From Myxococcota bacterium (GTDB taxonomy: Bacteria > Myxococcota_A > UBA9160 > UBA6930): a stretch of 64,000 nucleotides of DNA. Each line of letters starts with the position of its first letter. Within the stretch, counting starts at the first letter, position 1. Shown here piece by piece: positions 1 through 64,000 of this stretch. The position numbers and the translations under genes are program-made. The notes below the pieces were generated by a model, which saw only the letters and a program-made list of their open reading frames with translations, had not been told where the DNA came from and did not search any database. Where the stretch lies: positions 4,640,001 through 4,704,000 of the forward strand of contig OZ245002.1 in NCBI GenBank assembly GCA_965223415.1, written 5' to 3'.

Positions 1-12
1 TAGTCGGACGCC

Positions 13-1730
13 ATGGAGGGCGGAACGGCGCCGGCCCAGAGGAGGACGGAGGGCCCGACGGCGCCGGCCCAGGCCCTTCGCACCCGCCTGCTGCGGGTGA
101 TGGCCGCGCGCCTCGGCATCTGTGTCGGGGCGCTGGCCCTGGCGCTCACCCTGGTGGGCGCCGGCCGGCTGACGACCGAGACCGCCGAGCTCGGACTCTA
201 CGGCACGCTCGGCATCGCGTTCTTCGCGACGGCGGTGTACTCGGGTCTCCTGCCCTTCGTGCGGGCGGTGCGGCGCTTCGCGGGCATCCAGCTCGTCACG
301 GACCTCGCCCTGGTCACCGCCCTGGTGACCTTCTCCGGCGGCGCCGAGTCGATCTTCAGCTTCCTCTACCTGCCGGTCGTGGTCTTCGGCGGCCTGCTCT
401 TCGATCGGCCCGGGGGCTACGGCACCGCCGGCGGCGCCTCGGCCGGCTTCGCCGTGGGCATCCTGATGGCGATGGGGCTGCCCGCCGGCGGGCTCGGTGC
501 CGCGCCGGCGGAGTTCGCCTTCACGCTCTGGGGCGTGCACACCGGCGCCATGCTCGTGGTCGCGCTCTTCGCGACCGGCCTGACCCGCGAGCTTCGCCGG
601 GTCGGCGAGCAGCTCGAAGCCAGCACGAGCGATCTCGCCGAGCTGCGCTCCCTGCACCAGCGCATCGTGGAGAGCCTGACCAGCGGCGTCCTCACCACCG
701 ACCCGGCCGGGCGCGTGACCTCCTTCAACCCGGAGGCCGCCCACATCACCGGCCGGAGGGCGGAAGACGCCCTGGGTGCCCGCATCGAAGACGTCCTGCC
801 GGGGATCGAGGAGATCGCCGCTTCCAGCCTCTCGGGCCGGCGCCGAGCCCGCTTCCGCTTCGAGCGCTCGGACGGCGAAGAGCGCTACCTCGGGGTGGCG
901 CTTTCGAACCTGCAGCACGGCGAGGCCGGCGCGGGGGGCTGGGTGGTGATCTTCCAGGACGTCACCGAGGTCGTGCGGCTCGAGGGTGCGCTCGAGCACC
1001 GGGCCCGCCTGGCGGGCATCGGCGAGCTCTCCGCGTCGATCGCCCACGAGATCCGCAATCCTCTCGCCGCGATCTCCGGCTCCGTCGAGATGCTGCGGGC
1101 GACGCTGCCGCGGGAGCAGGCGGACGGGGAGGGCGGACGCCTGATGGGCATCGTGCTGCGGGAGATCGACCGGCTGAACCACCTCATCACCGACTTCCTG
1201 CAGTACGCTCGTCCCGCGCCGCCCAAGAAGGAGCGGGTCGACCTGGGCCGGCTCACCCGGCAGGTGGCGGAGACCTTCGGCGCGGGCCTCGGCGAGGACG
1301 TCCGGCTCGACCTCTCGCTGGCGCCGGGCTGCTTCGTGAACGCGGACAGCAAGCAGCTGCAGCAGCTGCTCTGGAACCTCCTGGGCAACGCGCGAGACGC
1401 GCTGGCCGGGCCGGGCCGGCTCGGCCTCCGCGTCGCCCTGGTGGGGGCGCCGCCGGGCCCTCAAGACCGCCCCGCTGCGCGCCGAAACGAAGGCCTGGAG
1501 GGCGCCCGCGTCGTGGAGCTCGTGGTTTCGGACAACGGTGTGGGGATTTCGCCGCGGGTGCAGGAGCGGATCTTCGATCCGTTCTTCACCACGCGCGAGG
1601 AGGGCACGGGCCTCGGGCTCGCGATCGTGCACCGCATCGCCCAGCACCACGAGGGCGCGGTGCAGGTGGCGAGCCGTGAAGGTGCTGGAACCGAGTTCCG
1701 CGTGACCTTCCCGGCCGGCGAGCCTCCGGC

Positions 1731-1734
<4 letters not shown>
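13..1734 (+). CDS. pilS: PilS-like membrane sensor histidine kinase (TM + PAS + HisKA + HATPase)
   Basis: N-terminal hydrophobic helices, H-box AHEIRNPL, N-box LWNLLGNA, DNGVG and GTGLGL boxes; overlaps a sigma54 response regulator in a pilus locus. Confidence 0.8.
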
Positions 1735-3116
<1,382 letters not shown>

Positions 3117-3119
3117 GGC

Positions 3120-4640
<1,521 letters not shown>

Positions 4641-4747
4641 AGCAGGCTGCGGACCCCGCAGCCCATTGCGCAGCGCGGGCGCTCGTTCCCCGGCCTTCGA
4701 CCTACGGAAAGCTCAAGAAGATCCGCGGCTTGGCCGATTTCGGGAGG

Positions 4748-4762
4748 TGGCATGGCCCTTGC
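4748..4762 (+). promoter_or_regulatory. sigma54 (-24/-12) promoter of the minor-pilin cassette
   Basis: TGGCATGGCCCTTGC = GG-N10-GC, intergenic, 45 bp upstream of the fimU-like start. Confidence 0.7.
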
Positions 4763-4807
4763 GACGGCCATGCCGAGCGCGCCCGGTCCGGGCGAGGAGT
4801 CTCCCAG

Positions 4808-5491
4808 GTGCATCGACGCCAAGCCGCCTTCACGATGTTCGAGCTGATGATGGTCCTCGCGATCATCGCAATCGTGGCCGCGCTGGGCGCGACCAGCTGG
4901 CGGGAGATGCAGCAGAACAACAAGACGAAGTTCATGGCCCGCCAGATCGCCGGTGCCGTCGAGCTCGCGCGCTCCCACGCCATCCAGGAAGAGGCGTTCT
5001 ACGGCGTCTACGTGAGTCTCGGCGCCGGACGCAACCAGGATCTTTGCGGAAACGTGCTCCCGGCGAACCAGCCGGTCACGGTCTTCCTCGACAACGTCAC
5101 CCAGAACTGCTGCATCGATGCCGGCGAGATCCAGGTGAACTTCCCGACGGATGCGAACGTCGCGACCAGTCTCGCCTGGGGCGCCACCTGGGCGGCCGCA
5201 CCGGTGCCGACGGACCAGGGAGCGACGCCGGCCAATCTCGCCCAGGGCACCACCTTCCCGTTCATCTCCGCCGGAACCGCACCCATGCTGCTGATCCGCC
5301 CCGACGGCGTGCCGGTCCAGCCAGACGCTGTGTGCAACGCCGGAAACGTGGGCACCGGCACCGGAGGCTTCTACCTCACGACCGGGACCACGGCGCCGGC
5401 CGATGCCCGGGACTATGCCGTCGTGATCTCACCGCTGGGCGCGACGCGGATCCACAGCTTCGAGCGGGGGACCGCCACATGGACGAACTGA
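4808..5491 (+). CDS. FimU/FimT-like minor pilin
   Basis: GTG start after GAGGAG; prepilin-like RRQAA|FTMFELMMVLAIIAIVAALG. Confidence 0.75.
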   Translation: MHRRQAAFTMFELMMVLAIIAIVAALGATSWREMQQNNKTKFMARQIAGAVELARSHAIQEEAFYGVYVSLGAGRNQDLCGNVLPANQPVTVFLDNVTQNCCIDAGEIQVNFPTDANVATSLAWGATWAAAPVPTDQGATPANLAQGTTFPFISAGTAPMLLIRPDGVPVQPDAVCNAGNVGTGTGGFYLTTGTTAPADARDYAVVISPLGATRIHSFERGTATWTN

Positions 5492-5961
5492 CGCGGCACG
5501 AACCGATGCGCCGGGAGCACCGCCGCCGGGCAGGCCTCTCGATGATCGAGGTGATGATGGCGCTGAGCATCCTCGCCGGCGGTCTGCTCGTCATGCTCAG
5601 CATGCAGATCCAGGCCATGAACGGCGGCCGCCACGGGCGCAACGCCACCGAGGCGGCGCAGATCGCCCAGGCGCAGATGGCGCGGCTGCATCACCAGGAC
5701 TTCACGACCCTGGCCGCCACCGGCGGCTGGACCGTGGTGGTCCCGGTCACCGGAGCGGTGACCGGCGGCGGTGGCGCTGCCGCGAGCACCGGCCAGCAGT
5801 ACCAGCTCGACTGGATGGTCAGTCAGAACCCGGATCCGAATCCGGCCATCATCGCCGACACCTGGCAGATCGACGTTCGCGTGCGCTGGGCGGACCCGAA
5901 CGCCAGGCCCGGCGTCCCCCTGCGCTCCTACGTCATCTCCAGCATCCGATACGACGACTGA
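5479..5961 (+). CDS. pilV: PilV-like minor pilin (alternative start 5506)
   Basis: RRRAG|LSMIEVMMALSILAGGLL type IV pilin N-terminus; position in cassette. Confidence 0.7.
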   Translation: MDELTRHEPMRREHRRRAGLSMIEVMMALSILAGGLLVMLSMQIQAMNGGRHGRNATEAAQIAQAQMARLHHQDFTTLAATGGWTVVVPVTGAVTGGGGAAASTGQQYQLDWMVSQNPDPNPAIIADTWQIDVRVRWADPNARPGVPLRSYVISSIRYDD

Positions 5962-5970
5962 GGGGACGTC

Positions 5971-7086
5971 ATGATCACCCACGACAAGCAGCTGCGCGGG
6001 TTCTCGCTGATCGAGATGATGGTCTCGATGGCCATCCTCGCGCTGATCACCGTCTACCTCACGGACATGCTGCTGCGGCAGAGCCGTACCTACACCGTCG
6101 TCGACCAGGTGACGGAGATGCAACAGAACACGCGGGTCGTCTCGGACATCCTCGAGCGCGAGCTCCGCACCACCGGCTTCATGACCGAGGAGTCCGGCGT
6201 GTTCTGCGGAGTCGACCTCCTGGCCGCGCCGGACATCGTCGTCGTGAGCGACGCCACGGTCTTCGATCCCACCGACCAGTCGGCCTCGAACATGGGCGTC
6301 GACATCACCGACGCCGACTACAGCGGCGCCGGTATCGATACCTTCAACGTGGCGGACACCTCCTTGGAGGGCACGCCCTTCTACGACGTGGACGGCGACA
6401 ATACCCCGGACAGCGACTTCTTCGACGTGCAGCCGCCCGCGGGCGCCGGCATGCCGACGGACCAGTCCGGCGGCGTCATCGTCTACGACAGCACAAACCC
6501 GTCCTGGGGCGTGCGTTGCGGACGGATCGTCCCGGGCTCGGTGACCGCCACCCGCATCCAGGTCGACTGGACCTTCGGGATGCCCGCGGTCATCCCGCTG
6601 CCCGGTGCGATCCCGGTTCCCGGCGATCTCTACATGCTCCCCGCCACGGTCTACCAGGTGGACCAGCCGGCCGGAATCGCCGCCCCGCCCGCCACCTCTC
6701 GCCTCCTTCGCAACGGCCTCGCAATCGTGGAAGACGTGGAGGACATGCAGGTCGCGATGTGGTTCGACCTGGACAACGACGATGTCCAGGATGCCGGTGA
6801 GTACCTGGGCGCCCGCACCATCCCGGTGGCCGATCCGCTGGCCGGCGTCCAGTTCCGACAGAACGAGAGGGACAACCGGCTCCTTCGCGAGGTGCGCGTG
6901 AACCTCATGCTGCGCACCCGCCAGCAGGACCCGAACGTGATCGCCAACGCGCTGCAGCCCCAAGGGCAGTACCAGAACCTCGAGAACCGCAACACGCCGG
7001 TTCCCGTGGCCGACGCCTTCGTGCGCCGGGTCCAGACGCTGACCGTCCGGCCGCGCAACGTGGGCCACCGCATCAACAGCCTGTGA
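5971..7086 (+). CDS. pilW: PilW-like minor pilin
   Basis: LRG|FSLIEMMVSMAIL; C-terminal EDVEDMQV...EVRVNL...VRPRN; DxDxD loops. Confidence 0.75.
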   Translation: MITHDKQLRGFSLIEMMVSMAILALITVYLTDMLLRQSRTYTVVDQVTEMQQNTRVVSDILERELRTTGFMTEESGVFCGVDLLAAPDIVVVSDATVFDPTDQSASNMGVDITDADYSGAGIDTFNVADTSLEGTPFYDVDGDNTPDSDFFDVQPPAGAGMPTDQSGGVIVYDSTNPSWGVRCGRIVPGSVTATRIQVDWTFGMPAVIPLPGAIPVPGDLYMLPATVYQVDQPAGIAAPPATSRLLRNGLAIVEDVEDMQVAMWFDLDNDDVQDAGEYLGARTIPVADPLAGVQFRQNERDNRLLREVRVNLMLRTRQQDPNVIANALQPQGQYQNLENRNTPVPVADAFVRRVQTLTVRPRNVGHRINSL

Positions 7087-7112
7087 GCGACGCGGTCAGG
7101 ACAGGAGACACC

Positions 7113-7691
7113 ATGAACCACCCCGAGCGACGACGAGAACGAGGCGCGGCGATGTTCGTCGCGGTGCTGATGCTCGTGCTGATGGGCTGGATGGGCATGG
7201 CGTCGATGAACTCGGTGACCCGCGACAACCAGGTGGCAGGCTTCCAGAACCGCAACGAGAACGCCTTCTTCGCCGCCGAGGCCGGCGTCGCCTACGCCCG
7301 GGCGGTGGTCGAGCACGAGATCGGGGACATTTCCGATCTTCCGGGAGTGGGGTCGGTCCCGGCCTTCCCCACGCAGACGGCTCCCACCATGATCAGTCAG
7401 GTGGGTGCCTACACGGCGTGGCAGAACGCGGCCACCGCCGGTAACGAGCTGCCGCGCTACTACGGCGACCCGAACCCTCCGGATCCGACCAACCCCCAGC
7501 CGATTCACTACTTCGGCCCCGGCGAGATCATGGACGGAGACGACCTGGCCGTCGGCTCGGCCCAACGTTGGGGAACCCTGTGGCGCATCAACGTGGTCGG
7601 GCAGAGCCCGAACGCCTTGGGTGCGGGCTTTGGCAGCGGCGGCTCCACGGCGCGTCTCGACGTCGTGACCGTCAAGCCGATGATGCGATAG
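7113..7691 (+). CDS. pilX: PilX-like minor pilin
   Basis: RERG|AAMFVAVLMLVLM lacking Glu5; AFFAAEAGV motif; RBS GGAGA. Confidence 0.75.
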   Translation: MNHPERRRERGAAMFVAVLMLVLMGWMGMASMNSVTRDNQVAGFQNRNENAFFAAEAGVAYARAVVEHEIGDISDLPGVGSVPAFPTQTAPTMISQVGAYTAWQNAATAGNELPRYYGDPNPPDPTNPQPIHYFGPGEIMDGDDLAVGSAQRWGTLWRINVVGQSPNALGAGFGSGGSTARLDVVTVKPMMR

Positions 7692-7719
7692 CGCGCGACA
7701 CCGCGCGCAGGGAGGGGAC

Positions 7720-8721
7720 ATGGGATTCGTGAAGCGCGGGCGCTGGCTCGCTCTGGGCGCGTCGGTCGTTCTGGCGGCCTGTGGCGCGGAAGAGGTGCCG
7801 ACGGGAGCGGGCAGCAAGCCGATGGTGGCCGGCGCCGAGGCGAGCGACGCGGTGGAGGCCGCCAGCTCGGACGAAGCGCCGGTGATCGGCCGCCTGGACG
7901 TGTCGCCGCGTGAGATCGCGCCGGGCCGCGAGCTGCGGGTCGTGGCTGAGGCGCGGGATCCCGAGGGCGGCCCCGTGCGCTTCGAGTTCGTGTGGGAGCG
8001 CAACGGGCGCGAGGTGAAGCGGACCCACGAGCCGGCGATGACCTTCTTCGACGTCCAGAAGGGCGACACCGTGACGCTGACGGCCGTCGCGAGCGACGGG
8101 CGGAACGCGAGCGCGCCGGTGCGCACCCGTCTCACCGTGGGCAATCGGCCACCGGTGCTCCAGGGCTTGTCGCTCGATCCGGCGGAGGACGTTCGCGCGG
8201 GAATGAAGGTCACCGCCACGCCCGAAGGCCAGGATCCGGACAACGACGAGCTCGAGTTCGTCTACCGCTGGACCGTGAACGGAGCGCTCCGCGGGGAAGA
8301 GCGGACCTTCGATACGACGGGGCTCCGGCGCGGCGATCGCATCGGCCTCGAGGTGCAGGCCTCCGACGGAGATCGGCAGAGCCAGCCCTACTCGATCGAG
8401 ACCGAGCTCGGGAACACGCCGCCGGTGATCGCCTCGGAAGGGGAGACGACCGCGCCGGACGGGACCTACCAGCACCAGTTCGCCGCCGAGGACGTGGACG
8501 GCGATCGCAACCTGCGCTTCTTCCTCGAGGCCGGTCCGTCGGGCATGAGCATGGACGGCATCACCGGGGAACTGCGCTGGCGGCCCACGGAAGGCCAGGG
8601 CGGGCGGCACGACATCGTGGTCGGTGTCAAGGACGCCAGCGGCGACGCCACGACCTTCTCGTTCGCGGTGGACGTGGACATGCGCTCCGAGGAAGCGGCG
8701 CCCGCGGCGCCGGCGCCCTGA
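7720..8721 (+). CDS. Lipoprotein with three Ig/cadherin-like repeats
   Basis: Lipobox VVLAAC; repeated NxxP...A.D.(E/D)GD...V.ASDG units; last repeat PSGMSMDGITGELRWRP resembles the putative Ig domain. Confidence 0.65.
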   Translation: MGFVKRGRWLALGASVVLAACGAEEVPTGAGSKPMVAGAEASDAVEAASSDEAPVIGRLDVSPREIAPGRELRVVAEARDPEGGPVRFEFVWERNGREVKRTHEPAMTFFDVQKGDTVTLTAVASDGRNASAPVRTRLTVGNRPPVLQGLSLDPAEDVRAGMKVTATPEGQDPDNDELEFVYRWTVNGALRGEERTFDTTGLRRGDRIGLEVQASDGDRQSQPYSIETELGNTPPVIASEGETTAPDGTYQHQFAAEDVDGDRNLRFFLEAGPSGMSMDGITGELRWRPTEGQGGRHDIVVGVKDASGDATTFSFAVDVDMRSEEAAPAAPAP

Positions 8722-8843
8722 GCGCCGGCCCGGCCCGCAGCCGCTTGCGCACCGCGCAGCGGACTGCGCAGCCCGCGCTGCGGACACGATCCCGGAGTTG
8801 AGGAAAGCCCAATTGTTTCAGCCACTTATGTCCGTCTCGCTGG

Positions 8844-8859
8844 TGGCACGGCGCTTGCT
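8844..8859 (+). promoter_or_regulatory. sigma54 promoter of pilY1
   Basis: TGGCACGGCGCTTGCT matches the consensus TGGCACG-N4-TTGCW exactly. Confidence 0.8.
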
Positions 8860-8902
8860 CCCAAGCAGGACGCGCGCTGGCCGCGCAAGCCAGGAGAACC
8901 CC

Positions 8903-11900
8903 ATGCAGGCTCCCACCTTCGCTCGCACCGTGACCCTCGTGGTCGCTGCCGCCTTCCTCGCGGCCGGCACGGCCCAGGCCCAGGTCGACGACCAGGCGCT
9001 CTTCACGACGGCGGTGCCCCCGAACGTCGTGCTGCTCGTGGATAACTCGGGATCCATGCACCACGTGGTCTGGCACCCGGCCTACGACCCGGCCGTCGCG
9101 AACACCTGCACGTACTTCACGGACACGACCACGTCCCAGTACTTCGTCGGCCCCTGGTCCGGCGACACCTTCCCGGACGGCGGCGGCGACACCACCTTCC
9201 AGGACGGCACCTACGCCATCGTCAGTGCCGGATGCACCGCCTCGGCTCGAGAGATCTTCGCCGACCCCGCGGTCACGACTTCCGTCAACTGGACGCGTTG
9301 GACGGGCCACTACCTGAACTGGTACTACAGCTCCGCCGCCGATCCTTACGTGTCCGAGATCGTGGCGGTGAACAACGGCGTGTTCTCGAGCTGTGTGGGC
9401 GGGGGCACCTACGATCTCCACCGGCGAGCGCGCATCAACGCGGCCAAGCAGATCCTCCGGGAGGTCATCTGCCAGGTGAACGCTTCCGGCTCCGTCCGCT
9501 TCGGCATGGCGCAGTTCCGTCGTGGCTCGGATGGCCTGGGAATACTCCCGAACGGCGGCTACGTGTCCGTGCCCGCCGAGGACTACCACGACAACCTGGG
9601 CAACCCGTACTCGTACACGCTGAACGGGATCACGCAGCCCCACGGCGATCATCTTGACGACGCCATCGACAACCTGACAGGGGAATCCTGGACGCCCCTC
9701 GCCGAGACCCTGTTCCAGATCTATACCTATTTCCAGAGCCGCGTTGCGAGCGACCGAGTGCCCGGCGCGAACTCGGGGACGTTCCCGGAGTACGAGTACG
9801 AGCCCAGTCACGCATCGAACGGTGCCTACAACATCTCCGGTGCACCGACGGTGCCCGACAGCCCGGTCCAGTACGAGTGCCAGAAGAACTTCGTCGTCGT
9901 GATCACCGACGGCGAGCCGACTCGCGACGACTTCACGAATGACGACGCGAGTGGGGGGACGGACGCGACCGACCAGGGCTTCGCCCAGTTCGGGAACCTG
10001 ATCGGCGACTACATCCCCCTCGACGAAGCAGAGACGCCTGGCTGGTGCTGCAACGGCAGCATGTATCTGGACGATGTCGCCAAGTTCATGCACGACAAGG
10101 ACCTGCGTCCGGACCTCCCGCCCCACGCCGGGCAGGAGCAGACGATGGACATCTACACGGTGGGTTTCACGACCTCGCCTTTCGCCGACGACATTCTCAA
10201 GCGGGCAGCCCTGGCAGGTGGCGGGCGTTTCTACCGCAGCAACGATCCTGAGTCCCTTGCCAAGGATCTCGTCCTGGCCATTACGGACATCCTGCTGAAG
10301 TCCCAAGCGTTCACTTCGGCCACCGTTCCTGCGGGTCGCGCCAGTTCCGACGAGCGCCTCTACACCAGCGACTTCATCCCGAGCACGAAGGACGGATTCT
10401 GGCAGGGCCACCTGCGTTCCTGGAAGATCAACTCCGCGGCGCAGATCCTCGACAAGTTCGACAACTGCGCCCTGGACGACCCCCAGTGCCGCTCGGGCGA
10501 CTTCCTCGCCTCCGCAGTGCCCTTCTGGGACGCCGCGCAGACGATCGCCAACGCCGGTGAGCCCGCGCGCAACCTCTACATGTCCCATCCCAACGGCGCC
10601 GGCACGGCGCCCGTCGTCGAGACCTTCGACATGGGTACGGTGACCGACGTGGACCTGGGCGTCACCGTGGCCGACATCGCTACCTACGACTTCGGCAGCT
10701 ACCCGCCGCCTACGACGGCCCAGGGCCTGGCGGACATGGTGGTGGAGGCGATTCGCGGTTGCGAGTTGGGCAGCACGGACACGAACTGTCTGCAGCGGAA
10801 GTGGCTCCTGGGTGACATCTTCCACTCCAATCCTACCGTGGTGAAGTACCCGGACGGCTTCAGTACGAAGCTCTCCTACAAGAACTTCGCCTCCAACTTC
10901 GCGACGCGAGACAAGGTGATCCTGGCCGGCAGCAACGCGGGCTTCCTGCACATCCTTCATGCGGGGAGCTGGGACCCGGCGCTGAACTTCGGCAAGGGAG
11001 CGTATGACAACGGCACGGGCGCGGAAGTTGCCGGCTTCATGCCGTGGCAGGCGCGGCAGAACGCCAAGGAGCTGCCGCGGGACGACAAGACCCGCGACTA
11101 CTACTTCGTGGACGGAGCGCCGGCGGTCGCCGACGCCTTCCTTCCGGCGAACCCTCGCACGGGCGACCTGAACGACCCGACGGCCTGGACCGACTGGAAG
11201 ACCGTGGCGGTCACCGGCATGCGCCAGGGGGGCCGCCAGTACCTGGCTCTCGACGTGACCGACCCGTCCGGCGGCACCGCCTGCGCCGAGTCGAGCTCGC
11301 CGAGCTACCCCTGCTACCTGTGGGAGTTCCCGAACGAGCTCGACACAAGAAGCCACGTCGGCTTCATGGGTGAGACCTGGTCCGAGCCGGTCATCGCCAA
11401 GGTGAAGGTGGACGACGGTACGGTGCCCGGCGGCTACGGCCGCTACGTGGCGATCGTGGGCTCCGGCTACGACGTCAAGAGCGACCCGAACGTCCACACG
11501 AGCTACGACCCGACCGCGAACGAGGGTCGCGCGATCATGATGATCGATGTGGCTACGGGCGAGCTCCTGGCGATGAAGAAGTTCGACAACTCCGACAAGG
11601 CACCGACCACGGATCCGGCCACCTACAGCTATGACCCGATGGACCCGGAGAAGAGCATGTTCTTCTCCTTCGCGGCCCAGCCCGGCGTCTTCGACGTCGA
11701 CTTCGACGGCTACGTGGACGTGATCCTGATCGGCGACCTGGGTGGCAACATCTGGAAGTGGGTCGTGAAGAGCGTCGGCGAGGACCCGGTGCTGAACGGC
11801 GCCATGACCACGGCCCAGCCGAGCTGGCCCTTCGCCCGCTACTTCCAGGCGCCGAGCTACTACGACTCGGGCAGTGGCAACCGGTTCTGGAAGAGCATCT

Positions 11901-12541
11901 TCTTCCGCCCGGGCCTCACCCGGATCAGCGGGACCTACTGGATGGCCTTCGGGACCGGCCAGCGGGCGAACCTGCAGTGGGCCGGTATCGCTGGCACCAC
12001 GGCGGACGACTCGCGCCTCTACTCAATGAAGGACTACGACCTCCTCCTGAACTCGAACCCGAATCCGACCACGCTGACCGAAGCGGATCTTGACGGGGTG
12101 ACCCCTGGGGCCGGGGACTACACCACGACTCTCGGGACGTGCACTTCCCCCAGTGGCCGTGGATTCTACGTTCGGGGCGTAGGCGCGGGGGAGAAGTTCG
12201 TGACGCAGACGGTGGTGTTCTCGAAGTTCGTGATCTCCGCATCCTTCACTCCGGCAACAGTGACAACCTGCGGTGCGGCGGGCGACGCGACCCTGTACAC
12301 CTATTCCATCACCTGCGGTCGGGGACTGACGGTGAAGAACTCGGTGACGGGTACTACCTCCATTATCGTGAAGTCCGACATGGGAGACGGCATGCCTTCC
12401 AACCCGCAGGTGAGCATGGACAACCAGTCCGGAGACACGACCGTGATCGTCCGGCTCCAGGACGGGGCCATCTGGCAGCCGCCGGGTGACATCCCCGGCG
12501 CCGGCGACGGCATTGGTCAGCACTACTGGCGAGAGCTCTAG
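8903..12541 (+). CDS. pilY1: PilY1 pilus tip adhesin (vWA-like N-terminus, beta-propeller C-terminus)
   Basis: Signal peptide, VVLLVDNSGSM MIDAS, VITDGEPT, LGDIFHSNP, YFVDG, GETWSEP, Ca-binding DVDFDGYVD, terminal WREL. Confidence 0.9.
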   Translation: MQAPTFARTVTLVVAAAFLAAGTAQAQVDDQALFTTAVPPNVVLLVDNSGSMHHVVWHPAYDPAVANTCTYFTDTTTSQYFVGPWSGDTFPDGGGDTTFQDGTYAIVSAGCTASAREIFADPAVTTSVNWTRWTGHYLNWYYSSAADPYVSEIVAVNNGVFSSCVGGGTYDLHRRARINAAKQILREVICQVNASGSVRFGMAQFRRGSDGLGILPNGGYVSVPAEDYHDNLGNPYSYTLNGITQPHGDHLDDAIDNLTGESWTPLAETLFQIYTYFQSRVASDRVPGANSGTFPEYEYEPSHASNGAYNISGAPTVPDSPVQYECQKNFVVVITDGEPTRDDFTNDDASGGTDATDQGFAQFGNLIGDYIPLDEAETPGWCCNGSMYLDDVAKFMHDKDLRPDLPPHAGQEQTMDIYTVGFTTSPFADDILKRAALAGGGRFYRSNDPESLAKDLVLAITDILLKSQAFTSATVPAGRASSDERLYTSDFIPSTKDGFWQGHLRSWKINSAAQILDKFDNCALDDPQCRSGDFLASAVPFWDAAQTIANAGEPARNLYMSHPNGAGTAPVVETFDMGTVTDVDLGVTVADIATYDFGSYPPPTTAQGLADMVVEAIRGCELGSTDTNCLQRKWLLGDIFHSNPTVVKYPDGFSTKLSYKNFASNFATRDKVILAGSNAGFLHILHAGSWDPALNFGKGAYDNGTGAEVAGFMPWQARQNAKELPRDDKTRDYYFVDGAPAVADAFLPANPRTGDLNDPTAWTDWKTVAVTGMRQGGRQYLALDVTDPSGGTACAESSSPSYPCYLWEFPNELDTRSHVGFMGETWSEPVIAKVKVDDGTVPGGYGRYVAIVGSGYDVKSDPNVHTSYDPTANEGRAIMMIDVATGELLAMKKFDNSDKAPTTDPATYSYDPMDPEKSMFFSFAAQPGVFDVDFDGYVDVILIGDLGGNIWKWVVKSVGEDPVLNGAMTTAQPSWPFARYFQAPSYYDSGSGNRFWKSIFFRPGLTRISGTYWMAFGTGQRANLQWAGIAGTTADDSRLYSMKDYDLLLNSNPNPTTLTEADLDGVTPGAGDYTTTLGTCTSPSGRGFYVRGVGAGEKFVTQTVVFSKFVISASFTPATVTTCGAAGDATLYTYSITCGRGLTVKNSVTGTTSIIVKSDMGDGMPSNPQVSMDNQSGDTTVIVRLQDGAIWQPPGDIPGAGDGIGQHYWREL

Positions 12542-12579
12542 CCCCCGAATCACCTCTCGAGGAGATGGGAGATCCGATC

Positions 12580-12909
12580 ATGACGAAGACGATCCGATGC
12601 GGCCTGGCGGCCCTGGTGGTGGCGGCCAGCCTGCTCCTGGCGGGCGCAGCCTCGGCCTGGAGCGACGAGACGACGGTGCAGAGCAAGGCCCCGGGGAGCA
12701 GCTCCCTGCTCCTGGAGGACGACGTCACGGTGCGGGTGGGCCCCTCGACCGAGATCCGCAACGCCAACGGCGTGCGGATCCAGTACGCGGACATCCCGGA
12801 CCCGGAGGAGGTGAAGCCCGCCTCGGTGATGGTGCGCGTGGAGGGGTCGCGCTCCGGGAGCGTGGTGACGGCGTCGAAGATCACGGTCCGGCCGCTGCTC
12901 ACGCATTGA
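12580..12909 (+). CDS. Small secreted beta-rich protein (DUF5666/OB-like)
   Basis: Signal peptide ending ASA; beta-strand pattern VRVEGSRSGSVVTASKITV. Confidence 0.5.
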   Translation: MTKTIRCGLAALVVAASLLLAGAASAWSDETTVQSKAPGSSSLLLEDDVTVRVGPSTEIRNANGVRIQYADIPDPEEVKPASVMVRVEGSRSGSVVTASKITVRPLLTH

Positions 12910-12914
12910 TCGGA

Positions 12915-12934
12915 GGCCGGGCCCCGGCCCGGCC
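12915..12934. terminator. GC hairpin between convergent genes
   Basis: GGCCGGGC-CCCG-GCCCGGCC; no U-tract. Confidence 0.35.
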
Positions 12935-12940
12935 GGCGGC

Positions 12941-14311
<1,371 letters not shown>

Positions 14312-14570
14312 GGGCCTGTGTCTGCCTCCCCAGGGCCTTATCGGCGGTCCGCCGGCCGGCGTGAGGGCCCTGGGGCGGTCCCGGAGCCGGGACGGGGAGC
14401 CCCCGATTCCAGCCCCCGCGGAGCCGTGACGGGGGGGCGGGGAAAAGGTGACCCGCAACACCACGCAGACCCCTCAAGGCCGCTCAAGTCCCCGAAACCC
14501 CAGGACGATAGGGGGATCGTTCGGGCGGGGGCGCCCACTCCGGCATGCAGTCGACCTTCGGGGGGAGACA

Positions 14571-14819
14571 GTGCCCAGCAACAACGTTCAGCGATTCCGT
14601 GAGGCTCAGATGATGAGCAAGGCAGAGCTCGCCCGGAAGGCGGGCTTGTCGACCCTCACCATCGATCGGATCGAGGCCGGACGCCCCTGCCGCCTGGACA
14701 CGAAGCGGAAGATCCTGATCGCGCTCGGACTCAAGGTCGCGGACAAGGACAAGGTCTTCGGCCCGGCTCCCAGCAACTTCCCCGCTCCTCCGGTCCACGA
14801 CGGACCGGAGCGCTTCTAG
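14571..14819 (+). CDS. Small XRE-family HTH protein upstream of pilM
   Basis: NNVQRFREAQMMSKAELARKAGLSTLTIDRIEAG; RBS GGGAGA before GTG. Confidence 0.8.
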   Translation: MPSNNVQRFREAQMMSKAELARKAGLSTLTIDRIEAGRPCRLDTKRKILIALGLKVADKDKVFGPAPSNFPAPPVHDGPERF

Positions 14820-14840
14820 CGGCGGGCAGGAGGGAACGCG

Positions 14841-15908
14841 TTGCCTTTCTCGTTCGGTAAGTCCAAGTCGATCGTCGGCCTCGACATCGGGTCTTCCTCC
14901 GTGAAGATCGTCGAGCTCGTCAGCCGCAGCAGGGGCGTCGAGCTGCAGCACGTGGGCGTCGCCCCGCTGCCGCCTGAAGCCATCGTGCAGGGTGCGTTCC
15001 TGAACTCGGGAGCCATCGTCGACGCCATCGCCCGGGCGGTCGAGGAATCCGGGATCAAGAACAAGAACGTCGCTACGGCCGTCTCGGGGCATTCGGTGAT
15101 CGTCAAGAAGATCAGCCTTCCGATGATGACGCGGGACGAGCTGGAGGAGTCGATCCGCTGGGAGGCGGAGCAGTACATCCCCTTCGACATCAACGAAGTG
15201 AACCTCGACTTCCAGATCCTCGAGTCCGGCGATGTGGAAGGGCAGATGGACGTCCTCCTCGTCGCTGCCAAGAAGGACCTGATCGACGACTACGTCCAGG
15301 TCATCAGTGAGGCGGGTCTCACGCCTTCGGTGATCGATGTCGCCGCCTTCGCGGTGGAGAACGCCTTCGAGGCGAACTACGACGTCAACCCGAACGAGGT
15401 GGTCGCCCTGGTCAACATCGGGGCCCAGGTCGTCAACATCAACATCGTCTCCCAGGGCATCCCCGCCTTCACCCGCGACGTGTCCACCGGCGGCAACGTC
15501 TACACGGAAGAGATCCAGAAGGCCCTCTCCGTGGGGTGGGAGGAGGCCGAGCGCCTGAAGATCGGCGGCGACCCCGGCGAAGAGAGCCAGGAGGTCGTGC
15601 CCCAGGAAGTGGAGAAGGCGATGCGCTCGGTCAGCGAGACCGTGCTGGGCGAAATTAGCCGCTCCCTCGATTTCTTCGCGGCTACCGCCGCCGAGGCCCG
15701 CATCGGCAGGGTCTTCCTCTCGGGCGGCGGCGCGCGGGTCTCGGGCCTCGACGCCGCCTTCCAGGGCAAGACGAACCTGCCCGTGGAGATGCTGAACCCG
15801 CTGGCGCGCCTCGTGCCCGGCAGCCAAGTCGACCAGGCGTTCCTCGACGAGGTCGCGCCCTCCCTGGGCGTGAGCGTCGGGCTGGCCCTGCGGAGGATGG
15901 ACGACTAA
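14841..15908 (+). CDS. pilM: Type IV pilus assembly actin-like protein PilM
   Basis: VGLDIGSSSVKIVEL; EAEQYIPF; LSGGGA; VGLALR. Confidence 0.95.
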   Translation: MPFSFGKSKSIVGLDIGSSSVKIVELVSRSRGVELQHVGVAPLPPEAIVQGAFLNSGAIVDAIARAVEESGIKNKNVATAVSGHSVIVKKISLPMMTRDELEESIRWEAEQYIPFDINEVNLDFQILESGDVEGQMDVLLVAAKKDLIDDYVQVISEAGLTPSVIDVAAFAVENAFEANYDVNPNEVVALVNIGAQVVNINIVSQGIPAFTRDVSTGGNVYTEEIQKALSVGWEEAERLKIGGDPGEESQEVVPQEVEKAMRSVSETVLGEISRSLDFFAATAAEARIGRVFLSGGGARVSGLDAAFQGKTNLPVEMLNPLARLVPGSQVDQAFLDEVAPSLGVSVGLALRRMDD

Positions 15909-16498
15909 TGATCAAGATCAACCTCCTTCCGGTCCGCGAGGAGCGCCGAAAGGCCGGCGCTCGGCAATTCGCGGTCAGCGTGGCGGCGACCCTGGTTGGC
16001 GCCCTGGCCATCGCCGGTTTCTTCCACTGGAACCTGGTGAACGAGCTGGCCGAGGTGAAGACCGCCACCGCCGATACCCAGCGGCAGATCGACAAGTTCG
16101 GCCCGCAGCTCCAGCAGGTCGAAGAGTACCGTCGGACCAAGGCGGAGATCGAGCAGAAGCTCGAGGTGATCGAGCGCCTGTTCGCGAGTCGCGCCGGCCC
16201 GGTCCACATGATGGACGAGCTGGCGACCCACGCGCCCGATCGGCTGTGGATCACCGAAGTGAAGACCCAGGCCTCCAAGATCACGATCAAGGGGATGAGC
16301 CTCGACAACGAGCTCGTCGCGGTCTTCCTGACCGCGCTCAACCAGTCCCCGTACTTCTCCAACGTCGAGCTGCTCAGCACCGAGGCGAAGGAGAAGGAAG
16401 GGCTCAAGCTGAACGCCTTCGAGGTCAGCGCCTTGGCCGCCTCGCCGAAGCCCAAGAAGGCTCCGGTGGAGACGGCCGCCGTGGACCACGGGCAGTAG
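15908..16498 (+). CDS. pilN: Type IV pilus assembly protein PilN
   Basis: MIKINLLP motif plus TM; order in pilMNOPQ. Confidence 0.93.
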   Translation: MIKINLLPVREERRKAGARQFAVSVAATLVGALAIAGFFHWNLVNELAEVKTATADTQRQIDKFGPQLQQVEEYRRTKAEIEQKLEVIERLFASRAGPVHMMDELATHAPDRLWITEVKTQASKITIKGMSLDNELVAVFLTALNQSPYFSNVELLSTEAKEKEGLKLNAFEVSALAASPKPKKAPVETAAVDHGQ

Positions 16499-16507
16499 GA
16501 GGGATCG

Positions 16508-17164
16508 ATGGATCTCGGTCTCGACCAGTTCCAGGGCCAGCTCGACCGGCTCAACAAGCTTCCGCGCGCGTACCGGATGGCGTTGATGCCGGCGATCCTC
16601 GTCGTGATCGCCGCTCTCTACGTCTACTTCCTCTACATGCCGGCGAAGCAGGAGCTCACCGCCCAGCGGGAGCAGCACCTGCAGCTGCAGCGGAAGCTCG
16701 CCGAAGTGCGGGCCGTCGCCAGCAACGAGGAGGCGGTGAAGGCGGAGATCGCGGCGCTCGAGCTCAAGCTCAAGGACGCGCTGCGGCAGCTGCCGGACAG
16801 CAAGGAGCTTCCGGTCCTGCTCACCGACATCACCAGCCTCGGCAAGAACGCGGGCCTCGACTTCAAGGGCTTCCGCCCCCAGGCCGAGGTGAACAAGGGC
16901 TTCTACGCCGAAGTGCCGATCGACATCGAATTCACCGGGCAGTTCCACGACGCCGCGATGTTCTTCGACGAGGTCTCGAGGCTGCCGCGGATCGTCAACA
17001 TCGGCGAGCTCGCGATCGACATCAATCGCGAGGACACGATCCGCACCGTGCTCAAGGTGAAGGGACAGGCCACGACCTATCGCTTCGTGGAGGCACCGCC
17101 CGAAGGGGCGGAGGCCGCCGACCCGAAGAAGGGCAAGGCCGTCCGAAAGCGAGGGCGAAAGTGA
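16508..17164 (+). CDS. pilO: Type IV pilus assembly protein PilO
   Basis: TM, coiled coil, QLPDSKELPVLL, FYAEVPI, LPRIVNI. Confidence 0.93.
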   Translation: MDLGLDQFQGQLDRLNKLPRAYRMALMPAILVVIAALYVYFLYMPAKQELTAQREQHLQLQRKLAEVRAVASNEEAVKAEIAALELKLKDALRQLPDSKELPVLLTDITSLGKNAGLDFKGFRPQAEVNKGFYAEVPIDIEFTGQFHDAAMFFDEVSRLPRIVNIGELAIDINREDTIRTVLKVKGQATTYRFVEAPPEGAEAADPKKGKAVRKRGRK

Positions 17165-17700
17165 TGACGCACCGGAAGTCCATCATCGCGGGGCTCGCGG
17201 CAGCGCTCTTGTTCGGACTGGCCTGCCAGGAGTCGGCCACCGGCACGGCGGCCCAGGCGGCCGCGCCCAAGCCGAAGGGCAAGGCGGCGGCTGCAGCGGC
17301 TCCGGGTGCCCAGGAGGGGGCCGCGGCGAACGCGATCGTGGCCGACGCCCGGGCTTACGTCTACGACCCGATCGGCAAGCGGGACCCGTTCCGGTCCTTC
17401 GTGTTGGATCGGATCAAGGAAGTCGACGAGGAGGCCAAGGGCCCGCTGGAGCAGTTCGATCTGAGCCAGCTGTCCGTCACCGGCGTGGTCTGGGAGGGCG
17501 GCAGCAAGCGCGCTCTCGTGATCGACCCGTCCGGCCAGGCCTACATCGTTCAAGAAGGCGACCCCATCGGCAAGAACGAGGGTCGCATCATCACGATCGG
17601 GGACAACACGATGATGGTTCGTGAGAAGTACGAGGACTTCCACGGCCAGCAGACTGAGAAAGAGATCGTGATGCGCATTCGGTTGACTGAGGGAGGGTGA
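17161..17700 (+). CDS. pilP: Type IV pilus lipoprotein PilP
   Basis: Lipobox GLAC; YDPIGKRDPF; PLEQFDLSQL; GDPIGKNEG. Confidence 0.9.
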   Translation: MMTHRKSIIAGLAAALLFGLACQESATGTAAQAAAPKPKGKAAAAAAPGAQEGAAANAIVADARAYVYDPIGKRDPFRSFVLDRIKEVDEEAKGPLEQFDLSQLSVTGVVWEGGSKRALVIDPSGQAYIVQEGDPIGKNEGRIITIGDNTMMVREKYEDFHGQQTEKEIVMRIRLTEGG

Positions 17701-17705
17701 GCTCG

Positions 17706-20594
17706 ATGTTCGCTAGCACCATGAACGGAATCTGCGGAAAGGTGGGGCTCACCGTGAGCGCCATCTGCATGGCCGCCCTTCTCGCCTGCGCGTCCACGAA
17801 GGCGCCGGCGCCGACTGCCGTGGGACCGATGTCCCTCTCGTCGGTGACCGTCGAGGCGGACGGCGAGGCGACGCTCGTGAGCCTGAACGGGCTGACGGAG
17901 CCGGTCTACAACGCCTTCAAGCAGGCGGAGCCGAACCGGGTCGTGATCGACCTGGCATCGGTCGAGCCCGGTGAGGTTGCATCGGCGATCGCCGTCTACG
18001 ACGGCACGATCGACGAGGTGACGGTCACCGGCTTCCACCACGAGGGCGCTTCGTCCACGCGGGTGGAGCTTTCGCTGGCGGCGGACGCCGAGTACACGGT
18101 GGTGGACCTCGAGGACCGCCTCGAGATCCGCGTGAGCGCCGCGACCCCGGCCGCCGCGCCCGCGGCGGACGCCTGGGCGGTGACCGAGCCGGCCACGGAC
18201 GCTACGGCGACCGAGGTCGCCTCGGAGACCACCTCCGAGGAGGATCCGTGGGCGACGCCCGAGGCGGAGGAGGGAGCCTGGACTCCCGAAGCCGAGACCC
18301 CGGTTCCCGCGACCACCCTCTACGGGGTTTCGACGGCGACCGAAGGCGACGCCCTGGCCGTGCAGCTCGAGGCCGACGGCGCCATCGAGGGCGCGACCTG
18401 GTTCAACCTCGACGATCCCCAGCGGCTCGTCGTCGACGTGCCGGGGATCACCAGCCAGGTGGAGAGCCCCGTCATCGACGTGAACGGGAGCTGGGTCTCC
18501 CGGATCCGCGTCGGCCAGCACGACGAGAAGGTGCGGGTCGTGCTCGACGGCGCCGAAGGCGCTCCGGGCTTCGAGGCCGTCAACGTCGTGACCCTCGGCA
18601 CCGGCCTCTGGCTCGGTCTGGGCGACGTGACGTCGCCGGTGGCCCCGGTGGCCATGTCTCCAGGGGCAGAGGAAGAGACCGACGCCGCCGAGGCGGCGCC
18701 CGCGGAGCTGGCCGAGACCGAGACGGCCGAGGATGTCACCGAGACCGCCGACGCTTCGGGCGACGCCCAGGCCGCGGAGACCGGGACGGCGGGCACCGAG
18801 ACCGCCGAGGCCTGGGCCGAGGAGGCGTCCTTCGACGCCGCCGAGGAGGCCGCTCCGGCCACCCAGGCCGTCTACGGAGTGCAGCTCGAGAACGACGAGG
18901 CCCGCGAGCGGGTCGTGATCGTGACCGAGGGCCCCGTGGAGTTCGTGACGACGCATCCCGCCCCGGACACGACCGTGGTGAGCCTCAAGGGCGCCACCAT
19001 CGATCCGGACGCCGCCGTGCGCATCGCGCCCGACGCGCCCGGTGCCGTGTCCCTCGTGACCGCGTTCCAGCAGCCGGAGACCGCCGAGCCCGAGGTGCGG
19101 GTCGTGGTGCGGGGCCAGGAGGGCGCCAAGCCGGCCGTGAGCCAGGAGGGCGCGCTGCTCTTCCTGGACTTCGCGCCCGCCGAGATGGCCTCCCGGCTTC
19201 CGATGCTGTCGGACGTGGCGGCGGCCGAGAGCATGCCCGCTTCGATCGACCCGGACGCCGACGCCGTGGATATTCTGGCCGAAGGTGGCCTGGTCGACGG
19301 TAAGGCCTACACCGGCCGTCGCATCTCCCTCGACTTCAAGGACGTGGAGATCGACGACGTCCTCCGGCTGATCGCCGAGGTCTCGGACCTCAACATCATC
19401 GCCGGCGACGAGGTCAACGGGAAGGTCACGATCCGCCTGGTGGACGTGCCCTGGGATCAGGCCCTCGACGTCATCCTCCTGACCCGCGGCCTCGGCTTCG
19501 TGCGGGTGGGCAACGTGCTCCGCATCGCGCCCGCCGACCTGCTGAAGACCGAGGAGGAGGCGCGCCTCCAGGAGCGCCGGGCCAAGGAGAAGCTCGAGGA
19601 CCTGGTGGTCAAGCTCCAGCCGGTCAACTACGCCGACGTGTCCGAGATCGAGAAGATGGTGAAGCGGCTCCTCACCGCCCGCGGCAGCGTGGACGTGGAC
19701 GAGCGCACCAACACCGTCATCCTGAAGGACATCGCGTCGGTGATCGACGAGGCCACGGCCCTCATCAAGGCGATCGACACGCAGACGCCGCAGGTGATGA
19801 TCGAGGCCAAGATCGTCGAGGCCAACCTGGACTTCTCCAAGGAGCTGGGTGCGACCTGGGCCTTCGGTGTGCAGCCGCTCACCGACGGCTTCGACGAGAG
19901 CAGCCCCGATCGCCGCGACGAGCGGCTCGGGCTCGGCAACGACGTGCTGTTCCACGACAACCCGCTCTTCCTGGGCGACATCACCGACACGTTCAACCAC
20001 GTGGCGGTGGTGAACCCGATCACCTCGGTCCCGAACGGTCTCCTCGATCTGGGCGCCTTCATCCTGGATGAGCGCCTCAACATCGAGGCCCGGATCGAGG
20101 CGGCGGAGAGCTACGGCGAGGGCAAGGTGATCTCGAGCCCGCGCATCGTCACGCTCGACAACCGGAAGGCGACCATCGAGCAGGGTGTCTCGATTCCCTT
20201 CCAGACCTTCGAGAACGGCGACGCCAAGCTCGAGTTCATCGACGCGGTCCTGCGCCTGGACGTGACGCCGCACATCACGGCGGACCAGAGCATCATCATG
20301 AAGCTCGAGGTCCAGCGCAACGCGCCCGACACCAGCGTGGAGACGCCCACGGGCTCCCCGGCCATCGCCAAGAACGAGGCGGAGACCGAGACCCTGGTGA
20401 AGGACGGTCAGACCCTGGTGATCGGCGGCATCTACGTCGTCGACCAGAGTGAGACCGAGAGCCGCGTGCCGTACTTCCACAAGATCCCGCTCCTGGGGAA
20501 CGCGTTCAAGAACAACGAGGTCCGGGACATCCGCAAGGAGCTCCTGGTCTTCGTGACCCCGCGGATCGTGATCAATCCGGAGCTCGGCAGCTAG
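17706..20594 (+). CDS. pilQ: Secretin PilQ with N-terminal AMIN domains (alternative GTG start 17697)
   Basis: Lipobox LLAC, AMIN-like repeats, YTGRRISLDFKD, VPWDQALD, secretin signature IPLLGNAFK...ELLVFVTPRI. Confidence 0.95.
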   Translation: MFASTMNGICGKVGLTVSAICMAALLACASTKAPAPTAVGPMSLSSVTVEADGEATLVSLNGLTEPVYNAFKQAEPNRVVIDLASVEPGEVASAIAVYDGTIDEVTVTGFHHEGASSTRVELSLAADAEYTVVDLEDRLEIRVSAATPAAAPAADAWAVTEPATDATATEVASETTSEEDPWATPEAEEGAWTPEAETPVPATTLYGVSTATEGDALAVQLEADGAIEGATWFNLDDPQRLVVDVPGITSQVESPVIDVNGSWVSRIRVGQHDEKVRVVLDGAEGAPGFEAVNVVTLGTGLWLGLGDVTSPVAPVAMSPGAEEETDAAEAAPAELAETETAEDVTETADASGDAQAAETGTAGTETAEAWAEEASFDAAEEAAPATQAVYGVQLENDEARERVVIVTEGPVEFVTTHPAPDTTVVSLKGATIDPDAAVRIAPDAPGAVSLVTAFQQPETAEPEVRVVVRGQEGAKPAVSQEGALLFLDFAPAEMASRLPMLSDVAAAESMPASIDPDADAVDILAEGGLVDGKAYTGRRISLDFKDVEIDDVLRLIAEVSDLNIIAGDEVNGKVTIRLVDVPWDQALDVILLTRGLGFVRVGNVLRIAPADLLKTEEEARLQERRAKEKLEDLVVKLQPVNYADVSEIEKMVKRLLTARGSVDVDERTNTVILKDIASVIDEATALIKAIDTQTPQVMIEAKIVEANLDFSKELGATWAFGVQPLTDGFDESSPDRRDERLGLGNDVLFHDNPLFLGDITDTFNHVAVVNPITSVPNGLLDLGAFILDERLNIEARIEAAESYGEGKVISSPRIVTLDNRKATIEQGVSIPFQTFENGDAKLEFIDAVLRLDVTPHITADQSIIMKLEVQRNAPDTSVETPTGSPAIAKNEAETETLVKDGQTLVIGGIYVVDQSETESRVPYFHKIPLLGNAFKNNEVRDIRKELLVFVTPRIVINPELGS

Positions 20595-20620
20595 GAGCCG
20601 AAACTCGGGTTCGCACCCGG

Positions 20621-20656
20621 GCGGCGGGGAGCTTCGGCTCCCCGCCGCTTCGCGTT
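20621..20656 (+). terminator. Intrinsic terminator-like hairpin after pilQ
   Basis: 12-bp stem GCGGCGGGGAGC/GCTCCCCGCCGC with TTCG loop and a weak T tail. Confidence 0.65.
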
Positions 20657-20709
20657 GGGGCCGGGCCCGCGGCGTTCGCCGCTCGCTCGTCTACGGTTAT
20701 CCTTCGCCG

Positions 20710-21228
20710 ATGGCAGGGACGATCTGGCTCGTCGGCCTGATGGGTGCCGGCAAGACGGCGGTGGGCGCGGCCCTGGCCGCGCGTCTGGGCGTGCCCTTCG
20801 CCGACTCCGACGCCGAGATCGAACGGGCCGCGGGCTGCACCATCCCCGAGATCTTCGAAGGGGAGGGCGAGGCCGCCTTCCGCGCCCGGGAACGCGAGGC
20901 GATCGCCCGGCTGGCCACGCAAGCCGGCGTCGTGGCCCTCGGTGGCGGCGCCATCGCCCAGCCCGGCCAGGCGGCGGCCCTGGCCGCGTCGGGCACCGTC
21001 GTCTACCTGCGCGCGCGTCCGGAGACCCTGGCCGCGAGGGTCGGCGGCAACGACGGGCGACCGCTCCTCGCGGGCCTGGACGGCCCCCAGCGCTGCGCCC
21101 GGCTGGCGGCGCTCCTCGAGGAGCGCCGGGAGGCCTACGAGAGCGCGAGCGTGCTCGTGGACACCGACGATCGGGAGATCGACGCCGTCGTCGGCGAGCT
21201 CGCGGCCCGGCTGGAGGCGGCGGCGTGA
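20710..21228 (+). CDS. aroK: Shikimate kinase
   Basis: LVGLMGAGKT P-loop, DSDAEIE, GEAAFRARE, LGGG, RPLL. Confidence 0.93.
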   Translation: MAGTIWLVGLMGAGKTAVGAALAARLGVPFADSDAEIERAAGCTIPEIFEGEGEAAFRAREREAIARLATQAGVVALGGGAIAQPGQAAALAASGTVVYLRARPETLAARVGGNDGRPLLAGLDGPQRCARLAALLEERREAYESASVLVDTDDREIDAVVGELAARLEAAA

Positions 21229-22355
21229 GGGGTGGCGGAGGCGCCAGGGCGGCCAGGACGGGGCGCCGCGTGCGGGTCGCCCTCGGTGAGCGCAGCTACA
21301 CCATCCACATCGGGGCCGGCAGCCTGGACGACGTGGGCCCGGCGATCGCACGGGCGACCGGCGCGAAGAAGGCGATGCTCATCAGCGTTGCGCCCGTGGC
21401 TCGGCGCTACGCGGCGCGGGTGGAGCGCTCCCTGCGGGCGGCCGGAATCCGGCCCCGGCGTCTCCTGGTACCGGATGGCGAGCGGACGAAGAGCCTGCGC
21501 CAGGCCGAGAAGCTCTACGACGCCTGTCTGGCCGCCGGCGCCGACCGCAGCAGCGTGGTCGTCGCGCTCGGTGGGGGCGTGGTCGGCGATCTGGCCGGCT
21601 TTGTCGCGGCGACGCTCCTGCGAGGCCTTCCCGTCGTCCAGGTACCGACCTCGCTCCTGGCGATGGTCGACTCCAGCGTCGGTGGAAAGACCGGTGTGAA
21701 CGTGGCGCGCGGCAAGAACCTGGTGGGCGCCTTTCATCAGCCGCGCCTGGTGTGGATCGACGCGGACGTCCTGCGCACCTTGCCCTCCCGCCAGCTCTCC
21801 GCCGGTCTGGCCGAGGTGATCAAGCACGCGGCGATCCGGGACGAGCGGCTCTTCCGGCGGCTCGAGCGCGATCTCGAGCGGCTGCGGGCCCTGGAGACCG
21901 ACGTGCTCGTGCCGGTCCTCCAACGCAACTGCGCCATCAAGGCCGCCGTGGTGGCCGAGGACGAGCGCGAGGCGGGGCCGCGGATGTTGCTGAACTTCGG
22001 CCACACGCTGGGCCACGCGGCGGAGGCCCTGAAGCGCTACCGCGGCATCCTGCACGGGGAGGCGGTGGCGATGGGAATGGTCTTCGCGGCCCGACGCTCC
22101 GAGGAGCTGGGCCTCGCCCCCTCGGGAACGGCGGACCGACTGCGGGCGCTGATCGAACGGGCCGGTCTGCCGACGGAGCTGCCGGACTTCCCGCGCAGTG
22201 CTTATCTCCGTGCGGTGGCGGTCGATAAGAAGGCGAGGGATCGGCACGTACACTTCGTCGTGCTGCGGGGCATCGGGCGCGCGGAGACGCGCCGGCTGCG
22301 GCCCGCCGAGATCTGGCCGGCCCGTCGCCGCGGCGGCGGGAAGAGCGGGAGGTGA
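21225..22355 (+). CDS. aroB: 3-dehydroquinate synthase
   Basis: DGERTKS, ALGGGVVGDLAGF, DSSVGGKTG, LNFGHTLGHA, HGEAV. Confidence 0.95.
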   Translation: MRGGGGARAARTGRRVRVALGERSYTIHIGAGSLDDVGPAIARATGAKKAMLISVAPVARRYAARVERSLRAAGIRPRRLLVPDGERTKSLRQAEKLYDACLAAGADRSSVVVALGGGVVGDLAGFVAATLLRGLPVVQVPTSLLAMVDSSVGGKTGVNVARGKNLVGAFHQPRLVWIDADVLRTLPSRQLSAGLAEVIKHAAIRDERLFRRLERDLERLRALETDVLVPVLQRNCAIKAAVVAEDEREAGPRMLLNFGHTLGHAAEALKRYRGILHGEAVAMGMVFAARRSEELGLAPSGTADRLRALIERAGLPTELPDFPRSAYLRAVAVDKKARDRHVHFVVLRGIGRAETRRLRPAEIWPARRRGGGKSGR

Positions 22356-23017
22356 GCGTGGACGGGCAGAGCGAGGCCGAGCGGCTCGAGGCGCTGGGAG
22401 CGGGGCGCCCCGAGGCCCCGGGCGTGGCTGCGCTGGCCGAAGCCCGGCGTCGAGCCGGTGAGCCTGGCGAGGCGCTCCGTCTGGCGGAAGAGGGCCTGGC
22501 CGCCCAGCCGGAGCTCGTGGCGGCACGGGTGTCCCGGGCCCTTGCACTCCTCGATCTCGACCGATCCGGCGAGGCGCGCCTGGAGCTGGAGCGCATTCTC
22601 GAGAGCGTGCCGGACCACCCCATCGCCAGCGCGTGCGCCGCGGAGGTGCCCGCGGCGGAGCCGCTCCCCGAGCTCGCCGAGGCCGAGCTCGACCGGGCCC
22701 TGGCCCACGCCGAGCCCGAGACGGACCAGATGCTCTCCGCCGACGTCTTCGCCGAGGCGGCGATTCAGGCCGCCGAGCACGACGACGCAGAGGCCGAAGA
22801 GGGCCTCGTTCCGGTGGCGCCCCAGGGCGAGCCCGATCCCCTCTATGCCACCGCCACGGTGGCGGAGCTGCTGGAGGAGCAGGGCCACGGCGAGGAGGCG
22901 GCCGAGATCCGGCGCGGGCTCGAGCCCGCCGCGCCCGCTGCCGATGAGAAGGACCGGGGCCGCGTCCTCCCCACGTTGGAACGTTGGCTCGATACACTCC
23001 GGAGACGAGACGGATGA
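22352..23017 (+). CDS. TPR-like hypothetical protein
   Basis: Helical repeat pattern; C-terminal TATVAELLEEQGH...LERWL; coupled to neighbours. Confidence 0.6.
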   Translation: MSVDGQSEAERLEALGAGRPEAPGVAALAEARRRAGEPGEALRLAEEGLAAQPELVAARVSRALALLDLDRSGEARLELERILESVPDHPIASACAAEVPAAEPLPELAEAELDRALAHAEPETDQMLSADVFAEAAIQAAEHDDAEAEEGLVPVAPQGEPDPLYATATVAELLEEQGHGEEAAEIRRGLEPAAPAADEKDRGRVLPTLERWLDTLRRRDG

Positions 23018-23385
23018 GCTTCGAACACCTGCTCCACAAGATGATCGAGCCCTGCCAGGGCGTCCTGGGCGCCGCGCTCATGGGCTCCGACGGCATTCCG
23101 ATCGCCCAGGTGCCCGGCGCCGGCGCGCCGGCCTCCGCTGAGGAAGACGTGTCCGTCCTCTCCGTCGAGCTGGGTCGCATCCTCTCGGAGTGCCAGAAGA
23201 TGGCCGCTTCGAGCGGCGCGGGCGCGCCCGAGGAGCTGACCCTCCAGATGGAGCGGGTGGCGGCGGTGGTGCGGCGCCTCGACGACGAGAACTACCTGGT
23301 GCTGGCCCTGGAGCCCGACGCCACCGCCGGACGGGCCCGCTTCCAGATCCGCCGGCACCTGCTCGAGCTGCGGCAGCTCCTCTAG
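23014..23385 (+). CDS. Roadblock/LC7-family protein (MglB/MglC-like)
   Basis: GVLGAALMGSDGIPI motif, ~120 aa, GRARF near the C-terminus. Confidence 0.75.
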   Translation: MSFEHLLHKMIEPCQGVLGAALMGSDGIPIAQVPGAGAPASAEEDVSVLSVELGRILSECQKMAASSGAGAPEELTLQMERVAAVVRRLDDENYLVLALEPDATAGRARFQIRRHLLELRQLL

Positions 23386-23417
23386 GCCCGCCTTGGGTCA
23401 GCGGCTAGGTTCCGCCC

Positions 23418-23864
23418 ATGGCCGAGCCCGCGCGCATCCTGATCCTCCACGGGCCCAACCTGAACCTCCTCGGGACCCGGGAGCCGGAGGTCTACGGCCG
23501 CACGACCCTGGCCGAGATCGACCAGGAGCTCGCCGGCCAGGCCAAGGCCCGGGGCGCCGAGCTGCTCTCCCTCCAGTCGAACCACGAAGGCGTGCTGATC
23601 GACCGCATCCAGGAGGCCCGGGAGCAGGTGCAGGGCATCCTCATCAACCCGGGCGGGCTCACCCACACGAGTGTGGCGCTCCGGGACGCCCTGGCGGGGG
23701 TCGACCTGCCGGTGGTCGAGGTCCACCTCTCCAACACCCAGGCCCGGGAGGCCTTCCGCCACCACTCCTACGTGGCCGGTGTGGCCCTGGGGACCGTCGC
23801 GGGCTTCGGGGCCCGAAGCTACGCCCTGGGCCTCCAGGCCCTCCTGGACCACCTGGGCCTCTAG
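23418..23864 (+). CDS. aroQ: Type II 3-dehydroquinate dehydratase
   Basis: [39 protein letters not shown]. Confidence 0.97.
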
Positions 23865-23926
23865 GCCCGCCTCCCGGGCCGGGGCTCCCGCCCCCCGGCG
23901 AGGCCTCGAATCCGAGCCCCTCGCCC

Positions 23927-23953
23927 CTCAAGACGCCCTCCCGAGAGCCGATA
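23927..23953 (+). promoter_or_regulatory. sigma28/FliA-type promoter motif upstream of the SgmX-like gene
   Basis: CTCAAG-N14-GCCGATA in an intergenic region. Confidence 0.55.
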
Positions 23954-24025
23954 CGAAGGGAGCGGCGGAGGGGCGTGCCCAGCCCCTCGACCGCCCTTTG
24001 ACGCTCTCGGGTTCGAGGGGCCCTC

Positions 24026-27000
24026 TTGGCGATCAACAAGCGGAAGATCCTCCAGTCGGCGCAGAAGCACCTGCAGAAGGGTGCCCTGGACAAGGCGCTG
24101 AAGGACTACCAGACGCTGCTCAAGGCCGATCCGCGGGACGCGAACCTGCGGCTCAAGATCGGCGACATCGAGCTGAAGCGCGGCAAGACCGACGAGGCCA
24201 TAGCGGCCTACATGAAGGTCGCCGAGGCGTTCATGAAGGACGGCTTCGACGCCAAGGCCGTCGCGCTCTACAAGCAGATCGCCAAGATCGATCCCAAGCG
24301 CGTGGACGTCCTGGTGCCGCTGGCCGATCTCTACCAGCGCATGGGTCTCGCTTCCGACGCCATGGGGGCGCTCCAGACCGCCGCCGATGCCCACTACCGC
24401 GACGGGCGCAAGGACGAAGCCCTCGACCTGCTTCGTCGCATGTGCACCCTCGATCCCTCGAACACGAACAGCCGCCTCAAGGTCGCGGACCTGCTCCGTC
24501 AGGAAGAGCGCAACGAGGAGGCGATTGCCGAGTACGAGGAGGTCGTTGCCGAGCTGGAACGGCAGGGCGCCGAGGAGGATCGCATTCGCGTGCTCGTGCG
24601 TGTGCTCGAGCTCGATCCGAACCGCGTCGACCTGATGGCGTCGGTGGCCCGCTCGCGCATCGACAGCGGCAACTTCGAGGCTGCCGAGAAGACCGCCAAC
24701 ATGATGATCGAGCAGCAGCCTGACGATCCGGACGCCTGGCTATTGCTAGGCGAGGCCCGCGGCGGGCTCCGCCGCGGCGAGGAGAGCGTCGAGGCCTATC
24801 GACGGGCCGCCGAGCTCCACCGCGAGCGTGGCAACGACGACGTGGCTCGCGACATCACCCAGCGCTTCGTCGCGCCGGCCGGAGGCCACGAGACCGCCGA
24901 GGACGACCTGCTCGGCGCGGCCATCGACGATCTCGGAGCCTGCGAGGCCCCGGATCCCGGCTTCGATCCCAACGGCATGTCCCTGGGCAGCCCCCTCGGT
25001 GGCGGAGACGAGCCCATCGCGGCCGACGAGGCGGAGCCCCAGGGCGAGGATCACTCGACCGGCGAGGGCGCGAGCCTGCCGCCGCTTCCCCAGGTGGACG
25101 CGACCCCCGTGCCGGAGGCGCCCCGGGTCGACGGCGATCCGGAGCAGCTGCTGGCCGAGGCGAGCGTCTACCTGCGCTACGGCAAGCACGACCGCGCGAT
25201 CGAGAGCCTGCGCGCCATCGTGAGCCAGGATCCGACCCGCTGCGCGGCCTTCGCGAAGCTCGGCGAGGCCCTCGAAGCCACTGGCCAGACCGAGCACGCC
25301 ATCACCGCCTACGAGCGCGGCGCCCAGGCCGCCCGGCAGAACGCCGACACCGACGCGTTCGAGGAGCTGCGGGCGCGCTTGGCCCTGCTCGATCCGGATC
25401 GGGCCCAGGCGCTGGAAGATCTGGAGGCGTCCAGCGCGAGCCCGGAGCCGGCCGGGGAGCCCGGCGCGGAGGAGATCGACATCGATCTCGACGCCGAGAT
25501 CGAGGTGGAGGCCGCCGACACGGGGCCGCTCCCGGAGGCCTCCGACGAGGTCGCACCGCTCACGGACGAGACGCCGGCGCCGAGTGCCGAGGAGCTCTCT
25601 TCGTCGGACGAGATCGAGATCGAGCTGGGGCTGGACGACGACTCCGAGCCCCTCGCGACGACGGACGAGGCTCCGGCCGCCGAGGCCGACGACGAGATCG
25701 TGGAGGATCTCGACCTCTCCGGCGAGGTGGAGGTCGCCTTCGACGACGCCAGCGGCGATGCGGCCGAGCAAGCGACCGACGAGATCGAGGTCGAGCTCGC
25801 CGCTGACGTGGAGCCCGCGCCGAGCGCCGTGGAGGACCCCGAGGAGGCGCCGGCCGACGACGAAGCCGAGATCGACGACGGACTCATGGACGTGGCCGTG
25901 GAGGGCGCCGACGACCTCGCGATCGAGATCTCGGATCCGGATCTCGACCAGGTGTTCGAAGACGATGACGACGAAGCCGGGGAGGTGGCGGAGCCCGTGG
26001 TCGCCCTGCAGAGCCCCGAGGAGGCGGCCGGTGCGTCGGCTTCAGCGACCACGCCCTCCCAGCTGGCCGAGGATCTCGAGGAAGCGGACTTCTTCTTCCA
26101 GCAGGGCATGCTGGCCGAGGCCAAGGAGATCTACGAGCGCATCCTGGCCGCGGCGCCGAGTCACCCGCAGGCGCTCCTGCGCGTGGGTGAGATCGAGGTG
26201 GCCGACGCGGGCGAAGCCGCGGGCGCCGATGCCGGTGCGGAGGTCTCGCCGGAGTCGGCGGCCGAGCCCGTCGACCTGGCGAGCGACGACCTCTTCGACG
26301 ACCTGTCCGCGGACGGCGACACCGCCGAGGCGGAGGCGGACGAGGACGAGGAGTCGACCGATGGTCTCGGCGCCGCGAGGGGGGACGAGAGCCTCGATGC
26401 GGACGCGGCCGAAGACGACACGGGACCGATCGGCGTGGCCGAGCCCGAGGTCGCGGACGAATCGGAGGCTGCCGAAGAGCCGGACGCGGCCGGAGCGCTC
26501 GAGGCGACGGACGCCGCGGCGGAAGCCCATGCAGATGCCGAGCCCGACGAGGACGACGCCTTCGAGGCGGCGGACGAATCGGACGACGAGGGCGACGACG
26601 TTGGCGCCATGCCGGGCTCCACGATCCCGGCCGAAGCGGAGATCACGGCGCCCGTGGGTTTCGCCGCCGCCTCCCCCGACGACGGATTCGACCTGGCAGC
26701 CCAGCTCTCCGACGCCTTTGACCTGGACGAGGGCGGCGCCGCGCCGCTGGCCGCCGGCACCGAGGGCGAGGGCTTCGAGGAGGTGTTCGCCGCCTTCAAG
26801 CAGGGCGTGCAGAACGCCCTGGAAGATGCCGACTACGAGGCCCACCACGACCTCGGCATCGCCTACAAGGAGATGGGTCTCCTCGACGACGCCATCGGGG
26901 AGTTCCGGGCCGCCATGGGCGGCGACGAGCGCAAGCTCGCGTGCCTCCACATGATGGGCCTCTGCGCCTTCGACCTGGGCCGCATGGTCGACGCGGTGGC

Positions 27001-27610
27001 CCACCTGGAGCAGGCGCTGGCCATGCCCGACGTGCCCGAGGAGCAGCAGGTCGGTTTCCGCTTCGATCTGGGCCGCGCCTACGCCGGCGCCGGAGACGTG
27101 CCCCGCGCGCGGAAGGCCTTCGAGGCGGTGCAGGAGCTGGACCCGGAGTTCCTCGACGTCGGCGAGCAGCTCGCCGCCCTCGACGAGGCGCCGCCGCCGG
27201 CGGACGAAGAGGACACCTCCGATGCGGCGGTCGCCGACGAGACCTTCGAGAACTTCGACGACCTCATGGCCGACGGGTCCGTCGACGCGGACGCCGAGCC
27301 GGACGAGGGAGCGGCCCCCGCCTACGAGTCCTTCGACGACCTGATGGCCGACGACGAGGACGAGGAAGACGACGGGGAGGGCGAGGACGAAGCCGCACCC
27401 GCGGAGCCCGTCGCGCCCATGGAGCTCGCCGAGCCCGCGGAATCGCCCGAGTCTGCGGAGCCTGCCGAGCCGGCGGAGTCTCTCGACGCCACGGATTCGG
27501 AGCCGGCCGCCGAGCCCGAGGCCTCCGAGGAGCCGGTCGCGGAACGTGGGCCCGAGCCCGACCCGCCCAAGAAGAAGAGCCGCCGCAAGAAGAAGATCTC
27601 ATTCGTCTAG
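24026..27610 (+). CDS. Large TPR protein with acidic linkers (SgmX-like)
   Basis: N-terminal TPR array, isolated TPR blocks, C-terminal HHDLGIAYKEMGL TPRs, D/E-rich linkers, basic tail KKKISFV; downstream of pilQ, upstream of an ExeA-like ATPase. Confidence 0.75.
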   Translation: MAINKRKILQSAQKHLQKGALDKALKDYQTLLKADPRDANLRLKIGDIELKRGKTDEAIAAYMKVAEAFMKDGFDAKAVALYKQIAKIDPKRVDVLVPLADLYQRMGLASDAMGALQTAADAHYRDGRKDEALDLLRRMCTLDPSNTNSRLKVADLLRQEERNEEAIAEYEEVVAELERQGAEEDRIRVLVRVLELDPNRVDLMASVARSRIDSGNFEAAEKTANMMIEQQPDDPDAWLLLGEARGGLRRGEESVEAYRRAAELHRERGNDDVARDITQRFVAPAGGHETAEDDLLGAAIDDLGACEAPDPGFDPNGMSLGSPLGGGDEPIAADEAEPQGEDHSTGEGASLPPLPQVDATPVPEAPRVDGDPEQLLAEASVYLRYGKHDRAIESLRAIVSQDPTRCAAFAKLGEALEATGQTEHAITAYERGAQAARQNADTDAFEELRARLALLDPDRAQALEDLEASSASPEPAGEPGAEEIDIDLDAEIEVEAADTGPLPEASDEVAPLTDETPAPSAEELSSSDEIEIELGLDDDSEPLATTDEAPAAEADDEIVEDLDLSGEVEVAFDDASGDAAEQATDEIEVELAADVEPAPSAVEDPEEAPADDEAEIDDGLMDVAVEGADDLAIEISDPDLDQVFEDDDDEAGEVAEPVVALQSPEEAAGASASATTPSQLAEDLEEADFFFQQGMLAEAKEIYERILAAAPSHPQALLRVGEIEVADAGEAAGADAGAEVSPESAAEPVDLASDDLFDDLSADGDTAEAEADEDEESTDGLGAARGDESLDADAAEDDTGPIGVAEPEVADESEAAEEPDAAGALEATDAAAEAHADAEPDEDDAFEAADESDDEGDDVGAMPGSTIPAEAEITAPVGFAAASPDDGFDLAAQLSDAFDLDEGGAAPLAAGTEGEGFEEVFAAFKQGVQNALEDADYEAHHDLGIAYKEMGLLDDAIGEFRAAMGGDERKLACLHMMGLCAFDLGRMVDAVAHLEQALAMPDVPEEQQVGFRFDLGRAYAGAGDVPRARKAFEAVQELDPEFLDVGEQLAALDEAPPPADEEDTSDAAVADETFENFDDLMADGSVDADAEPDEGAAPAYESFDDLMADDEDEEDDGEGEDEAAPAEPVAPMELAEPAESPESAEPAEPAESLDATDSEPAAEPEASEEPVAERGPEPDPPKKKSRRKKKISFV

Positions 27611-27622
27611 GAGCCCCCCTCC

Positions 27623-28996
27623 GTGGAACATCTCTCGACCTTTCAGCTGAGCCGGGACCCCTTCTCGAACGAGCCCCAGCCGGCCTTCTACTACGAGTCG
27701 CCGGCCCAGAAGGACGCCGAGCGCCGGCTGCTGCGCGCCTCGCTCCAGGGCAAGGGTCTGCTGCTCGTGACCGGCGATGGCGGCGTCGGCAAGACGGTGC
27801 TCGTGCGTCATTTCGTCGAGGCCCTCGAGGAGGAGGTGTTCGAGGCGTGCATGCTCGTGCCCATCCCCGGCGTCACCGACGGCCAGTGGATCCTCGACCG
27901 CTTCGCCCGCCAGCTCGGCGTCGAGAAGCCGGAAGAGGAGCGCCAGGCCCTGATGGCCCAGATCTACGAGCAGCTGGCCATCGTTCGCGAGGACGGCCGC
28001 CACACCGTGCTGGTGTTCGACGAGGCCCAGGTGCTGGCCGAGCAGGGCCTGCTGGGCGACCTGCGCGGCCTGCTCAACCTGGAGTACGAGGACCGCCGCA
28101 TGCTGAGCCTCGTGCTCGTCGGCCTGCCGAGCCTCGACGAGCGGATCGCCGACGAGCCGGCCCTCCGCGACCGGGTCGACCTGCGCATCGCGCTCCAGCC
28201 CCTCGACCCGGCCTACGCCGTCCAGTACCTGAGCCACCGCATCATGACCGCCGGCGGCAACCCCGCCATCCTCGACCCCTCCGCCGTCGACGCGCTGGTG
28301 AAGGACTCGCGGGGCGTGGCCCGCCACCTGAACACGCTCGCCGACAACGCGCTCTTCGAAGCGCACCTGGCCGGCCGCGTCTCCGCCACGGCAGCCGACG
28401 TCGAGCGCGCTGCTGCCGACCTGCGCCTCTGGGCGGAGGAAGACGACGAGGCCGCCGAGGCGAACGCGGTCCAGCCGAGCCCCGCTGCCCAAGCGCCGGC
28501 CGCGCCCGCGGCCGCCGCGCGCCCGAAGGCTCCCGTGGTCGCTCCCCCCGCTGCGGCGCGCCCTCAGGCTCCACCGGCCGCGCCTCGCCCGCAGGCCCCG
28601 CCGGCCCAGGCTCCGGCGACGCCCGCCGCCGCCGATCCCTTCGAGGCCGCCGATTCCCCGGCCCTGGAGATGGCGGAGGTGATCGCCTCCGATACCGAGC
28701 CGCCGGTCGCTGCGGCCCCGGCCGACGAGCAGGCGCTCTGGTTCAACGACCCGCCTCCGTCGGTCCAGCAAGGCACGCCTCCGGCGCCGGCCGCGGCGCC
28801 CGCGCCGCGAGCCGCCCGGGCCTCGCAACCGGCAGCCCGCAGGGCGCCGCAGGCCGCGCCCCGGCCCCAGCCGGAGGCGCCGCCCGCGCCTCAGGCCCAG
28901 CCCGCCGCGGCTCCGGCCGAGGAGCTGCTCCTCGACGCCGAGCCCCCGGCCCGCGGCGAGCTCGAGGATCTCTTCGTCGATCTCGTCGAGGAGTAG
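27623..28996 (+). CDS. ExeA/GspA-family AAA ATPase
   Basis: FQLSRDPFSNEP, Walker A GDGGVGKT, Walker B VFDEAQ, LVLVGLP; Pro/Ala-rich tail. Confidence 0.85.
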   Translation: MEHLSTFQLSRDPFSNEPQPAFYYESPAQKDAERRLLRASLQGKGLLLVTGDGGVGKTVLVRHFVEALEEEVFEACMLVPIPGVTDGQWILDRFARQLGVEKPEEERQALMAQIYEQLAIVREDGRHTVLVFDEAQVLAEQGLLGDLRGLLNLEYEDRRMLSLVLVGLPSLDERIADEPALRDRVDLRIALQPLDPAYAVQYLSHRIMTAGGNPAILDPSAVDALVKDSRGVARHLNTLADNALFEAHLAGRVSATAADVERAAADLRLWAEEDDEAAEANAVQPSPAAQAPAAPAAAARPKAPVVAPPAAARPQAPPAAPRPQAPPAQAPATPAAADPFEAADSPALEMAEVIASDTEPPVAAAPADEQALWFNDPPPSVQQGTPPAPAAAPAPRAARASQPAARRAPQAAPRPQPEAPPAPQAQPAAAPAEELLLDAEPPARGELEDLFVDLVEE

Positions 28997-29063
28997 CTCG
29001 CAGCGCGCGCCACACGCCGCGCGCTTGCCCCGACCCAGCCCGCATGCGACCCTCCTCGTCCGC

Positions 29064-29139
29064 GCGCGAGTAGCTCAGTTGGTAGAGCATCGGCTTCCCA
29101 AGCCGAGGGTCGCGGGTTCGAGTCCCGTCTCGCGCTCCA
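29064..29139 (+). tRNA. tRNA-Gly(CCC)
   Basis: 76 nt; acceptor GCGCGAG/CTCGCGC, D-loop AGTTGGTA, anticodon loop TTCCCAA, GGTTCGAGTCC, encoded CCA. Confidence 0.97.
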
Positions 29140-30460
29140 GGAATCCTTCGGGTTTCCGAACGGTTGCGGTGCGGCGTGTTCGCGGGCGACCAATGCGAGC
29201 GTGGCTGGTGCCGAATATTGCCGAATGGGGCCGACGAGTGGGCTCCGCCGGCGGCTCCGCGAAGGAGAGGTCGACCTCTTCTTCGGGCAGCACGTGCGCG
29301 TAATCGCGCAGTACGAGGCGACCGTCGGAGTGCCCGAGCTGGGCAGCCACCCACAGCACGTTCCGGCCTGAGGCGAGCGCCTTGGAAGCGTAGTAGTGCC
29401 GGAAGCAGTGGAAGCCGAGCTTGCGGACACCGTGCTTGTCTCCGGCCACCCGTCGGATGCGATCCCACGACCGCTGGAAGTTGCGGTCCTCCATCGGGCC
29501 GCCGGCCGCAGCCGGGAAGACCCACTTGGGGACTTCAGGCCAGCCCATGTCGAGGCACTCTCGACGTCGCTGAGCCAGCAGTTCTCGGAGAAAGGCCGAT
29601 AGCGACATGGGAATCGCGATCGTCCGGGCTTTGCCGTTCTTCGGCGTCGTCTCACGGCCCCGAACGATCGCGCGCCGGATCGTCACGCGAGAGCGCTCGA
29701 AATCGACGTCCGTCCACTGGAGCCCGAGGATCTCGCCCTTCCGGCAGCCCGTCCCCACGGCGAAGCGGAGCACGGGGTAGAAGGGCCGCTCATGGAGGCG
29801 AAGTCGGGCCTTCCGGTACGTGTCCTTGCTCATGTCGTCGGGTCGATCTCCCCGAGCCCGATGGATGGTGCCTTCTCGCGTCTTCGCGAGGGACAGGAGG
29901 GTCGCGACCTCTTTGTCCGTGAAAGCGTCAACCTGGCGGGCCTCCTTGGATTGGCCCCGGGCGACCCGCTCGATCAGCTTGCCCACGTGGGCCACCGGAT
30001 TCCGCTGGATGAGTTCCTCCTCCATGGCCCAGTAGCAGGCCGCGCGCAGGGTACTGAGGACCTTCAGGATCGTCTTGGGGCCCAAGTCGGCCTCGACCTT
30101 CGCCCGGATGAACTCCTGGACGTGGCTCCGCTTGAGTTGGTCGATGGGCAGCTCGCCGAAGGCAGGCACGAGGTGCTTCTTGATGTCTCGGGAGGCGGTA
30201 ACCCGATGGCTCTCCTTGAATTGCAGCTCATGTAGCGCGTACCAACGATCGAGAACGGCCTTCACGGTCGGAGTGTCTTCGTCAGCATCGGCCCAGGAGA
30301 ATTCGCCTGCTGCGATGAGGCCGTTGATTCGCGCTGCGGCCTTCTCGGCGGCCTCGCGGTCGGCCTTCCGGGTCCCGAAGAGCTTCACGCGCCGTCGGTA
30401 GCTGTGATTGACTACCAGCCAGAACTTGCCCTTGGCGTCCTGCTTGACCTTGGCACTCAT
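29075..30460 (-). CDS. int: Tyrosine recombinase/integrase
   Basis: Catalytic R (GCRKGE), K (TPKNG), HCFRH, LGH, Y (DYAH); ORF reads through attL into the tRNA antisense. Confidence 0.95.
   Translation of the reverse strand: MSAKVKQDAKGKFWLVVNHSYRRRVKLFGTRKADREAAEKAAARINGLIAAGEFSWADADEDTPTVKAVLDRWYALHELQFKESHRVTASRDIKKHLVPAFGELPIDQLKRSHVQEFIRAKVEADLGPKTILKVLSTLRAACYWAMEEELIQRNPVAHVGKLIERVARGQSKEARQVDAFTDKEVATLLSLAKTREGTIHRARGDRPDDMSKDTYRKARLRLHERPFYPVLRFAVGTGCRKGEILGLQWTDVDFERSRVTIRRAIVRGRETTPKNGKARTIAIPMSLSAFLRELLAQRRRECLDMGWPEVPKWVFPAAAGGPMEDRNFQRSWDRIRRVAGDKHGVRKLGFHCFRHYYASKALASGRNVLWVAAQLGHSDGRLVLRDYAHVLPEEEVDLSFAEPPAEPTRRPHSAIFGTSHARIGRPRTRRTATVRKPEGFLERETGLEPATLGLGSRCSTN
29095..29141 (+). 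repeat. attL core (47 bp)
   Basis: TTCCCAAGCCGAGGGTCGCGGGTTCGAGTCCCGTCTCGCGCTCCAGG, identical to 39960-40006. Confidence 0.95.
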
Positions 30461-30711
30461 AGGTCTCTCCCTTCGGGGTGCCGCCTCACGAATGCGCGGA
30501 CGGCCCGTCTCAGTGCTTCGTGAACAGAGATGCCTTGGCGTTCGGCGATCGCCTGGAGCGCGCCATCGACAGGGCGCTCCAAGTCGACCGAACGGCGTTT
30601 CAGGTCCCGCTGAAGGGCAGGGCGGCCAGCACCTGTCCTTGCGCCGCCACGCCCGATGCCTCGGCTCTTCGTCACAGGGATGAGTATTGCCTCTCCGTTT
30701 GAATTATTCAA
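30457..30711 (-). CDS. Small ribbon-helix-helix/CopG-like DNA-binding protein (start uncertain)
   Basis: RGGARTGAGRP followed by RSVDLE...LQAIAERQGISVHEALRRAV; stop overlaps int start. Confidence 0.6.
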   Translation of the reverse strand: MNNSNGEAILIPVTKSRGIGRGGARTGAGRPALQRDLKRRSVDLERPVDGALQAIAERQGISVHEALRRAVRAFVRRHPEGRDL

Positions 30712-30714
30712 TGA

Positions 30715-30957
30715 CTACGCCGACATGATATCCGTGATGGCCCGGTCAATCCGGTCTGCCTCCTTCTCTGCGAGGTTCTCGGTCAGCCAGTCTTCGAGGG
30801 CCTTGACGGGGATCAATACGACACCGCCGGCACGAATGTGAGGCAGGGCGGGGAGCATCTCTCGGAGCTTTCGTTCGCTCACTCCGAGTGCCCTTGCGGC
30901 TTCGCCCGGGCGAAGCGCGAGGCGCTCATCGAGCCTGGGCAGCGGCTCGTCACTCAT
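30715..30957 (-). CDS. Excisionase-like HTH protein
   Basis: LALRPGEAARALGVSERKL...LPHIRAGGVVLIPVKALEDWL. Confidence 0.75.
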   Translation of the reverse strand: MSDEPLPRLDERLALRPGEAARALGVSERKLREMLPALPHIRAGGVVLIPVKALEDWLTENLAEKEADRIDRAITDIMSA

Positions 30958-31095
30958 TGCACCACCGCCTCCCGCATAGCAAAGAGGCCATCCGCCACGA
31001 GCCGGCGGGCGGGCTGTGGACACGGGCTTTCTCAAGCGGCATGGCCTCGCCTGCTCCCTCACGTTCGAAATCGGCAGCCTCGCGAGAATTCTCTT

Positions 31096-32949
31096 TCATG
31101 GGAGTTCCCAGACCCAGGAGGAGTTTGGGGTGCCCTTTGGCTTCCTGGAAACGACCCCTAGTTGCTTCTTGGCCCGTTCGACCGTGTGCCACGCTAGGCC
31201 ACGCTTCTCGGCGTCGGCCTTGAGCCATGGCTGCGCCTTAGGCCCGTCTCTTAGAAGCTCGCGCAGGAAAGCTGCCGCCTCGTCCAGCTTCTTCGGACGC
31301 GAGCCCTTGGGTGCGGCGAGTGCAATCTCCTCGGCGTGGAGATCGACTTCGCCCTGCCATGAGAACACGCCGTCTTCGATGGCGAAGGCGAGCGAGGGGC
31401 CCATCTGGGCAAGATTTGACTTGGCATGTGCCAATACTCTGGAATCCACATCCTCGGGGTGTTGCGCTACGAGCAGCGCCGAGCGAGCTGCGGCTATGAA
31501 GTCGACAGACCCGAGCGCCCGGTGGATGACCTTCACTGCTTCAGCTTTCCGGAGGTGCCCGATCGGGACTACGGCGCAGTTCTGCCGTTCAGCCATGCGG
31601 GCGAGTGCGGCCAATAGGGGTCGGATGTCGTTCGCTTTGTGGAAATCGACGCCAGGGCCCAAAAAACCTTGGACCGGGTCGATAACGAGAAGTGCAGCGG
31701 AGCGTTCGGACACTGCGCTCTCGATCATCTCAACATCTGCCAGAGAGACCGGCCTCTCCTTGCCGTTCGATTCCCTGATGTGGTCGAGGATGTGGACTCG
31801 CACCAGGTCGGCCCCGAGTGATTCGAGGCGCGGGCGGAGAGTGTCGGCGATGCCGTCCTCCGCGGTTAGGAAGATCACATCCGCCCCGCTTGGTTCGGTC
31901 CCGAACTCGCCCTTCGACACGCCCGCTGCGATCGCCAGCGCGAGCCATGTCTTACCTAGGCCCGGGTCCCCCATCAGCAGTGTCAACTTCCGGAGCGGGA
32001 TGTAGGGATGCCAGAGCCAGGAGACGTCCTCGGGCTCCACGTCCGCGACGGTCACGAGGTGGGGAGTGCCTCGCCGATCAAGGAGCTGTTCGGGCGGCGC
32101 GTGCTCCGGAGGCGGCTGCTCCTCGGTCGCTGCGCATTGGCCGTTGGCCCAAGGTATGCCCAGCCACTCCGCAGCTTTCCTGACTACAGGCTCCGCAATG
32201 ATCGTCGCGAGGTGGGGAGCGCCCCGCACCGGGCTACCCCTGCGCAGCTTCTCCTGCGTAGACTCGCAGTTCCGCGCGCGCGCGCTCGCTTCCTCGTCGC
32301 CTGCCGCTTCGGCCACCGCGCCAACGAAGGAGTTGACGTCGGGCTGCTCCCATCCGGCCCGCAGGAGCATCCCGGAAAGCGCGAGTGTCGCATCGTGACG
32401 GCCACCAGGGTCGGGATGGTGTTTGGCCAGAAGAGAGGCGGCGGCCAGACGAGCCGCGGCCGCCTCTAGGGCGTCGGCTGGCACCTCGGCCGGGAGGTTG
32501 TTCTTGGATTGCCACTCGTAGCGCTCTCCCGAAGGGTGGCAGGAAGGCGGGACGACAGTCTGGGCACCGCCTGCGCGCAGCTCGACCAGACAGGCCCCAT
32601 CAGAGGGGTCGCGAAAGCGCCTCGTCTTCCCATCCATCGACCGAAAGAAATGGTGGGATGCAGGAGCGCCGCGCCGACCAGCGACCCATTCAGTCGCAGG
32701 CAAGAAGCGACGGGCGAGCGCACGAGCGCACGGGGCATCCAGGTCGATGTCGACCAGGTCGCCACTCCGGGGACCCAGGAGCACACCGAGGTTGGCAGCC
32801 CCGTCCCGTAGATCCCTGCGCAACGCATCGTCGGTAGGGTCGTAGTTCGGCCAGTCTGATGGAATCGGGCGCTTGCCGCGGGCAACTACTGGAATCGGCA
32901 GCATCCCAGCATTCCTCAGCCGCAAGGCCTCCACGAGCAGCTCACCCAT
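31096..32949 (-). CDS. Bifunctional primase-polymerase fused to a RecA-like (AAA_25/RepA) helicase
   Basis: Prim-Pol motifs GKRP, NLGVLLG, LVDIDLD, VVPPSCHPSG..YEW; Walker A GDPGLGKT, Walker B LLVIDP; KSNL. Confidence 0.85.
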   Translation of the reverse strand: MGELLVEALRLRNAGMLPIPVVARGKRPIPSDWPNYDPTDDALRRDLRDGAANLGVLLGPRSGDLVDIDLDAPCARALARRFLPATEWVAGRRGAPASHHFFRSMDGKTRRFRDPSDGACLVELRAGGAQTVVPPSCHPSGERYEWQSKNNLPAEVPADALEAAAARLAAASLLAKHHPDPGGRHDATLALSGMLLRAGWEQPDVNSFVGAVAEAAGDEEASARARNCESTQEKLRRGSPVRGAPHLATIIAEPVVRKAAEWLGIPWANGQCAATEEQPPPEHAPPEQLLDRRGTPHLVTVADVEPEDVSWLWHPYIPLRKLTLLMGDPGLGKTWLALAIAAGVSKGEFGTEPSGADVIFLTAEDGIADTLRPRLESLGADLVRVHILDHIRESNGKERPVSLADVEMIESAVSERSAALLVIDPVQGFLGPGVDFHKANDIRPLLAALARMAERQNCAVVPIGHLRKAEAVKVIHRALGSVDFIAAARSALLVAQHPEDVDSRVLAHAKSNLAQMGPSLAFAIEDGVFSWQGEVDLHAEEIALAAPKGSRPKKLDEAAAFLRELLRDGPKAQPWLKADAEKRGLAWHTVERAKKQLGVVSRKPKGTPNSSWVWELP

Positions 32950-33424
32950 CGCCGTTCTCCGGCGGAATCCGATTCCCGGCCAACGACCGCTCGATATCGT
33001 CCGCTACGCGGCGAAGGACCGAAGCCCGTGGTTCGGCCGGATCGCCGTCCGCGACGGCATCGAGGACGGTGGCTGCTAGTTGGAGGGGGTCAGGAAGCGG
33101 TGAGGGACCGTCAATGATTTCGAACGGCGTGATGCCCTTGACCGGGCGCCAAGGCTCGATCGGAATTCGCACCGTCTCCTCGCCGAGGCCGACGACGTCC
33201 ACCTCAATTCGATGGGGGTGGGGTGCTCTCCCGCGAGGCGGACGGGTCGTGGCGTCGTCGATACGATAGCTCCGGAGCCGGAGGTCAGAGCGGTCGAGCT
33301 GAAAGGCCTTGCGCACGATTCGAAGGAGGCGGGCTGCGAAGGTGGCAACACCCTGGTTGGCGGGAATGTGCCGCCGGGCGATGTTGGAGGAGGCCGTGCG
33401 CCTTGTTATTCTGTCGTTGGACAT
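32942..33424 (-). CDS. Hypothetical protein of the island
   Basis: ORF with GAGGA RBS; stop overlaps the primase start. Confidence 0.5.
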   Translation of the reverse strand: MSNDRITRRTASSNIARRHIPANQGVATFAARLLRIVRKAFQLDRSDLRLRSYRIDDATTRPPRGRAPHPHRIEVDVVGLGEETVRIPIEPWRPVKGITPFEIIDGPSPLPDPLQLAATVLDAVADGDPAEPRASVLRRVADDIERSLAGNRIPPENGDG

Positions 33425-33498
33425 TCGTTCCTCGTGAGGGCGTCGCTGCATGTGGTGAAGTGCGACCGCGGCGCCCTCCGTGTGTGCGGTGGGGGTTG

Positions 33499-33714
33499 CT
33501 AGGAATCCTCGCTGGGCGCGCAGCCCACAATCGGAGTCAACGGGGGGCGCCGGCTCGCACTAGGCCTGCCCGGAGCGCTGCCCCGCCTGCCGCTTTCGAT
33601 CTGCTCTGCGAGGTGGCGTCGCACTTCGGCGAGCAGGCCCGGGTCTCGGGTGCGCCCGAGCACCTGCACGGCGCCGCCGGGCTCAGCCCAGCGCAGAAGG
33701 GTGAGTTCGTCCAT
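33499..33714 (-). CDS. Small hypothetical protein (71 aa)
   Basis: Strong GGAGGA RBS 7 nt before ATG; same strand as the replication module. Confidence 0.5.
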   Translation of the reverse strand: MDELTLLRWAEPGGAVQVLGRTRDPGLLAEVRRHLAEQIESGRRGSAPGRPSASRRPPLTPIVGCAPSEDS

Positions 33715-33846
33715 GGGATCGTCCTCCTAGGTGAAGCGAGTGGTCAGTTCGTCGCTTCACCTAGGAGAACGGCAGCGCACCCAGGTCTTGGGACACGAGG
33801 GCGCGCTTTTTCTGAGGAGGGCTTCCCTGGGGGGCAGGCTTGGGGG

Positions 33847-34884
33847 CTAGCCGAGGGAGGCGCGACGGCGGAGCGAGTCCCGCCACGGCTCCACGCGCCG
33901 CCGGATCTTCCTCTCCAGCGACCGGTCGCCGGCCGTGGCCTCAGCCCAGGTGGCGCCCTGCGTTCGAGCCTGGAGCACCGCCAACTCGCGTCCGCGCAGG
34001 TCAGCAAGCGCCGCCACCTCGGCCACGAGCGCGTTCATGCTCGCCTCGTCCTGGGCGGCGTCTGCGATCAGGCCCAGCTCGCTGGCGTTCGCCTCGTCGG
34101 AGATGGAGAGGAAGGTCAGGGGCGGCTCGGCGGGCTCGGTCGCCTCGTCCCCCTCGGCGGGCTCGCCCTGCTCCTCCGCTGCGCGCCTACCGACGAGTGC
34201 GCGGTAGTCGTCGATCGCCTTCCGCACGGCTGCCTTCTCGACGTATTCGCGGGCCTCCGGCTGGTCCATCCCCGAGAAGATGTCGGAGCGTTCCTTCGAA
34301 GAGACACTCCACATCCCACGCAGCAAGGCGTCCCGGCCGTCGAGGTCGCCGTTCCTCGGGAACTGGAGGCGCCCGGCGATCCTGCTCGGCGTCGCTCCCA
34401 GCCCCGAGGCCGCGAAGTCGAGGGTGGCGCTCCCGGTCGGGTCCCCCTGGCAGAGCATCGTCGCGAGCTGGATCAGGTGGCTCTTGGAGATTCGCCAGTA
34501 CAGGGCGGCATCGAGCTGCATGCGGAACAGCTCGAAGGCCGCCTCCGCCGAATCCACAAGGGCTCGCCCCGTGGCCGGGTCAACGGACTTGACCAGACGC
34601 AGGAAGGCCGCCTTGAGGGTCTCGAAGAGGTCGCGGAACGAGTCGACGGCCTCGTCTAGCGCGTTCCACGCACCGAAGGCGGAGCCGACCTGGGGGCCAG
34701 CGGAGCGGCCCCAGGCGAGGGCATCCCGTGCGTGGTCGTGTGCCTCGAAGACGGCGGTGTGCGCCGCCGTGAGCCTTAGGCTCTCGGACCTGCACGCTGC
34801 CAGCGCAGCGAGAAAGTCCGCGAACGCACGCTCGGGTGCCCCGTCCCGGACGTCCCTCGACTCTCGGCTTTCGAGATCATCCAT
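33847..34884 (-). CDS. Hypothetical protein with a degenerate ECF-sigma-like C-terminal half
   Basis: YVEKAAVRKAIDDYR (region-2-like) and ALADLRGRELAVLQARTQGATWAEA (region-4-like). Confidence 0.5.
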   Translation of the reverse strand: MDDLESRESRDVRDGAPERAFADFLAALAACRSESLRLTAAHTAVFEAHDHARDALAWGRSAGPQVGSAFGAWNALDEAVDSFRDLFETLKAAFLRLVKSVDPATGRALVDSAEAAFELFRMQLDAALYWRISKSHLIQLATMLCQGDPTGSATLDFAASGLGATPSRIAGRLQFPRNGDLDGRDALLRGMWSVSSKERSDIFSGMDQPEAREYVEKAAVRKAIDDYRALVGRRAAEEQGEPAEGDEATEPAEPPLTFLSISDEANASELGLIADAAQDEASMNALVAEVAALADLRGRELAVLQARTQGATWAEATAGDRSLERKIRRRVEPWRDSLRRRASLG

Positions 34885-35107
34885 GCCGCCGCTCCCGCGA
34901 CGCTCCTTGGGGGCGCGGGCCAGGCGCGGGAGCAACGCGCGTTTCGGGTGCGACCGTAGGCACGCCACCCGAGACATAGCGGTTTCGGCCGCGGAAGAAA
35001 TCGAAAATGAATTCGAGAATTCCTTTGCTAGGCGAAACGGGAACCCCCGCGGGGGTCTTGCGCCTTCGCACTGCGAGGCCGGACATGAAGACCGCCGCCG
35101 CCGCTAG

Positions 35108-36377
35108 CAGGCTGCTGAAATTCGGCGCTGAGAGGCGCCAGAACGCCAGAGGGCGCGGGTCCCCGCGGCCCGCTCGGCTCGCTCTTCGATCCCGGAAGCG
35201 ATCCGGGGTACCTCGTCTCGATGCAGGTGCGTCATGTGACCTCTACGAGGTTGCGTATGCGGACCAGGTTGTAGACCGCCGCCGTGAAGACGAACATCCA
35301 CCCGACCCGATCCGTGCCCCGGTGACGCGTCTTTCGCATTCCCCCGACCGTCTTCATCCAACCGAAGCACTCCTCGATCCGCTTGCGTTTGTGCTGGCTG
35401 ATCGCGTAGCCCTCGTGACGGACCGTGCGACCGTCGATCCGGCTGGCCCGATTCGTCGTGTGCTGCGCCACGTGCGGCGTGATGTTGCGCTTCCGGCAGC
35501 CCGCCACGAACTCCTCGGTGTCGTAGCCCTTGTCCCCGCCCAGCGTGATCCGGCGCCTTCCCGCCACGTCCTCCGCCATCTCCAGCGCTGCCAGCCGCTC
35601 GGCGTAGCCATCGGCCTCCGTCAGCAGCGCCGAGACGATCAGGCCGTTGCGGTTCTCCGTCAGCAGATGGCCCATGTAGGCCAGCTGCGAGGTCTGGCCC
35701 TTCTTGCGCGCCAGCCGCGCCTCGGGATCCGTCGTCGATTCGTGCGTCGCGTTGCTCCGCCGCTCTCCCCGAAAGTTCACCGTCGGGTTGCCCGGATCGT
35801 CGTCTCCGTCGTCCCCCGAGCCGTCCTTCGCCCGGAAGCTCTTCTGGCTCGCCCACGCCTCGATCAGCGTGCCATCCACCGTGAAGTGCTCCGACGACAG
35901 AAGGCCGTGGTCCTTTCCCTGCGCCAGCACCGCCTCAAAGAACGCCTCCGCCACGTCCCCTTCCAGCAGCCGGTCCCGGTTCTTCGTGAAGACCGTCGGG
36001 ACCCAGACCGCATCCTCCATCCCCAGCCCTACGAACCAACGGAACAGCAGGTTGTACTCGAGCTGCTCCATCAGCTGGCGCTCACTCCGGATCGAGTAGA
36101 GCACCTGCAGCAACAGAGCCCGCAGCAGCCGCTCCGGTGGGATCGACGGCCGGCCCGTCGACGCGTAGAGCTCCGAGAACCGCCGAGACAGGCCCCTCAG
36201 CGCCTCGTCCACCATCGCCCGCATGGGGCGAAGCGGATGATCCTCCGGAATCCGCGTCTCCAGCGAGACGTAGCTGAACATCGAACCCTGCTCTCGGTCG
36301 CTGCCGCGCATCCTCTCTCCCCCCGACCCATCTTCTACCATCGAGAACACGGAAACGCAGGGTTTTTCAGCAGCCTG
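35108..36377 (-). mobile_element. IS5-family insertion sequence, copy A
   Basis: TIR CAGGCTGCTGAAA/TTTCAGCAGCCTG, flanked by CTAG on both sides (35104-35107, 36378-36381). Confidence 0.92.
35232..36311 (-). CDS. IS5-family DDE transposase
   Basis: IPEDHPLR, GRPSIPPE, NLLFRWFVG, VDGTLIEA, GDKGYD, RKRIEECFGW. Confidence 0.93.
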   Translation of the reverse strand: MRGSDREQGSMFSYVSLETRIPEDHPLRPMRAMVDEALRGLSRRFSELYASTGRPSIPPERLLRALLLQVLYSIRSERQLMEQLEYNLLFRWFVGLGMEDAVWVPTVFTKNRDRLLEGDVAEAFFEAVLAQGKDHGLLSSEHFTVDGTLIEAWASQKSFRAKDGSGDDGDDDPGNPTVNFRGERRSNATHESTTDPEARLARKKGQTSQLAYMGHLLTENRNGLIVSALLTEADGYAERLAALEMAEDVAGRRRITLGGDKGYDTEEFVAGCRKRNITPHVAQHTTNRASRIDGRTVRHEGYAISQHKRKRIEECFGWMKTVGGMRKTRHRGTDRVGWMFVFTAAVYNLVRIRNLVEVT

Positions 36378-37001
36378 CTAGGCGGTGCGGTTGGCGGCCT
36401 TGGCGATCTTCGCCGGCGCGCGCGCCCCGTATTGGCGCGCTAGACGGGCGACCGCCTGGAGGTGAAGCCGCGTGGCCACGTGCGCGCCGTATCCCGGCCT
36501 TTCGAGGTTGCGGTAGTGCTCGGACAGCGCGTCTTCGTCGGCCTCGCGGACAGCGGTGATCAGCCCGGACACCCTCGAATCCCAGGTCTGGGTGCTCCGG
36601 TAGGAGAGCGCTAGGCAGTGGCGGCAGCCGGCTCGCCTCCGGTGGCCGTTCACGAAGAGCCGTCGGGCCCGGCGCCCGCACCCAAGGGGACACTCCCAGT
36701 GCCAGCGGCGCGAGAAGCCGACGTCCACCTGGACGAGTGCGACTCGCAGCACGAAGAGGCCACCGGCGGCGGGGACGAGGGCGAGGCTGCCTTCGCGCCG
36801 GCCGCGGCCCAAGGGGCCCTCTAGGGCGAGGACAGCCCTGCTGCCGCAATCGGGGCCCCAGAGGCACTGGACGGTGCCCCGTACGGGGCCGTTCTCGAAG
36901 GAAGACGCCGAGGTTATTGCCCGCGCGTCGATCGCCATGGCTTCTTCAACCAGCGGCTTTTTCTCGTGTCTGGCCCAGCGGGTGCTGCCGATTCCCCCCA
37001 A
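36378..37001 (-). CDS. Uncharacterised Zn-ribbon protein (MGGxGS N-terminus, CPxxC...CRxC)
   Basis: TTG start giving MGGIGSTRW; WECPLGCGRRARRLF...CRHCLALSYRSTQ. Confidence 0.65.
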   Translation of the reverse strand: MGGIGSTRWARHEKKPLVEEAMAIDARAITSASSFENGPVRGTVQCLWGPDCGSRAVLALEGPLGRGRREGSLALVPAAGGLFVLRVALVQVDVGFSRRWHWECPLGCGRRARRLFVNGHRRRAGCRHCLALSYRSTQTWDSRVSGLITAVREADEDALSEHYRNLERPGYGAHVATRLHLQAVARLARQYGARAPAKIAKAANRTA

Positions 37002-37152
37002 GAGGCTGCTTCCTTTTTCCAAAATCTACACTTTGAAGGTAGGGAATTGATCGGGGTGTCGAAGGCCGCCAAGGAAGCCAACTCCAGCCGTGAGGAAACC
37101 TGGCGGCCTTCGTGCGAGGATGGATCTCCGCTAGGAGATCCGCGCACCAGGA

Positions 37153-38544
37153 GTGAAGGCAGTGATGGGCAAGTTCCCGACCTTGGTGCTCGCACTCGCA
37201 CTGGGGCCCACCGTAGTTGGGTGCGCGACGGTCCCCCGAGAAGCTGCCGACCTTCGGAAGTCCGCTCGCGAGGCGCTTGACCAGCCCCCGAGCGAGCCGA
37301 GATGCATCGTCGGCGTGGCGATGAATGCCGACCTGATCGTGATCCCGGGGCCGTCCGCCTACCAGGCCGGGATTCGCAAGGGTGATCGAATGCGGGGAAT
37401 GGAGGGGAGGCCCGCTCGAAACGCCGACGACTGGCACGCCCTTGCGCGTGCCAACTACGGCCGCGACAAGGTGACCATCACAGTAGAGCGCGACACCGAG
37501 GATCGGCGCGTGACTCTTCCTTGTCTTGACTCAGCCCAAGTGGACGAAGCGCATCGGCAAGTGTTGTTCGCCATCGCCAACGGGGAATGGCGAGAGTGTA
37601 TCTCGAAGATTCCAGAGCTGGAACGCTATCGAGGACGGGACGCCTTGACGATGCGGCTCCGCAACAATTGCAGCGACGTGCTTCGTCTGATACAGCGCCG
37701 CGCACCTACCCTGCAGGATGCCCATCTTGCCTATGAGGCCCGCCGTATACTCCTCGAAGAGGCGGTGCTAGGCGGGAATATCCCCAACGTCAAAGGCGAA
37801 GTCCTTCTCGCTATGCAATGGCTACGGTCGAGCGGGTATTCCCGTTTCGCTGAGGAGCTAGAAGCTCAGCTTGCCAAGGCAGAAGGCAATCGCCCAGAAA
37901 CCGGGCGCGAGCCGGGAGCCGCGGTTCGCCGAGTCTCTGCCGGATCCTGTTTCGCGACGAATGCCGGCCTAGTGGCGACCGCGTACCATGTGGTGGACCA
38001 GGCAAAGGAGGTTTCGGTTCACTTCTTTGGAGAGGCGCGCTCTCGTAGTGCACGAATCCGAGGATCCTCGAAGGCTACTGACGTTGCGGTCCTGGAGGTA
38101 GACGGCGGGCCCCTCCCCGGCACCTTGTCGTTGGTACCGCCCGGTGGCTCTCGTTCCGGGGTACGGATCTTCACGGTTGGCTATCCGGTGCCGGACTTGC
38201 TTGGAGAGGAACCGAAGTTCACCGAGGGTGTCATTAGTGGATTGTCCGGTCTTCGTGGAGATGCTGCGTTCATGCAGATCTCGGTTCCAGTACAACCTGG
38301 CAACTCGGGGGGGCCTGTAGTCCGTGAGGACGGCTTGGTGGTCGGAGTGGTCTCCTCGTCAGCGGCGATTCTTCCGTTCATCGAAGAAACGGGATCCCTA
38401 CCACAAGACGTCAACTGGGCCGCAAGGGCAGAATATCTCCGCCCGCTCCTTCCCGCATTCTCGTCAACGAAGGGACTGTCATCGCGCGACGAAGCGATCG
38501 AAGCGGCACGCCGGGCCGTGTGCGCAGTTGAGGCTATTCGTTGA
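37153..38544 (+). CDS. Lipoprotein with PDZ-like domain and trypsin-like (S1C) serine protease
   Basis: Lipobox VVGC; SAYQAGIRKGD PDZ-like; catalytic TAYHVV, TDVAVL, PGNSGGP. Confidence 0.85.
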   Translation: MKAVMGKFPTLVLALALGPTVVGCATVPREAADLRKSAREALDQPPSEPRCIVGVAMNADLIVIPGPSAYQAGIRKGDRMRGMEGRPARNADDWHALARANYGRDKVTITVERDTEDRRVTLPCLDSAQVDEAHRQVLFAIANGEWRECISKIPELERYRGRDALTMRLRNNCSDVLRLIQRRAPTLQDAHLAYEARRILLEEAVLGGNIPNVKGEVLLAMQWLRSSGYSRFAEELEAQLAKAEGNRPETGREPGAAVRRVSAGSCFATNAGLVATAYHVVDQAKEVSVHFFGEARSRSARIRGSSKATDVAVLEVDGGPLPGTLSLVPPGGSRSGVRIFTVGYPVPDLLGEEPKFTEGVISGLSGLRGDAAFMQISVPVQPGNSGGPVVREDGLVVGVVSSSAAILPFIEETGSLPQDVNWAARAEYLRPLLPAFSSTKGLSSRDEAIEAARRAVCAVEAIR

Positions 38545-39481
38545 GCCCGGGCTTCGACCCTTCAGCATCCGCCCCTTGCTCGCGCGGTCGTCGCAGGCCA
38601 AGCGAGACGGCTAGCAGCGAAGGCAGGGCAACTGCGAGCGCCGCCTCAGGCAGGTGGCGAAGTGCGATTGCGGGACGCAGGTAATGCTCTCGCGGGCGGC
38701 GATAGCCTTCGAAGTTCGCGAGATTGCCGATGTTGTTGCTGAGGTTCGCATGGACGGGTTTCAGCTTTTCTGCCGCATCCTCCAGCCACTTGTTGTAGTT
38801 GCGGTAGTTGTTGGAGATCCCGCTGGCCCGGATTTCCGCATCGCTAGACTGGAATAGCATCCCAAAGAGCAGCACGTAGGCGCCTGCAAGCGAGAGCCTT
38901 CGTGCCCCTCTGCTGCGAGGCTCTCGGACCGCATTCCAGCCGAGCCAACCCGCAATCAGGCCGAGGACCATCCACACCAAGTCTTCCGCTGGAGGAGAGG
39001 ACGCCCATCGAAGCCCGCCGACACGAGACCGTTGGAGGAACATCTGCGCCTCACGCAAGACCGCACGGGCGTCTTCGGTGATTGGACTGTCGACATCGTA
39101 GGCATATCGCTCGATGTGGGTATTCAGGACGAAGTCACTTGAATGAAAGGGGCTCATCAACCAAGAAGAGACGTAGAGGTCAGCGCCTCGGCAGAGACCG
39201 GCCAGGGCGATCGCCAAGACTACTGCGACATCAATCGGATAGTCGCTCCGCGTAGTCGCGAGTTCCCGTGTTTCGAGGACGAAGCGGTAGAGCAGGTAGG
39301 ACACTACGAGCACCAACGCCCCAGGCACCATATGTGGCCGTTCGAGGGCTGGGAGGACTCCGCCGACAGCTCCGCCAACCTTCGCGGGATCAACTCCAAT
39401 CCAGTCCCAGGCAATCAAGATCGACGCCCATAGCAGCAACTGCCTCCGAGACCGATCTCGCACATCGGATCTTGCCGCCAT
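38534..39481 (-). CDS. Hypothetical multi-pass membrane protein (island cargo)
   Basis: ORF from ATG 39481 with about six hydrophobic segments. Confidence 0.55.
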   Translation of the reverse strand: MAARSDVRDRSRRQLLLWASILIAWDWIGVDPAKVGGAVGGVLPALERPHMVPGALVLVVSYLLYRFVLETRELATTRSDYPIDVAVVLAIALAGLCRGADLYVSSWLMSPFHSSDFVLNTHIERYAYDVDSPITEDARAVLREAQMFLQRSRVGGLRWASSPPAEDLVWMVLGLIAGWLGWNAVREPRSRGARRLSLAGAYVLLFGMLFQSSDAEIRASGISNNYRNYNKWLEDAAEKLKPVHANLSNNIGNLANFEGYRRPREHYLRPAIALRHLPEAALAVALPSLLAVSLGLRRPREQGADAEGSKPGLNE

Positions 39482-39959
39482 AGTTGCTCCGACAGGGGCA
39501 GGTAAGAAGCTAGGTGTTCTGTCTCCTATGTGCCGTACATCTGGCGAAGGCCGTGGGTTCGCGAACCGCGGGTGCACGCCTTCGTCGTGACGAGCGGTAG
39601 CGGGCGTCGGAAGCAAGTCGCTCCGGGGGAGGAGGGGAAGCGCCCATGGGCAACCCCTGACGCGGCGAACGCTCGCCGCAATCCCCAAGATCCTCCATTT
39701 TTCGAGAGGTCCGAATGTCGAAGCCGAGGGGATGCCGTGTGGTGGGGCCCCGGGGGCCGATCGTGTTTCCGCCTGCTGCCGCCCCATGACGTGCGGGAGC
39801 CACCCGGGAGCCGTCGGCTCGTCGCGGGGGAGCGTGCGCCTCGCTGCTCGCTGCCGAATACTGCCGAATGCCGACGCGGCTGCCGCAGTCTGCCGCGATC
39901 CGCATTGGCTCGCAGAGCTGGAGACGCAAGCTCTCGCTAGTCCTCGTCCTCTTCTTCCG

Positions 39960-40006
39960 TTCCCAAGCCGAGGGTCGCGGGTTCGAGTCCCGTCTCGCGC
40001 TCCAGG
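39960..40006 (+). repeat. attR core (3' fragment of tRNA-Gly)
   Basis: Identical 47-bp copy of 29095-29141 without the tRNA 5' half. Confidence 0.95.
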
Positions 40007-40038
40007 GTTCACGAGCTGGCTCGCGCTCCCGCGCCGCC

Positions 40039-40909
40039 TCAGGCTCCGGGCCGAGGCGTCACCCGCTCCGGATGCCCCGACCACTGCCACGCCATGGTCG
40101 GACGCGACAGGCCGAGCATCATTCCGCCCAACGTGTCCGGGTGGAGGAACACGGTGTTCGCCTCCCCGCGGCGCCCTTCGGCCGGCGGCTCCGGGGTGTG
40201 TCCGGCGCCGAGCGATCGCGCGCGCTCTTCGATCCGCGGGAGGCAGGAGGACTCGGCGAAGGCCATGTAGAACGCTTCCCCGAAGCGGGAGAAGAAGCGT
40301 CCCATCGTCTTCGTGAGATCGTGGGGCGTGATGACCTCGAAGCGGCCGAGCTGGTCGGGGTCGAAGAGGGTGAGCGTCCCTGCGTAGCCGTAGTGCGCGG
40401 ACTCGATGGGCACGAAGGCACTGGCGTCGAGGGCGAACATCGAGGCGCAGGCGGCGGCGGCTCGGTCCGCGTCCGCGACCAGCAGAGTCGTCTCGTAGAA
40501 GAAGTCGACGTCCCCCAACGCGCTCGAGCGCTTCGTCGGGGCTCAACACGGTGCGAAAGCCCACCTGGCCCGAGGCCGCCGGGTCGATGAAGGCCTGGCC
40601 TCTCTCTTCAAGGCATTCGATTCCCTGGGCGCGCAAGTGGGCCACGAGGGCGGCGACGTCGTCGGTCGCCGCGCCCGCGGCGTAGAGCTGGGCGCCCCGC
40701 GAGGCCACGGCGTCCTGGATGGGCCCGGCGCCGTCGGGCTCGAGCAGCTCCAGGAAGCCGTTGCCGAGGCGCAGCCGGCTTCGACGCGCGCAGAGGGCCG
40801 CAACGCGATCCTCGCCCGCCGGCTCGGCGCCGAGCATCTCGATCCACCGCTTCGCCGCCGTGCCGCGATCGGGCACCGCCATCTGCAATCGGTCGACGCG
40901 CTTCAGCAA
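40039..40909 (-). pseudogene. Two-domain VOC/glyoxalase-like gene with a single-base frameshift
   Basis: N-part MLKRVDRLQMAVPD...LELLEP and C-part DFFYETTLLVAD...FEVITP lie in different frames, joined at the C5 run 40512-40516. Confidence 0.7.
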
Positions 40910-40961
40910 GGGGCCTCCGAGCGGATGCTACCCGCTCCGCGCTTCGGCCCCCACGCTCAGG

Positions 40962-41852
40962 TCACGGGCGATTCGGCGTCTGGTACTCCAAGCCGATGCG
41001 TCCGAGCCGGGTCTTGAACTCCCCGAGCACGGTGTCGGTGAGCACGTCTTCGAGCTCCTCCGGAGAGGCCTCGGCCAGGTTGACACCGTGGTACTCGGGC
41101 GCCTCGGCGTCCGGGTTCTCCGGCGCGACTTCGCGAACACGCTCCCGCTGGGCGACCACGCCGCCGTCGCGGAAGCGATCGGCGAAGGTCGCGAGCATGA
41201 AGTAGGACATGTCCTTTTGCATCTGCTGCACGTCCGCCTTCCGCTCCGGCTGCTCGCGGATCAGCGAGCCGATCCGGTTCTCCCCGAAGCCGACGTGACG
41301 GCGCTCGTCCGCGATCGTCCCCGCGAGGGTGTGCGCGAACTTCGGGTTGCCCTCCCGCATCGACGCGTGCAGCATCTCGAAGACGCTGAAGGCCATGCCC
41401 TCGAGCACGATGTTCTGGCCGACCACGCCCGCGACGAAGTCGCGCTTGTCGACCTTCTCGAGCAGGATCTCGGCGAACTGCACCAGGTTCGGGTTCGCGA
41501 GCTGGGTCACGACGTCGTCGAGCTCGCCCTTCTTCACCCCCAGGTCGAAGAGGCGCTGGGAGAAGACCTCGACGTGGCGGGCCTCGTCGAGGGTCTGGGT
41601 GGCGAGGAAGCGCTTGCTGGCTTCGTCGGGGGCCGCGTTGATCAGCCCGGAGGAGGCGGCGAGGGCGCAGCGTTCACCGGCGACGAGCTGCACGGTGAGC
41701 GAGATGGCTTGCTCGCGGAGCAGGGGGTCGCTCACGACGAGGTCCGGCTCGCGCTCGCCGGGCGGGTGTCCGAACTCCGTCTCGGCCAGGTATCCCTGGG
41801 GACAGGATTCGAGCCAGCGTTGGATGGAGTAACCCTCGAGAAAATCGGTCAT
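40962..41852 (-). CDS. Ferritin-like di-iron protein
   Basis: Paired E...DEARH and E...DERRH carboxylate-bridged di-iron motifs. Confidence 0.8.
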   Translation of the reverse strand: MTDFLEGYSIQRWLESCPQGYLAETEFGHPPGEREPDLVVSDPLLREQAISLTVQLVAGERCALAASSGLINAAPDEASKRFLATQTLDEARHVEVFSQRLFDLGVKKGELDDVVTQLANPNLVQFAEILLEKVDKRDFVAGVVGQNIVLEGMAFSVFEMLHASMREGNPKFAHTLAGTIADERRHVGFGENRIGSLIREQPERKADVQQMQKDMSYFMLATFADRFRDGGVVAQRERVREVAPENPDAEAPEYHGVNLAEASPEELEDVLTDTVLGEFKTRLGRIGLEYQTPNRP

Positions 41853-42174
41853 GGTGTTCGAGCCTCCGGGCGCCGGCCGGGGGCCCGACCGATCGGTCGG
41901 GTAGCACGCAAGACGGGTGCCAACCGATGCGGCGGCTCCGGCTCCCCAGGGCTCCGCCGCGAGGCCGGAAGTCCCAGCTCGCTGGGTGCGAGCGTCACGA
42001 CGCCCCATTGGGGCCGATACTTCCGCGACGACCTCCGCAGCCGCTTCTCGGCGGGCTCGATCTCTCGCACGGTGAGTCGCTCACCTCAGCCTGGGCGGCG
42101 ACCATCTGCGCTACTGGCTCGACGCCACGGGCCTCTGCTCCGGCCCCATCGGCCCGCGTGGCGGCTCTCGCCGC

Positions 42175-42669
42175 TCAGCGCGCCCGCTTGCGGGCCGCCT
42201 TCTTCCGCGTGGCCTTCTTCGTGGCCTTCTTGCGGGTGGTCTTCTTCCGCGCGGCCTTCTTCGTCGCCTTCTTCCGCGTGGTCTTCTTCCGCGCAGCCTT
42301 CTTCGTGGCCTTCTTGCGGGTGGCCTTCTTCGCCGTCTTGCGCGCGCTCTTCTTCCGCGCGGTCTTCCTCCTTGCCGTCTTCTTCCGCGTGCTCTTCTTC
42401 TTCCGCGTCGGGGTGCCGCGGATGGCGCGCTCGAGGCGCTTGTAGAGCTTCTCGGCGTCGGTTTCGAGCCGCTTGCGCCGCTTCTCGCCGTCCTTCACCA
42501 GCTTCTCGATCTGCTTCTCCATGTCCGCGAGCTGCTTGCGCACCTCGCGGACGCCTCGCCTGAGATTCGGAGGGAGCTCCTTCTCGAAGCGGGCTACGCC
42601 CTTGATGAACCAGTTGGAGCTGCGGGTGCTCGCGCTGCGAGCTCGCTTTGCCTTCGGGCGCGCTGCCAT
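42175..42669 (-). CDS. Basic protein with coiled coil and histone-H1-like KKA(T/A)R repeats
   Basis: C-terminal ~75 aa of Lys/Arg/Ala/Thr pentapeptide repeats; GGAGG RBS. Confidence 0.7.
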   Translation of the reverse strand: MAARPKAKRARSASTRSSNWFIKGVARFEKELPPNLRRGVREVRKQLADMEKQIEKLVKDGEKRRKRLETDAEKLYKRLERAIRGTPTRKKKSTRKKTARRKTARKKSARKTAKKATRKKATKKAARKKTTRKKATKKAARKKTTRKKATKKATRKKAARKRAR

Positions 42670-42773
42670 GGGTGCCTCCTTCGTCGCCAGCGATGAGCGA
42701 TCGGGATCAGCCTACCAGGCTTCGCAGGGCGGCGGGCCCCCGATTTGCCGGGGTGCGTAGGCGAAGGCCTGCG

Positions 42774-44834
42774 CTACGGGAGCTCGAGAGTGGCGTCGGC
42801 CCCTGCGTCGAGGGTCTCGCGCACCCGGCGGCACAGGTCGTCGGTGCGGACCGGCTTCATCAGCAGGGGGCCGTCGCACGGGGCACTCGCGAGGGCCGGG
42901 CCGCGCTCCGGGTGGCCGGACATGAAGAGGATGAGGGGGCGCGGGTCCCGCTTCACCAGGACCCGGGCGAGCTCGGGGCCTCCCATGCGCGGCATGACCA
43001 CGTCCGATAGCACCAGGTGCACCGGGGCGCGCTCGCGCTCGATCATGCCGAGCGCGTCGATTCCGTCGCGCGCTTCGAGGACGCGGTAGCCCGCCTCTTC
43101 GAGGGTGCGCACGACCAGGGCCCGCACGTCGGCCCGGTCCTCGGCGACGAGGATCGTCTCGTCGCCACGGGGCAGGGGCTCGGCTTCGCCCGCCGCCGCG
43201 GCCCGCGTCTCGTCTTCGGTGGCAGGCAGATCGATGAGCACGGTGGTGCCGTCGCCGGGCTCGCTCTCGACACGGATCTCGCCATCCATGCTGCGGACGA
43301 TCGAGTAGACGACGGCGAGGCCGAGGCCGGTTCCGGAGCCGGGCTCCTTGGTGGTGAAGAACGCCTCGAAGACCCGTTCCCGCGTCCGGGTGTCCATGCC
43401 GACGCCGGAATCAGTGACGGCCAGGCGCACCCGGTCGCCGTGGCGCTCGGTCTCGATGCGCAGGGTGCCACCTTCGGGCATGGCGTCGCGGGCGTTCACG
43501 GCGAGGTTCACCAGGATCTGCTCCAGGTGGGCCGGGTCCGCGAACACCATGGGAAGGCCCGGCTCGAGCTGCAGGGCGAGCAGGACGTCTTCGCCGATCA
43601 GGCGGGAGAGCAGGCTCTCCACCTTGCCAGCCACGTCGTTCAGGTCGACGGGCCGCCGGCGTCCGCGGGCCGGGCGGCTCACGGCCAGGAGCTGTCGCGT
43701 CAGGCCCTCGCCCTGTTCGGCGGCGCGCAGGATCTCCCGAACCATCGCCGGTTCCTCGGTGGCGCTCGCGCTCCCGGCGGTGAGCTGTTGGGCGTAGCCC
43801 ATGATGACCATCAGCAGGTTGTTGAAGTCGTGGGCGACGCCGCCGGCGAGCTGGCCGATCGCCTCCATCTTCTGGGACTGGCGAAGCTCGCTCTCGAGGT
43901 GGAGCCGCTCGGTCAGGTCCCGGGCCACCACCACCACGCGGTGGCGCCCGTCCGGGGTGGCGAAGGCTGTGGCGTCGGGCTCGAGCCAACGCCAGCCGCC
44001 GTCGGCGGTCTGGACGCGCAGGGGCTCGCCGCGGGTGTTGCCCAGGACGACGGCTTCGCGCAGCTGGGAGCGGAAGCGGGCGCCATCCTCCGGATGCACG
44101 CGGGCGGCCAGGTTCGTACCGAGGATCGCGCGGAGGTCCCACCCCAGGGTGGTGTGGTGGCTCGGGCTCGCAAAAAGGATGGCACCCTCCTCGTCGAGCT
44201 CGGAGACGAGGTCACCGCTGTGCTCGGTCACCGCCCGGCTGCGGGCCTCGCTCTCCTCGACGTCGCGCAGGCTGCTCTGGCGCAGGTGGTCGTAGACCAG
44301 GGCGACAGCCAGGAGCAGGCCCTCGAAGACGAGCGCGCCGCGGAAGGCCGATTGGGCCGCGACCTCTGCCGAAACCTCCACCGGGAAGGCGAAGCCCGTT
44401 CGCCGCAGCGCTTCGAGCCCGACGATGAAGGCGCAGCACGCCACGGCCCAGGCCGCGCCGACGCGGGCTCCCCCGAAGACGGTCGCGAGGAGGGGGACGA
44501 GGCCCAGGTAGAAGCTCGCCGACACGAGGGCGCCGCCGGTGGAGGCGGCCACGAAGGCCGGGGCCGCGAAGAGGACGGAGCACAGCAGGTAGCCGAGCGG
44601 TCGCCAGGCCCCCGTGCGGCGCAAGACCGGGGGGATGGCTCCGCCGGCCAGGGCCACGCCCGCGCACACCGCCGCCACCAGCCGCGAGCCCTGGGTGAGC
44701 TGGATCCAGGCGATCCAGGAAGCCGCCGCTGCGGTCAACAGGCCGCCGAGCACGACGGCCCGCGCCGCCCGCACGGCGTCGGGGCCCTGCTGGCGGACCG
44801 ACTCGGGGACGCCCCACGCGAAAGGATCCTGCAC
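42774..44834 (-). CDS. Hybrid sensor kinase (multi-TM, PAS, HisKA, HATPase, REC)
   Basis: [42 protein letters not shown]...SDVVMP. Confidence 0.92.
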
Positions 44835-44843
44835 GCCCGGATC

Positions 44844-45731
44844 CTAGGGGGAAGCCACACCCGAGCGCGATGCGGGATTCCCCTCATCCCCCTCGCCGGG
44901 CCGGCTCCCGCGGGCCGGGTTCGGGAAGAAGAGCTGCTGGCCGTCGACCCGGAACTCGGCGATCGCTCGCTGCCCCTCGGGGCCGGTCAGCCAGTCGATG
45001 AAGGCGCGACCTTCCGCCGCCTTCACGTGAGGATGGCGTTCGGGGCTCACGAGCAGGACTCCGTAGGGGTTGTGGAGGCGCGAATCCCCCTCGACCAGCA
45101 CCTCGAAGTCGCGCCGGTTCCGGAAGCTGATCCAGGTGCCGCGATCGGTCAGGGTGTAGGCCTGCATCGCCACGGCCGTGTTGAGGGTGGCGCCCATCCC
45201 GGCGCCGGTCTCGCGGTACCAGCTGCCGCTGGCGCTGCTCGGATCGATCCCGGCGTCCTTCCACAGGGCCCGCTCCTTCGTGTGGGTGCCGCTGTCGTCG
45301 CCCCGGGAGGCGAAAGGCACCTCCTGTCCAGCGAGCCTGCGCAAGGCGGCCGCTGCATCGGTCCGGCCGCGGAGGCCGGCCGGATCGCCGGCGGGACCGA
45401 CGATCACGAAGTCGTTGAACATGACGTCTCGCCGCATGCTGCCGTGCCCGTCGGCGAGGAAGGCGTCCTCCCGGGCGCGGGCGTGCACCAGCAGCACGTC
45501 CCCGTCGCCGTTTCGCGCGTTCCTGAGGGCCTGGCCCGTTCCCACGGCGACGACCCGCACGCCGATGCCCGTCGCCCTCCGGAAGCGCGGGATCAGATCG
45601 TCGAGCAGACCGGAGTTCTGTGTGGAGGTCGTGGATTGGAGCAGGAGGGTGCGCTCGGCGTTCCCCGCATGGCTGGCCGTCGGTATCAGCAGCGCCAGGG
45701 CGACGAGGACGAGCGAAGGCAGGCGCGGCAC
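44844..45731 (-). CDS. tupA: Tungstate ABC transporter substrate-binding protein
   Basis: TTSTQNSGLL, VGTGQAL, DVLLVHA, NDFVIVGP, SRGDDSGTH, YTLTDRGT, NPYGV. Confidence 0.88.
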   Translation of the reverse strand: MPRLPSLVLVALALLIPTASHAGNAERTLLLQSTTSTQNSGLLDDLIPRFRRATGIGVRVVAVGTGQALRNARNGDGDVLLVHARAREDAFLADGHGSMRRDVMFNDFVIVGPAGDPAGLRGRTDAAAALRRLAGQEVPFASRGDDSGTHTKERALWKDAGIDPSSASGSWYRETGAGMGATLNTAVAMQAYTLTDRGTWISFRNRRDFEVLVEGDSRLHNPYGVLLVSPERHPHVKAAEGRAFIDWLTGPEGQRAIAEFRVDGQQLFFPNPARGSRPGEGDEGNPASRSGVASP

Positions 45732-45732
45732 C

Positions 45733-47016
45733 TCAGAACCTCACGACCAGGTCGGTCTGCAGGAGCGTCCGTTCTGCGCCCGAGAGGGATCCGGCGAAGG
45801 CCGACCCGCGCTCCACCGGTTCCCCGAAGAAGAGGGCGACCTTCAGGTCCGTGCTCGGGAGCACCTCCCTTGTGGCCTTGAGGACGATCACCTCCCGGTT
45901 GGCCCGTCCGTCCAGGAGCGGGGAGTCGGTGAACTGGCCCGGCCAGGCGTTCGCCTCGAGCCGGAAGAAGCCCACCTCGAGCTTCGCCAGCTTGCGCTTG
46001 TCGCCCACCTCGAGCCCGAAGCCGAAGCCCAGGTCTTCTTCGCCGGCGTCGGGGTGGAGCGCGTGGCGGGCAGCGTCGTGGTTCTTCACGACGTGGCCGT
46101 ACACGAGCACCGGCCAGTCTTCGTTGCCGCTCCAGCGCAGGTAGGCGGCGAGCTCCGTGGCCGAGAGGCCGCCGTTGCCGCTGGCCGTACCGTTCAGGCC
46201 GAAGCGCAGGCCGCCCGCAGCCGCCGCGCGGCCGAGGAAAGCCGGATCGAGGGAGCGCCACTCGTAGTGGGTGACACGGCCGCCGGCCTGCCACGCCGCC
46301 GCCGGCTCCCAGAGGGCGCCGAGCTGGAGCCCGAGCAGGTGGGGATCCCGAGCCGCGCTGTTCTCGTCCGCGATCAGGTAGGCCGCGCGGGCGAAGAGCC
46401 GTGCATCGCCCAGGTCGTCCGAGTCCCACGCGAGGGCCGCCCCCTCGAGGGAGAGATCGCGATCCCACAGCATCGAGTCTGGCCCGTGCTTCCAGCGGAA
46501 GGGCACACCCATCTTGCCCAGCCGCAGTCGGGCCGTCCCAGCCAGGGGAAGCAGCGTCTCCGGTGCGCGCAGTTCGAGGTGGGCGCGATCGATGAACAGC
46601 CCGTCCGGGTCGAAGTCGTCGCCCGCGCCGAAGGTCTGGTTGGCGCTGCGGGGCCGGCCGCCCGAGGCGAGCCGGAGGGTCACGTCCGCCCACGGGTTGA
46701 TGCGGGCGCGGCCCTGGAGACGAAGGCGGTAGCGGCCCCGGGAGCGGTCGGATCGGTCCACCCCCAGCGGGTCGCGGTTGAACCAGAACTGCTCGTAGCG
46801 CGCCCGGAAGTCGCCGGACCACTCGATCTGCGCCAGGGCGGCCTTGCGGGCCGTCCAGCGCTCGTGGCGGGAGGCGAGATCGGCGTACTCGGCATCGTCG
46901 ACCAGGCCGCGCGCGTGCAGGATGGCCAGGACCTCACGCACCACGCTCTCCTCCTCGGCGGCGGCTGGCGAAGCGAGGAGGAGAAGAACGGCAAGGGCGG
47001 GAGCGAGGGCGGACAT
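45733..47016 (-). CDS. Putative outer-membrane beta-barrel porin
   Basis: Signal peptide, WSGDFRARYE, RGRYRLRL, alternating beta-strands, terminal Phe (TDLVVRF). Confidence 0.75.
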   Translation of the reverse strand: MSALAPALAVLLLLASPAAAEEESVVREVLAILHARGLVDDAEYADLASRHERWTARKAALAQIEWSGDFRARYEQFWFNRDPLGVDRSDRSRGRYRLRLQGRARINPWADVTLRLASGGRPRSANQTFGAGDDFDPDGLFIDRAHLELRAPETLLPLAGTARLRLGKMGVPFRWKHGPDSMLWDRDLSLEGAALAWDSDDLGDARLFARAAYLIADENSAARDPHLLGLQLGALWEPAAAWQAGGRVTHYEWRSLDPAFLGRAAAAGGLRFGLNGTASGNGGLSATELAAYLRWSGNEDWPVLVYGHVVKNHDAARHALHPDAGEEDLGFGFGLEVGDKRKLAKLEVGFFRLEANAWPGQFTDSPLLDGRANREVIVLKATREVLPSTDLKVALFFGEPVERGSAFAGSLSGAERTLLQTDLVVRF

Positions 47017-47028
47017 CGGGCCTCCGGG

Positions 47029-47052
47029 CGCTATTCCCGCGGAGGTATAGCT
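47029..47052. promoter_or_regulatory. Putative ModE box
   Basis: GCTAT-N12-ATAGC, same spacing as the ModE consensus CGNTATATA-N6-TATATANCG; lies between modE and the porin. Confidence 0.55.
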
Positions 47053-47057
47053 GCTCC

Positions 47058-47384
47058 TCAACGCACCTGCTTCTCGATCCGCCGGAGGTCCCGGCCCACG
47101 GCGCGCAAGGCGGCCTTCTCCATCGCGTGGTAGCGCTGGATCAACTCCTCGCCGAAGGGGGTGAGGGCCGCGCCGCGGGACGAGGTGGCGACGACAGGCT
47201 CGCGGAAGCACGTGTTCAGGTCGTCGATGCGCTCCCACGCCTGCCGATAGCCCAGGTCCGACGCCCGAGCGGCCGCCGAGATGGAGCCGTGCTCCCGGAC
47301 CGCCTCCAGTAGCGCCACCTTGCCCGGGCCCAGCTTGGAGCCCTCGTCGGTACCGAAGTAGAACCCGATCCGGACCCGCGTCAC
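47058..47384 (-). CDS. modE: Short ModE-family regulator (HTH only)
   Basis: LGPGKVALLEAVREHGSISAAAR..LGYRQAW..IDDLN..F.EPVV; no TOBE domain. Confidence 0.8.
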   Translation of the reverse strand: MTRVRIGFYFGTDEGSKLGPGKVALLEAVREHGSISAAARASDLGYRQAWERIDDLNTCFREPVVATSSRGAALTPFGEELIQRYHAMEKAALRAVGRDLRRIEKQVR

Positions 47385-47429
47385 GGGGCGCCCACACGGG
47401 TCCGCGCGGCGGCCGATCGGAGCCCGATG

Positions 47430-48719
47430 TCAGTAGTCGTAGCCGCGCTCCTCGTGCAGGCTCACGTCGAGGCCGCGGGTCTCGTCTTCGTCGGTCACGC
47501 GCAGGCCGATGACGGCGCTCACCGCCTTCAGGATCACGTAGCTCGCGAGGGCCGTGTAGACGACCGTGATGCCGGCGGCCAGCAGCTGCACGCCGAGCTG
47601 CGAACCGATGGCGAGCGCTCCCTGGTTGCCGCCGAAGACCTCCGACGCGAAGACCGCCGCCAGCACGGTGCCGACGAAGCCGCCGACGCCGTGCACCCCA
47701 AACACGTCCAGGGAGTCGTCGTAGCCGAGGGCGCGCTTCATGCTGGTCGATGCGAGGTAGCAGACGGCGCCGGAGGCGAGGCCGATCGCGAGCCCTCCGA
47801 CTGGTCCGATGTACCCGGAGGCCGGCGTCACCGCGGCCAGGCCGGCGATCGCCCCGGTGGCGATGCCCAGCACGCTCGGCTTGCCGTGCCGCACCCACTC
47901 GATCACCATCCAGGTGGCCGCCGCCGTGGCCGCCGAGATCTGGGTCACGACCGCCGCCATGGCCGCGCCGCCGTTGGCGCCGAGGGCGCTGCCCCCGTTG
48001 AAGCCGTACCAGCCCACCCAGAGTATGCCCGTGCCGGTGACGCACATGGTCATGTTGTGGGGGAGCATCGGCGTTCGGGGATAGCCGGAGCGGGGGCCGA
48101 TGACGATGCACGCCACCAGCGCACCGACTCCGGCGGTGATGTGCACGACGATGCCGCCCGCGAAGTCGAAGACCCCGAGCTCGCCGAACCAGCCGCCGCC
48201 CCAGGTCATGTGACAGATGGGCAGGTAGACGACGACCAGCCACAGCACGCAGAACCAGAGCATGGAGCTGAACTTCATGCGCTCGGCGAAGGCGCCGACC
48301 ATCAGGGCCGGCGTGATGATGGCGAAGGTCATCTGGAACAGGAAGAAGAGCACCTCCGGAATCGTCCCGGAGAGGGCGTCGCCGGTGATGCCGCGCAGGA
48401 AGCTCTTGCCGAAGCCGCCGATCAGCGCACCGCCTTCTTCGAAGGCCAGGCTGTAGCCGAAGGCCGTCCACAGCACGGTGATCACCGCCGCGAGGGCCAG
48501 GCACTGCATCAGCACCGAGAGCACGTTCTTGGTCCGAACCAGCCCGCCGTAGAAGAGGGCCAGGCCGGGGAGGGTCATGAACAGGACGAGCGCGGTGGAG
48601 GCCAGGATCCAGGCCGTGTCGCCGGTATCCAGGGCATCCTCTGCCCAGGCCGGGGCGGCGAGCACGAGGGCCACCGCGGCGGGAAGGAGCAGACGGACGC
48701 GAGACAGCCAGGTGGACAT
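47430..48719 (-). CDS. amtB: Ammonium transporter
   Basis: MTLPGLALFYGG, FQMTFAIIT, DFAGGIVVHITAG, GWYGFNGGS, DDSLDVFGVHG. Confidence 0.96.
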   Translation of the reverse strand: MSTWLSRVRLLLPAAVALVLAAPAWAEDALDTGDTAWILASTALVLFMTLPGLALFYGGLVRTKNVLSVLMQCLALAAVITVLWTAFGYSLAFEEGGALIGGFGKSFLRGITGDALSGTIPEVLFFLFQMTFAIITPALMVGAFAERMKFSSMLWFCVLWLVVVYLPICHMTWGGGWFGELGVFDFAGGIVVHITAGVGALVACIVIGPRSGYPRTPMLPHNMTMCVTGTGILWVGWYGFNGGSALGANGGAAMAAVVTQISAATAAATWMVIEWVRHGKPSVLGIATGAIAGLAAVTPASGYIGPVGGLAIGLASGAVCYLASTSMKRALGYDDSLDVFGVHGVGGFVGTVLAAVFASEVFGGNQGALAIGSQLGVQLLAAGITVVYTALASYVILKAVSAVIGLRVTDEDETRGLDVSLHEERGYDY

Positions 48720-48845
48720 GGGGCACCTCGGGGCAGGAGTGGACGGGGCGTTTGGTACTCCTCTCCTGGTGGGCGCGTCCAGCCCCTCGTCGCCCGAAAA
48801 TCGCGTTCTGTGCTGGTAGGGGCACAAATTTGTGGGGGATCCGGC

Positions 48846-50357
48846 CTAGGCGGCGTCCTCCAGGAGCTGGATCATGGCGGCCCGCCCGGGGCCGAGCTCC
48901 GGCTCCTCTCGCTGGTCGCGGCCCTGGTAGACGTCGAGCACCCGCCGCAGCACCTCGGGGTTCTGCATCAGGTCGCCGGGCGGGTCGAGCAGGTTGAAGC
49001 CGCGCAGGAAGGCGCGCAGCACGGTGGCGTCGAGGCGCAGCGCCGGCACGAAGCCCCGGCGCATGAGGTCCCGCAGGTAGGCCTTGGGATCCACCACGCC
49101 GCCGGGGCTCGGGGCCTCTTCGTCGGCGCCGCTGCGGAGCTTCTCGGCCCAGGCCGCGGCGTCCCGGTCCTGGCCGCGGGCCAGGTCGTACCACGGCACG
49201 ATCTCCCGCTCGACGTCCGCCTCCAGGGCGAGGGCCAGGGCCTCGTCGTCGTACGGGTGCTCGGCCAGTCGATCCGCCAGCAGTGCCGCGTGCACCAGGG
49301 CGAAGGCGCAGCCCCGTCCGTAGAGCGGGTTCGAGTGGATCGCGGCGTCGCCGATCGCCACCACGCCCAGGGCGAGGAGCCGGCCGTCCTGCACGAAGAG
49401 GCGCCGCGTGTTGCGCAGGCCATCCATGGGATGGACCTCGCTGATCGGCTCCGCGACCGCCGGGTCGACCCAGGCGCGGGTCGCCGGCAGGGCCTCGGCG
49501 GCGGCGGTGAACGGCGCGCTGCGCAGGAGCGCGCGGAGCGGGCGGTCCTTCGGTGCGGCGGCGAAGGTGACGGAGAAGATCTTGGAATCGCCATGGAAGA
49601 TCGCGTACTTCAGGTAGCCCAGGTCGGCGCCGATCGTGGTATCCCGCTCCGGGGGCTCCACGCCGGGCCGCAGGGCGTAGAAGCGCGAGCAGTAGAAGAT
49701 GCCGCAGGGCTCCGACTCCACCTCCGGAACCGGCGCGCCGATCTCCCCGAGCCAACGGCCCAGCGGGGAGCGCCGGCCCGAGGCGTCGACCACGAGATCG
49801 GCCTCGAGGATCCGCTGCTGTCCCCCCTGCACGTAGCTCAGGCCGCGGACGCGAACCGGAGCGCTCGCATCGTCGGCGAGGAGTCCGCCGACCTCGGCGC
49901 CGTCGATCAGCTCGACCCGGGGCTCGTCCGTGGAGATGCGATGGAGCACCCACTCGAAGGTGAGGCGCCGGCAGGCCAGGAGGGTGAGATCGTCGTCGCC
50001 GGGGCGCGGGCTCGGGTCGTCGATGCCCTCCCGCAGCAGGTTGGCGATCGGCAGCTCCTCGGCGCCGGCCTCGAGCAGGGCCTCCAGCACGTCGGGGAGC
50101 CGGTCGCGCAGCAGGTTGCGCAGCCGGGCCAGGAAGGCGTGGGAGTGGCGGGCCTGAGGGGCTCCGCGGCGTTCCCAGGTCTCGAAGGCGCTGCGGGGAT
50201 CTTCGGGGAGCGGGGTGTCGTCGCGTTCGAGGAGCGTGACGCGATGGCCCGCCCGCCCCAGCAGCAGCGCGCAGCCGAGCCCCGCAATGCCCGCGCCCAC
50301 CACGGCGACGTGTTTCGCCCCAGGGCTTCCCCCGGCCGGAGCGACGTGACTCGTCAC
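48846..50357 (-). CDS. FAD-dependent oxidoreductase/monooxygenase
   Basis: VAVVGAGIAG, LLERD, VVDASGRRS, IGDAAIHSNPLYGRG. Confidence 0.85.
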   Translation of the reverse strand: MTSHVAPAGGSPGAKHVAVVGAGIAGLGCALLLGRAGHRVTLLERDDTPLPEDPRSAFETWERRGAPQARHSHAFLARLRNLLRDRLPDVLEALLEAGAEELPIANLLREGIDDPSPRPGDDDLTLLACRRLTFEWVLHRISTDEPRVELIDGAEVGGLLADDASAPVRVRGLSYVQGGQQRILEADLVVDASGRRSPLGRWLGEIGAPVPEVESEPCGIFYCSRFYALRPGVEPPERDTTIGADLGYLKYAIFHGDSKIFSVTFAAAPKDRPLRALLRSAPFTAAAEALPATRAWVDPAVAEPISEVHPMDGLRNTRRLFVQDGRLLALGVVAIGDAAIHSNPLYGRGCAFALVHAALLADRLAEHPYDDEALALALEADVEREIVPWYDLARGQDRDAAAWAEKLRSGADEEAPSPGGVVDPKAYLRDLMRRGFVPALRLDATVLRAFLRGFNLLDPPGDLMQNPEVLRRVLDVYQGRDQREEPELGPGRAAMIQLLEDAA

Positions 50358-50872
50358 AGGGCGCCCTCCCGACGCAATGAGTCGATCAGCGCCTCGGGCA
50401 GCGCGGCCCGGGTGTCGCTCTCGAAGAGCAGCGGCTGGTCCCCCCGCCATTCCGCATCGCATTCCCGCTGCCACGGGAAGTGTCCGCCCGGATCCGGCCA
50501 GAAGCACTGGAGACAAGGCACGTCGTCCCGCTGGTAGTGCCAGGCGGCGTTGCCGAGGAAGGGATCCCGCCACTTCGGCGCGAGGTCGCGGAAGGCGAGC
50601 GCCCCCTGCTCGAGGAGCCCCGGGGCTTCCTCGCCCGACGCGAAGCGCCGGCCGCGGCGGATTGCCTCGCCCACGTGGTTCAGCAGGCGCGCCAGCACCT
50701 GCAGGTCGATGCCGAACACCAGCACCTCGGGGTGCTCGAAGCCCTCGAACAGCCCGATCGTGTGGGCCCATCCGGGCGCCGACTCCTCCGGCGGAACGAG
50801 CACCAGATGCCAGCCGTGGCGGGCGATGTCGTGGCGTACCCGGGCCTCGATCTCGTCCTGGACGTCGCTCAT
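50354..50872 (-). CDS. DUF4262-like protein
   Basis: IARHGW...WAHTIGL...HPEVLVFG...LQCFWPD..G.FPW. Confidence 0.75.
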   Translation of the reverse strand: MSDVQDEIEARVRHDIARHGWHLVLVPPEESAPGWAHTIGLFEGFEHPEVLVFGIDLQVLARLLNHVGEAIRRGRRFASGEEAPGLLEQGALAFRDLAPKWRDPFLGNAAWHYQRDDVPCLQCFWPDPGGHFPWQRECDAEWRGDQPLLFESDTRAALPEALIDSLRREGAL

Positions 50873-50902
50873 CGCGGCGCGAGGCTACCGGTCGGCGGCT
50901 CT

Positions 50903-53803
50903 TCAGGCGAGCAGGGCGAGGAGATCATCGCGGGTGATGCGGCCCGCGGCGCCGGCCTCGGACAGGGCCGCGTCGGCCAGCTTCCGTTTCTCCTCCTGGA
51001 GCGCGAGGATGCGCTCCTCCACGGTCTGCTCCGCCACCATGCGGTAGACGAAGACCGGCCGCTCCTGGCCGATGCGGTGGGCGCGATCTGCCGCCTGCTC
51101 CTCCACCGCCGGGTTCCACCAGGGGTCGAGCAGGAACACGTGATCGGCCGCGGTGAGGTTGAGGCCGGTTCCGCCGGCACGCAGCGAGATCAGGAAGACG
51201 GGCGGGCCGCCCGGCTCGGAGAAGGCGCGCACGACCGCCCCACGGTCCCGGGTCGAGCCGTCGAGCCGGGTGAAGGCCAGTCCCGCCGCGGCGAGCCGCG
51301 GCTCCACCAGGTCGAGGAGCGAGGTCCACTGGGAGAACACCAGGGCCTTGTGGCCCTCGGAGACGGCGGTCTCGAGCCGGTCCTGGAGGAGCGCGAGCTT
51401 GGCGGAGGCGTCGGCGGTCTGGCCGGGCAGCAGGCGCGGGTGGCAGCAGGCCTGGCGCAGACGCAGCAGGGCCTCGAGCGCCGCCAGCACGCTGCCGCCG
51501 CCTTCGAGCTGGCGCACCACCTCGTCCCGGGTGGCCGCACGCACCGCGTCGTAGATGGTGCGCTCCTCCTCGGAGAGCATGCAGTGGAGCACCATCTCGG
51601 TGCGGGGCGGCAGCTCCGGCGCCACGTCCGCCTTGCGCCGGCGCAGCACGAAGGGGCGCAGACGCTCGCGCAGGTGCCGGAGGGCGTCTTCGTCGCCCTG
51701 GGCGATCGGGCGCGCATAACGTTCCTCGAAGTCCCGGCGGCCCCCGAGCAGGCCGGGGTTCAGGAAGTGGAGCTGGCTCCAGAGCTCGTCGAGGCGGTTC
51801 TCTACCGGTGTGCCGGTGAGGGTGATGCGCTGGTCCGCCCGCAACGTGTAGGCGGCCTGGGCCACCTGGCTATCCGGGTTCTTGATGGCCTGGGCCTCGT
51901 CGAGGACGACCGCCGGCCAGCGGCGCCCGGCGAGGGCTTCCCGGTCGCGACGCAGGAGCGCGTAGGTGGTGAGGGTGACGTCGGCCTGGTCGTCGAGCTC
52001 GCGACCGGCGCCGTGGTAGACGGCCACCGAGAGGTTGGGGCGGAAGCGGCGGATCTCTTCCTCCCAGTTGGGCAGCAGGCTCGTCGGCGCCACCACCAGG
52101 CTGCCAGGGCCGATGGCACAAAGGGCCTGGAGCGTCTTGCCGAGGCCCATGTCGTCGGCGAGGAGGCCGCCCAGGCCGGCCTTGCGCAGGAAGGCGAGCC
52201 AGCGCACGCCTTCCTGCTGGTAGTCGCGCAGCTCGGCGCGGAGGTCCTGGGGAAGCGGGCTCTCCGGGAGGGCGTCCGGGCCTTCGAGGAGCTGGCGCAG
52301 GGGCCCCAGGGCCGCGGGGGGCGGATGGTCGAGGTCGGCGCACAGCCGGCCCAGGTCGGGCAGGGCGGCGGCGCCGACACGCCCCTCCGCGTCCCGGGCG
52401 GCCAGGAGGTCGGCGACCTGGCGGCCGAAGCGCGCCAGCCAATCGGCGGGAAGGGGAGCGAAGCCGCCGCCCTCCAGCGGAACGAGGGAGCGGCCGCCGC
52501 GCCAGGCCGCGAGCACGGTCTCGGCGGAGACCTGCCCGTCGCCGCCCGTCGGTGCGAAGTCGAGGCTCACCCGATCGTCCTCGATCGAAAGGGCCGCCTC
52601 CAGGGGGGCGGCGTGGAAGAAGCTGCGCTCGGGCTCACCGCGTACGACGGCGAGCCGGCCCATCTTCGGCACCAGCTCGAGGGCGCTCTCGGCTTCGAGC
52701 AGGGTGCGGTGGCCCGGCGTGAGCCCCAGGCTCTTGCGCAGTCGGTCGGCCAGGCGCTGCTCTTCCGCTTCGTCGCGGATCGGCACGGCGCCGCCCAGGT
52801 GGACCAGACGTCCCGCATCCACGCGGGCGGTGGGCGGATCGCCGTAGACGAGGAGCGGCAGCACCGAGAGCCGATCGCCCTCGCGCCCGGTCTCCAGCAC
52901 GAGCCGCGGCGGCACCCGCTCGGTTTCGGGCAGCGCGTCGGTCTCGATGCGCACCGGGACGCGGCGCTCGAGCTCCGGCAGCACGTCGGCCAGGAGCTCG
53001 GGCAGGGCCTCGGCGGGGAAGCGGCGGCCGCGGGCGAGCTCTTCCGCCTCGCGACCGGTCAGGCGGCTCGGCGCGAGCTCGCGGATCTCGTCGCCGCAGC
53101 GGACGAGGCCCGCGCCGAGCTGCTCGTCGATGGTGGGCTCGAGGGCGCAGACGAGCCGAAAGCCCCCGTCCTCGGCCAGCAGCCGCACGAGGGTGACGAC
53201 CGCCTCGCCGCTCGTCCGGATGGGCTCGCCGTCGAGGGACACGTCGCCGCAGCCTTCGAGGGCCGCGAGCAGGCTGCGCATGACGCCGCGGGGCATCGGG
53301 CCCGAGTGGCGGGTGCCGAGGGCGCGCTCGGCGGCGAGATCCGCCTGGGTCGGGCTCACCGGCGGGCCGTCGACGCGGCCCGTCGCCAGGGCGGTGAGAG
53401 TCGTCGTGAGGCGTTCTTCGCACTGGCCATCTACGATGGCTCGCTCGAAGGCGAGGCCGTCGCCCGTGCGGGCGAGCCGATAGGCCACCCGGCCGCCGCT
53501 CGTGCCCTCGCCGGCGGCGGGCAGCGTCTTGCCCTCGCGCTCGGCGCGCCGCAGCGCGATCACTGCCGCCGCCACGTGCTCGCAGGGATCCTCGCCTCCC
53601 GGGCAATCGCACTCCCACTCCGCGTCGCCCACGTAGAGCACGACGGTCGGGTGGATCACCCCGGCCGAGGGACGCACCCGCAGGATCAGCTCGTCCTCGT
53701 CGCCGCCCTCGCGAGTGACCGCATCGCTGCGCGCGAGCTCGACGCCCCGGGACCACGCCGCCTTCGACGCCTGCGCGCGCACCGTGTCGAAGAGCTCGTC
53801 CAC
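50903..53803 (-). CDS. SNF2-family helicase with N-terminal SWIM zinc finger
   Basis: CDC...[46 protein letters not shown]. Confidence 0.93.
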
Positions 53804-53833
53804 TCCGCGAACCTAGCGGCTACGATTCGGCGC

Positions 53834-54313
53834 GTGGGCAGCTACATCACACCGGAGGGCTTCCGGAAGCTCCAGGAGGAGGCGGATCGCCTGTGGCGGG
53901 TGGAGCGGCCGCGGGTCACCCGCGAGGTCTCCGAGGCGGCCGCCCTGGGCGATCGCTCCGAGAACGCCGAGTACATCTACGGCAAGAAGCGGTTGCGGGA
54001 GATCGACCGGCGGCTTCGCTTCCTGGCCAAGCGGATGGACGAGCTCACGGTGGTCGAGCCCTCGCCGGAGCAGGAGGGGAAGGTCTTCTTCGGCGCTTTC
54101 GTCAGCGTCGAGGACGCGGAGGGCGAGACGGCCGAGTACCAGCTCGTCGGGCCGGACGAGTCCGATCCCTCGGAGGGCCGGCTCAGCATCGAGTCTCCCC
54201 TCGGCAGGGCGCTCCTCGGGCGCGAGGAAGGTGACGAGGTGCGCGTGGCGCGTCCCCGCGACGGAGGCACCGGGGTGTTCGAGGTCGTGGGCATCCGGTA
54301 CGCGGACGCGTGA
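53834..54313 (+). CDS. greB: Transcription elongation factor GreB
   Basis: YITPEG, GDRSENAEYIYGKKRLREIDRR, SPLGRALLG. Confidence 0.92.
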   Translation: MGSYITPEGFRKLQEEADRLWRVERPRVTREVSEAAALGDRSENAEYIYGKKRLREIDRRLRFLAKRMDELTVVEPSPEQEGKVFFGAFVSVEDAEGETAEYQLVGPDESDPSEGRLSIESPLGRALLGREEGDEVRVARPRDGGTGVFEVVGIRYADA

Positions 54314-54843
54314 CGGGCGACGTCTGGATCTTCGGCTACGGCTCGCTCGTGTGGCGACCCTCCTTCCCGTTCCGCGAGCGGCGTCCCGCGCGGATCTCCG
54401 GCTGGAGCCGGCGCTTCTGGCAGGGCTCGACGGATCACCGGGGCGTGCCCGGCGCGCCGGGCCGGGTGGTGACCCTCGTGCGCGAGACCGACGCCGAGTG
54501 CTGGGGCGCGGCCTACTGCATCGCGTCCGGCGACGTGAGGGACGTGATGGACCACCTCGACTGGCGCGAGAAGGGGGGCTACGAGCGCGCCGACGAGCGG
54601 CTCGAGCTGCGGGATCCGGACGCCGAGACCGCCGGCATCGTCTACGTCGCCACCGAGAGCAATCCCAACTACCTCGGGCCCGCCCCGCTCCCGGAGATCG
54701 CCGATCAGGTGCGGCGCTCCCGGGGGCCGAGCGGCGCGAACCCGGAATACGTGCTGCGGCTGGCGGAGGCGCTGCGGGAGATGGGAGCGGACGATGCCCA
54801 CGTCTTCGCCCTCGAGGCGTTGGTGCGCGCGGACGGCGGCTGA
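54310..54843 (+). CDS. chaC: ChaC-like gamma-glutamylcyclotransferase
   Basis: WIFGYGSLVW, FWQGSTDHRG, GRVVTL, REKGGY, GPSGANPEY. Confidence 0.88.
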   Translation: MTGDVWIFGYGSLVWRPSFPFRERRPARISGWSRRFWQGSTDHRGVPGAPGRVVTLVRETDAECWGAAYCIASGDVRDVMDHLDWREKGGYERADERLELRDPDAETAGIVYVATESNPNYLGPAPLPEIADQVRRSRGPSGANPEYVLRLAEALREMGADDAHVFALEALVRADGG

Positions 54844-54869
54844 GTCCGCGGCGTGTCATTCTCCCCTCC

Positions 54870-56120
54870 ATGAGCGAAGCCACTCCGTTTCCCACCGGCG
54901 GCAACCCGCTCCTCGCGAATCCCCTGTTCCAGCAGAACCCGTACGCCCTCTACGGCATGCTGCGCGAGAGCAACCCGGTGTTCCGGCCCCCGGTGCCGAT
55001 CGAGACCGGCGCCGGGATCTTCGTGCTCACCCGTCACGCCGACGTGGAGGCCGCCCTGCGCGACAAGCACATGAGCGCCCAGCGCCAGCGGGCCGACGTG
55101 TTCCGGCGCTACGCGGACCAGCTCCCCGCGGCCATCCTCCAGGGCGGCCCCATCAGCGGCTCGATGCTGATCCAGGATCCGCCCGAGCACACCCGCCTCC
55201 GCGGGCTCGTGAACAAGGCCTTCACGCCACGACGCATCGAGGCGCTGCGACCGCGGATCGAAGCGCTGGTGGCGGGGCTCCTCGACGGAATCGGCGACGG
55301 AGGCGAGCTCGACGTGATCCACGATCTCGCCGAGCCGCTCCCGGCCATCGTGATCGCCGAGCTGCTCGGCGTGCCCGCCGAGGATCACCGGCGGTTCCGC
55401 CAGTGGTCGCAGACGCTGATCGACGGCCTGCCGGACTGGTCACCGGAGGGCCGCGCGCGCGCCGAGGAGACCGTGCAGGTCCTGGTCGACTACCTCGGGG
55501 GCCAGATCGACGAGCGGCGCCGCACGCCGCGGGACGACCTCCTGTCGGCCCTCATCGCGGCGCGGGACCAGCGCGATGCGCTCAGCGAGGCAGAGCTCGT
55601 CTCCACCTCCCTCCTGCTGCTCCTCGCCGGGCACGAGACGACGACGAACCTAATCGGCAACGGCACGCTGGCGTTCCTGAGGAACCCGGGCGAGTGGGAT
55701 CGGCTGCGGGCAGAGCCCGGCCTCCTGGACAACGCCGTGGAGGAGCTGCTGCGCTTCGACAGCCCGGTCCAGGCGACCGTGCGGGTGCCCACCGAGACGG
55801 TGGAGCTCGGCGGACAGGCCATCGAGCCGGGGGCCGTGGTGGTGTGCGGGATCGGCGCCGCCAATCGGGACCCGGAGGTGCATCCGGATCCGGACCGGCT
55901 CGACATCGGGCGCTCGGACATCCGCCACCTGTCCTTCGGGCTGGGCACCCACTTCTGCCTCGGCGCGTCCCTGGCCCGCCTCGAGGGGCGCGCCTTCTTC
56001 GCCGCGCTCCGCGACCGCTTCGCGAAGCTCGAGCTGGCCTGTGCCGAAGAGGAGCTCGCCTACCGGAGCAACCCGATCCTGCGGGGCCTGAAGGCCCTTC
56101 CGGTGCGCGCCGCCGCCTGA
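54870..56120 (+). CDS. Cytochrome P450
   Basis: AGHETT, EELLR, heme motif FGLGTHFCLG. Confidence 0.95.
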   Translation: MSEATPFPTGGNPLLANPLFQQNPYALYGMLRESNPVFRPPVPIETGAGIFVLTRHADVEAALRDKHMSAQRQRADVFRRYADQLPAAILQGGPISGSMLIQDPPEHTRLRGLVNKAFTPRRIEALRPRIEALVAGLLDGIGDGGELDVIHDLAEPLPAIVIAELLGVPAEDHRRFRQWSQTLIDGLPDWSPEGRARAEETVQVLVDYLGGQIDERRRTPRDDLLSALIAARDQRDALSEAELVSTSLLLLLAGHETTTNLIGNGTLAFLRNPGEWDRLRAEPGLLDNAVEELLRFDSPVQATVRVPTETVELGGQAIEPGAVVVCGIGAANRDPEVHPDPDRLDIGRSDIRHLSFGLGTHFCLGASLARLEGRAFFAALRDRFAKLELACAEEELAYRSNPILRGLKALPVRAAA

Positions 56121-56128
56121 CCGCCCTG

Positions 56129-56998
56129 CTACATGTGCGGGAGCAGGCCGATCGGGCACTCCCCCCGCGCCAGCTTCTGCGCCCGCTCGACGAGCTGGGC
56201 CTCCATGTCCTCGCGGCCGATCATGATCACGAAGTCGCCCTTCTTGATCCCCTCGATGGCGAAGCGGGCCAGCTCGTCCAGGTCCTGCACCGGCAGCTCG
56301 ATGCCCGCCTTCTTCATGCCCTCCATGAAGTCGTCGAACTTCACCTCGGTACCCGCCGGGAACTCCTTCGCGCGGGCCAGCTCCGCCGGGCGGTTGCGCC
56401 GCGTGGTCCAGATGCCGGTGTCGAGCATGCCGCCGGAGGGATAGAAGATGGCGGCCCGCAGGTTCGTGTCCTGGCCCGCGAGCTGGGCGCCGAGGCACTC
56501 GGTCAGGATGGAGACGGCGGCCTTGCTCGAGGCGTAGACCGATTGCTCCGCCAGGGGTGAGATGCCGCCGTCGCCGGAGGAGGTATTCATCACGAAGCCC
56601 TCCTCGCCGCCTTCCAGCATGCGCGGCACGAAGGCCTGGATGCCGTGCACCACGCCGCGCACATTCACGCCGTGCACCCACATCCAGTCGCTGGGCTCGG
56701 TCTCCCAGACGTTCAGATTCGCCACGCTCACGCCGGCGTTGTTGCACAGCAGGTGGCAGGCACCGTGGAGGTCGTACACCTGATCCGCGAGCGCGTTCAC
56801 CGAGGCCGGGTCGGACACGTCGGTGACGACGCCGGTCACCTCGCCGGACAGGCCGCCGATCGCGCGATCGAGGGCCGGCTTCTCCACGTCGGCGACCACC
56901 ACCTTCATGCCTTCCGCCAGGAAGGCCCGCACCAGCGCCAGGCCGATGCCGCTGGCACCGCCGGTCACCACCGCCACGCGATCGCGAAGCTCCTGCAT
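56129..56998 (-). CDS. Short-chain dehydrogenase/reductase
   Basis: TGGASGIG, NNAG, YASSK. Confidence 0.92.
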   Translation of the reverse strand: MQELRDRVAVVTGGASGIGLALVRAFLAEGMKVVVADVEKPALDRAIGGLSGEVTGVVTDVSDPASVNALADQVYDLHGACHLLCNNAGVSVANLNVWETEPSDWMWVHGVNVRGVVHGIQAFVPRMLEGGEEGFVMNTSSGDGGISPLAEQSVYASSKAAVSILTECLGAQLAGQDTNLRAAIFYPSGGMLDTGIWTTRRNRPAELARAKEFPAGTEVKFDDFMEGMKKAGIELPVQDLDELARFAIEGIKKGDFVIMIGREDMEAQLVERAQKLARGECPIGLLPHM

Positions 56999-57065
56999 AC
57001 GTCAGCTCTCCTTCGAGTTGAGCGGCCGAGGATACCGCGGGACGAGGCGACGTTCCTTCGCGCGG

Positions 57066-58511
57066 CTACGCGGTCTCCTCGGCCCTCGGCCGAAGCTCGA
57101 TGGGGCCGTCCGCGAGCTTCAGGAGCTCCTCCTGGCTCTCGCGCAGGAAGGCGACGAAGCGGGCCAGGTCGGGCACGACCTCGTAGTCGGCATTGAAGCC
57201 CCAGCACAGCCGGCCGTCGTAGCTGAACAGCGCGATGCCGAGCCCGGTGCGGTCGGTGAGGGGCACCTGCGGGTAGATCTCGTTCATCGGCGCGCCCATC
57301 ATGTAGAGGGGCACCTGGGGCCCGGGCACGTTGGTGACGACCAGGTTGAAGGGCAGCAGCCGCGAGGCGTTGCGGGCACCGAGGGAGAGCAGGGTGGCCG
57401 GCGTCCAGTCCGCCACCTGGGTGAGCGCCTCGGCGCCCACCGCGCTCTTCGACTCCTTGAGCTCCCGGGTCGAGTCCGAGATGCGCCGGAGCTGCTCGCG
57501 CGGGTCCTCGGCGTCGAGGGGCAGGGGGAGGATCCAGGCGGAGACGCGGTTGCCGAGCTTCCCGCGCTCGTCCTGGCTGCGCACGCTCACCGGGGCCAGC
57601 ACGCGGAACTCGAGGTCCTGGGTGTCGACGCGTCGGTATTGGAGGTAGCGGCGGACGGCGCCGGTGACGATCGTCAGCACCACGTCGTTCAGGGAGCCGC
57701 CGAGCTGGCTGCGCACCCGCTTCACCTCGGCCAGGTCCATCGTGTGCCAGTCGAAGCGCCGGTGGGGGCCGATCTGCTGGTTCAGCGGCGTGGAGGAGAC
57801 CGGGCGCAGGGTCGTGCCCAGGGTCTCGGCGGCGGCGCGCAGGCGGCTCGTCAGGTCGCGGCGGCGCTCGCCGACCTCCTGCCAGAGGTCGCGGGCGCCT
57901 CGCACGAGGTCGAGGGGCAGGCGCAGCCGGCGGAGCATCTCGTCCTGCAGGAGCTCCCCGTCGCTCGGGGCCGGCCGCGGCACGAAGGCCGGCGGGTCGA
58001 GCACCTCGAACTCCGGGGTGGTCTGCATGAGCACGTTCATCAGGTCGACACCGGAGACGCCGTCGATCATGCAGTGATGGGTCTTGCTGACGACGGCGAA
58101 GCGGTCGTCCTGGAGGCCCTCGATGAACCACATCTCCCACATGGGTCGGGTGCGGTCGAGGCGCTGGGCCATGATGCGCGAGGCCAGGCGCTTCAGCTGA
58201 TCATCGTCTCCGGGGCGGGGCAGGCTCGTGTGGCGGACGTGGTAGTCGAGGTTGAAGTCCGCGTCGTCGATCCAGACCGGCGACTGCTCGATGGGCACCC
58301 AGGCCAGCTTCTGCCGGTAGCGGGGAATGCGGTGCAGGATCGACTCGATGCCCTTCTTCACGAGGGTCATATCGATGCCGCCGTCCGCGGTGCGAAGGGG
58401 CCCCGCGTCGTACAGCGCCGTCGAGGAGACGTGCATGAAGGTGTTGGGGCCCTCGAGAAGGAGGAAGGAGTTGTCGAGGGCGGTCAGGCGGTCGTAGGCG
58501 TAGCGGGCCAT
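57066..58511 (-). CDS. Wax ester synthase/diacylglycerol acyltransferase (WS/DGAT)
   Basis: HHCMIDG catalytic motif, LDRTRPMWE, NLVVTNVPGP. Confidence 0.93.
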   Translation of the reverse strand: MARYAYDRLTALDNSFLLLEGPNTFMHVSSTALYDAGPLRTADGGIDMTLVKKGIESILHRIPRYRQKLAWVPIEQSPVWIDDADFNLDYHVRHTSLPRPGDDDQLKRLASRIMAQRLDRTRPMWEMWFIEGLQDDRFAVVSKTHHCMIDGVSGVDLMNVLMQTTPEFEVLDPPAFVPRPAPSDGELLQDEMLRRLRLPLDLVRGARDLWQEVGERRRDLTSRLRAAAETLGTTLRPVSSTPLNQQIGPHRRFDWHTMDLAEVKRVRSQLGGSLNDVVLTIVTGAVRRYLQYRRVDTQDLEFRVLAPVSVRSQDERGKLGNRVSAWILPLPLDAEDPREQLRRISDSTRELKESKSAVGAEALTQVADWTPATLLSLGARNASRLLPFNLVVTNVPGPQVPLYMMGAPMNEIYPQVPLTDRTGLGIALFSYDGRLCWGFNADYEVVPDLARFVAFLRESQEELLKLADGPIELRPRAEETA

Positions 58512-58637
58512 GCGGTCTCCCTGGAGAGGTCTTGACGCGTCGCATCATAGCGGACCGAGCCGTGGCGTCCTGCGCGGAGGAGATCGTCCCCTGGGGGATC
58601 GTCAAGTCGCCCCCCGGTTCCTGCCGATGAGCTGCGC

Positions 58638-59393
58638 ATGCCGAACCTTTGCATCCACCTCCTGTGCGAGGGCCAGCTCCTGGCCGAAATTCCCTTCAGC
58701 GCCGACCGGCTCCAGGTGGGCCGGCTGGAGGAGAACGACGTCGTCGTGCCGGACCGGGCCGCGAGCCGCACCCACGCGCTCCTCGAGCGGGACGGCGAGC
58801 AGGTGTTCGTGCTCGATCTCGGCAGCCAGAACGGCATCTGGCTCGGCGAGCGACGCATCGCGGGGCGCACGCCGATCGGCCCCGAGGACGAGCTGCGCAT
58901 CGGCAGCCATCGGCTGCGGGTCGTGCCGTCGGCGTGCGCCCTCGCCGAGGACGACGAGGAAGAGCGAGACGGGGACGGCGTGGCGACCGTCATGATGCGC
59001 CCCCCGGAGGCCCCGTCCGGCGTGACGGACCTGGAGCCGGCGGGACTCGAGCCGTTCTCGATCCGCGAAGAGGACCTGGCGGGCCCGGACGACCCGTCGC
59101 CGGTGGCGGACGAGCACGTGATCGAAGCGGGCGAGGCGGACCTGTTCGGCGCTCCCCAGGTCTTCTCGTCCGAGTTCGACGAGCCGATGGCGGACGCCGT
59201 GGAGGCAGACGCCGAGGAGGCCAAGGAGCTCGAGCTCGTCCCCGTCTTCGAAGAGGTCCGGAGCGAGCCCTGGGTGCTCGAGCTCGAGGTGGATCCGGCG
59301 TCGCTGCCCGAGCCCCTGCGCCGGGCCGTCGACGAGCTGGACGAGCCGGGGGAGCTGCGTCTCAGCGTCGTGCTGCGCCGTCGCGGCGCCTAA
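58638..59393 (+). CDS. FHA-domain protein with acidic tail
   Basis: VGR, SRTHA, DLGSQNG. Confidence 0.8.
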   Translation: MPNLCIHLLCEGQLLAEIPFSADRLQVGRLEENDVVVPDRAASRTHALLERDGEQVFVLDLGSQNGIWLGERRIAGRTPIGPEDELRIGSHRLRVVPSACALAEDDEEERDGDGVATVMMRPPEAPSGVTDLEPAGLEPFSIREEDLAGPDDPSPVADEHVIEAGEADLFGAPQVFSSEFDEPMADAVEADAEEAKELELVPVFEEVRSEPWVLELEVDPASLPEPLRRAVDELDEPGELRLSVVLRRRGA

Positions 59394-60175
59394 CGAGACT
59401 GGCTGCGCCCGCGCTCTTGGATGGCGGCACGGCGGCCTGCCACGTCGTCGGCGCTGACGCGGGTGACCTGCTCGTTGGAGACGCGCCGCTCGTAGGCGCG
59501 GCTCTCGCCGTAGGGCATCGCGTAGCCCTCGTCGATCATCCGCTTGTAGCCGCGCATGGCGTCGGGGACGCAGGACAGCATGTCGCGGGCGAGGGCCTGG
59601 CAGGTGGGCAGGAGCTCCTCGGTGGGCACGAGGCGGGCCAGCAGGCCCCAGCGCTCGGCGGTCTCTGCATCGACGAAGTTGCCGGTGAGGGACACGAGCT
59701 TGGCCCGGCCGATACCGATCATCCGGGAGAGCTTCTGGGAGAGGCCCCAGCCGGGCAGGATGCCGACCCGGGCGTGGGTGTCGGCGAAGCGGGTCTCCGG
59801 GCAGCCGATCAGCACGTCGCAGGCCAGGGCGACCTCGAAGCCGCCGGTGATCGCGAAGCCGTTGATCGCGCCGAGGATTGGCAGCGGGCAGGCCTCCATC
59901 GCCCGTACGGCGTCCTCGACCGGCGGCAGCTCGCCGGCGCCGCCCTCGGCCGGGCCGGCGCTGCCGAGCTCCTTCAGGTCGACGCCGGCCGAGAAGGCGG
60001 TGCCGGCGCCGGTGAGCACCACCGCCCCCACCTCCGGATCGTCCGACAGCGCGTCGAACGTCTCGGCAATGGCCCGCCGAAGCGCGCTGGAGAGCGCGTT
60101 GCGCGCCTCGGGCCGATTCAACGTGACGGTCGCGACACCGTCCTTCTTCTCCACGAGGATCACCGGTTCACCCAT
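59390..60175 (-). CDS. Enoyl-CoA hydratase/isomerase
   Basis: LNRPEARNAL, FSAGVDL, INGFAITGGFE, DTHARVG. Confidence 0.92.
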   Translation of the reverse strand: MGEPVILVEKKDGVATVTLNRPEARNALSSALRRAIAETFDALSDDPEVGAVVLTGAGTAFSAGVDLKELGSAGPAEGGAGELPPVEDAVRAMEACPLPILGAINGFAITGGFEVALACDVLIGCPETRFADTHARVGILPGWGLSQKLSRMIGIGRAKLVSLTGNFVDAETAERWGLLARLVPTEELLPTCQALARDMLSCVPDAMRGYKRMIDEGYAMPYGESRAYERRVSNEQVTRVSADDVAGRRAAIQERGRSQSR

Positions 60176-60196
60176 GCCCACCAGCATACGCGATCC

Positions 60197-60266
60197 CGCA
60201 AGAGTGGGGACGTTCCTTGGAACTTGCGCAATTGCGCAAGTTGCAAGGAACGTCCCCACTCTTGCG
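60197..60266. repeat. 70-bp near-perfect palindrome (REP/MITE-like)
   Basis: 35-bp arms centred on CAA|TTG with no loop and one G/G mismatch (60220/60243). Confidence 0.9.
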
Positions 60267-60274
60267 TTTCCTAG

Positions 60275-61565
60275 CAGGCTGCGGAAGAACGCCGATGGTA
60301 CGCAGAGAACGGTGCCTTGGAGGCGCTTTGGCTAGGAAAGGAGCGCGGAATCGAGGCCTTGCCGCCGGTTGACGCCCGGCTCGCTGCCAACGGGGCCCTC
60401 CACTCGACCCGACAAGCTACGTGGGGCATAGCAGGTTCCTCATCCTCACAAGGTTGTAGGCCGCCTGGGTGAACGTGAACATCCAGCCCACCCGCTCCTT
60501 GCCGCGATGCTTCACCTTGCGAATCGGGCCTACCGTCTTCCCCCAGCCGAAGACCTGCTCGATCGCCTTGCGTTTGCGCTGGCTGATCTCGTAGCCCACG
60601 TGCGTCGTCGTTCGATCATCGATCGCGCTGCGGCGGCCCTTGTCGTTCTGCGCAACGTGCGGGGTCACGCCCAGCTCTCGAAGCTCTTCGACATGCGACA
60701 CCGTGTCGTAGCCCTTGTCTCCGCCCAACGTCGATCGCCGTCCGCGTGGCACCCGCTTCACCATCGCCACCGAGGCCTCGCGCTCCGCCGTGCCCGTGGC
60801 CAGCGTCGTCTTGGCCGCCACCACCAGGCCATGCCGGTTCTCCGTCACCACGTGGCCCATGAAGCACAGCTTCGCTTCCTTCCCCTTCCCCTTGCGGTAG
60901 AGCCGGGACTCCGGGTCCGTCGTCGAGGCGTGCGTGTCGTTCTTCCTACGCTCACCGTGGAAGTCCCGCTCCGTCGCCTTCCGTCCACCCCCGCGGCCGC
61001 CCCGGTCCTCGTCCTTCGGCCGAAAGCTCTTCTGCCCCGCCCATGCCTCGATCAGCGTGCCGTCCACCGTGAAGTGCTCGTCCGACAGAAGCCCCTCCTC
61101 GCGGGCCTCCGCCAACACGGCCTGAAAGAACCCCTCCGCGATCTCTCCCCGAAGCAACCGATCCCGATTCTTCGTGAACACCGTCACGTCCCAGACCCGG
61201 TCGTCCATCTCGAGCCCCACGAACCAGCGGAACAGCAGGTTGTACTCGAGCTGCTCCATCAGCATCCGCTCGCTTCGCACCGAGTAGAGCACCTGCAGCA
61301 GCAGGGCCCGCAACAGGTGCTCGGGCGGAATCGACGGCCGACCCGTCCGCGAGTACAGCTTCCGCAACCTCCCGTCCAGCCGGACCAGGGCGCGATTCGT
61401 CATCTCCCGCGTCACGCGCAGTGGATGATCGGCGGGGACACGCGCCTCCGGCGACACGTAGCTGAACATCGTGGACTGCGTTCGATCGGTTCCGCGCATC
61501 TCCATCCCCCCGGTATGCCTGTACCAACCGATTCGACCCGTCGCACGGGGTTTTTCCGCAGCCTG
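60275..61565 (-). mobile_element. IS5-family insertion sequence, copy B (diverged from copy A)
   Basis: TIR CAGGCTGCGGAA/TTCCGCAGCCTG, flanked by CTAG (60271-60274, 61566-61569). Confidence 0.92.
60417..61499 (-). CDS. IS5-family DDE transposase
   Basis: VPADHPLR, GRPSIPPE, VDGTLIEA, GDKGYD, RKAIEQVFGW. Confidence 0.93.
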   Translation of the reverse strand: MRGTDRTQSTMFSYVSPEARVPADHPLRVTREMTNRALVRLDGRLRKLYSRTGRPSIPPEHLLRALLLQVLYSVRSERMLMEQLEYNLLFRWFVGLEMDDRVWDVTVFTKNRDRLLRGEIAEGFFQAVLAEAREEGLLSDEHFTVDGTLIEAWAGQKSFRPKDEDRGGRGGGRKATERDFHGERRKNDTHASTTDPESRLYRKGKGKEAKLCFMGHVVTENRHGLVVAAKTTLATGTAEREASVAMVKRVPRGRRSTLGGDKGYDTVSHVEELRELGVTPHVAQNDKGRRSAIDDRTTTHVGYEISQRKRKAIEQVFGWGKTVGPIRKVKHRGKERVGWMFTFTQAAYNLVRMRNLLCPT

Positions 61566-62045
61566 CTAGGTCTCGAACAGGGTGCGGGTGTCGTCCTGGA
61601 GGAGGGTGTAGAGGGTGAGCGCGCCGATCACGGTGCCGAGGGGGAACCAGAACAGGGAGAGGGCGCCGATCACGAGGGCGAAGCTCCGGGCCCAGGGGCG
61701 GCGGCGAAGCAGGCCCACGCCGGCAGCGAGGCCCGGGATCGAGAGGCCGCCGACCACGGCGGCGATCGCCGCCCCGATGCCGCCCAGGATCCAGCTCGCC
61801 GTCGGATCGCCGCTGGCCAGGCCGATGCCGGCGATCGCCGTGAAGACGATCGCCGCCGCAGCGGCGCCCAGGCCGTGGACCACCAGGAAGGCGAGGGCGA
61901 GGAGCCGCACGCGCTCCTCTGCCCGCGCTCTTCCCTCGACCCGCCGTACGATCCGCGTGAACTCCGGCTCCTCTTCGTGGAGCCAGGCGTCCTCCGACGG
62001 CGACCGCCAGGCCCCCTCCGCTCGCGATCGCACGGGCGCGGTCAC
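61566..62045 (-). CDS. Small multi-pass membrane protein coupled to pspA
   Basis: Three to four hydrophobic helices; GLLRRRPWAR...FPLGT; start overlaps the pspA stop. Confidence 0.65.
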   Translation of the reverse strand: MTAPVRSRAEGAWRSPSEDAWLHEEEPEFTRIVRRVEGRARAEERVRLLALAFLVVHGLGAAAAAIVFTAIAGIGLASGDPTASWILGGIGAAIAAVVGGLSIPGLAAGVGLLRRRPWARSFALVIGALSLFWFPLGTVIGALTLYTLLQDDTRTLFET

Positions 62046-62788
62046 CGGGAGGCCACCGGCACCGCGGCGGCCGGTCGCGCCGCCTTGGCGGGCAGGGCGG
62101 CGGAGCTCATCTGCCGCTTGAACTGCTCGAGCTCCTGGCGCGCCGCCTCCTGGGTGGCCTCACGCCGGATGCTCTTGAGCCGGCCCTGCAGGTCGTCGTC
62201 GGCGCCGAGCTCGCGGTCGAGCTCGCCCTCGGTCGCGAGGCGCGCCACGTGGGCGCGCACGCTCTCGAGGGCCCGCATGTCCGCGTCCACCGAGAGCCCC
62301 TCGATCGCTTCCTGGATCCGCCGCCGCGCCTTCGCGTTGGCGAGGGTGACGACGATGCGTCCCTTCTCGCGCTCGAGGGCGCGGATCTCCTCGCGGAAGC
62401 GCACCAGGTTCGTCTTGGCCTCCTCGGCTTGGATCTTCAGGCCCTCGAACTCCTGCTCGGCCCGCTCGATGTCCTCGCTGAGGGCCTGCTTGTGGGTGAT
62501 CAGGGTGAGGGCGACGTCGTCCTCGCCCCGACCGACGGTGCGCCGGATGTCCTCGAGGGTCCGGGACAGCTCGGCGCGGCGCTCGGAGAGATCCCCCTCG
62601 AGCTTGTTGCGCATGTACAGGATGCCGGCGACGGCCTCCTTGAGCTCGCGGTACTGGCCCACCCGCTCGGAGATGGCGTTCTCGAACACCGCCTGCGGGT
62701 TTTGCTGCTCGCGGCCGCGCAGCCAGTGGGTGGCCCATCCCGAGATGAAGCCGAAGAGTCGGGCGAAGAAGCCGGGTCGCTGGGTCAT
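62042..62788 (-). CDS. PspA/IM30-family protein
   Basis: Long coiled coil, NPQAVFENAI, GEDDVAL, ANAKARRRIQEA. Confidence 0.75.
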   Translation of the reverse strand: MTQRPGFFARLFGFISGWATHWLRGREQQNPQAVFENAISERVGQYRELKEAVAGILYMRNKLEGDLSERRAELSRTLEDIRRTVGRGEDDVALTLITHKQALSEDIERAEQEFEGLKIQAEEAKTNLVRFREEIRALEREKGRIVVTLANAKARRRIQEAIEGLSVDADMRALESVRAHVARLATEGELDRELGADDDLQGRLKSIRREATQEAARQELEQFKRQMSSAALPAKAARPAAAVPVASR

Positions 62789-62833
62789 GTCGTCCTCCTG
62801 GGGCGTGGGCGCGCCGAGATCGTTTCGGTCGCT

Positions 62834-64000
<1,167 letters not shown>

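Follow-up and report, generated by a model that had tools for sequence, protein, structure and literature searches.

An island integrase gene that probably reads across its own attP into a tRNA-Gly gene, with C-terminal endings predicted to be swapped by integration

We analyzed a 64,000-nt stretch of a Myxococcota genome (hereafter the window), which carries a 10.9-kb integrative element spanning positions 29095-40006 and inserted in a tRNA-Gly(CCC) gene. The element is probably a mobile island in which the last ~70 codons of the integrase gene (int) lie over attP, with the reading frame kept open across it and the two endings of the gene swapped by integration. In this arrangement, the codons after the catalytic Tyr would cover arm-type binding repeats of the P' arm and then the tRNA-derived core, and the stop codon would lie past the crossover point; because of that position, integration would give the gene another stop, other final codons, and another 3' untranslated region. 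When integrated, int ends in the antisense of the tRNA as SRCSTN, and in the circle formed by excision its end, TEEEDED, would lie within element DNA. Selection appears to act on the end point of translation or on passage through attP, and not on the amino acids of the tail. The features of the island are listed in Table 1.

Table 1. Features of the island and of its integration site (positions in the window)
Feature	Positions	Strand	Basis
tRNA-Gly(CCC), integration target	29064..29139	+	ARAGORN; Rfam RF00005, 73.5 bits
Tyrosine integrase, 461 aa	29075..30460	-	ORF list; Pfam; homologue alignment; structure model
Left att core copy (attL), 47 nt	29095..29141		Exact direct repeat D1; sequence
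Putative attP P' arm: three GCCG-centred direct repeats, 10 bp apart	29207..29236		Sequence; block search
Ribbon-helix-helix (CopG-like) gene, 3' end overlapping the integrase start by 4 nt	30457..30711	-	Pfam RHH_1, E 2.1e-6; coordinates
HTH_17 protein	30715..31062	-	Pfam PF12728, E 2e-6
Prim-Pol + AAA_25 replication protein of the island	31096..32949	-	Pfam, E 1.1e-16 and 1.5e-30
Insertion sequence within the island, 26-nt inverted repeats at its ends	35095..36390	-	Inverted repeat I1; Pfam
Cargo gene, PDZ + trypsin-like serine protease	37153..38544	+	Pfam Trypsin_2, E 4.5e-22
Putative attP P arm: five GCCG sites, orientation as P' repeats	39850..39899		Sequence; block search
Seven codons + stop (TEEEDED), predicted int end in the excised (attP) form	39937..39959	-	Translation
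Right att core copy (attR), displaced 3' tRNA fragment, 47 nt	39960..40006		Exact direct repeat D1; sequence

The target tRNA is the sole tRNA that ARAGORN detected in the window, and Rfam concurs. A repeat search of the window found the 47-nt core as an exact direct repeat with a spacing of 10865, whose left copy forms the 3' portion of tRNA-Gly(CCC); the 3' 45 nt of the tRNA gene are supplied by the island. The attL core extends from the anticodon loop to 2 nt beyond the encoded CCA, its left edge being base 1 of that loop (ttcccaa; anticodon at tRNA position 34), and the crossover region would start at the anticodon loop. The HTH_17 family includes excisionase/AlpA-type proteins, which makes its member here a candidate directionality factor. 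No phage structural genes were detected by Pfam among the island ORFs scanned. The insertion sequence codes for a DUF772/DDE_Tnp_1 transposase (35232-36350), and contig depth over it is 10-15x that of neighbouring contigs.

The int product is composed of an N-terminal three-strand arm-binding sheet, a core-binding domain, a catalytic domain reaching to about residue 392, and a tail of 69 residues, the last delimited by the Pfam Phage_integrase match (PF00589, E 6.6e-24, residues 230-392), which stops at residue 392 of 461. Residues R240, K274, H351, R354, H377, and Y387 are invariant among 27 aligned sequences, and we take their columns to have the catalytic roles of tyrosine recombinases. Their location within the Phage_integrase domain is that expected of a tyrosine recombinase, and we assign the product to this class. 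The strands of the predicted arm-binding domain (residues 2-7, 13-19, and 22-29) were modelled at pLDDT >89.

From the catalytic domain up to the 47-nt core there is no stop codon, and the attP core is inside the int coding sequence. It begins 49 residues beyond the end of the catalytic domain, which is left whole. The 461-aa product in the ORF list has the C-terminus ...KPEGFLERETGLEPATLGLGSRCSTN, and translation of 29075-29140 on the minus strand gives LERETGLEPATLGLGSRCSTN followed by a stop. The integrated form therefore ends LERETGLEPATLGLG-SRCSTN within the antisense of the tRNA, at a TGA in the antisense of the D-loop, and the DNA encoding the integrase tail comprises the P' arm, the core, and 20 nt from the 5' half of the tRNA gene. 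The initial annotation had described this run of int through the core without a stop before attL, and ORF list, exact repeat, and translation agree with it. Since the att core sits inside the integrase ORF, the joined circle would give a different protein end. The annotation had placed this end at TEEEDED, and the same reading was obtained here: the right-hand core copy in the same register reads LERETGLEPATLGLG-TEEEDED and a stop, with 39937-39960 (minus strand) translated as TEEEDED-stop and the attR copy, 39937-40005 (minus strand), as LERETGLEPATLGLGTEEEDED-stop. Integration is thus predicted to create a new 3' end of int and a changed C-terminus (SRCSTN vs TEEEDED), in which only 6-7 residues are exchanged.

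All three frames of the window's own linker are open, so an open tail at this locus alone would often be expected by chance. This agrees with the view that the read-through is a neutral by-product, in which ~50 codons are often stop-free at 62-72% G+C and int simply runs on to the tRNA stop, without consequence. We consider this explanation quite improbable, and it is the comparison with relatives that makes the read-through more than chance. Among 27 aligned homologues (BLASTP identity 38-61%), 26 run into a tRNA-antisense peptide, 25 of them in the G[LFI]EP register and one in another, and a single one stops earlier. From 193 order-level genomes, together with a scan of genome contigs, we also assembled a non-redundant set of 42 loci next to a tRNA, and examined the span from Tyr+15 codons to the anticodon loop. 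The int frame was open in 39 of the 42 loci, against 17 and 24 for the two control frames in the same DNA, although 39/42 overstates the number of independent events because related loci are not independent; the loci ending before the tRNA are L062, L078, and L088. One register is common to 33 of the 40 scored loci, with 8 tRNA species and a wide variety of linker lengths represented. The Tyr-to-tRNA distances in this register are 127, 130, 136, 139, 145, 148, 151, 157, 160, 163, 169, and 172 nt, a dozen separate linker lengths that differ by multiples of three, with outliers at 158 and 253 nt. Both this spacing and the fact that the int frame is open more often than the control frames argue against a neutral by-product. 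In the comparison that the initial annotation had proposed, homologues keep the int frame open into the tRNA rather than stopping right after the catalytic Tyr, and on sequence comparison the read-through is a trait of this integrase family, not a matter of chance.

Tail length in more remote integrases points in the same direction. In an outgroup of 79 integrases from viral contigs, all of them only distant relatives (20-33% identity to the window integrase), the median extension past the Tyr is 24 residues, and at least 50 residues are found in 4 of 79; the window tail is three times this median. Within the wider clade, in which a Tyr motif was recognisable in 106 cluster representatives, 31 of these read a tRNA T-arm, 13 of them in register A, 14 in B, and 4 in C. 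The layout is therefore common in one integrase clade, as regards both these 31/106 cluster representatives and the 39/42 close tRNA-adjacent loci. The other 75 representatives have ordinary tails (median 36 residues), which indicates that the read-through is common but dispensable and is a point in favor of neutrality. Selection of the G[LFI]EP register itself was also considered, and this proposal is weakened by the use of three registers in the wider clade. A defined stop is not always kept, since L002, a paralogue from the same genome located at tRNA-Arg, reads through the whole tRNA, 349 codons past the catalytic-domain match. The family was found mostly in genomes titled Myxococcota. A tblastn search of phages with the 74-residue tail matched only phage tRNA genes, and with the whole integrase it gave identities of at most 28%, with no myxophage among the 25 matches listed.

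The DNA beneath the tail has features of its own. The GCCG sites of the P' arm (29210, 29220, and 29230) are inside the integrase tail, where they are read as ...PHSAIFGT..., and those of the P arm are at 39853, 39863, 39870, 39883, and 39893. The 19-nt block TGCCGAATAYTGCCGAATG occurs in the window only at 29209-29227 and 39852-39870, either side of the core (expected number, 0). An N-terminal arm-binding domain, as modelled, is thus accompanied by putative arm-type repeats flanking the core on both sides. Repeats of the CGGC[AC]CC type, 10-11 bp apart, are present in most relatives' linkers; in L023 the arm motif GGCTGTACC codes for R-L-Y-P and recurs past the core, and in L012 and L082 arm sites flank the core on both sides. 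The window and the KRHPRGT group read the arm site in another codon phase. A candidate protein motif in the linker, RxY(T/P)AP, was rejected, as it is a translated arm site.

Substitution patterns indicate that the constraint on the ~70-residue tail acts mainly on the DNA, with little synonymous change. In 55 pairwise comparisons among 11 sequences, dS in the linker was 0.17-1.19 and omega 0.33-1.47, compared with 0.78-2.6 and 0.01-0.27 in the catalytic region. The G+C content at codon positions 1/2/3, calculated from 39 loci, was 0.69/0.54/0.82 in the catalytic region and flat in the linker (0.645/0.622/0.663). AlphaFold modelled residues 393-461 at pLDDT <50, i.e., as predicted disorder. A tail function at the protein level is not supported, because there is no codon-position signature and omega is near 0.5-1. 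The same omega values, flat G+C profile, and predicted disorder would also fit a neutral by-product, as would the variation in length and charge of attP-form tails. We nevertheless favor the maintenance of an open frame over DNA that is otherwise constrained as putative protein-binding sites, given the frame comparison above.

The variation among attP-form tails bears directly on whether the acidic TEEEDED, as opposed to SRCSTN, is itself a functional signal, such as a degron or a directionality modulator. Acidic endings recur in some attP-like relatives, namely TEEDTEE in L082, RENQPEEDQ in L012, and PPDDEK in P0029, each followed by a stop, and C-terminal signals exchanged by integration have a precedent in mycobacteriophage BPs (described in PMC4557955). 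They are not general: among further attP-like tails, basic or neutral endings (KRRVRQK, KPRDGKK, KRGFREREFALAA, and QVSESGKVLKPIGFS) are found, as are long neutral ones, and lengths of 21-44 residues occur. The DNA encoding the window heptapeptide, together with the next ~20 nt, belongs to a 90-nt stretch with 80% identity to L082, whose stop is at the identical position. This likeness does not end at the stop (TTGCGTCTCC), and such an extent suggests that the DNA, and not the peptide, has been conserved. The acidic heptapeptide probably results from the way in which purine-rich DNA on the P side is read in this lineage, and a signaling role for it seems improbable. The conserved acidic tail sought in the initial annotation was accordingly not recovered; besides the basic, neutral, and long endings, the signatures of the tail are at the DNA level and the peptide is predicted to be disordered.

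Alternatively, the exchange might matter for the message, through the 3' end of the int transcript. The excised int would have its own stop and 3' region, whereas the integrated int would run head-on into, and antisense to, an active tRNA gene, with less full-length mRNA or with non-stop messages as the outcome. Lambda sib retroregulation has a similar logic, in that integration changes what lies downstream of int. The convergence of int on the tRNA and the stop past the crossover are in keeping with such an RNA-level switch, and apparent selection on an open frame, not on amino acids, fits a situation in which the place of ribosome passage or termination matters. However, integrated and excised int share the 47-nt antisense stretch, which leaves a difference of only ~20 nt between the two states. 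Nor was support obtained for a hairpin downstream of the attP-form stop with TTGCGTCTCC as its conserved loop, which in the window scored no better than shuffles (z = +1.33). We regard the RNA-level switch as rather unlikely.

An int gene extending across attP is already known for Myxococcus phage Mx8 and for SSV (PMC6070905 and PMC4383910). According to the review PMC6070905, attP of Mx8 is located in int, the gene acquires a new 3' end on integration and the integrase is thereby modified, and the recombination activity of the two Int forms differs; the Islander paper (PMC4383910) describes the Mx8 and SSV integrases as extending across attP. We compared Mx8 Int (L035:5208-6809) with the window integrase. 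The Mx8 target is reportedly tRNA-Asp, and figures of 112 and 13 residues reportedly apply to this phage. Both are tyrosine integrases of myxobacterial elements with a tRNA 3' fragment as a core inside the ORF, ~55-60 residues past the catalytic Tyr. The core is read in the same register (...STGLEPVLLG... in Mx8 and ...ETGLEPATLGLG... in the window), and the tRNA T-arm of Mx8 Int appears as ...ARSTGLEPVLLG... ~109 residues before its end. In both cases integration replaces the integrase C-terminus, as predicted for the window. The likeness to Mx8 drawn in the initial annotation therefore stands for layout and register but not for extent, as 6-7 residues change here and about 109 in Mx8, whose free form has ~109 residues after the core against 7 in the window. 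Mx8 is also a 49.5-kb phage, unlike the 10.9-kb Prim-Pol island. Mx8 Int matched the family profile with an HH probability of 97.3% at only 22% identity over 265 profile columns, and it therefore represents a different integrase family of the same superfamily; BLASTP aligned only a 63-residue segment (27% identity).

Other known systems share parts of this layout. In mycobacteriophage BPs, as reported in PMC4557955, attP is inside the repressor gene and the longer viral form of the repressor has an ssrA-like tag; the integrase also bears a C-terminal proteolysis signal. As in the window, attP is inside a coding sequence and integration alters a protein C-terminus, in BPs together with stability and activity, but there attP crosses the repressor, from which 33 residues with the ssrA-like tag are removed, whereas the window attP crosses int. 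The RHH and HTH_17 genes of the island are at least 1.3 kb from the core, unlike an attP-in-repressor arrangement. SSV-type elements likewise have attP within the integrase ORF (PMC7253208; PMC4383910), yet integration splits and disrupts the gene. In the window it would swap the extreme tail only, since the core is 49 residues past the catalytic domain. Cluster J mycobacteriophages, as described in PMC3706429, resemble the window in having a tRNA-fragment core from the anticodon loop, ~10-bp arm-type repeat pairs flanking it, and int transcribed toward attP; their core is ~100 bp past the int end, whereas the window int has no stop until past the core.

By analogy with Mx8, the two states may differ in the level or activity of their integrases or int transcripts, and a functional switch is plausible. 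A wider reading, which we put forward tentatively as it is somewhat doubtful, is that a large tRNA-targeting clade has its stop set past the crossover and that the enzyme or the message thereby senses the integrated and the free state, Mx8 being one known case. In the integrated state, translation would proceed head-on into the active tRNA gene and terminate on a codon that the tRNA supplies, and in the excised state it would terminate within element DNA after a short charged tail; selection would hold the frame open over the attP arm sites, with the amino acids hardly mattering. If true, this would amount to a general, recombination-written control of integrase supply. A full-text search found no paper on an int gene overlapping both attP and a tRNA, and a limited search, whose reach did not include the original Mx8 papers, found no family-wide description. 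The layout offers a simple test, i.e., whether the position of the int stop matters for the stability of the integrated element. For annotation, it implies that such integrases should be called through the tRNA and that island finders should permit overlap between int and a tRNA fragment.

Public sequencing data and related genomes were also inspected. The P-side junction motif had 25 matches in a scan of metagenomes, all in unrelated coding DNA. Contigs from four public runs (X1-X4) end at 29089-29112 and 39977-39989, and attP or attB joints are not visible in them because the assembly is interrupted at the 47-nt repeat. Depth in X2 is ~148 and 135 for the island contigs and 42 for a contig of 434 nt from the left flank, an excess that is only a hint, as contig depth does not equal copy number. 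In four genomes of the same genus, in which the tRNA and left flank were not found within 1.5 kb beside it, the right flank of the island is present at 75-78% identity.

The segment from 29095 to 40006 is a 10.9-kb integrative element inserted in a tRNA gene, with a G+C content of 0.60-0.71 vs. 0.69-0.81 in its flanks. It is bounded by two exact copies of a 47-nt core, the left of which extends from the first base of the anticodon loop to 2 nts beyond the encoded CCA. The ATGA overlap between the ribbon-helix-helix (RHH) and integrase genes suggests that this small DNA-binding protein is translationally coupled with the integrase.

Features of the integrative element and its target tRNA gene
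Feature	Coordinates	Strand	Remarks
tRNA-Gly(CCC)	29064-29139	+	ARAGORN and Rfam; sole tRNA gene in window
47-nt exact direct repeat	29095-29141 and 39960-40006		repeat search of window
Tyrosine integrase	29075-30460	-	between repeats
RHH gene	30457-30460 (overlap)	-	3' end overlaps integrase start (ATGA, 4 nt)
HTH_17 gene		-	between repeats
Prim-Pol/AAA_25 gene		-	between repeats
Insertion sequence	35095-36390		in island; DUF772/DDE_Tnp_1 transposase flanked by 26-nt inverted repeats
PDZ-trypsin protease			in island
ORFs without assignment			in island; some
GCCG sites	29210, 29220, 29230		linker in window

The integrase ORF encodes 461 amino acids, of which 69 lie beyond the end of the Pfam catalytic domain (residue 392) and cross the entire core, with no stop before it. 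In the integrated form, the frame closes with LERETGLEPATLGLGSRCSTN, the stop being a TGA antisense to the tRNA D-loop. The right-hand core copy, translated in the same register, continues into TEEEDED and a stop; the integrase encoded by a circle closed at the core would therefore finish with this peptide. ORF listing and translation bore out the coordinates of the int/att overlap and both end peptides (SRCSTN and TEEEDED) reported in the initial annotation. Within the window alone, the read-through could not be distinguished from chance, since all three frames of the linker (the int DNA between catalytic domain and core) are open, which is not rare in DNA of such composition.

A word-indexed protein search provided 54 homologues, and the query was aligned with 26 of the best 29 (the short sequences P0013, P0028, and P0030 were left out). 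Almost all of these integrases (26 of 27) continue into a peptide read antisense from a tRNA T-arm and acceptor stem, 25 of them in the G[LFI]EP register; P0027 uses another register, and P0026 stops earlier. Many homologues end with CSTN or RSTN at the D-loop stop, the mark of integrated copies, and others diverge at the anticodon loop, the mark of attP-like junctions. DNA loci were also collected independently of gene calling, from 193 genomes of the same order (49 with a match at E ≤ 1e-30) and from a scan of species-representative genomes (62 loci, by title mostly Myxococcota or Deltaproteobacteria MAGs). After identical tails, 13 rows failing the Tyr-motif pattern, and the distant paralogues L004 and L005 were dropped, 42 loci were retained, each with an antisense tRNA within 450 nts. 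Between Tyr+15 codons and the anticodon loop, the int frame is open in 39 of the 42, vs. 17 and 24 for control frames over the same DNA, counts that overstate the number of independent events given the kinship among loci; int stops ahead of the tRNA in the other three (L062, L078, and L088). The common register was found in 33 of 40 scored loci, where the Tyr-to-tRNA distance takes at least twelve values from 127 to 172 nts that differ by multiples of three. Eight tRNA species are involved (Gly-CCC 10, Gly-GCC 10, Arg-TCG 7, Lys-TTT 4, Arg-CCT 4, Ala-GGC 3, His 2, and Arg-GCG 2), and stops lie 47 nts (anticodon stem) or 62 nts (D-loop) into the tRNA. Even with related loci, the control-frame contrast and the spacing are what a maintained reading frame would look like, and the homologue comparison supports a conserved read-through. 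An outgroup of 79 distant viral-contig integrases has a median of 24 residues past the Tyr, and only four of these proteins have at least 50.

In the wider clade, a library of 50%-identity cluster representatives yielded 170 matches at E ≤ 1e-30. Among the best 150 of these, 106 have the Tyr motif by pattern, and 31 of the 106 read the tRNA T-arm in their tails (13 in register A, 14 in B, and 4 in C, with median tails of 70, 67, and 92 residues, respectively); the remaining 75 have ordinary tails (median 36 residues). Thus, the layout is frequent in the clade but not obligatory, with the register fixed within lineages only.

Two further such integrases are present in the same genome, L002 at tRNA-Arg and L004 at tRNA-Val. 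The former (L002/L003, G000:C1:1217036-1218274) belongs to the same family (43% identity) and adjoins tRNA-Arg(TCG); its 726-aa open frame, containing ARREGFEPPTPRFEAWCSIQLSYRR, runs across the whole tRNA to 349 codons beyond the catalytic-domain match. The latter (G000:C1:5485911-5486411), more distant (35-38% identity over the catalytic domain), adjoins tRNA-Val(TAC) and enters the antisense tRNA in a third register, ending with ARPDSNGGPPACKAGALAN and a stop.

Substitution rates were calculated for 55 pairs among 11 sequences of a single subgroup. In the catalytic part, dS is 0.78-2.6 (several pairs saturated) and omega 0.01-0.27, whereas linker dS is only 0.17-1.19, with omega of 0.33-1.47. 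Across 39 loci, the three codon positions of the catalytic part have GC of 0.69/0.54/0.82 vs. a flat 0.645/0.622/0.663 in the linker, and residues 393-461 have pLDDT below 50 in the AlphaFold model. Therefore, the tail is real coding sequence insofar as its frame is kept, but the constraint on its letters is that of DNA and not of protein.

The linker holds direct repeats at 10-11 bp spacing. The block TGCCGAATAYTGCCGAATG occurs twice in the 64 kb (29209-29227 and 39852-39870; none expected), so that in the joined circle the core would have a copy on either side, and the right island end contains five such GCCG-type sites. These repeats are best read as arm-type sites on the P' and P sides of attP. 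A confident N-terminal three-strand sheet in the predicted integrase structure is of the kind that binds such sites. Most relatives have CGGC[AC]CC-type repeats in the same place of the linker, and arm sites flank the core on both sides in L012 and L082. The arm motif GGCTGTACC of L023 is translated as R-L-Y-P in the linker and also recurs in tandem beyond the core; thus, the conserved family peptide RxY(T/P)AP is the arm site in translation. The same DNA motif is read in another codon phase by the window integrase and the KRHPRGT subgroup. Just past the attP-form stop, a TTGCGTCTCC motif is found at 39910-39936 in the window and at L082:4420-4445. Its flanks could pair but fold no better than shuffles, and it may be a P-side protein-binding site.

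The 3' end of int is laid over attP, with the crossover upstream of the stop; therefore, the final 6-7 residues, and all that follows them, must differ between the integrated and free forms. The initial annotation held that the two forms differ and that one has a strongly acidic tail, and its interpretation is partly supported. The different endings are confirmed by sequence, while acidity fails as a general trait, since basic, neutral, and long tails are also seen among attP-like relatives. L082 is also acidic, with TEEDTEE and a stop at the same place as that of the window, and the DNA similarity between the two extends past the stop. We read the acidity as probably lineage-specific.

Selection would act on translation passing through attP or on the place of termination. 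In one simple reading, with the stop outsourced to partner DNA, frameshifts would yield long junk extensions and be purged. Long extensions exist, since L070 reads 256 nts and the paralogue L002 extends 349 codons past the catalytic-domain match. Frameshift purging leaves the rarity of early stops unexplained, and the extension, or its state-dependence, therefore likely confers some benefit. If myxophage Mx8 is a guide, this benefit would be a state-specific level or activity of the integrase; it may equally well lie at the RNA level, with int transcribed convergently into the tRNA gene and antisense pairing between the two.

The closest known case is Mx8, whose Int (NC_003085, 5208-6809) carries ARSTGLEPVLLG about 109 residues from its C-terminus. 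This is a tRNA T-arm in the same register as in the window integrase, about 55-60 residues past the Tyr, which upholds the analogy drawn earlier. The two proteins are only distant kin (HH probability 97.3%, 22% identity). According to a review passage, the new 3' end modifies the Mx8 integrase and serves as a switch (PMC6070905). The Islander description allows overlap between integrase ORF and tRNA fragment, since Mx8 and SSV integrases extend across attP (PMC4383910); SSV-type integrases are split by integration, whereas the window integrase is not. In mycobacteriophage BPs, attP is described within the repressor gene, whose C-terminal degradation tag is lost on integration (PMC4557955), so the gene crossed is the repressor rather than the integrase. 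In ordinary cases as reported, about 100 bp separate the end of int from the core (PMC3706429), whereas here the int frame runs through it. The window case is an int/attP overlap of the Mx8 kind, but its integrase is of a different family and its island is not a phage. We believe that the evidence from across the family, of a frame held open over putative arm sites with no apparent amino-acid constraint, is new.

Several minor observations were made on the island. Contig depth across the insertion sequence is 10-15 times that of its neighbours, so the DNA sampled probably held it in multiple copies. In the public sequencing run X2 (window 29112-39989), island contigs have depths of ~148 and ~135, compared with 42 for the sole left-flank contig (434 nts) and next to nothing for the right flank; in that sample the element may be elsewhere or free, contig depth not being decisive. 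A 791-aa open frame on the minus strand (38534-40909), spanning attR and the right flank, was rejected as an artefact of G+C-rich DNA that would mislead gene callers; a plausible real gene within it is a membrane protein in the 3' part, at about 38534-39260. Right after attR, 25 nts (40005-40029) show 76% identity to the tRNA T-arm and acceptor end, with CTCGCGCTCC in common, and may be left over from a tRNA end displaced earlier or match it by chance.
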